A stretch of DNA of 32,592 bases, from positions 1 through 32,592 of IMG/VR virus record IMGVR_UViG_3300020044_006431. The stretch is one strand, 5' to 3'. This document shows, one piece after another, positions 1 to 32,592 of the stretch (position 1 is the first letter of the stretch; every line of letters begins with the position of its first letter). Source of the DNA: a virus (taxonomy: Duplodnaviria; Caudoviricetes). A program made the translations under genes and the position numbers. Below the pieces are notes generated by a model, which was given only the letters and a program-made list of their open reading frames with translations, did not search any database and was not told the origin of the DNA.

Positions 1-121
1 ACTACGAATTCCAACCGGGCTTATTTTCGCATCCCGATTCAATTGAATTCGAATTTCATTCAATCATTTACAAAGGGCGAAATATTACCTATATTCTTTC
101 AATCGAAAGTTTAAACGAAAT
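1..121. repeat. Terminal direct repeat, left copy (circular overlap)
   Basis: 1-121 is identical to 32472-32592, and an ORF reads through the junction. Confidence 0.95.
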
Positions 122-218
122 CGAAAAAATGATTTTAGAGCTGGAACAGGACGACCCTTCGGACGATGGACCCGATCCCGATTATTATTACGATATGAGA
201 AAAAACGGCGATATATGA
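1..218 (+). CDS. 3' part of junction-spanning ORF (starts at 32252 or 32420), acidic C-terminus
   Basis: Frame continues YEFQPGLFSHPDS...EQDDPSDDGPDPDYYYDMRKNGDI to TGA at 216-218, with an ATGA overlap into the next gene. Confidence 0.7.
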   Translation, partial: YEFQPGLFSHPDSIEFEFHSIIYKGRNITYILSIESLNEIEKMILELEQDDPSDDGPDPDYYYDMRKNGDI

Positions 219-415
219 AAAACGAAAACGGAATGCGGATAAGAAAGTTAAGGCGGGAATTCGATATTACTCAGGACGAAATCGGAAAAGAAATCGGGCT
301 TCAAAATGGAAAATATATTTCCCACATTGAAAGCGGGTTTCGGAATTGTTCAAACGATTACGCTGAAATAATAATTAACGCTTTAAACAAACTTAAAACC
401 AAAAAATCGAAGTAA
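215..415 (+). CDS. XRE/Cro-like helix-turn-helix transcriptional regulator
   Basis: IRKLRREFDITQDEIGKEIG...YISHIESG matches the HTH_3 pattern. Confidence 0.85.
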   Translation: MKNENGMRIRKLRREFDITQDEIGKEIGLQNGKYISHIESGFRNCSNDYAEIIINALNKLKTKKSK

Positions 416-816
416 TGGACGCGCTAAACATTTTAATTTATTCAGGGGCTGCGATTGCGATTTCAGTTCAATCAATTCAAAACACCTATTTAAAAAAGAA
501 AAATTCAAAACTCGAAAAAATGGAAAGCAATTTATTTTTAGAAAACGCCGAATTGAAAAAACATCGAGCGCATTTAAATTTTGTAATAAGCGAACAAGCC
601 GAAACAATTTCCGATCTACGTTCTCAAATGGAAAACCAATTTTTAAACGTCGATTACCTTAAAACGATTTTAGCAAAATACCAGCGTTTAAATAATGAGC
701 TTTGCGACAAAATCGACACGCTAATTGATAAAAGAATTTACAACGGCAAACAAAAAAAAGCAACTCAAACGAAAACAGATAAACCGATTTACGAATTCAA
801 AACTAAAACTAACTAA
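415..816 (+). CDS. Hypothetical protein, N-terminal hydrophobic anchor plus coiled coil
   Basis: Hydrophobic N-terminus, heptad-like middle, TAATG coupling to the upstream gene. Confidence 0.65.
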   Translation: MDALNILIYSGAAIAISVQSIQNTYLKKKNSKLEKMESNLFLENAELKKHRAHLNFVISEQAETISDLRSQMENQFLNVDYLKTILAKYQRLNNELCDKIDTLIDKRIYNGKQKKATQTKTDKPIYEFKTKTN

Positions 817-817
817 T

Positions 818-1087
818 ATGGAAATTCAAGGAACTTTAATTAAAATTTTACCGATTGAATCGGGCGCAAAAAAAGACGGCGGCGAATGGTCCAGCCAAAA
901 TATAATAGTTGAACAGGAAGGGCAATATCCAAAACCAGTTTCGATTACTTTATTCGGCGATAAAATAAACCTATTAAACGGAATCCAGCTAAACGATAAA
1001 TTGAGCGTTTCGATTAATTTAGAAAGCCGCGAGTATAACGATAAGTATTTTACAAAGGTTAACGCGTGGAAAATCTCGAAACTATGA
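818..1087 (+). CDS. DUF3127-family OB-fold protein (putative ssDNA-binding protein)
   Basis: MEIQG.LI.ILP..SG....W..Q......QYPK.....LFGDK...SREYN.KYFT...AWKI is the DUF3127 pattern; start set at ATG 818 rather than 725. Confidence 0.8.
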   Translation: MEIQGTLIKILPIESGAKKDGGEWSSQNIIVEQEGQYPKPVSITLFGDKINLLNGIQLNDKLSVSINLESREYNDKYFTKVNAWKISKL

Positions 1088-1377
1088 ACAAGGTTATTAT
1101 AAAACACAGTTTACCCCAAAACGATCAACGCTGGACGTTAAATGTTTTACGCGGTTCGGTTTTCCTTTCATCCATTATTAACGAAAAGGACCAAACGATT
1201 TCCGTTTACTTTTTATGCAATCAGGAAGAAAAGGAAACAGAGGTTCGAATATTTCAGGATATTGGAACGGGACGCCCTTTTAATAATTCCGATCCCGATT
1301 ATTTTTTAAAGCACGTTGCGACCTTATCCCAGCACGAAGGGAACATTATACACCATTTATTTGAAGTTATATGTTAG
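1084..1377 (+). CDS. Conserved phage protein (DUF7352-like)
   Basis: R.F..IGTG...HVAT.....G..IHHLFEV pattern; ATGA overlap at 1084-1087 supports this start. Confidence 0.6.
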   Translation: MNKVIIKHSLPQNDQRWTLNVLRGSVFLSSIINEKDQTISVYFLCNQEEKETEVRIFQDIGTGRPFNNSDPDYFLKHVATLSQHEGNIIHHLFEVIC

Positions 1378-1457
1378 GGTTCTTAATTGGAACGTTTGCG
1401 GCGGCGGTTTCGATGTATTTTATAACCGTCCATTTAACCGATTTCGATTCAGAATGA
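1371..1457 (+). CDS. Putative 28-aa membrane peptide
   Basis: MLGFLIGTFAAAVSMYFITVHLTDFDSE; start overlaps the upstream stop; below the ORF-track cutoff. Confidence 0.45.
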   Translation: MLGFLIGTFAAAVSMYFITVHLTDFDSE

Positions 1458-1484
1458 GCAAAACGCGCCGATTTTGACGCGCTT

Positions 1485-1521
1485 AAGCCCCGAAGAACTA
1501 CCATTCAAGGGGCTTTTTATT
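1485..1521 (+). terminator. Probable intrinsic terminator
   Basis: AAGCCCC (1485-1491) / GGGGCTT (1509-1515) stem followed by a T-rich tract; the loop is long. Confidence 0.55.
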
Positions 1522-1591
1522 ACTTAAAACGAAAATAAACGCGCACATTTTCAGTACATTACAATTATTTTTAAATTATTTTTTGCGATGT

Positions 1592-1621
1592 GTTGTAATT
1601 GATAGAAAAAGTCTATCTTTG
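1592..1621 (+). promoter_or_regulatory. Bacteroidota sigma-A promoter with overlapping operator palindrome
   Basis: TATCTTTG (-7 box) at 1614-1621, GTTG at 1592-1595, GATAGA-N5-TCTATC at 1601-1617. Confidence 0.7.
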
Positions 1622-1666
1622 AATATACCAAAACGGTAAAAGTTTAACCCCTAAAAATTTAAAACG

Positions 1667-2005
1667 ATGTCTTATTTATCAACTGAAAGAGTAAAAGAAA
1701 TTAGAACGGCTTTAAAAGCACAATTTCCAAACGTGAAATTTTCAATTAAGCGCGAACATTATTCAGGCGTTCGCATTGCGGTTTTATCTTCGAAAGTAGA
1801 TTTCGCAACGGATTACAAAAGAGTTAATGAGTATTATATCAACGAACATTTTTCAGGCGATCAAGCCGAATTACTTTCAAAGGTTTATGATATTGCCAGC
1901 GAAGGGACCACGTACCGCGAAACAGGCGATTACGGAACGCAACCTTCACACTATGTTTGGTTAACTATCGGTTCTTCGGATAAAAATTACGAATTAAAAA
2001 AATAA
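1667..2005 (+). CDS. LPD29-like early protein
   Basis: K.IR..LK..FP.VKFSI.R..YS.V.I motif resembles large polyvalent protein-associated domain 29. Confidence 0.6.
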   Translation: MSYLSTERVKEIRTALKAQFPNVKFSIKREHYSGVRIAVLSSKVDFATDYKRVNEYYINEHFSGDQAELLSKVYDIASEGTTYRETGDYGTQPSHYVWLTIGSSDKNYELKK

Positions 2006-2012
2006 AATTAAC

Positions 2013-2030
2013 GGGCGGGTAAAACCGCCC
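2013..2030 (+). repeat. GGGCGG-loop-CCGCCC intergenic stem-loop, copy 1
   Basis: GGGCGG GTAAAA CCGCCC; same stem at 31807 and 32054. Confidence 0.8.
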
Positions 2031-2058
2031 ATATTTAAAACCTTAAAACCCCTACAAA

Positions 2059-2475
2059 ATGAAATCTTTATTTGTATTAACAGGCGCCGCGCTTTTAATT
2101 TTCGGCGGTATTTTAACGGCTCGATCTAAAAACAGAAAGCCGAAACCCGAAACCATTTGCGACAAAGCAAACAAGTTTAAGGAATGGATATATTTTAAAT
2201 CCAATGCCAGCGAATTAAATTACTACGCTTATAACCCTATTTTAAAACAGTTTATTGAGGTTATTAATATAATGGACCGTTACGGAATAAACGTTCGAAA
2301 TAGCAACGCAATGAACGCCGAACGGATTATAAAAGACTATTTTAACGAATGCCGTTTAGAACTATTCAGAAACTACGAAAAAACAACCGAAGCAAATTTT
2401 GTTCACGCGTTTAACTCGGTTAATATTGAAATTACAAAATCATTCGAACCAATTTTAAATAAACACTTTAACTAA
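2059..2475 (+). CDS. Hypothetical membrane-anchored protein
   Basis: N-terminal TM-like segment LFVLTGAALLIFGGILTA. Confidence 0.7.
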   Translation: MKSLFVLTGAALLIFGGILTARSKNRKPKPETICDKANKFKEWIYFKSNASELNYYAYNPILKQFIEVINIMDRYGINVRNSNAMNAERIIKDYFNECRLELFRNYEKTTEANFVHAFNSVNIEITKSFEPILNKHFN

Positions 2476-2489
2476 AACCCCAAACAAAA

Positions 2490-2852
2490 ATGAAAATTCA
2501 ACAACTTGCAAGCGGCGAAATTCAGATTACATTTCGCCCCGATGAAATCGCAAATTTTCAAACCGCCTTACCGCTGGAAGAAATCGGAAACATTAAACGT
2601 TTCGAAGATTGTTTAAATAACATTCACTTTAAAACGCGGGATTTCTTAAAAGACCTTCGCGATCATTACGGAATTGGAATCGAAATAAATCGACGCGATA
2701 AAAAAGTAAACGAACTTGGTTTTAAAAATCAAATTTCAGACGTTTCAAAGGTTCTTAAATTTCACGAAAAAAACGGCTTAATTACCGTTAAAAGAAATAA
2801 CGAAATCTATGATACCACTACAAAAATCCTTACCTTTAAGTTCAACTTTTAA
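2490..2852 (+). CDS. Hypothetical protein (possible winged-helix C-terminus)
   Basis: ORF within the operon; VSKVLKFHEKNGLITVKR resembles a wHTH recognition helix and wing. Confidence 0.6.
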   Translation: MKIQQLASGEIQITFRPDEIANFQTALPLEEIGNIKRFEDCLNNIHFKTRDFLKDLRDHYGIGIEINRRDKKVNELGFKNQISDVSKVLKFHEKNGLITVKRNNEIYDTTTKILTFKFNF

Positions 2853-2872
2853 CAATTAAAACCCCTGTAAAA

Positions 2873-3733
2873 ATGGAAAACAAAACCCCCGTAAAAATCG
2901 AAAATACCATTAAAACGTTTTTCGAAAAACCAGCCGTTAAAAACAAATTTCAGGAAGTAATCGGCAAACGTTCAACACAGTTTATTAGTTCAATTCTACA
3001 AATTACCGCTAACAATTCAATGTTGAAAAATGCCGATCCGATTTCGGTATACAACGCCGCGTTAATGGCTGCAACATTAGATTTACCCATTAACCAAAAT
3101 TTGGGCTTTGCGTGGATTGTACCCTACGGAAAAGCCGCGCAATTTCAGTTAGGCGTTAAAGGTTTAGTTCAACTTGCCCAGCGTTCGGGTCAATACCTAA
3201 ATATTAATGTAATCGAAGTTTATGAAAATCAATTCGAGAGCTTCAACACGTTAACGGAAAACCTAAATGCAAAATTTGATTTACCGGGCGAAGGAAAAAT
3301 AATAGGTTACGCGGCTTATTTCAAACTAATAAACGGATTCGAAAAAACTTGCTTTTGGACCACGGAAAAAGTAATTCAGCACGGCAAACGATATTCGAAA
3401 TCATTTAACAATGGACCGTGGAAAACCGATTTCGACGCAATGGCAAAAAAGACCGTTTTAAAATCAACTTTGAGCAAATGGGGTATTTTATCAATCGAAA
3501 TGCAAACCGCCGTTAAAATAGATCAATCGGTTATTAACGATGAAACAGGCGAAAATGTAACCTATGTCGATCACGAAGAAATAGTAATTAACCCCGAAAT
3601 CGAGCGTTTAAGACAATTAATTGAAAGCTCCGAAACGATCGACGAATTAGAGGTTTATGCAAGTTCAATTCCCGAAGAACTTAATCAAATGTTTCAGGAA
3701 AAATATATGAGTTTAACCCCGTCAGAAAAATGA
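2873..3733 (+). CDS. recT: RecT-family single-strand annealing protein
   Basis: AALMAATLDLPINQNLGFAWIVPY, QFQLG.KGLVQLAQRSGQY and W..DFDAMAKKTVLK are RecT motifs. Confidence 0.92.
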   Translation: MENKTPVKIENTIKTFFEKPAVKNKFQEVIGKRSTQFISSILQITANNSMLKNADPISVYNAALMAATLDLPINQNLGFAWIVPYGKAAQFQLGVKGLVQLAQRSGQYLNINVIEVYENQFESFNTLTENLNAKFDLPGEGKIIGYAAYFKLINGFEKTCFWTTEKVIQHGKRYSKSFNNGPWKTDFDAMAKKTVLKSTLSKWGILSIEMQTAVKIDQSVINDETGENVTYVDHEEIVINPEIERLRQLIESSETIDELEVYASSIPEELNQMFQEKYMSLTPSEK

Positions 3734-4428
3734 ATGCAGATAATATAAAATTCCGTTGTAGCTCTTTAGGGGCTTTGATGACTGAATCGCGGAGTAAATC
3801 CGCGGTTCTTTCAGAAACTTGCAAAGCTGAATTAATCAAAGTATTTATAAATGAAAAATACGGGCGAACGAAATCGATTCAAAACAAGTATTTAGAAAAA
3901 GGGATTTCACAGGAAGAAGAATCGATTACCCTTTATTCGAAGTTCAAAAAAAACTATTTCGTAAATAATAAGGCGCGAATGAGTAATGATTTTATAACGG
4001 GCGAATGGGATATTTTGAAAAACGAAATTGTAACCGATATAAAAACTTCGTGGGATATATTTTCTTTCTTTAAAGCGAAAAACGAACCATTAAACAAAGA
4101 TTACTATTTTCAATTACACGGTTATATGAGTTTAACGGGCGCGAAATCTTCAACCCTTGCATATTGTTTAGTCAATACCCCGCTAAATTTAATCGAACAG
4201 GAAAAGAAAAATCTTTGGTTTAAATTAAATTGTCCCGATCTCGAAAGCATTGAATATTTGGCGGGTTGCGAAGAAATCGAACGGCTTTCAATTTATGAAG
4301 ATATACCCGTTAATGAGCGCGTTTTTGAAATCGAAATAGAACGAAACGAAGAAACTATCGAAGCAATTAACAAACGTGTTTTAGAGTGCCGCGAATGGAT
4401 GAATTTAAACCTTTTCGGCAATGAGTAA
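3730..4428 (+). CDS. YqaJ/lambda-exonuclease-like PD-(D/E)XK exonuclease
   Basis: FRCSSLG.LM, KG...EEESI, TGEWD, DIKTSW, YYFQL.GYM.LTG; adjacent to recT. Confidence 0.8.
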   Translation: MNADNIKFRCSSLGALMTESRSKSAVLSETCKAELIKVFINEKYGRTKSIQNKYLEKGISQEEESITLYSKFKKNYFVNNKARMSNDFITGEWDILKNEIVTDIKTSWDIFSFFKAKNEPLNKDYYFQLHGYMSLTGAKSSTLAYCLVNTPLNLIEQEKKNLWFKLNCPDLESIEYLAGCEEIERLSIYEDIPVNERVFEIEIERNEETIEAINKRVLECREWMNLNLFGNE

Positions 4429-4750
4429 AAAGGTTTTCGAAATCGATATTAATTTATTTTGCCGCGCGTATAATTTGACACTTGCACAGGAATTTAGATT
4501 TGATACTTCGCGCCGCTGGAAATCCGATTTTTATATTTTAGAATTCAATTGCTTAATCGAATTCGAGGGTATGGGCGGGAACCATTGGAGCGGTATGGGC
4601 GGCCACCAAACTCTAACGGGTTATACTGCGAACTGCGAAAAATACAACCGGGCTTCATTAATGGGCTTTAAATTACTCAGGTACACGGCAAAGAATTCAA
4701 AGGATTTATTAACTGATTTAAAAACTTTACTAAATGAAAGCGGAATTTGA
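4421..4750 (+). CDS. Small PD-(D/E)XK endonuclease (DUF559/Vsr-like)
   Basis: EFRF...RRWKSDF...LIEFEG...GGH...GY...CEKYN.A...GF.LLRYT pattern. Confidence 0.75.
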   Translation: MSKKVFEIDINLFCRAYNLTLAQEFRFDTSRRWKSDFYILEFNCLIEFEGMGGNHWSGMGGHQTLTGYTANCEKYNRASLMGFKLLRYTAKNSKDLLTDLKTLLNESGI

Positions 4751-4970
4751 AAATTATTTAGCAAAGCACAAAACCGAACCTTTTGTAATGCTGGACGAAA
4801 TGGATTTAGATTTTGAACAGTTTTGTGAACTATTCGAAAGGGATTACGCTTTTCAGCAAATGTGGAAAATTGGATGCGATTTTAATTACTACGAAATCAG
4901 GGCGGGAAAATGCCAAAATGCAAAAGTAGTTCACGGGAAAATAATTTGCAGCGTGAAAGGTTGTAATTGA
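4734..4970 (+). CDS. Hypothetical protein
   Basis: ORF overlapping the upstream stop; Cys-rich C-terminus. Confidence 0.6.
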   Translation: MKAEFENYLAKHKTEPFVMLDEMDLDFEQFCELFERDYAFQQMWKIGCDFNYYEIRAGKCQNAKVVHGKIICSVKGCN

Positions 4971-4978
4971 AAAATAAG

Positions 4979-4986
4979 TATATTTG
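4979..4986 (+). promoter_or_regulatory. Bacteroidota -7 promoter box
   Basis: TATATTTG immediately upstream of a structured intergenic leader. Confidence 0.6.
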
Positions 4987-4990
4987 TAAA

Positions 4991-5096
4991 CGTTTGGAGG
5001 TCGAAGCCCGAATGCAACTAAAAACATTTTGCCCATTGAGGGCTGCGAGGAATGAAAATCGTTCCGCTTCGACCGCAGCTTTTAATGGGCTTTTTT
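4991..5096 (+). ncRNA. Structured leader / attenuator RNA with potential pseudoknot
   Basis: Hairpin 4991-5014 (loop AGGTCGAAGC); long stem 5031-5047/5074-5090 with G-U pairs, inner hairpin 5049-5065 and T6 tail; 4999-5007 is complementary to 5066-5074. Confidence 0.65.
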
Positions 5097-5108
5097 ATTT
5101 GAAAAATT

Positions 5109-5312
5109 ATGATAACAAAACTCGAAGAACTGAAGAAAAAAGAATTGATTGAAATTCTTAAAAAGCTATTTATAGAAAAAAAGCTAAATCAAATTAATAA
5201 TGATTTTCCGGATAATGATTTTAAGAAATTTGAATTAATGGAGCTTTTAATTTTAGATGCTGCAATTGATTTAGATATAATTATTTTAAGTTATTTCGGT
5301 TACGATGTTTGA
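5109..5312 (+). CDS. Hypothetical protein
   Basis: ORF after the leader, overlapping the start of the replication gene. Confidence 0.6.
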   Translation: MITKLEELKKKELIEILKKLFIEKKLNQINNDFPDNDFKKFELMELLILDAAIDLDIIILSYFGYDV

Positions 5313-6033
5313 GTATTTTAATGGCTTTTGGAATTGGGCTTTAAATAATCCTGAGAAAAATAACCCAACGGCAACGGCAATCTATTTTTATATTTTAAAC
5401 GTTGCAAATGAATTGCGCTGGAAGGAATCTTTCGGGCTTAGTTCAACTCAGATAATTAGCGCGGTCGGGGTTTCTAATTATAAAACTTATAAAAAGAATC
5501 TCGATATTTTAGTTGAAAACGGTTTAATTAAAATTGTAGTTCAAAGCAAAAATCAATATCAATGTAATATTATTGCTTTGGTAAAATTTACCGAAGCAAG
5601 TCCAAAGCAAAACCAAAGCAAAGCCGAAGCAAAGAAAAAGCAAAGCGAAAGCAACGCCCATAATCATAAGACTATTAAAAACGATAAAGACTTTATAAAC
5701 GATAAAGACAATAAAGAGGGAAATAAAATTTTAATCGATGTTTCAAAAAATCAAAACAACGTTTCGGGGGCTTGGTTTAAAAAAGCAACCGCCGCCGAAT
5801 TTATAGAACGATTGCAAATATTCAGGAACGAAAACCCGAACAACGGTTACCCCGAAATAATGTTTAGCGATTTCATTAATTACTATACAACGCCAAACGA
5901 TAAAAACGGAATCCGATTAAACAATTATACTAACTTCGGATTTCAAAACAACCTTTACGAATGGAAGCACGATATTAAACACGCTGGAAAATACGAAATC
6001 AAAACCCCTAAAAAAAAATTGCACTATGAATAA
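5305..6033 (+). CDS. Phage replication initiator (lambda O/DnaD-like role)
   Basis: N-terminal wHTH-like region (AIYFYIL..AN.L.W...F...YKK.L..LVENGLIK), internal iterons, directly upstream of DnaB. Confidence 0.75.
   Translation: MFEYFNGFWNWALNNPEKNNPTATAIYFYILNVANELRWKESFGLSSTQIISAVGVSNYKTYKKNLDILVENGLIKIVVQSKNQYQCNIIALVKFTEASPKQNQSKAEAKKKQSESNAHNHKTIKNDKDFINDKDNKEGNKILIDVSKNQNNVSGAWFKKATAAEFIERLQIFRNENPNNGYPEIMFSDFINYYTTPNDKNGIRLNNYTNFGFQNNLYEWKHDIKHAGKYEIKTPKKKLHYE
5573..5718. repeat. Iteron array / putative replication origin
   Basis: Six tandem 11-bp units nnnAAGCAAnn at 5591-5656, one inverted copy at 5573-5585, then ATAAAGAC-type AT-rich repeats. Confidence 0.75.
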
Positions 6034-7423
6034 CCCCAACGATCAAATTGAAAAAACGCTTATCGGAATTTTACTTTCTCCGAATGAAATTTACAAAGAA
6101 ATCATTTCGCAAATCGGACCGCACCATTTTGAAAACGAACTTTGCAAAAAAACATTCCATTTCATAAAAAAAATAAATGACGAAGGAAAACGCCCCGATC
6201 CCGTTTCACTTTTGAACGCGTGGAAATCTTCGGAATCCTTTTCAATGGATGAATACGCCGAAGCCCTTAAAACAAGTCAAAACGTTACTTATAACGAGAA
6301 TATACCCGAACTAATTGAAACGCTGCATAACGCCTTAATAACCCGAAATATTACGAAAATTTATTATGAAGTCGGAATAGGTTTGCACGAAAAAAGACCG
6401 GGGCGCGATATTGCCGAAGAAATGATTAAACGCCTAACCAAACTAACCGAAGAAGGTTCGGAGCTGCAAAAAATTGTTGAAATGCCCGAACTAACAACAA
6501 ACGAACGCGAAGCATATTACCGCCGCGCTGAATTAGCGAAGTCAGGGCAAACAAGCGGATTGGAAACGGGGATTGAATCAGTAAATAAATTCACGGGCGG
6601 TTGGCAAAACGAATTAATTATTATCGGGGCGCGTCCATCAATGGGGAAAACCGCCCTTGCTTTATTTTTCGGAATGCAAACAGGAAAGCCCGGAATATAT
6701 TTTAATTTAGAAATGTCGCAATCGCAATTAACCCAGCGTTTAATTCTCCAAAACGCAAACGAAAGAATCCGATCTTCGGCTTTAAGGGACGGAACGTTAA
6801 ACAATGAAGAATTAACCCATTTTGAAAAGACGATCGGAATAGTTGAAAACAAACCTTTTAAAATATACGATAAAGCTGGATGCGGGGTAAATGAAGCAAT
6901 ACGCATTATAAAGCGACACGCGCGTTTAAATCAATGCGAATGGGTAGTTATTGACTATTTGCAGTTAATGAGCTTAGAAGGGTTCAAAGGGGGTAACAGG
7001 GAAGCGGAAGTTTCGCAAATATCCCGCACATTGAAAGCCGCGCAAAAGGAATTGAATATTCCCTTTATTGTTTTAGCTCAGTTAAACAGAAAATGCGAAG
7101 AAACAAGCGATAAAAAACCGTCCCTTTCACATTTGCGCGAATCGGGATCCATTGAACAGGATGCGGACACGGTGGCTTTTATTTGGAGGCCCGAATATTA
7201 CGATCTAAAAAACGAAGAAACGGGCGCACCCTACACAAACGAAATATTCCTTTTATTCGAGAAACATAGACAAGGCGCAACGGGTTCCGTAGGTTTTCGG
7301 CACAATTCCACAATGTCGAGTTTTCACGGAATGAATGAAATCCCGAACCAATTTCCCGAATTAAAAACTAATTTGCAGCCGAATAAATCATTTTACGAAG
7401 TCGATCGAGAATTACCATTTTAA
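6026..7423 (+). CDS. dnaB: Replicative DNA helicase, DnaB family
   Basis: GARPSMGKT Walker A, FNLEMS, VVIDYLQL, LAQLNR, LRESGSIEQDAD, KHRQGATG. Confidence 0.96.
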   Translation: MNNPNDQIEKTLIGILLSPNEIYKEIISQIGPHHFENELCKKTFHFIKKINDEGKRPDPVSLLNAWKSSESFSMDEYAEALKTSQNVTYNENIPELIETLHNALITRNITKIYYEVGIGLHEKRPGRDIAEEMIKRLTKLTEEGSELQKIVEMPELTTNEREAYYRRAELAKSGQTSGLETGIESVNKFTGGWQNELIIIGARPSMGKTALALFFGMQTGKPGIYFNLEMSQSQLTQRLILQNANERIRSSALRDGTLNNEELTHFEKTIGIVENKPFKIYDKAGCGVNEAIRIIKRHARLNQCEWVVIDYLQLMSLEGFKGGNREAEVSQISRTLKAAQKELNIPFIVLAQLNRKCEETSDKKPSLSHLRESGSIEQDADTVAFIWRPEYYDLKNEETGAPYTNEIFLLFEKHRQGATGSVGFRHNSTMSSFHGMNEIPNQFPELKTNLQPNKSFYEVDRELPF

Positions 7424-7433
7424 AAAAAACACT

Positions 7434-7676
7434 ATGTCAAAAGAAAACAAAAACCCTAAATGTTTCGAAATTATTATTCCTGAAAGTTATTCAATGGAAT
7501 GTAATAATAATTTTCACGCGCCAAAACATTCATTTAAAAATGGCAAATATTATAAAAATGATAAATATTTTGGAGATGTAATTTATAGCGATAATAAAAC
7601 AATTCAAGTCGAATGTAAAAATGATAATATTTTTATGCAAGGTCAAATTATTACAATTCATTTAGTCAATTCTTAA
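7434..7676 (+). CDS. Hypothetical protein
   Basis: ORF with A-rich leader; AT-rich composition. Confidence 0.6.
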   Translation: MSKENKNPKCFEIIIPESYSMECNNNFHAPKHSFKNGKYYKNDKYFGDVIYSDNKTIQVECKNDNIFMQGQIITIHLVNS

Positions 7677-7692
7677 AACTAAAAAAAACAAT

Positions 7693-8124
7693 ATGAAAGC
7701 AAAACCAAACTTTAACAAACGCGAAAAAATTAAAGGCGCATTAAAATTTACCGCCGAAATTTACGGGAACGATCTTCTAAAAACTAAATTGAAAGATAAT
7801 CCCGACGCAATCGAAATATTAAATTCAACTCACGAACAATACACCCGATTTATAGAAAACGGAATTCGGGAAGCTCTGAAAAAAAACGGCTTTGATTTTT
7901 TAGATCATAACGCAATGATTGAATTTTTAACAACACGTTGCGAAATCCGAAGGGACGAAACCGTAATTTCAAAACACGGGAACCCGAACCCGCTTAACGT
8001 CCTGTATTCAGATTTCCGAACCGAAAACGAAACGTTAATTTGTAGCTGGAACGATTCCCCCGAAACAATCGATAATTTAGGAATGCAGCCAAAACCCGAA
8101 GAAACCACAAATACCACCTTTTAA
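7693..8124 (+). CDS. Hypothetical protein
   Basis: 143-aa ORF with A-rich leader. Confidence 0.7.
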   Translation: MKAKPNFNKREKIKGALKFTAEIYGNDLLKTKLKDNPDAIEILNSTHEQYTRFIENGIREALKKNGFDFLDHNAMIEFLTTRCEIRRDETVISKHGNPNPLNVLYSDFRTENETLICSWNDSPETIDNLGMQPKPEETTNTTF

Positions 8125-8142
8125 ACCGTAAATTTTTAAACT

Positions 8143-8316
8143 ATGAAAAATAAAACCGCCGTTCAATGGTTAGTAGATCAATTATTAAATGAAGATGAAT
8201 TAGAATTTCATAAATTACTTATTGATTTGGCTGAAGCAATGGAAAAGGAGCAAATCGAAAAAGCATTTAAAGACGGAATCGATCAAGGTTTTTATATTGG
8301 AGGAGGTTCTAAATGA
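8143..8316 (+). CDS. Small phage protein of the 'TAVEWL...MEKEQI' type (57 aa, not in ORF track)
   Basis: MKNKTAVQWLVDQL...AEAMEKEQIEKAFKDG; ATGA overlap with the next gene. Confidence 0.7.
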   Translation: MKNKTAVQWLVDQLLNEDELEFHKLLIDLAEAMEKEQIEKAFKDGIDQGFYIGGGSK

Positions 8317-8645
8317 AAGGTTATACCAAACAAAAATTAACTTTTACAAAAATTGAACTTATCCAGCAGCTCACAAATTGGAACTGTAACCTAACCGATT
8401 TATTCGACGAAGATAAAATCGATATTGGAATTAAAGCACTCGCATTTAATAAACTCGGAATCGATTTTTTATTTAACTCAGATCAGGAATTTAAAAAAAT
8501 ATCGGACCGAATACACATTGAAATAAATTACTTTTTTTGCAACGGAAACCCTGAAAGCGAACTAATTAATTTCGATTATTGCGAAGTCGAAATAGAAGTT
8601 TTCCCCGAAGAAAATTATTTAATTCGCGCTGCAATCGAAAATTAA
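8313..8645 (+). CDS. Hypothetical protein
   Basis: Last ORF of the replication cluster. Confidence 0.65.
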   Translation: MKGYTKQKLTFTKIELIQQLTNWNCNLTDLFDEDKIDIGIKALAFNKLGIDFLFNSDQEFKKISDRIHIEINYFFCNGNPESELINFDYCEVEIEVFPEENYLIRAAIEN

Positions 8646-8647
8646 AT

Positions 8648-8655
8648 TATCTTTG
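8648..8655 (+). promoter_or_regulatory. Bacteroidota -7 promoter box for candidate sRNA
   Basis: TATCTTTG, identical to the boxes at 1614 and 31572. Confidence 0.6.
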
Positions 8656-8659
8656 TTTC

Positions 8660-8734
8660 GAGGTTTTGAATGAGCGTGTAAGGGGTTACACTTAGTTTTG
8701 AAAAGCCGGGCGTTAATTCGTTCGGCTTTTTTTA
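8660..8734 (+). ncRNA. Candidate trans-acting small RNA (GGGG-loop hairpin plus terminator)
   Basis: Lies between the -7 box and an intrinsic terminator with no plausible ORF; GTGTAA-GGGG-TTACAC hairpin at 8676-8691; complementary to AACCCC(T) motifs before early genes. Confidence 0.6.
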
Positions 8735-8736
8735 TT
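8701..8736 (+). terminator. Intrinsic terminator
   Basis: AAAAGCCGGGCG-TTAATT-CGTTCGGCTTTT followed by TTTATT. Confidence 0.85.
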
Positions 8737-8744
8737 TAACTTTG
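8737..8744 (+). promoter_or_regulatory. -7 promoter box for packaging/tail operon (possibly leaderless)
   Basis: TAACTTTG directly after the terminator and 5 nt before ATG 8750. Confidence 0.5.
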
Positions 8745-8749
8745 TTCAA

Positions 8750-9940
8750 ATGATTGAAACAAAACTTTATAAAATTTCGGATATTAAACCGAACCCAAAC
8801 AACCCCCGAATAATAAAAGACGATAAATTTTTAAAGCTGGTTAATTCAATTAAGGAATTTCCCGAAATGCTTAAAATTCGCCCGATTGTTATTAATGAGG
8901 ATAATATAGTTCTTGGGGGGAATATGCGATTAAAGGCGTGCAAAGAAGCTAAACTAAAAGAAATTCCCGTTATAATGGCAAGCGATCTAACCGAAGCCCA
9001 GCAACGCGAATTTATTATTAAAGATAATATTGGATTTGGCGAATGGGACTTTCAGGACCTTGCGCAAAATTGGAACGCCGAAGAACTCGAAACGTGGGGT
9101 TTGGATTTACCCGAAATAGAAATAAATAATTTAGAAGCAGTTGAGGACGATTTCGAAGTTCCTGAAAATGGAATTGAAACCGATATTGTTTTGGGCGACT
9201 TATTCGAAATAGGCGAACACCGTTTAATGTGCGGGGATTCTACGGATTCGGATTCGGTAGCTAAATTGATGAATGGGGAAAAAGCCGATATAACATTTTC
9301 TTCGCCGCCTTATAATGTTGGAAAAACTCCAAACGGAAATGATAAAAAATATTTGAATGATACTGATGATAAAACTAATAATGAATATGTTATTTTATTA
9401 GATGATTATTCTAAAAATGCTTTATTATTTTCTGATTATTTATTTTCTAATATTCAAAGTTTATCGGGAAATAAAATAGCATTAATAGAGCATTTATATA
9501 ATTTAAAAAATGTTTATGCCGATGTTATGATATGGGATAAACAAAATGCAGAACCAGCAATGGCAAGAAAAGTTTTAAATTCAAGATTTGAATATGTTTA
9601 TATTTTTTCAAATGAAGCAAAAAGAAGCATAGGTAAAAAAGATTTTAGAGGCACAATAGATAATATATTTTCTTTAAATTCAAGGCAAGGAAAAGATTTT
9701 GCAAAGATTCATAAGGCAACATTTCCTATTCAATTGCCTTCTTTTTTTATTGAAAATTTTACAGAGAATTCAATTTTAGATTTATTTTTAGGAACAGGAA
9801 CCACAATGGTAGCCGCCCATCAATTAAAAAGAAAATGTTTTGGTATGGAATTGGACCCGAAATATTGTCAAGTTATAATCGATCGAATGAAAAAATTAGA
9901 ACCTGAAATTGTTATAAAGCGTAACGGAATTGTTATTTAA
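8750..9940 (+). CDS. ParB-like domain fused to N4-C/N6-A DNA methyltransferase (beta class)
   Basis: IKPNPNNPR...LGGNMRLKAC (ParB/Srx); HRLMCGDS, SPPY, HKATFP, LDLFLGTGTT, GMELDPKYC. Confidence 0.9.
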   Translation: MIETKLYKISDIKPNPNNPRIIKDDKFLKLVNSIKEFPEMLKIRPIVINEDNIVLGGNMRLKACKEAKLKEIPVIMASDLTEAQQREFIIKDNIGFGEWDFQDLAQNWNAEELETWGLDLPEIEINNLEAVEDDFEVPENGIETDIVLGDLFEIGEHRLMCGDSTDSDSVAKLMNGEKADITFSSPPYNVGKTPNGNDKKYLNDTDDKTNNEYVILLDDYSKNALLFSDYLFSNIQSLSGNKIALIEHLYNLKNVYADVMIWDKQNAEPAMARKVLNSRFEYVYIFSNEAKRSIGKKDFRGTIDNIFSLNSRQGKDFAKIHKATFPIQLPSFFIENFTENSILDLFLGTGTTMVAAHQLKRKCFGMELDPKYCQVIIDRMKKLEPEIVIKRNGIVI

Positions 9941-9962
9941 CAAAACGTGAAAAAAACGAGAT

Positions 9963-10307
9963 ATGGCAAATAAATTAGATAATCTAAAAAAGTTTAGTTC
10001 GGAATACCAACCCGAAAAAAACGGACGCCCGAAAGGAAGCCGCAACAGGGCGACAATAGTTCGCGAATGGCTGGAGGTCGAACAGGAAATAAAAAACCCG
10101 ATTACGGGCGTAACTGAAAAATTAGAGCAACAAGATATAATTACACTTGCTCAAATTAAAAAAGCGCGGGAAGGCGACACCGCCGCGTTTAAGGAGTTAA
10201 TGGATTCCGCACACGGGAAAGCCGTTCAAAGTTTTGAACATTCAGGAAAAGACGGGGAACCATTACGCGTTATATTTCAAAATATGAATGAAAGCCCTGA
10301 ACGTTAA
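9963..10307 (+). CDS. terS: Terminase small subunit
   Basis: NGRPKGSRN motif, KAREGD..AFKELMD..HGK, EHSGKDGEPL tail; directly upstream of the large subunit. Confidence 0.75.
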   Translation: MANKLDNLKKFSSEYQPEKNGRPKGSRNRATIVREWLEVEQEIKNPITGVTEKLEQQDIITLAQIKKAREGDTAAFKELMDSAHGKAVQSFEHSGKDGEPLRVIFQNMNESPER

Positions 10308-11514
10308 TTCCGCTTACGTCGATTTGTATAGGGCAAAGAAACGATATAAGCACCTTTTCGGCGGTCGCGGGGCTGGAAGGTCATTCGAGGTCGCGCAATA
10401 CGCTATAACGAAGTTATACAGCCCCGAATATTTTAGAGGTATTTTAGCCCGTCAACATTTCGCGGATATTCGCGGGTCCAGCTTTCAGCAAATAATAGAT
10501 ATAATCGAAGAAAAAGAACTTCAAAGCGATTTTCACATTTTAGAAAATACGATGCAAATTACCCATTTAAAAACGGGGAATCGAATATTTGCAAAAGGGT
10601 TTCGGGCGGCTTCGGGAAATTCAACGGCTAAAATGAAATCGATTACGGAAGCAACGTTTGTTTGGATTGAAGAAGCGGACGAAGTAAGCAAGGACGATTT
10701 CGATAAGCTCGATAAATCTTTGCGATCGATGAAAGGCGCTGAACTCGAAATAATTTTCACTTACAACACGGATAACGAAGATTGTTTTTTAAAATCCGAA
10801 TTCCACGATAAAGTTCGCCCCGAAGATACTTTGCTAATTCACGCTACCTATAAAGACAATTATAAAAACTTGCACCCCGATTACATTCGAGTTTTGGAGC
10901 GAATGATTAAGGACGATCCCGAAGCGGCGCGGTCCGATGTTTTCGGATTTTGGGGCGGCGGTAAACGGGGCAAGGTTTTCGAAAATTGGCAATCGGTGGA
11001 CGTTATGCCCGAAAATTTTAAAATGGAATGTTATGGGCTTGATTTCGGTTTCACTAACGATCCGAGCGCGCTTGTTCACATTCGACTTTCAGAGGGTGCA
11101 ATTTACATTCAGGAATTAATTTATGATTACGGTTTAACGAACCCCGAAATTTGCAAGCGAATGAGCGAAGCGGGAATAAAAAGAAACGATACAATCTTTG
11201 CGGATTCCGCCGAACCGAAATCAATAAAAGAAATATTAACCAGCGGCTTTAATATTCAAAGCACGGTTAAAGGTCCCGATTCAATTATTCAGGGAATCCA
11301 AAAAATAAAACAATACCCCGTTTATTTAGTTCGAAGCCCAAACATTCAAAAAGAAATAAAGAATTACATTTGGCAAACAGATAAACAAGGCAAAACAATT
11401 AATAAACCCGTAGATCGTTTCAACCACGCTTTAGACGCGATTCGTTACGGGGTTGTTGGTTTACTCGGAAAAAAAACAAAAGAATCAATTATTACAACAC
11501 CCGGAAAACGATAA
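10288..11514 (+). CDS. terL: Terminase large subunit, PBSX/Terminase_3 family
   Basis: GGRGAGRS P-loop, WIEEADE Walker B, GLDFGFTNDPSA, ADSAEPKSI, NHALDAIRY. Confidence 0.95.
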   Translation: MKALNVNSAYVDLYRAKKRYKHLFGGRGAGRSFEVAQYAITKLYSPEYFRGILARQHFADIRGSSFQQIIDIIEEKELQSDFHILENTMQITHLKTGNRIFAKGFRAASGNSTAKMKSITEATFVWIEEADEVSKDDFDKLDKSLRSMKGAELEIIFTYNTDNEDCFLKSEFHDKVRPEDTLLIHATYKDNYKNLHPDYIRVLERMIKDDPEAARSDVFGFWGGGKRGKVFENWQSVDVMPENFKMECYGLDFGFTNDPSALVHIRLSEGAIYIQELIYDYGLTNPEICKRMSEAGIKRNDTIFADSAEPKSIKEILTSGFNIQSTVKGPDSIIQGIQKIKQYPVYLVRSPNIQKEIKNYIWQTDKQGKTINKPVDRFNHALDAIRYGVVGLLGKKTKESIITTPGKR

Positions 11515-11523
11515 TAAAAATTT

Positions 11524-12195
11524 ATGAATTTACCTTTTGAAATTAACGGAAAAACTATTTTAATTGCGGGAAGCTGGGAAGATTTAACCGTAGGGCAAAC
11601 AATTGATTTACTCGAATGGGCGAACGGGGACGAAAAAGATTTAGTAACGCTTGCCGCGATTGTTTCCACGCTCGATAAATCTGAACTTTTAGATTATTCT
11701 TACGAGGTTATAACAAAAATTGCCGCACCCGCTTATAACTTCATTTTAGAAACGAAACTCGACAAAGACGAATGGGAATGCCCGAAAGAATTTAAGTGCG
11801 GGGAAAACGTTTATAAAACGTCAATCGATCCGGGTTTAATGAATTACGGTTGTATGGAAATATTCGAAAAAACAATTTCAAACGAAAAAACAAACTTTTG
11901 CGAAAAAATACCTTTGATGCTTGCTTCAATGATTTACAAAGGTAAGTTTAAAAACCGCGAAATCGAAGCCCGAAAAGAAATCGAAGATATCGCAAACAAT
12001 GAAGTAATGAATATGCCTGTTTATATTGCTTATCCTGTTTCCGCTTTTTTTTTGAACAAATTGCAGATTTCAGTACAAAAGCAGCGGGAACAAATGAAGG
12101 TTATTCCGAACTCGAAACCCGCGCTGGAATTAAAGAGCTGGAAAAGTTTGGTAAGTTCGGCACGGTTTATTCGCTTTCAGAAGGCGATCCGTTGA
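11524..12195 (+). CDS. Putative tail assembly chaperone (0-frame product)
   Basis: SW.DLTVGQ N-terminus; T9 slippery run at the SAFF codons. Confidence 0.55.
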   Translation: MNLPFEINGKTILIAGSWEDLTVGQTIDLLEWANGDEKDLVTLAAIVSTLDKSELLDYSYEVITKIAAPAYNFILETKLDKDEWECPKEFKCGENVYKTSIDPGLMNYGCMEIFEKTISNEKTNFCEKIPLMLASMIYKGKFKNREIEARKEIEDIANNEVMNMPVYIAYPVSAFFLNKLQISVQKQREQMKVIPNSKPALELKSWKSLVSSARFIRFQKAIR

Positions 12196-12329
12196 AATTT
12201 AGCGCGGTTTTAGATTTGTCAATGTATGAAGTTAATTTAACTTTTAAAATGCGAACCGAATTAAGAAAGTTTAACCAGCGTTACGAAAAAATTGTAATGC
12301 AAGAACACGAAAGAAAACATAAAAAATAA
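12045..12329 (+). CDS. -1 frameshift extension of the 11524 gene (fusion about 268 aa)
   Basis: T9 at 12045-12053; the -1 frame is open from 12054 to TAA 12327-12329 (EQIADF...FGKFGTVYSLSEGDPLKFSAVLDLSMYEV...) and ends 2 nt before the next ATG. Confidence 0.75.
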   Translation, partial: FFFEQIADFSTKAAGTNEGYSELETRAGIKELEKFGKFGTVYSLSEGDPLKFSAVLDLSMYEVNLTFKMRTELRKFNQRYEKIVMQEHERKHKK

Positions 12330-12331
12330 TT

Positions 12332-13060
12332 ATGAGAATAGTTGAGATTTTAAAAAGTTGTTCAAACCCGATAATGGGCGCGGGCTTGTTTTACTCGGGT
12401 CCAAAGTGGCTTCAAAACGTTCAAGCCGATAATGTTTCTTTGCCGTGCGTTTTTATGGACCAGCCGATAGATTTTAAATTTCTTCGGGTTTCAAAGTTTG
12501 CACAAATTAACGAACAGTATTCCCCGATCATTTTATTTTGCGATAAGTCGCAACCTGAATTCACACAGGACCAACATAACGAAATAATTGAAACGCGGCG
12601 TTTAATTGCTTATCAATTCGTTACTAATTTAATTTCTCACCCCGACGTTGTAGAGGTAAGCGATGTTTCGTTAAATGATGTTTTTAATTTTTTAGACCAA
12701 AATTTAACGGGCGTTGTTTTGCAATTTCAAATTAAATTAAAACACGAAGAAGCGATTTGCCCACAAACGCCGTTTTACTTTTCGAATCCTGTAATTAATT
12801 CAATAGTCGATAATTCAATTTATCAATATCAAACTAAAACAATTTCTATTTTCGGTAGCGGTTTTATTGACGGTGCAACGATTGAAATAAACGGAACATT
12901 AATTACAATTAATTCAACTGAATTTATTTCCGATACTGAAATTCAAATAAACATAACGGTAAGCGGAACGGCTTTAATCGGGACGCGATCAATAACTATT
13001 ACAAACCCCGATTCAATGCAATTTACTTTTGAAAATTGTTTAACGATTTTATTAGATTGA
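12332..13060 (+). CDS. Putative tail completion/terminator protein with C-terminal IPT/TIG Ig-like domain
   Basis: N-terminal domain ending F.DQNLTGV.L.F; C-terminal PVINSI...ISIFGSGF..GAT...FISDTEI...ITITNPD. Confidence 0.6.
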   Translation: MRIVEILKSCSNPIMGAGLFYSGPKWLQNVQADNVSLPCVFMDQPIDFKFLRVSKFAQINEQYSPIILFCDKSQPEFTQDQHNEIIETRRLIAYQFVTNLISHPDVVEVSDVSLNDVFNFLDQNLTGVVLQFQIKLKHEEAICPQTPFYFSNPVINSIVDNSIYQYQTKTISIFGSGFIDGATIEINGTLITINSTEFISDTEIQINITVSGTALIGTRSITITNPDSMQFTFENCLTILLD

Positions 13061-13061
13061 A

Positions 13062-13550
13062 ATGAGTTTATCGCTGGACAAAAAAACGATTGAGGAATTC
13101 GATAAAAAGTTAATTTCCGATTTGCGTAAAAGTTTGGACGCTGCGGGAACGACGGCAAGCGGTAAAACGAAAGAAAGTTTGAATTCAGTAATTTCAATCG
13201 GATCGTATAAACTTTTCGGGCGCGCTTTTATTTACGGTTTAGAATACGGGCGAAAGAAAACCACGGGCGGCGGGAATGGAAGTTTAAAAGGAATTATTTT
13301 AAAATGGATAAATGACAAAGGGATAATTCCACGCGATAAAATTTCGAAAAATACTTTAGCTTTTTTGATCGCTCGAAAAATTCATAGACAAGGGGATTTA
13401 TTGCACAGGACGGGAACAAATTTCAAGGGAATGAATAAGCCGACAGGAATAATAAATTCAGTTATCAATGACGGGAGAATAAACGAATTAAGCAAAAGAT
13501 TAATTTTGGATTTTGTTAAAAGTGCTAAACAGGAAATATGGCAACAGTAA
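13062..13550 (+). CDS. Putative neck/tail completion protein
   Basis: Basic protein with ASGKT..SL, LEYGRK, I.KWI..KGI, LAFLIARKI...G. Confidence 0.55.
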   Translation: MSLSLDKKTIEEFDKKLISDLRKSLDAAGTTASGKTKESLNSVISIGSYKLFGRAFIYGLEYGRKKTTGGGNGSLKGIILKWINDKGIIPRDKISKNTLAFLIARKIHRQGDLLHRTGTNFKGMNKPTGIINSVINDGRINELSKRLILDFVKSAKQEIWQQ

Positions 13551-15250
13551 TAACACAAAACATTAATTCGGTATTAGAACAGACAGGCGTTCAAACCGTA
13601 GCAAATTTTGTTCGAAGTACGTTTAATAATACTTTTTACCAGTTTGAAACTCCGGGTAGTTGGGATTTAGACGTAGGCGATAAAATTATTCTTTTGTTTT
13701 CTGAAACAATAGAAGTCGAATGCGAAATAATTAATATAAACGGAACTGCTTACACAATTGATACTTTTTTTTATTTATCAGTTATACCAACTTTTACTCG
13801 CTTTATTGTTTTGCCGCCTAGTACAATTAGTGTAAGCGTTAATGTTAATGTTGTTGCGGCTTTTAATCCCGTTGTAATTGAAATGCAGCGAACGGATTTT
13901 ACTTATCAAATAGATATTGATGTTGAAACAGAACAATATGCTTTTGATGCGGGAGCTGAAGCAAATCAATTTGTCGCAAATACTTATATTCAAATAATTG
14001 AATGGAATGATATTCCGAATTATTATCCGCGAATTTTAATATCTTCGGTAATTGGATCGATTGTTTATTTAGATTTAGATTTTATACCGGGATTAAATCC
14101 AACAACAATAAGTTTTAATTTGGAATCCCGATTAAACTTTTATGCAGTTTTAAGAATTACTGAAAACCGCACGAATTCAATTTATCGGGATTTACGTTTT
14201 ACCCCGAATCAATACGGTTTTATTCGCGCTGAAATTTCAGGAGCTTTGCGAAGTTTTTTAAATTTGAATTACACGGAACCCGAAATTGAAAATGAAATTT
14301 TAACAAATGAATTTAATTTATCTACGGGCTTTTATTTTTCTATTTTAGAAATGTGGATCGGAAGCTCGAATAGTTTTCCAGCGGGCGGGGCGGTTAAATA
14401 TTGCATTGCAGGAGCGTTTCAAATTGGGGACCCTAATAACGGTTATTATAATAAATATTTCGGGAATACTTACGGAAACGCTTTTTTCCCTGAATTGATG
14501 CCGCAATGGTTAACACAATTTGAACAACCCGTTTATTTTTACGGCTTTCCTTTTACGCTTTCTTTTTTATCTAATTCAACAATGAATTATGGATATGAAG
14601 ATTATTTTGCGCGCGTTAAATTTATTAAAGCGGACGGCACGATTGACGATTACGATTCGCCAACATTTGTTTTAAATGATTTTATTTCATTATCAAAATT
14701 AAATATTGCGGAATTATTATTAAGTCCATTGGAAAGTGGATTAGAAGAAAGAACTAAAACAATTTTATTTAGATTTGGGCGCGTTGAATACGACAATTTT
14801 TTGGATGCTTTTGCGCCTATTACATTTACCTTTAAACGCGCTTTAGAACAATCCTGTAACACTTTTTACGTGCGGTGGCTTAATACCTTAGGCGGTTGGG
14901 ATTATTGGTTATTTGAAAACAAAATTTACGAAGCGTTAAAAGTTGATAACGGAAATAATTACGAAAGTTATTTTGATGAAATTTCAAGTATTTCAGATTT
15001 CGAAAATGTAACTTTTAAAAATGTTTCGCCCGCGGTGCAAGTTGGTTCCAGCACGGTAACGAAAAACGAAGCCGAAGGATTGAAAATATTAGCAACGTCC
15101 CCGAAAGTTTATTGGTATAACGAAGAAATTTCGAAATGGATCGGGGTAATAGTTCAACCCGGAACATTTAACATTCGTTCCACGAAAGACGATTATTTCA
15201 GTATTGAATTAACTTTTGTTAAACCGAAATATTTTAATCAATTCGCTTAA
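13538..15250 (+). CDS. Minor tail / baseplate-region structural protein
   Basis: Beta-rich; C-terminal YVRWLN.LGGWDYWLF and L..SPKVY motifs; position in the tail module. Confidence 0.6.
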   Translation: MATVITQNINSVLEQTGVQTVANFVRSTFNNTFYQFETPGSWDLDVGDKIILLFSETIEVECEIININGTAYTIDTFFYLSVIPTFTRFIVLPPSTISVSVNVNVVAAFNPVVIEMQRTDFTYQIDIDVETEQYAFDAGAEANQFVANTYIQIIEWNDIPNYYPRILISSVIGSIVYLDLDFIPGLNPTTISFNLESRLNFYAVLRITENRTNSIYRDLRFTPNQYGFIRAEISGALRSFLNLNYTEPEIENEILTNEFNLSTGFYFSILEMWIGSSNSFPAGGAVKYCIAGAFQIGDPNNGYYNKYFGNTYGNAFFPELMPQWLTQFEQPVYFYGFPFTLSFLSNSTMNYGYEDYFARVKFIKADGTIDDYDSPTFVLNDFISLSKLNIAELLLSPLESGLEERTKTILFRFGRVEYDNFLDAFAPITFTFKRALEQSCNTFYVRWLNTLGGWDYWLFENKIYEALKVDNGNNYESYFDEISSISDFENVTFKNVSPAVQVGSSTVTKNEAEGLKILATSPKVYWYNEEISKWIGVIVQPGTFNIRSTKDDYFSIELTFVKPKYFNQFA

Positions 15251-17268
15251 TGAATCAAAATATTAAAATAGGCGACACGCCTTTGGATTTGGATTCGGGA
15301 ACGGTTATTTCGACCACGAAACGCGTTGCTAATATTGGAACGCTGGAACGTCAATCGAGTTTTACAAATAAGTTAAATTTACCTGCAACAGCAAATAATT
15401 TAGCCGCGATTGGAATGGTTCAGGGTAGCGACGATTCGACAAAGAAATACATTAAACAAAACGGTTCGGTTTTGGCAAACGGAATCGAAATAATGAACGC
15501 CGCGCAATTTAGTTTTGAAAGTTTAAGCGATCGAATCGAAGTTTTAATTAATTCAGATAACGCGGTATTTTTCGACTTAATTAAAAAAACATTTTTGCGT
15601 GAATTAGATATGAGCGCGCTAGATCATTTGTGGAGCAAAACCGAAATGATTAATTCAATCGGGAATACTTTTAACGACGGTTATATTTACGCTATTCACG
15701 ATTCAGGTTACCAAAGTCAATTTAACACTTCATTAAATTGTTTCGGAATTGTCCCGTCGGTTTTTGTAAAGTATTTATTTAATAAAATCGGTGAAACTTT
15801 CGGGTACACTTTCACGGGCGATATTTGGAATGAAAGTTATTTTGAAAAATTATTAATGCCTGTTATTGATTGCAAAACAGGAACGCGAAATTTAGAAGAA
15901 TTGCAATGTAAATTCGTTACGAATACCCCGCATTTTTTGCCATACGCTTTAAACCCTGTTATTTATCAATCATTCACTAGCGTTGAAAATATTAACGGCG
16001 GTGCTTTTGCTGATAAATGGAATGTAGATCCCGTTGGTTATATTTATTATTTTCATATTCCGGGTAATTATGCAATTTCATTAGATTATAATTTTAATAT
16101 TTCAAATCAATTTCAGCCGCCCTTATATTCTTATAATAATAATGTTATGATAAGAATTAAGGCGGTCCAAGTATTAGATAATATAACTACTACATTAGGG
16201 CAAACGGAATACGTTTTAGTCGACGTTGACGGGAATTTTAACGGAACATTGAATTTAAACGTAGTTATAGATTCTTTCGTTGAAAGAACATTAAACCCAA
16301 GCGGTATTCCATCCGAAACGAATCAAATTTATGTTTACGTGCAATATTATTTTTATTTTAATAATATTAATCCCGCAACATTTGAAATAAATAGTTTGAG
16401 CTTTAATATTGAGCAAATTACAAGCGCGCCCGTTTCTCATTACAACCGCCTTTATAATATACAGGAAAGTTTGCCAGCGTGGACGTGCGGAAAGTTTATA
16501 AAAGAAATTTCAAATTTGTTTGGTATAATTCCGATTGTAAATGAATTCGATAAAACAATTCGATTAATGTTATTTAATGAATTAAACGAAAATAAACCGA
16601 TTGCGAAAGATTGGCAAAGTAAAATTGATTTATCGAACGATCCTGTTTATACGTTTAAAGTTGACGGTTACGGGCAATTAAATAATTTCAATTATTTACC
16701 CGATGATACTTTTGGGTATTCAATTAATATTTTAAACGAAAGTTTGCCGAAAGAAATTGATTACATTAAAAGTGAATTTAATTACTCATTATTTTCGAAA
16801 ATATTAAATAAATCATTCAATACAATTTTTACGAATAATTACAACCCCGAAATAGTTTTAAGCACAAATGTTTTGTATAAAACTATGATGAAATTTAATA
16901 AAGCTCCTAGAATTGCTTTTTTATTTACTCAAAATACCGAAGTTATTTATTCAAGTTTTTTTGAATCGAATTCAACACAAAATACAAACATTCCGTTTTT
17001 AGGTTTTGAGGAACAAAGTTTACAGGATTTCAATTTAGAATGGGCGTATTTATACGAAACATTTTACCAAAGTTTATTTAATGGAATTACAAATAACATT
17101 TTAAAAATTGAATTGCAATTTCGATTAACTGAATTCGACATTCAGGATTTTGATTTTTCGATTCCTATTTATTTGGAAAATCCTTCGGGGTTTTATTACG
17201 TGCAAGAAATAAAAGATTTTACAAGTTCCAGCGAATCGACTTCGGTAGAATTATTAAGAATTGGATAA
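15250..17268 (+). CDS. Minor tail protein (tail tip/hub-like)
   Basis: LDL...SSFT..L.LPAT.NN N-terminus, DI..FDFS.PIYL C-terminus; precedes the tape measure. Confidence 0.6.
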   Translation: MNQNIKIGDTPLDLDSGTVISTTKRVANIGTLERQSSFTNKLNLPATANNLAAIGMVQGSDDSTKKYIKQNGSVLANGIEIMNAAQFSFESLSDRIEVLINSDNAVFFDLIKKTFLRELDMSALDHLWSKTEMINSIGNTFNDGYIYAIHDSGYQSQFNTSLNCFGIVPSVFVKYLFNKIGETFGYTFTGDIWNESYFEKLLMPVIDCKTGTRNLEELQCKFVTNTPHFLPYALNPVIYQSFTSVENINGGAFADKWNVDPVGYIYYFHIPGNYAISLDYNFNISNQFQPPLYSYNNNVMIRIKAVQVLDNITTTLGQTEYVLVDVDGNFNGTLNLNVVIDSFVERTLNPSGIPSETNQIYVYVQYYFYFNNINPATFEINSLSFNIEQITSAPVSHYNRLYNIQESLPAWTCGKFIKEISNLFGIIPIVNEFDKTIRLMLFNELNENKPIAKDWQSKIDLSNDPVYTFKVDGYGQLNNFNYLPDDTFGYSINILNESLPKEIDYIKSEFNYSLFSKILNKSFNTIFTNNYNPEIVLSTNVLYKTMMKFNKAPRIAFLFTQNTEVIYSSFFESNSTQNTNIPFLGFEEQSLQDFNLEWAYLYETFYQSLFNGITNNILKIELQFRLTEFDIQDFDFSIPIYLENPSGFYYVQEIKDFTSSSESTSVELLRIG

Positions 17269-17290
17269 TTAATTTTAAAAACTTTTTACA

Positions 17291-20212
17291 ATGGCTGAAA
17301 CGCAAACTTTAATATTAGATATTCAATTCAAAAGTGAGGACGTAATTAAAAAAACAACTGACTTAAAAAATCAAGTTGCTGGATTAAAAGAGCAAAACAA
17401 AGAACTTTTAAAAAGCGAAGGCGAAGTTACCGAAGCATACGTAAAAACCGCCGCCGAAATTAAGTTTCTTTCAAAAGAGATTTCCAATAATGAGCGGCAA
17501 TTATTAATGCAAGCGCAAGCCGTAAACGCTAATAAAGATTCATACGAACAACTTTTGCGAAATGTTAATTTAGCGGAAATAGAATTAAAGAATTTAACAG
17601 GAACCGTAAAAACAAATGCAGATGGAACCGTTCAATTTACCGATGCTTATTTTAAGGCAAAGCAGCAAGTAGATAATGCGCGCGAAGGGCTTTTGCTTTT
17701 TAACGCTGGAATTAAATCGGGAAAAGAAAACGTCGGGAACTACGCGAATACTTTGGAAGGGATGCGCGCTAAATTAAGCGATCTTCAAAAAGTAATTCAA
17801 ACTACTCAAGTCGATTCAATCGAGTTTAAGCAAGCAAAAGACGAAGCCGATAATTTAGGGCTTGCAATCGGGCAGCTCGAAGGGAAATTAGACGAATTCG
17901 GAAACAAGGAACCGAAGAACCCAGCGAAAAGAACTTTCGAAGATACGATTGCAACGGCGGGCGCGGCGGCTTCGGCTTCGCAATTGGTAACGCTTGCATT
18001 TAGTGAAAATAAAAACGTTACCGAAGCACTCGCACAATCAACAAAAGCCCTTGCAATCGGGCAACAAATCGCAAATATTGTAAAAGAAAAGGGCGCGATA
18101 GCTGACACTTTCGCAATGATTTCGCAAAAAAGTTTAATCGCGGGAAATGCGGTTTTAGCTTTTGGGACTACGGTATTAACAGGAATAACAACGGCGTTCG
18201 GGGTTGCTTCGGGTACGGCGTGGGCAATTGCAACGGGTGGCGTTGCTTTATTAATTGCTGGAATTGCGGCGTTAATTGTTTATTTCGATGATATTAAAAA
18301 CGCGGTAACGGATTTCTTAGGATTAACAAGCAAACAAACACGCGCCGCGAGTGCCGCCGCTGAACAATATAAAAAACAAGCGGATGCAATCAATTTTGCG
18401 CGGGATGCTTACGATAGGTATTCGACAATCGTCGGGGCTTCATACGATCGGGAAATTAAATTAGCTTCGGCAGCGGGAAAAAATACCGTTGAGCTTGAAA
18501 GAGCAAAAGCAAAAAGTTTTGAAGATTCAACAAACAAACTTATTTTACAACTTGAAGCGCAATTGAAATTAGCACAGGCGGCAAAAGCCAGCGCAAAGGA
18601 TCAAATCGCTTTAAGCCGTGAAATTCAAGATTTGCAAGGGAAAGTTTTAGATTCAAAAACCGAAACCGCCGCAAAAGATATTGCAATTGAAACAGAAAAA
18701 AACGACAAAATAAAAGAGGATAATAAAAAAGCGGCTGCGGATGCTGTCGCAGCTCGTAAAAAATACAATCAAGATTTAAAGGCGCTGGATGCTGAATTTA
18801 ATTTAAGCGAACGCGAAAAGTTAGCAAAGGGATTCGACGATAAAGCCGCGGTGTTGGTTGGAAATGGAGAAAAAGAAATAAAGTTGCGTGAACAAATCGA
18901 AGCAAAAAAACAAGCCGCTTTATTAAAATTTGATGCGGACGCTAAAAAAGCCGCGGACGATTTAGAAAAAACGCGCGTTGATAATGAATTAAACGTGCAA
19001 GCGCAATTATTAGCGATTGAAAAAGATTCTTTGACAAATCGTTTAGCGGTTTTCGAAAATTCATTTGCAGCACGTGAAGCGGCGTTAAAAAAAGCGGGTG
19101 CAACCGAAGCGCAAATAGAAAAAATTAAATTAGCTGAAATAAAAAAAATAAATGATGCTTACACGTCCGAAGAATTTAATAATCAAATTGCTTTAATAAA
19201 CGCGCAATTAAAGTTAGATCAAGATGCAGTCGATTTAAGTACCCAAACCGAAGCTGAAAAACAAACCGCGAAACTTGATATTCAAATTCAAGCATTAGAA
19301 ACGCAATTAGCATTAACTAAACAGTTTTTGGGCAAGGATGGAATAATAACCGCCGAAGAATTGCAAGGAATTAAAACAATTGAAAACGCTTTAGCAGCCG
19401 CCCGAAAAGGATTAGGCGAAGTTAAACCCGATCAACCAACATTCGGGCAAAGTTTAGGACTTTCAGACGAGGGAATAGAAAACGCGCAAAAGGCAATTGA
19501 TACAATTAGTAATGGTTTATCGCAAGTTCAGGAAATTATTTCTTTAAGGTTTGAAGCGCAAAAAAACGCAATCGACGCGAACGAGCAAGCCGAAATCGAA
19601 GCCGTTAACAATTCAACATTAAATGAGGAAGAAAAAGCAAAACGAATAAAAGATATCGAAAGAAAGGCGGCACAGGATCGCTACGAAATCGCAAAAAAAG
19701 AATTTGAAGTACAGAAAAACTTTCAAATTACACAGGCGTTAATCGGGGCGGCTCAGGGTATTATTCAAGCGTTCCAACTTGGACCCATTGCGGGGGCGAT
19801 TGCTGCAATAGGCGTAGGAATTGCAACGGCGGCACAAATCGCAGCGATTCGTTCACAGAAACCCCCAGCGGCTCCGGGCTTCGCAAAGGGTGTTATTAAT
19901 CTCAACGGACCCGGAACCGAAACCAGCGATTCGATCCCCGCGCGGCTTTCAAAAGGTGAATCGGTTATAACGGCAAGCGGAACAAGTTTCGCGCAAAGTA
20001 ATTATCCCGGCTTATTAGAATTCCTAAATACTCGAAATCGCTTTGCAACGGGCGTTATTAATTTCGGCGGGGCAAATGTACCAACGGCGGGGAATGATTC
20101 AACTGAACGCCTTATTTCGGCTATTTCGGGTATTTCTCCTATCGTCAAGGTTACGGATATAAATAAAAAACAATCGGATTATTCAGAGGTTCGCGTAAAT
20201 GGAACAATTTAA
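17291..20212 (+). CDS. Tail tape measure protein
   Basis: 973 aa, Ala/Lys/Glu-rich helical with hydrophobic segments; FAKG...GPGTETSDSIPARLSKGESVI motif. Confidence 0.88.
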   Translation: MAETQTLILDIQFKSEDVIKKTTDLKNQVAGLKEQNKELLKSEGEVTEAYVKTAAEIKFLSKEISNNERQLLMQAQAVNANKDSYEQLLRNVNLAEIELKNLTGTVKTNADGTVQFTDAYFKAKQQVDNAREGLLLFNAGIKSGKENVGNYANTLEGMRAKLSDLQKVIQTTQVDSIEFKQAKDEADNLGLAIGQLEGKLDEFGNKEPKNPAKRTFEDTIATAGAAASASQLVTLAFSENKNVTEALAQSTKALAIGQQIANIVKEKGAIADTFAMISQKSLIAGNAVLAFGTTVLTGITTAFGVASGTAWAIATGGVALLIAGIAALIVYFDDIKNAVTDFLGLTSKQTRAASAAAEQYKKQADAINFARDAYDRYSTIVGASYDREIKLASAAGKNTVELERAKAKSFEDSTNKLILQLEAQLKLAQAAKASAKDQIALSREIQDLQGKVLDSKTETAAKDIAIETEKNDKIKEDNKKAAADAVAARKKYNQDLKALDAEFNLSEREKLAKGFDDKAAVLVGNGEKEIKLREQIEAKKQAALLKFDADAKKAADDLEKTRVDNELNVQAQLLAIEKDSLTNRLAVFENSFAAREAALKKAGATEAQIEKIKLAEIKKINDAYTSEEFNNQIALINAQLKLDQDAVDLSTQTEAEKQTAKLDIQIQALETQLALTKQFLGKDGIITAEELQGIKTIENALAAARKGLGEVKPDQPTFGQSLGLSDEGIENAQKAIDTISNGLSQVQEIISLRFEAQKNAIDANEQAEIEAVNNSTLNEEEKAKRIKDIERKAAQDRYEIAKKEFEVQKNFQITQALIGAAQGIIQAFQLGPIAGAIAAIGVGIATAAQIAAIRSQKPPAAPGFAKGVINLNGPGTETSDSIPARLSKGESVITASGTSFAQSNYPGLLEFLNTRNRFATGVINFGGANVPTAGNDSTERLISAISGISPIVKVTDINKKQSDYSEVRVNGTI

Positions 20213-20450
20213 ACAGGAAACTCGATTAGAAATTATCAAACGTTTGAGCGATTCGGGCGAAATAATTTCCCTTTATAAAGCTGGATTAATAGAACCGTTT
20301 GCAATCAAATATCGAAACATTTATTTCGATGTTGACACGTTCCAAAAGATAGGACAAACGCGAATGGATGCGATTTATAATGCTGCGAATAAATATAATT
20401 GCGGGATTCAAACAATATACCGCGCGTTAAAATGGATTTCCGAAAAATGA
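20199..20450 (+). CDS. Small HTH protein (possible Mor-like late regulator)
   Basis: C-terminal AIYNAANKYNCGIQTIYRAL helix-turn-helix; sits just before the head operon. Confidence 0.55.
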   Translation: MEQFKQETRLEIIKRLSDSGEIISLYKAGLIEPFAIKYRNIYFDVDTFQKIGQTRMDAIYNAANKYNCGIQTIYRALKWISEK

Positions 20451-20503
20451 TTTACAATCTTAATGATAAACTTTTGATTTACTTAATAAAATACTTTTGA
20501 CAA
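20448..20503 (+). promoter_or_regulatory. Head-operon promoter region with imperfect tandem repeat
   Basis: TACTTTTG at 20492-20499, 4 nt before ATG; TGATTTAC at 20448 and 20475; ACTTTTGA twice. Confidence 0.5.
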
Positions 20504-21571
20504 ATGAACCACCACATTTATTTATACGGGGTAATCGGGCAAGACGTTTTTTTAAAAAATGTTATTGAACAATTAGGCGCGGTCCATTCAGGGGAAACGG
20601 TAACGGCTCACATTCATTCTCCGGGCGGTTTTGTTTCGGAGGGTTACGCGATTTACGATTACTTAGTATCTCAATCCAAACAATTAGGTTTTAATCTCGA
20701 AACAATTGCAGAAGGTGAATGTAAATCAATTGCAACGGTTATTTTTTTAGCGGCACCCGTTCGAAAGATTACCAGCAATTCCGAATTTATGATTCATAAC
20801 CCGTGGGGCGCGAATGAAGGGGATGCGGCTTCGATGCAAAAATACGCGTCGATGCTAAAAGAAGAAGAAAAAATGTTAGCAAAGTTTTATTCTAAAAAAA
20901 TCGGAATTGATATTGCTGATATTTTAAGCTGGATGAAAACAGAAACTTATTATTCCGCGAGCGAAGCGGTTAAAATGGGTTTTGCGACTGAGGTTATAGA
21001 CACTATGAAAGCGGTTGCACTTTATAACGAAAACAATCTAAACAATAATTTAACAAAAACAAAAATGAACAAGCCAAACTTTAATTTACAAAACTTTAAA
21101 GCGATTGCAAAACGCGCTTTGAAAGCCCTATCAGGCGAAGCGGTTAAAAATCTCGATGCTTTTTTAGAGGACGGGACCGCTATTTTTATTCAAACCGAAG
21201 CCGCGGAACCAGCAATTGGGGACGAAGTTTATTTGGTTGAAACGGGAGAATATGCACCCGACGGAACGCATACTTTAGATTCAGGTTTAGTAATCGTAAC
21301 GGTTAGCGGTTTAATTACCGAAATTAACCCTGTTGCAGCGCAATCAATCGAAGAAATGCAAGCGCGTATTTCGGAACTTGAAACGGCTTTAGCCGAAGTT
21401 CAACCGATTATCGCAAACCTTTCAAATATTACGGGCGAATTTACACCAAGTGCAAAAGCACAAAGAACAGTTCAAACGGGACCGGGACGCGCCGAGGGTG
21501 CAAGCAAAACAAAAGCGGTTTCAAGTTTTGACAAAAGCGCAATCAAACCAAACCAACGCGCAAAAAACTAA
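20504..21571 (+). CDS. ClpP-type prohead protease with C-terminal scaffold-like region
   Basis: IHSPGG.V.EG.AIY, CKSIAT (catalytic Ser), FMIHNPW (His), ETYYSA.EAV..GFA. Confidence 0.9.
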   Translation: MNHHIYLYGVIGQDVFLKNVIEQLGAVHSGETVTAHIHSPGGFVSEGYAIYDYLVSQSKQLGFNLETIAEGECKSIATVIFLAAPVRKITSNSEFMIHNPWGANEGDAASMQKYASMLKEEEKMLAKFYSKKIGIDIADILSWMKTETYYSASEAVKMGFATEVIDTMKAVALYNENNLNNNLTKTKMNKPNFNLQNFKAIAKRALKALSGEAVKNLDAFLEDGTAIFIQTEAAEPAIGDEVYLVETGEYAPDGTHTLDSGLVIVTVSGLITEINPVAAQSIEEMQARISELETALAEVQPIIANLSNITGEFTPSAKAQRTVQTGPGRAEGASKTKAVSSFDKSAIKPNQRAKN

Positions 21572-21604
21572 TTCAATTTAATTAACTTTTAAATAAATAA
21601 AAAA

Positions 21605-22657
21605 ATGATTTTAAATCCTTCAGATTTGACCTTCAACGGTCAAGAAGCAAAAGACATAGGCGAAGCCGTTATAGAAAGCATTTTCGAAAATCCAGCGGTT
21701 GCCGATTTAATGACAGTTTACGACGGAATCGTTACTAAAAAACAAATTCCGTTTTTGGGTACATTGTCAAAAATTACTAAGAAAGACGCGGGTTGCGGTT
21801 CGGGTGTAAGCTCGAATAATATTCCAATGACGGAAAAGTTTTGGGAACCTGAAAACTTAAAAATTTGGTTGCAACTTTGCGCCGAAGATTTATTGAATTC
21901 ATTTTGGGTTTACGCTCAACGTTTAGGAATGGACCGCAGCGACGTTACGGGAACTACAATCGCTTCGTTTGTTGTTGATCGTATGACGGCGGCGGCTCAA
22001 GAAGATTTACTTCGCATTATTTGGTTTAATGATAAATCGGCTGAATGGGTTGATGACGGCGGCGTAATTACTGACGGCGTGCCGTTGGCAGATTATAATA
22101 TTATCGATGGTTTATGGAAACAAATTTTCGCGGTTGTTGCTGGAAGCCCAGCGCGTTATTTTGAAATTGCTGAAAATTCAGAAGCTACAAAATCGGCTCA
22201 ATTACTTTTAGCGCAAGAACGCGCATTCAAAGTATTTCAGGGATTAATGGCGGGCGCGGATTCACGTTTAAAAAGCGCACCGGATAAAATTATTATTTGC
22301 ACGACTACATTGTTAGAAAATTACGCGCAATATTTAGAAGGACAAGGAAACGACGCTTCTTTTATCCGTATTGAAAACGGTTATTCAACACTTCGTTACA
22401 GAAACGTAACTATTTACGGAATGGATTTTTGGGATCGTACAATTCAATCGGATTTTGACAATGGTACGACTTACGATTTACCGCACCGCGCTTTAATGAC
22501 AACCAAAATGAATTTGGCGGTTGGTAGCGATAAATTAGCGGATGCTGAAAGTTTCAAAGTTTACTATTCTGAGGATACAGAACTAAATAATTTCAAAGGA
22601 AAGTATCGCGTTGATGCTAAACTTTTGCAAGATTATTTAATTCAAGTTGCATACTAA
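21605..22657 (+). CDS. Major capsid protein
   Basis: 350 aa, follows the protease and is followed by a strong terminator; composition compatible with an HK97-fold capsid. Confidence 0.8.
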   Translation: MILNPSDLTFNGQEAKDIGEAVIESIFENPAVADLMTVYDGIVTKKQIPFLGTLSKITKKDAGCGSGVSSNNIPMTEKFWEPENLKIWLQLCAEDLLNSFWVYAQRLGMDRSDVTGTTIASFVVDRMTAAAQEDLLRIIWFNDKSAEWVDDGGVITDGVPLADYNIIDGLWKQIFAVVAGSPARYFEIAENSEATKSAQLLLAQERAFKVFQGLMAGADSRLKSAPDKIIICTTTLLENYAQYLEGQGNDASFIRIENGYSTLRYRNVTIYGMDFWDRTIQSDFDNGTTYDLPHRALMTTKMNLAVGSDKLADAESFKVYYSEDTELNNFKGKYRVDAKLLQDYLIQVAY

Positions 22658-22665
22658 ATTAATTC

Positions 22666-22696
22666 GCGGGGAAATTAACTTTTCCCCGCTTTTTAT
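22666..22696 (+). terminator. Intrinsic terminator after capsid gene
   Basis: GCGGGGAAA-TTAACT-TTTCCCCGC followed by TTTTT. Confidence 0.85.
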
Positions 22697-22720
22697 TCAC
22701 AATAAATAAAATTTAAAACT

Positions 22721-23305
22721 ATGCCAAGCGTAAGTTGTCCCGGTATAAATGCCGATATTTTTTTAGATTGCACCAAACCGATTTCGGCGGGTGTAAAGGA
22801 TATGTTGTATTTAATGAATTTTGCTGATATCGCAACCATTGTCGAAGATTTGCAAAATCCAAACTTAATTGAAAGTTTTACCCTTGTTAATAATGCTTCT
22901 TTGTTTCGTTTTGAAGGAAAAAACAATTCGATTGATCCAAAAAGTTCTTTAGTTAAAGCGCGTTATTCAAACACGTTTCAGCACGAATGTATGTTCAAAG
23001 TATTCGACAATGCGAGCGAAATTAAGCAGCAGTTAGAATATATGACTAACGTTAAAGTTGTTGCGATTGTGGAAAATAACTTTAAAGGTTCTACGGGTGA
23101 AGTTCCTTTCGAAATCTACGGGTTGCGTTCAGGTTTAACGATTAATGTTTTAGAGCGTATTGTAAACGATCAGGAAACGCAAGGGGCTTATAATATTACT
23201 TTGAGTTCTTCGGAACAAATCAAAGAACCTTATTTGCCAGCGACTTTATTCGATACGGATTACGCTACTACAAAAGCATTTTTGGAAAGTTTATTTTTCG
23301 TATGA
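22721..23305 (+). CDS. Major tail tube protein (putative)
   Basis: C......DC....AGV, VVAIVEN, FEIYGL..GL, G.Y.ITL pattern seen in Bacteroidota phage tail tubes. Confidence 0.65.
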   Translation: MPSVSCPGINADIFLDCTKPISAGVKDMLYLMNFADIATIVEDLQNPNLIESFTLVNNASLFRFEGKNNSIDPKSSLVKARYSNTFQHECMFKVFDNASEIKQQLEYMTNVKVVAIVENNFKGSTGEVPFEIYGLRSGLTINVLERIVNDQETQGAYNITLSSSEQIKEPYLPATLFDTDYATTKAFLESLFFV

Positions 23306-23865
23306 TTTTAAGCCAGCTAATTAACGAGCTGGATGAATTAAAAAGCCCTTTGCTACATTCTCGAAAAGGGGATGCAATGCAAAGGGTTTTTGCAATTTAT
23401 ACGGCAGTTACAGGGCGTCAACCGAGGGGCGCGCGTTGTTTCCAATGTGCGGTCGATGCTTATTTCGAATTAAAGAAAATTTCGACGATGGGCGAGGGTT
23501 GGGATAATTCCGTAAATTTGAACTTAGAAATAAAACAAATTAAAAAAAAACCTATGGGAAGTTTAAAGAAATATAAAATGCTTACAAGTTCGTTTCGAAT
23601 GTTTGGAAGCCCAGACACGCTTACAACGGAAAACGCAACAGATGAAAAAATTGATGCGATTTTAAAATTAAACCCGCAATTTTCAAAGTTTTTTCAATTG
23701 ATTGAAAAGCCAGCAAAAAAAGAAATTGAAACGGAAACTTTGCCCGAAGAAACCGCACCCGAAGTAATCGAAGAAACGCACATTGATTCAAGTAAATTTG
23801 AAGCTCCGAAACTTTCAAAGATTACAAAAAAAAGGGGCGGGCGTTTACCAAAAAAAACAATTTAA
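23302..23865 (+). CDS. Hypothetical protein with CxxC motif
   Basis: RCFQCAVD; acidic then basic low-complexity C-terminus. Confidence 0.65.
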   Translation: MILSQLINELDELKSPLLHSRKGDAMQRVFAIYTAVTGRQPRGARCFQCAVDAYFELKKISTMGEGWDNSVNLNLEIKQIKKKPMGSLKKYKMLTSSFRMFGSPDTLTTENATDEKIDAILKLNPQFSKFFQLIEKPAKKEIETETLPEETAPEVIEETHIDSSKFEAPKLSKITKKRGGRLPKKTI

Positions 23866-23884
23866 TTAAATTACTTTTTTCGAA

Positions 23885-25234
23885 ATGGAACACGGGAGCC
23901 GAATTACAATACCGCGAAGCAATAAACGATTAATTATAACTTCGTTAAAACAGGAAAAAATATTGGGTTGGGATTCCGATAATTCGTACCCGCAAAGAAT
24001 GGTCGATTTAATTGCGTGTTCAGGTGTTGCAACACGTTGCGTAAATCGATTCCGAAGGTTTATAGTTGGACGCGGTTTTTCCGATCCATTAATTTATAAA
24101 TCGGTAACGAATCGCAACGGCGTTACAATGGATAAACTTTTGAATTTATGCGCGAATGATTACGCCGCGTTATATGGTTTTGCGGTCCACGTAAAATATA
24201 ACGGTTTAGGGCAAATTATCGAGAGAAATTATATGCCTTTTCAGGACACGCGTTTAGCTTTAAACGGGCAAATTGCGTACTATAATAATTGGGACGGTTC
24301 CAGCCAATTAAGTAAATTTAACCGCGGGGACATTGTTTATTTAAACCGCTTCGATCCGTCGAAAGTAATCGAAGAAATTAACGAAATGGAAGGGGCAAAC
24401 TATGCAGAAAAAGCGGCAAAATATCCCGGTCAGGTTTTATGGTATTCGCAAGCGGGTTTTAATACTTACCCCGTAGGTTTAGCGGATCCCGTAGCTGAGG
24501 ACATTGAAACAGATTACCAAGCTAAACTATATAAAAATAAAAATATTCGGACGTCTTTTACAAGTTCGGGAATGTATATCGATTTCGGGGTTTCGGAATC
24601 GGAAAAAATACGTTTTGAAAAACAACAAGTATTAACCGAATTTCAAGGCGCGGACGGGGCGGGGAATATAATGTACGTCGAAGTCGAACCGGGTCAACAA
24701 GCGCCAACATTTACACCTTTTAACGCGGGTTCGGGCGTAGATAATCGTTTTGAATATCACGAAAAAAGCGTTGAACAGGCAATAGTTAAATGTTTTGCTA
24801 TTCCTAACATTTTGGCGGGCGTATTGCAGCCGGGAAGTTTAGCCACGTCCAGCGAATTAATCGAAGCGTATATTATTTATAATTCCGAAACCGAACCCGA
24901 TCGAATTGTTTTCGAAGAACAGTTTTCGCGTTTAATCGGAAAGCCCGTTTCTATTTTACCGCTGGAATTGAACACAGGGTCGAATATTGAAACAAACGTT
25001 TTAACGGCTCAAAATAAAAATTCAATACAGAATATCGAAACGGAACCAAAGGCGCCGCAAAACGCATTAAATCGCGTTCAAATCAATTTATTGACCGATA
25101 TATTAACGAACGTTGCAAACGGCGTTTATCCATTTGAAACGGCAAAGGCAATTATCGGTGCTTCGTTTCCTGTTTTAGCAGTTGAGCAAATCGAACAAAT
25201 TTTAAATCCATTTAGACAAAATGCAAACAATTAA
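23885..25234 (+). CDS. Portal protein
   Basis: DN.YPQ.M..L...S, FI.G.GF, F.GADGAG, I...F.IP.IL.G pattern; 449 aa. Confidence 0.8.
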   Translation: MEHGSRITIPRSNKRLIITSLKQEKILGWDSDNSYPQRMVDLIACSGVATRCVNRFRRFIVGRGFSDPLIYKSVTNRNGVTMDKLLNLCANDYAALYGFAVHVKYNGLGQIIERNYMPFQDTRLALNGQIAYYNNWDGSSQLSKFNRGDIVYLNRFDPSKVIEEINEMEGANYAEKAAKYPGQVLWYSQAGFNTYPVGLADPVAEDIETDYQAKLYKNKNIRTSFTSSGMYIDFGVSESEKIRFEKQQVLTEFQGADGAGNIMYVEVEPGQQAPTFTPFNAGSGVDNRFEYHEKSVEQAIVKCFAIPNILAGVLQPGSLATSSELIEAYIIYNSETEPDRIVFEEQFSRLIGKPVSILPLELNTGSNIETNVLTAQNKNSIQNIETEPKAPQNALNRVQINLLTDILTNVANGVYPFETAKAIIGASFPVLAVEQIEQILNPFRQNANN

Positions 25235-25760
25235 ATTAATTTCGGTTTCAGATATTCAAATGTTTCGGGCTATTTCCGATAATGTACCCGAAGCGCGTTT
25301 AGATCCATATATTATCGAAGCACAGGAATTAGATTTATACGAACTTTTGGGAAAGGATTTATATTTAAAACTTTTTACCGAAGTTACGCCGCCAACATTC
25401 CCAGCAACTTATTTTTACCCCGAATTGAAAAACGAATACGCGGGGTTTTTATGTTATTCGGCGTATGCTCGATTGCTTTCGCAAAATCAAACAACCGTTA
25501 CCGCTTACGGGGTTGTTTCAAAGAAAACGGATTTTAGCGATTTAGTACCCGAACCAACTTTGCAAAGGACCATTCAGGCGGCGCGGGGTTCGGCTCAGGA
25601 ATACGCAAAAAGATTAATTGATTTCTTAAACGATAATTCGGAATTATACCCCGAATGGAAAAATTCGTGCAATTTTCGCGGGCGTATAAACCACACGGGA
25701 ACGGCTTATTTAGGCGCGGTAAAAGGCAATAAAAGTATTTTCAAAAGAAAACTTTTTTAA
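25221..25760 (+). CDS. Head-tail adaptor/connector (DUF6712-like)
   Basis: PYI.EAQ.LDL..LLG..LY and YA.RL..FL..N...YPEW pattern; follows portal. Confidence 0.65.
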   Translation: MQTIKLISVSDIQMFRAISDNVPEARLDPYIIEAQELDLYELLGKDLYLKLFTEVTPPTFPATYFYPELKNEYAGFLCYSAYARLLSQNQTTVTAYGVVSKKTDFSDLVPEPTLQRTIQAARGSAQEYAKRLIDFLNDNSELYPEWKNSCNFRGRINHTGTAYLGAVKGNKSIFKRKLF

Positions 25761-27830
25761 ATGGACGTTACAATAACCAACGCGGGCGGTCGAATTGAAA
25801 TAGTCGATCTAAGAAATGATTTGACTAATAATTACAACGTTTTAAAAGATAATTTATTGTTGTTTAATTTGGGCGATATTGTGCAAATAGTTTTTGCAAA
25901 TCGAACCCGAATTGAAATTAATTATAATGAAGTCGAATTAATTAACGGCGGTACTTCTATTTTGCCGCGTACGGGTTCGGAATTTTTAACAGAATTAAAT
26001 AATTTAATCGGGGATTACGGAACGGGCGGTTCGGGCGACGTTCCAACATTACAGGCGGTAACCGACGAAGGAAATACAACGGATAACGATATTTCTTTTA
26101 CGAACGCGGGATTGATATTCGATAACGGCGCGAAATTAAAGAAAGGAACTACGGATTCGGGTTTAGGCGGGGCGAAAGGGGTCGCACAAATTTGTTCGAT
26201 TGATTATGAATTGAAATGGGAGGCGGGGCGGCTTTATGTAATGCAGCAAGACGGTTTCACAATTCGCGAGGTTCGATATAATTTTACTCAAATTCCAAAC
26301 GAAAACGACGATTTTACAAAGGGTTTTGTAGTTGGTTCGCGCTGGGTTTTAGATAATGGAAATTTATATAATTGCACGGATTCAACAACGGGCGCGGCGG
26401 TTTGGGAATTGGAAACGATCGGCGGCGGGGATATGTTTAAAAGCGTTTACGACATTGATAACGACGGGGTTGTAGATAAAGCCGAAACGGTGCAAATTAT
26501 CGTTCGAAATTCGACGGGTGCAACATTAACAAAGGGGCAAATTGTTTATTTATCGGGTGCAACAGGAAACCGCCCGAATGCAGTTTTAGCGCAAGCAAAC
26601 GCCGAGGCGACAAGCTCGAAAACAATCGGTTGGGTTTTTGCCAATATTAATAATAATTCAGACGGTTATGTTTGTGTTTCAGGATCGCAACACGATTTAG
26701 ATACTTCGGCTTTAAGCGCGGGGGATGCTTTGTGGCTTTCGCCAACGGTTGCGGGCGGTATTACTTCAACTTTGCCCGTTCAACCAAACCACGCGGTTTT
26801 TATCGGGTATTGTGCGCGGTCCCATCCAACACAGGGAAGAATTGTTTTTAAAATACAAAACGGGTACGAATTACAGGAATTGCACAATGTTTTAATAACT
26901 TCGGTTGCAAATAATGACGGCTTATTTTATGAAAGTTCAACTTCGCTTTGGAAAAATAAAACAATTGCAACGGCTTTAGGATTTACGCCAGAAGATTCCG
27001 CAAATAAATCAACTTCGGTTTCTACAGATAGCAGTTCGAATATTAAATTTCCAAGCGTTAAAGCGGTTTATGATTGGGCGGTTGGTGCATTTACAACAAC
27101 GGCGGCGGTTGCTTCACAAATTACAACGGCTTTAACGGGTTATGCAACTCAAAGTTGGGTTAATGCTCAGGGGTTTTTAACGGCAATTACAAGCGGTCAA
27201 ATAATTACGGCTTTAGGATTTACGCCCGTTACGAATGCGCGAAACATTGGAACGACCGCACCTTTAAGCGGCGGCGGTGCTTTAACAGGGGATTTAACTT
27301 TATCAATTCCAGCGGCTGCAACTTCGCAAAATGGTTATTTATCTTCAACCGATTGGAATACTTTTAACAATAAAGCATTAAATTATAAATCCACTACCGA
27401 CGGGACCGCAACTTCAACAAATAATATTACTTTAAGTCATTCGGTTTTAATTCCAGCGGGAACATTTACAACGGGAAATATTATTAGAATTCATAACCGT
27501 ATGCGAGCAACGGGAATCGGGGCGGCAAAAACTCAACGTATTTATGTTAATTCTACGAATGATTTAACAGGGGCTTTATTAATTGCTACTAATACTTCGG
27601 GAAGTAATGTTTTAATTCAGGGAATGAAACGCGATTTAGTTATTAAATCGGCTTCGGTTACTGAGGTTTTCGCGTCAACGGTTGCGATTGCTTCGGACGA
27701 TTCAGCAAGTAATACTTTAACAAATTTGTCAATTGATTGGACCACAAACCAATATATTATTTTCACAAATCAAAGAGGTTCTTCGGGCGATGTTTTGCTT
27801 TCTTCGTCTTATTTAATTGAACGTTTATGA
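25761..27830 (+). CDS. Tail fibre / receptor-binding protein (mosaic)
   Basis: Gly/Thr/Ser-rich; TLQAVTD.GN, GDM.KSVYD.DNDGVVD.AE, VRN.TG.TL.KG.IVY, ALGFTP x2, GYLSSTDW.TFN modules. Confidence 0.75.
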   Translation: MDVTITNAGGRIEIVDLRNDLTNNYNVLKDNLLLFNLGDIVQIVFANRTRIEINYNEVELINGGTSILPRTGSEFLTELNNLIGDYGTGGSGDVPTLQAVTDEGNTTDNDISFTNAGLIFDNGAKLKKGTTDSGLGGAKGVAQICSIDYELKWEAGRLYVMQQDGFTIREVRYNFTQIPNENDDFTKGFVVGSRWVLDNGNLYNCTDSTTGAAVWELETIGGGDMFKSVYDIDNDGVVDKAETVQIIVRNSTGATLTKGQIVYLSGATGNRPNAVLAQANAEATSSKTIGWVFANINNNSDGYVCVSGSQHDLDTSALSAGDALWLSPTVAGGITSTLPVQPNHAVFIGYCARSHPTQGRIVFKIQNGYELQELHNVLITSVANNDGLFYESSTSLWKNKTIATALGFTPEDSANKSTSVSTDSSSNIKFPSVKAVYDWAVGAFTTTAAVASQITTALTGYATQSWVNAQGFLTAITSGQIITALGFTPVTNARNIGTTAPLSGGGALTGDLTLSIPAAATSQNGYLSSTDWNTFNNKALNYKSTTDGTATSTNNITLSHSVLIPAGTFTTGNIIRIHNRMRATGIGAAKTQRIYVNSTNDLTGALLIATNTSGSNVLIQGMKRDLVIKSASVTEVFASTVAIASDDSASNTLTNLSIDWTTNQYIIFTNQRGSSGDVLLSSSYLIERL

Positions 27831-28039
27831 AAAATATTGAAATTGAAAATAAAACAATTCGGATTTATTCGAATGAATTAATTATTTCCGAATTAATTGA
27901 TGTTGAAAATGTGGATGAAATTTCGGTACACGTTAACACCGTTTCAGGAACTTATTTAATTCAATTAAATGAATTCACTTTTAACGGAAATCAATTTAAT
28001 AATTTTAACGAATTAAACTTTTACTTAAATGAAAATTAG
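27827..28039 (+). CDS. Hypothetical protein (possible fibre chaperone)
   Basis: ATGA coupling to the fibre gene. Confidence 0.55.
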   Translation: MKNIEIENKTIRIYSNELIISELIDVENVDEISVHVNTVSGTYLIQLNEFTFNGNQFNNFNELNFYLNEN

Positions 28040-28478
28040 TCAAACGGGAATCGATTTAATTAAAAGTTTTGAGGGATTGAAATTAAACGCTTATTTGTGT
28101 ACTTCGGGGGTTGCTACAATTGGCTTTGGTTCCACGTTTTACGCTGATAAAAGCCCCGTTAAAATGGGAGATAAATTAAAGGATAAACAAGCCGCCGAAG
28201 AACTTTTAAGAATTACTTTGCAAAGTTTTGAAAGCACAATTAACGGTTTATTTTATAATATTACTTTAAATCAAAATCAATTCGACGCGCTGGTTTGTTT
28301 TGTTTATAATATTGGACCTAACGCGTTTGCGGCTTCAACTTTATTAAAGAAAGCGAAAGTAAATCCAAACGATAAAACAATTCAATTAGAGTTTAATAAA
28401 TGGATTAATTCAGGAGGTAAAAAATCGAAGGGTTTAATTGAGCGAAGAAAAGCCGAATCGAAACTTTACTTTATGTAA
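28029..28478 (+). CDS. Endolysin, GH24 phage lysozyme
   Basis: IKSFEGL.L.AY.C..GV.TIGFG, LNQNQFDALV.F.YN.G, F.KW...GG....GL..RR.AE. Confidence 0.93.
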   Translation: MKISQTGIDLIKSFEGLKLNAYLCTSGVATIGFGSTFYADKSPVKMGDKLKDKQAAEELLRITLQSFESTINGLFYNITLNQNQFDALVCFVYNIGPNAFAASTLLKKAKVNPNDKTIQLEFNKWINSGGKKSKGLIERRKAESKLYFM

Positions 28479-28531
28479 TTTAAAAGTAAAAAAGTAATAA
28501 ACCCGAATGCGATTCAGTTCGTAAATAGGGT

Positions 28532-29308
28532 ATGAAAAATCTAATTACTTTATTCGCCTTTTTAACTTTTGTAAACATAGGAAACGCGCAATGCGATTCG
28601 GCAAAAGTTGTAAAATCCTTTTGGGGTTTCCCGTCTTTTAATTCATTAAATAATACCGGGCAATGTATTTCGGCAAATATTACCGATACGACTATTTGCG
28701 TAAAAGTTAAACAGATTTTAGCTACTCAACAGGCGCGTTTTAGTTATTCAAGCCCGTTCGGAAGCCCTTTAATAGTTAATGAAATTCGGCAATATAATTC
28801 CGATTGTATTTTTATCGGTTACGGAAATTTAATCGACGCGGGAATTGATAGCGTTGTAATTTGTTATTCGATTTCGTCCGAATTAATCGATAATTTTTGC
28901 CCTTACGCCTTAATAATTTCGCCTTTAGCGGTTGAATTTTGCGGGCTTTCGGCGGTTATGGGTGCGGAATTTCTGAACGTGCAATTTAAAACGTGTTCAA
29001 ATACAAATACGGATCGTTTCGAATTAATTATTTCTAAGGATTTGATTAGTTGGACCGTTGCGGAAACTATCCAGCCGCAAATAGAAAACAATTCCAGCGA
29101 AAGCGTTTATAATATTCAAACTAATAATTTCGAAAACGGAATTAATTATTTAGCGATCAGGGAAATCGATTTAAACGGAAACGCTACGGTTTCGGAAATT
29201 GCTTATTTCGAATGCAGAAATAAAAAAGAAACTATAAAAAGTTATTTTGATTTATCGGGGCGTTCGGTTTCAGGAAATACACAGTTTAAAATAGTTCGAA
29301 ATGATTGA
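28532..29308 (+). CDS. Secreted protein resembling Bacteroidota T9SS cargo
   Basis: Signal peptide (...GNA/QC); PLAVEF...F.T.S..N...F....S.D...W...G.NYL.I.EIDLNG domain; YFDLSGR.V C-terminus. Confidence 0.65.
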   Translation: MKNLITLFAFLTFVNIGNAQCDSAKVVKSFWGFPSFNSLNNTGQCISANITDTTICVKVKQILATQQARFSYSSPFGSPLIVNEIRQYNSDCIFIGYGNLIDAGIDSVVICYSISSELIDNFCPYALIISPLAVEFCGLSAVMGAEFLNVQFKTCSNTNTDRFELIISKDLISWTVAETIQPQIENNSSESVYNIQTNNFENGINYLAIREIDLNGNATVSEIAYFECRNKKETIKSYFDLSGRSVSGNTQFKIVRND

Positions 29309-29507
29309 GCCGCGCAAAATTAAAGCCGTTTTAAATATTGTCTTTGAATATTGGAACTATTGTATAGGGTCAATGGCTATTATTGCGGGCTTTTGGTTAT
29401 TCTTTTTAAAGCAAATAGACAAAGAAACATTCGCGTATATTATAGGCGCGGTAATCACTTTAAAATGGGTTTGGAAGCCAAAAGAAAAGGGGGTACAAAA
29501 TGATTAA
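29301..29507 (+). CDS. Putative holin (2 TM)
   Basis: 68 aa, two hydrophobic segments, charged C-terminus, near the endolysin. Confidence 0.55.
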   Translation: MIEPRKIKAVLNIVFEYWNYCIGSMAIIAGFWLFFLKQIDKETFAYIIGAVITLKWVWKPKEKGVQND

Positions 29508-30009
29508 TAATAATTTAGATACGCTGGTTACTTATTCGCTCGATCCTGTTTGCGTAATTGGTGAAATATGCAAAGTTCATAAATACAAGCATATCGAAGT
29601 AATTAGCAAATATGGAAAAACTGCGGAAATGCAAACCGATTATTTAAACGAGAATTTCGATTTAAAAAATAATTACTTTATTTCGGAATCGGGGCAAATA
29701 TTTTTTGCTGAAAAGGAAACAACCGCCGTTAATTATAATTTCGAAATCCCTGAAGCCGTTATTCGCTTTTCCGATACATTAAAACTAAATGATTTGCAAT
29801 ACTTAAAACAAGGCGATACACGAAGCGCAAATGAATTAATAGTATTACACCCCCAAAAAGAAACGATAAGCGTTAAAAACGATTTAAACGGGCTTTGTAT
29901 GGGTGTTGAATTCGGTTTTATGCTTATTTGCACTATGGTTTATTTGTTAAACTCTTTTACTTCGTGGTTTGCAATGCTTTCAAAAATTAACTTTGCATTG
30001 AAATCGTAA
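29500..30009 (+). CDS. Hypothetical protein with C-terminal membrane segment
   Basis: GLCMGVEFGFMLICTMVYLL hydrophobic tail. Confidence 0.6.
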   Translation: MINNNLDTLVTYSLDPVCVIGEICKVHKYKHIEVISKYGKTAEMQTDYLNENFDLKNNYFISESGQIFFAEKETTAVNYNFEIPEAVIRFSDTLKLNDLQYLKQGDTRSANELIVLHPQKETISVKNDLNGLCMGVEFGFMLICTMVYLLNSFTSWFAMLSKINFALKS

Positions 30010-30055
30010 ACAATTAAGATTTAATTAAATTAATTTGCGCTTTTATTTTAAATAA

Positions 30056-30625
30056 ATGAGCGCGCGGTATATTCTAACTAATTCAATCGATTTATTTTAC
30101 GTAGTAACCGATGAAAGCGGGGTTATTATTGGAAGTAACGATTTATTCAAAGAATATTCCAGCCATATAAAACCGAAAAATGTTTCCGAAATGATTTCGG
30201 ACGATTCCGATTTTAGCGAGTTTTCCGATTCAGTTAAAAGGGCAAAGGAACGCGCGCCGTTGCCGATTCGATTTTACGCAAAGACAAAACAAAAAAACGG
30301 TTCTATGCGCTGGAACCTTTGGAATATTTATTTTATTCTAAATTCATTGCACTTTGTCGGTTTACCTATTACCGATGTAACAAGTATAACGAGCCACGAA
30401 TACGAAAAACAAAAGCAACTTTTAGAGGATTTTCGTTTTATGCTTTCGCACGAATTAAGGCAGCCGTTAACCAGCATTGCGGGACTTGTTAAAATGTTAA
30501 TTGAAAAAGATTTTACCGAAACAAACGAAGAAAATATTAAATTGCTCGAAATGGTAAATTTATCAGTTGAGCAGCTCGATAAATCAATTCACAATTTAGT
30601 TAAAAAAGCTACGCGGCAAATTTAA
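30056..30625 (+). CDS. PAS-like plus HisKA (DHp) protein lacking the kinase ATPase domain
   Basis: YVVTDESG.II..N..F (PAS-like); F.FMLSHELRQPLTSI.GLV.ML H-box; stop follows the second DHp helix. Confidence 0.82.
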   Translation: MSARYILTNSIDLFYVVTDESGVIIGSNDLFKEYSSHIKPKNVSEMISDDSDFSEFSDSVKRAKERAPLPIRFYAKTKQKNGSMRWNLWNIYFILNSLHFVGLPITDVTSITSHEYEKQKQLLEDFRFMLSHELRQPLTSIAGLVKMLIEKDFTETNEENIKLLEMVNLSVEQLDKSIHNLVKKATRQI

Positions 30626-30629
30626 TAAA

Positions 30630-30827
30630 ATGGAAGTCGAAACATATTTACCGAAAACCGATTTAGAAGCGGACGAGCGTTTAATAATGGTTGTTTCTAA
30701 TTATGTATTAGAAAAGGAAATGCCCTTAAACTTTGCTAAAAAAGTTTTAGAAAATAATCTTCGAAATAAAAACGATTTCGGTAAATTTTGGATTCAATTA
30801 TTATTAATAACGGGAACGAATGTATAA
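30630..30827 (+). CDS. Hypothetical protein
   Basis: ORF tightly packed between its neighbours. Confidence 0.55.
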   Translation: MEVETYLPKTDLEADERLIMVVSNYVLEKEMPLNFAKKVLENNLRNKNDFGKFWIQLLLITGTNV

Positions 30828-31491
30828 GGGAATTAATTTCGTTTTGATCGCTTGTTTTATTTTAATTTTTCTTTTGTTTCGAAGCTGCGATTTAAACCGC
30901 GAATATATTTCCGAACTAAAAAAACAAGATTCCGAAATAAACAATTTTAAAAAAACGCGGCTTCGGGATTCGAGCTTTATTTATAGTCAAAAAATAAACA
31001 TCAAAATAAAAGACGATCAGTTAATAAAAAACGAACAAGAAATTTTCGCGCTTCGGGTAATGAAAATAAAAAAGCCGAAAGAGGTAATTCAATTTAAAAC
31101 CCGGTACGTTATTAAAACCGAAATCCCGATTGCGGAAACTGAACAAATTGATTCGGTTAATTATTTGCGGGTTCCTGTTTCCTTTTCAAAGGGCGAAAGG
31201 TGGTTTTCTATAAATGGTCAAATTTTGTCAAATGGGAACCTTTTAATCGATTCGCTTGTTTCAAGCGGACAATTTACCTATTCAGTTGGGGACACGCTGC
31301 GAAACGGCTTTATTAATCGTTTATTCAGGAAATCGGATCAGGTGGTTAGGTTGCACATTGATAATCCTAATATTGAGCTTCAGGGAATGACTAATATATA
31401 TATTAAGGACCGCAAAAAATGGTTTGAAACAACAGGGTTTAAAATCGGTTTTGGCGCTTTATTAGGTTTTGGCCTTGCTTCGGTAAAATAA
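30820..31491 (+). CDS. Putative spanin-like membrane protein
   Basis: N-terminal TM with LFRSC, coiled coil, beta region, C-terminal KKWFE...GFGALLG hydrophobic end; last gene of the lysis region. Confidence 0.5.
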   Translation: MYKGINFVLIACFILIFLLFRSCDLNREYISELKKQDSEINNFKKTRLRDSSFIYSQKINIKIKDDQLIKNEQEIFALRVMKIKKPKEVIQFKTRYVIKTEIPIAETEQIDSVNYLRVPVSFSKGERWFSINGQILSNGNLLIDSLVSSGQFTYSVGDTLRNGFINRLFRKSDQVVRLHIDNPNIELQGMTNIYIKDRKKWFETTGFKIGFGALLGFGLASVK

Positions 31492-31546
31492 TTTTCTCAA
31501 TATTTGCGGGGGGTACAGAACAAAATGCAATTATTTTAAAAATAAA

Positions 31547-31579
31547 TTTGGATTATTAGATAGTATTTATCTATCTTTG
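31547..31579 (+). promoter_or_regulatory. Bacteroidota sigma-A promoter with overlapping operator palindrome
   Basis: TTTG(31547-50)-N21-TATCTTTG(31572-79) full consensus; AGATAG-N7-CTATCT at 31558-31576. Confidence 0.8.
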
Positions 31580-31605
31580 TTGAAACAAAACGAAACCCCT
31601 ACACA

Positions 31606-31800
31606 ATGACAACTTTAGAATTCAAAAAAATCGCAACTGAAAAATTCAACACTATTTCTACAAATGATTTAATCGTTGAAGCTAAAAAATTAATGTTGAA
31701 TGCTTCGAACGCTTCGGATATAGTTTTAGAAGTTATAACAGATATTCTTTTCGAAAGAATGCCCGAAGCTGAATTTATAGAATTTTCAAAATCAATTTAA
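31606..31800 (+). CDS. Hypothetical early protein
   Basis: First ORF after the promoter; AAACCCC leader motif. Confidence 0.7.
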   Translation: MTTLEFKKIATEKFNTISTNDLIVEAKKLMLNASNASDIVLEVITDILFERMPEAEFIEFSKSI

Positions 31801-31806
31801 TTAACA

Positions 31807-31822
31807 GGGCGGGAAACCGCCC
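31807..31822 (+). repeat. GGGCGG-loop-CCGCCC stem-loop, copy 2
   Basis: GGGCGG GAAA CCGCCC (GNRA loop). Confidence 0.8.
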
Positions 31823-31840
31823 ACAAAAACCCCTTATAAA

Positions 31841-32047
31841 ATGAAAACTCAAATTTTAACATTCAAACTTAGAAACGGCGTAACAGTATTTGCAAAAAAC
31901 GATAGATACGGAATCAACCCCGTTGGATATTGTAATTTAAAACAAGCGAATGCAAGACAAATCAAACTTCAGGCAATGGGCGTAGATTGTTTCGTTTACC
32001 GTACCCCGTGCAATCAAAGCGTAACATTTATCGCAATAAATAATTAA
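31841..32047 (+). CDS. Hypothetical early protein
   Basis: ORF with AAAACCCC leader motif. Confidence 0.7.
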   Translation: MKTQILTFKLRNGVTVFAKNDRYGINPVGYCNLKQANARQIKLQAMGVDCFVYRTPCNQSVTFIAINN

Positions 32048-32053
32048 CCAATC

Positions 32054-32072
32054 GGGCGGCTAATAACCGCCC
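32054..32072 (+). repeat. GGGCGG-loop-CCGCCC stem-loop, copy 3
   Basis: GGGCGG CTAATAA CCGCCC. Confidence 0.8.
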
Positions 32073-32088
32073 TTTAAACCCCGATCAA

Positions 32089-32265
32089 ATGAAAAACAAA
32101 ACTTTAGATTTAATAATCGATAATTACAAATCGCAGCTTTTCCATTTAATGCAGCTCGATTATTTAACCAGCGAACAAAGAACCGAAGCCGATAATTTAA
32201 TCGAAGCCCTAAGCGATTTAACGAACGCGCGGGTAATTTATGAGCGTTTTTATGCAACCAATTAG
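32089..32265 (+). CDS. Hypothetical early protein (58 aa, not in ORF track)
   Basis: MKNKTLDLIIDNYKSQ...YERFYATN*; AAACCCC leader motif. Confidence 0.65.
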   Translation: MKNKTLDLIIDNYKSQLFHLMQLDYLTSEQRTEADNLIEALSDLTNARVIYERFYATN

Positions 32266-32592
32266 ATACAACATTAAAGAGCTTGCAAACGCGGTTAAAT
32301 ATTATTTTAGAAAGCACGGGAGCGAAACGGTCGAATCAATTTCAAAAAAATTCAAGGTACCCGTAGGAACATTGAACGTCCACATTTCAAAAGAACTTAA
32401 ACGAAAACAACTTTTAAAAATGAATAATCGAAGCATTATTTTTCAAGACCGAATGATTACGGTTTATTACAACTACGAATTCCAACCGGGCTTATTTTCG
32501 CATCCCGATTCAATTGAATTCGAATTTCATTCAATCATTTACAAAGGGCGAAATATTACCTATATTCTTTCAATCGAAAGTTTAAACGAAAT
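32252..32592 (+). CDS. 5' part of junction-spanning ORF (145 aa to position 218), N-terminal HTH-like segment
   Basis: ELANAVKYY...ETVESISKKFKVPVGTLNVHISK resembles a psq-type HTH; in frame with an internal ATG at 32420. Confidence 0.55.
   Translation, partial: MQPIRYNIKELANAVKYYFRKHGSETVESISKKFKVPVGTLNVHISKELKRKQLLKMNNRSIIFQDRMITVYYNYEFQPGLFSHPDSIEFEFHSIIYKGRNITYILSIESLNE
32472..32592. repeat. Terminal direct repeat, right copy (circular overlap)
   Basis: Identical to 1-121. Confidence 0.95.

Follow-up and report, generated by a model that had tools for sequence, protein, structure and literature searches.

Known phage RNAs mostly act on one gene or on host genes. The CI RNA of phage P4 is said to be a short RNA that pairs in trans and thereby keeps the phage's lytic genes under control, and it reportedly causes premature transcription termination in one leader. 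The C4 RNA of phages P1 and P7, for its part, reportedly controls a single antirepressor operon. As described for P1 and P7, C4 is a ~77-nt antisense RNA that acts in trans on its own messages, with loop pairing near ribosome-binding sites; the loop sets its specificity, and the RNA is made of three stem-loops and excised by RNase P (PMC5320573). In mycobacteria, the 6C sRNA uses homopolymer loops, made of C, to seed on many G-rich host messages through G-C pairing and without a chaperone (PMC6486639). In Bacteroidota, GibS of Bacteroides thetaiotaomicron is a chromosomal trans sRNA with a long unstructured seed, which represses two metabolic targets over the initiation region with neither Hfq nor ProQ; its targets have no shared tag, and ribosome blocking by pairing at the initiation region has been proposed for it (PMC7366714). 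OOP, sar, aQ, 24B_1, VpdS and PreS are phage-encoded regulators of development as well, described as single-gene antisense RNAs or as Hfq-dependent RNAs that act largely on host genes (PMC12197685; bioRxiv 2024.10.31.621285). The main text of a 2025 review contains none of the terms "Bacteroid", "Flavobacter" or "early genes" (PMC12197685), and in the open-access literature searched, no system comparable to the one described below was found.

The RNA studied here is most likely an antisense RNA acting in trans to control those early genes that bear a tag, and it belongs to neither the C4 nor the 6C family. It would act on 7–13 separate early leaders per genome, in contrast to the one operon attributed to C4, and it differs from P4 CI RNA in its many start-codon-proximal tags. 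Like C4, it would be a short phage RNA reading messages of its own phage by a loop. Yet the unit consists of one hairpin and a terminator and lacks the three stems, with a′ and b′ loops, of the C4 fold. Like 6C, it would combine homopolymer loop seeding, many targets and G-C pairing without a chaperone, of which 6C is the mirror image: here a G loop would read a C tag that the phage maintains for genes of its own, in a host that lacks Shine-Dalgarno (SD) sequences. With GibS it would share the Bacteroidota setting and repression in trans over the initiation region, and with OOP and the others a role in phage development. The initial annotation had not recognised it as a described family and, as a matter of fact, the Rfam 15 families gave no match in the window at the gathering threshold; the best local match of the unit, L10_leader at 28.3 versus 44 bits, came from its terminator. 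Rfam gave no match either in the loci holding the units of G003, G004, G029 and G050, four records that are dealt with below.

The window, that is, the whole stretch of DNA analysed, is a complete phage and an entire virus record of 32,592 bases, whose start sequence is repeated at its end. Its + strand carries nearly all the genes. The early block runs from ~31.6 kb, through the origin, to position 8645 and includes HTH, ssb, RecT (gene 2873, assigned by a PHROG match), exonuclease and DnaB genes; the late block starts at 8750 with a ParB-methylase gene and includes terminase, portal, protease and endolysin genes. The host is likely a member of the Bacteroidota, as judged from the TAnnTTTG boxes, the A-rich leaders devoid of SD sequences, the RecT matches (topped by Leeuwenhoekiella and Riemerella phages) and a capsid relative that bears the name of a Sphingobacteriaceae bin. 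No close cultured relative of the phage was found. Two further traits of the layout were observed. Within the lysis region lies a gene (30056–30625) that encodes a HisKA histidine-kinase domain and is 89–100% conserved in the relatives listed. The ParB-methylase slot (8750–9940), next to the RNA, is variable; it is missing or replaced in several relatives, and where it differs, the RNA unit and the following promoter are still kept.

The RNA unit occupies the boundary between the two blocks and comprises the following features.

8648 to 8655, + strand: predicted promoter of the RNA, a Bacteroidota -7 box TATCTTTG without operator
8660 to 8735, + strand: predicted small RNA of ~75 nt, its ends placed by box spacing and terminator
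8662 to 8669, + strand: conserved 5′ element GGTTTTGA, predicted to pair as a second site with TT(C/T)AAAA(C/T) near target starts
8676 to 8691, + strand: seed hairpin GUGUAA-GGGG-UUACAC, with the seed GGGGUU at 8682–8687
8700 to 8736, + strand: intrinsic terminator, a stem (8700–8731) followed by a T-tract
8737 to 8744, + strand: predicted late promoter TAACTTTG of the ParB-methylase gene, whose start at 8750 would be leaderless

The promoter box, hairpin and terminator of the initial annotation are all present, at 8648–8655, 8676–8691 and 8700–8731. The start of the RNA was placed at 8660–8661 from the box spacing of the Flavobacterium promoter consensus, for which a box-to-start distance of 4–5 nt is given (PMC6847099). 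Relatives were collected by DNA-pattern and protein scans, ten records were examined whole, and 15 distinct related sequences of the unit were aligned. Throughout these 15, the promoter box varied at its two middle bases only (TC, TA, CA, AC or GC); the box of G004 has a G where PMC6847099, in its consensus, reports almost none. The fold of 8660–8736 reached −25.1 kcal/mol, a value that none of 200 shuffles equalled and to which the terminator contributes most. In the alignment, the hairpin stem showed two-sided changes at 3 of its 6 pairs, with 98.9% of cells paired, and the terminator stem at 3 of 11. None of 500 shuffles reached this count of six compensated pairs, a control inflated by the kinship of the sequences, and slid controls gave at most 2. 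The GTTTTG of the 5′ element was unchanged in 15/15 sequences, and the hairpin loop was altered in a single one, G004. At the level of sequence, this is a real, conserved element that behaves like an RNA gene; in all 15 distinct sequences it lies in non-coding DNA with a promoter and a terminator to itself. The late promoter TAACTTTG is kept immediately 3′ of the terminator in relatives. A second late box (20492–20504) also lies ~5 nt before an ATG and predicts a leaderless message for the head protease, an arrangement present in 9 of the 10 clade genomes.

The early region is headed by two promoters, and its candidate regulator and short C-run motifs, hereafter tags, are distributed as follows, from early promoter 1 through the origin.

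31559 to 31579, + strand: early promoter 1, a TATCTTTG box overlapped by the conserved inverted repeat GATAG-N7-CTATC
31594 to 31600, + strand: tag AACCCCT before ORF 31606, the first after early promoter 1 (4/4 orthologous leaders)
31828 to 31834, + strand: tag AACCCCT before ORF 31841 (2/2 orthologous leaders)
32077 to 32082, + strand: tag AACCCC before ORF 32089 (6/10 orthologous leaders by script count)
215 to 415, + strand: HTH_3 (XRE-type) protein, above the Pfam HTH_3 cut-off and a PHROG transcriptional regulator
1601 to 1621, + strand: early promoter 2, with an equivalent, conserved operator-like repeat over its -7 box
1646 to 1652, + strand: tag AACCCCT before the LPD29 gene (start 1667), the first after early promoter 2 (3/3 leaders)
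2047 to 2053, + strand: tag AACCCCT before ORF 2059 (10/10 orthologous leaders, as AATCCC in G004)
2476 to 2481, + strand: tag AACCCC before ORF 2490 (8/10 exact, the other two C-to-T)
2860 to 2866, + strand: tag AACCCCT before recT (2873) (9/10, plus AATCCC at the true start in G004)
3715 to 3720, + strand: weak site before the exonuclease gene, within recT codons (5/10 leaders)
6003 to 6009, + strand: weak site before dnaB, within codons of the upstream gene (5/9 leaders)

Each of the 10 clade genomes contained exactly two copies of GATAG-N7-CTATC, with invariant arms and a variable spacer. Conserved operators at both early promoters suggest an additional protein repressor, and the HTH_3 protein is the candidate binder that we infer for them. 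With an HTH gene and operators present, the RNA would not be the sole control.

On the + strand of the window, 9 of the 18 copies of AACCCC were located within 30 nt upstream of a start codon (genes 1667, 2059, 2490, 2873, 3730, 6026, 31606, 31841 and 32089); thus 9/23 early genes were preceded by the tag, and 0/25 late genes. Among these, ORF 32089 heads a chain of overlapping genes that contains the HTH and ssb genes. The tag of ORF 2490 was recorded as AATCCC in G004 and as AACTCC in G001 and G002. All leader matches previously reported at 1640–1652, 31828–31838, 31594–31604 and 2047–2056 were present, as were the AACCCC cores before 2490, 2873 and 32089, all of them early genes. Around dnaB, two sites had been proposed: the one at 6003 exists, within the coding sequence of the preceding gene, and is kept in 5/9 leaders, whereas the one at 6032 turned out to lie inside dnaB itself. 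The exonuclease-gene site at 3715 had been overlooked. Because both lie inside upstream codons and are kept in 5/10 and 5/9 leaders, the exonuclease and dnaB sites are weak candidates, and dnaB would be a weak target. Separately, hairpins of the type GGGCGG-loop-CCGCCC are repeated at ~2011–2032 and right before 31841 and 32089, just 5′ of the tag. Lying between variable early genes, they may serve in message protection or processing, or be repeats for cassette shuffling.

Across the 10 clade genomes, which are not independent, the tag was carried by 60/66 uncoupled genes from early promoter 1 to recT and by 0/54 coupled (overlapping) genes between promoter 1 and recT, as against 12/100 genes after recT, a zone to which the G004 recT was wrongly assigned through a coordinate offset, and 0/238 late genes. 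In the window, the sole untagged gene of the promoter 1–recT zone was the HTH gene, which overlaps a gene across the origin. Tags were spread over 26 gene families, many of them unrelated and many confined to one genome. In 24/25 families the distance to the start codon was 6–8 or 13–17 nt, always in sense orientation. Tagged initiation regions were almost unstructured (median −1.3 versus −3.0 kcal/mol), and 23/25 tagged families had A-12, which is partly built into the motif. The complement of the 5′ element was found near the start in 7/26 tagged versus 2/65 untagged gene families (Fisher p 0.002). When 1132 non-coding 24-nt segments from both strands were ranked by pairing, the leaders' own opposite strands paired best and the hairpin came next. 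Binding energies of tagged versus untagged leaders are circular and were not used as support.

Next to these distributions stands the exception in the alignment. G004, whose terminase is 95% identical to that of the window, has the seed GGGAUU, and AAUCCC, the exact partner change, precedes four of its early genes, namely the orthologues of 2059, 2490 and recT plus one more. Neither AACCCC nor GGGGTT occurs on the G004 coding strand (26 kb), and no C-run was found before three uncoupled early genes of this genome. Mean duplex energies were −14.6 kcal/mol for the window RNA on window leaders and −6.7 for the G004 RNA on window leaders, versus −11.6 for the window RNA on G004 leaders, through G-U pairs, and −12.3 for the G004 RNA on its own leaders. 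Such asymmetric cross-pairing is the pattern expected of a G-U wobble intermediate. This is one natural event of compensatory change between seed and targets, affecting four leaders, in the most AT-rich genome of the set (30% GC), whose position in the tree is not resolved.

Matching between G-run and leaders was also observed outside the clade. In a scan of 46 records for repeated leader words, with no word set beforehand, C-run words stood out strongly in the clade and in G029 and in no other record. The latter is a complete 35.7-kb phage whose capsid is 41% identical to that of the window, and 11 of its 54 genes have C-run leaders, mainly CCCCTGA; TGA followed the C-run in 7/10 G029 leaders versus 1/39 elsewhere. 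Its sole sense-strand intergenic G-run, ATCAGGGGGGG, lies where the lysis genes end, with a TATCTTTA box before it and a terminator after it; this unit was spotted by eye. The early promoters of G029 carry an analogous TGTAAA/TTTACA repeat. A scan with the tag sequence returned at least 118 loci and was the source of G046–G050, of which G046 and G047 are fragments and G048–G050 are therefore ascertained through the tag itself. G050 is a 168-kb genome with no tblastn match to the 46 window proteins. Leaders of the AAACCC(C)T type precede 13 of its 188 genes, all inside 11–33 kb, and its longest GGGG-loop hairpin has 9 bp, with TTAATTAA arms and TTAA on the 5′ side, a terminator following. Boxes are off-consensus in both genomes (TATCTTTA in G029, TATATTAA in G050), and in both the flank of the G-run matches the tag of its own lineage. 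Since the only relative of G050 is identical to it, G050 contributes no covariation. The clade covariance model did not match the G029 or G050 unit, and these were thus treated as separate RNAs with the same logic. The units occupy different genome positions in the three lineages. With a uniform detector, the unit was recovered from 8/10 clade genomes and from G050, those of G001, G004 and G029 being missed; among records chosen without regard to the tag, the detector gave 1/34.

Other records were less telling. G003 (L047:10007–10093, − strand), an unrelated phage of 51% GC, has a similar GGGG-loop hairpin and terminator (covariance-model E 4e-4), with no consensus promoter box and no tagged leader; its possible pairing with two late-gene leaders, third and fifth in the duplex ranking, was not convincing. 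In G049 (complete) and G048 (89%), three leaders apiece carry the tag, and neither genome showed a unit; a detector match in G048 was the opposite strand of the C-run upstream of an early gene and was not counted. Tag and unit are both missing from G017 (RecT 70%). Blastn of the RNA unit against 50,697 phage records gave no match, and among 57 viral pattern matches the hairpin occurred only in the clade and G003. A metagenome scan added at least 5 short loci, 4 of which had the seed hairpin, all with GGGG. Two observations are set apart from these counts. The lower strand of G020 near 19547 (oriented record) showed a TATGTTTG box, a G-rich hairpin and a terminator in a loose screen; this candidate was absent from the uniform screen, comes from a partial record without most early genes and may be a further member. 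L333, an unrelated viral locus, has very strong repeated leader words, on 7–9 of 33 genes (p about 1e-11).

The reading that we consider probable is that a trans-acting phage RNA pairs with the C tags of early leaders and blocks their translation, as a delayed shut-off. Its seed is conserved and complementary to targets encoded elsewhere in the genome, as in trans-acting sRNAs. The GGGG loop would seed on the CCCC of early leaders and the weak A-U stem of the hairpin would then open, the UU of the seed pairing with adenines at about −11/−12, after which the 5′ arm and the GUUUUGA element would lengthen the duplex to or past the start codon. Indeed, predicted duplexes begin at the C-run and run toward or over the start codon. 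In Flavobacterium, weakly structured starts with A-3, A-6, A-12 and A-13 are described as favoured in initiation, and a reporter lost 90% of its expression when UCCC stood at −14 to −11 (PMC6847099). Given these data, a stimulatory role of the C-run is unlikely, and a duplex at this place would most probably keep ribosomes out. In a host type without SD sequences, the phage thus appears to add an address of its own to independently initiated genes. Every such gene from early promoter 1 to recT would bear this address, and genes that overlap tagged ones would be silenced via translational coupling. With an operator-free promoter placed where the early region ends, the RNA would accumulate during infection and turn off host-takeover and recombination genes after a delay, adding to a protein repressor at the two operators. 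The trans-acting sRNA put forward in the initial annotation is supported by the G004 covariation, which that annotation had suggested looking for in related phages and to which G029 and G050 add lineage-specific matching, as well as by stem compensation, box variation and tag restriction; repression itself we infer.

A possibility, which we hold to be unlikely, is that the same RNA and the same pairing serve mainly RNA immunity or the maintenance of a carrier state, silencing leaky early transcripts of a resident phage together with those of superinfecting kin, G004 being an immunity variant. The RNA promoter does lack the operator present at both early promoters, cross-pairing between the window (G000) and G004 is uneven, and C4 of P1/P7 provides a precedent (PMC5320573). 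The genome itself argues otherwise: almost all genes lie on one strand, none of the 46 window proteins is an integrase in a PHROGs scan, none of the nine clade relatives (G001, G002, G004–G010) was classed as a provirus, and none of 85 pattern matches in prokaryote genomes had both box and hairpin. The earlier statement that the phage has no recognisable CI/integrase pair calls for correction as to a regulator, given the HTH_3 protein at 215–415 and the operator-like repeats at the early promoters. With no sign of integration, we would favour a lytic delayed shut-off over immunity.

Improbable as well is a situation with no pairing in trans, wherein duplication of early-gene cassettes would have spread the C-run, as an intrinsic leader or a DNA site, and the hairpin would be an inverted copy of it or a cis element acting on the adjacent terminator. 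An inverted double-stranded site would give equal covariation, the repeated GGGCGG/CCGCCC hairpins show that leaders were duplicated, and in G049 three genes at 36052–36984, two of them divergent, share an identical 16-nt C-run leader with no unit seen; moreover, G003 has the hairpin without tags. This would leave unaccounted for the fixed spacing and sense orientation of tags in unrelated contexts (24/25 families), and the fact that the sole inverted copy sits exposed in a compensated loop with promoter and terminator on either side. Units at differing positions in three lineages, each with a flank matching its own tags, and a detection rate of 1/34 in records not selected for the tag point the same way.

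That the RNA pairs with the tags and activates or stabilises early messages, for instance as an adaptor replacing SD pairing, seems to us very doubtful. The commonest spacing, 6–8 nt (13/25 families), does resemble that of an SD sequence, and tagged genes come first after strong promoters. However, the predicted duplexes cover the start codon, the tagged regions are nearly unstructured, so that there is nothing to unmask, and the GAGG near the 5′ end of the RNA is missing from 4/10 genomes; in addition, the Bacteroidia anti-SD is described as sequestered (PMC13000457). Finally, that host messages or other phages are the main targets, with the tags on own genes secondary, is scarcely credible. 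G003 does keep a similar hairpin without tags of its own, but the own tags of G004 changed in step with its seed.

Returning to delayed shut-off by pairing with early tags, it is quite possible, if short of probable, that Bacteroidota phages have repeatedly built such an RNA-addressed regulon, made of C-run tags on early genes and one G-run RNA, with at least three unrelated RNAs (window clade, G029 and G050), and that seed swaps create new specificity groups, which may decide superinfection by kin. If so, the C-run address would also be put on newly acquired early genes. The tag marks early, independently translated small genes without assigned function, and the G004 and window RNAs make a natural compensatory pair. 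Hosts without SD pairing and without Hfq would be the setting for such control, and in Bacteroidota the RNA with its tag could serve as a compact translational switch that can be retargeted. If true, one RNA governing an entire class of genes in its own phage would be a new means of timing infection or of immunity.
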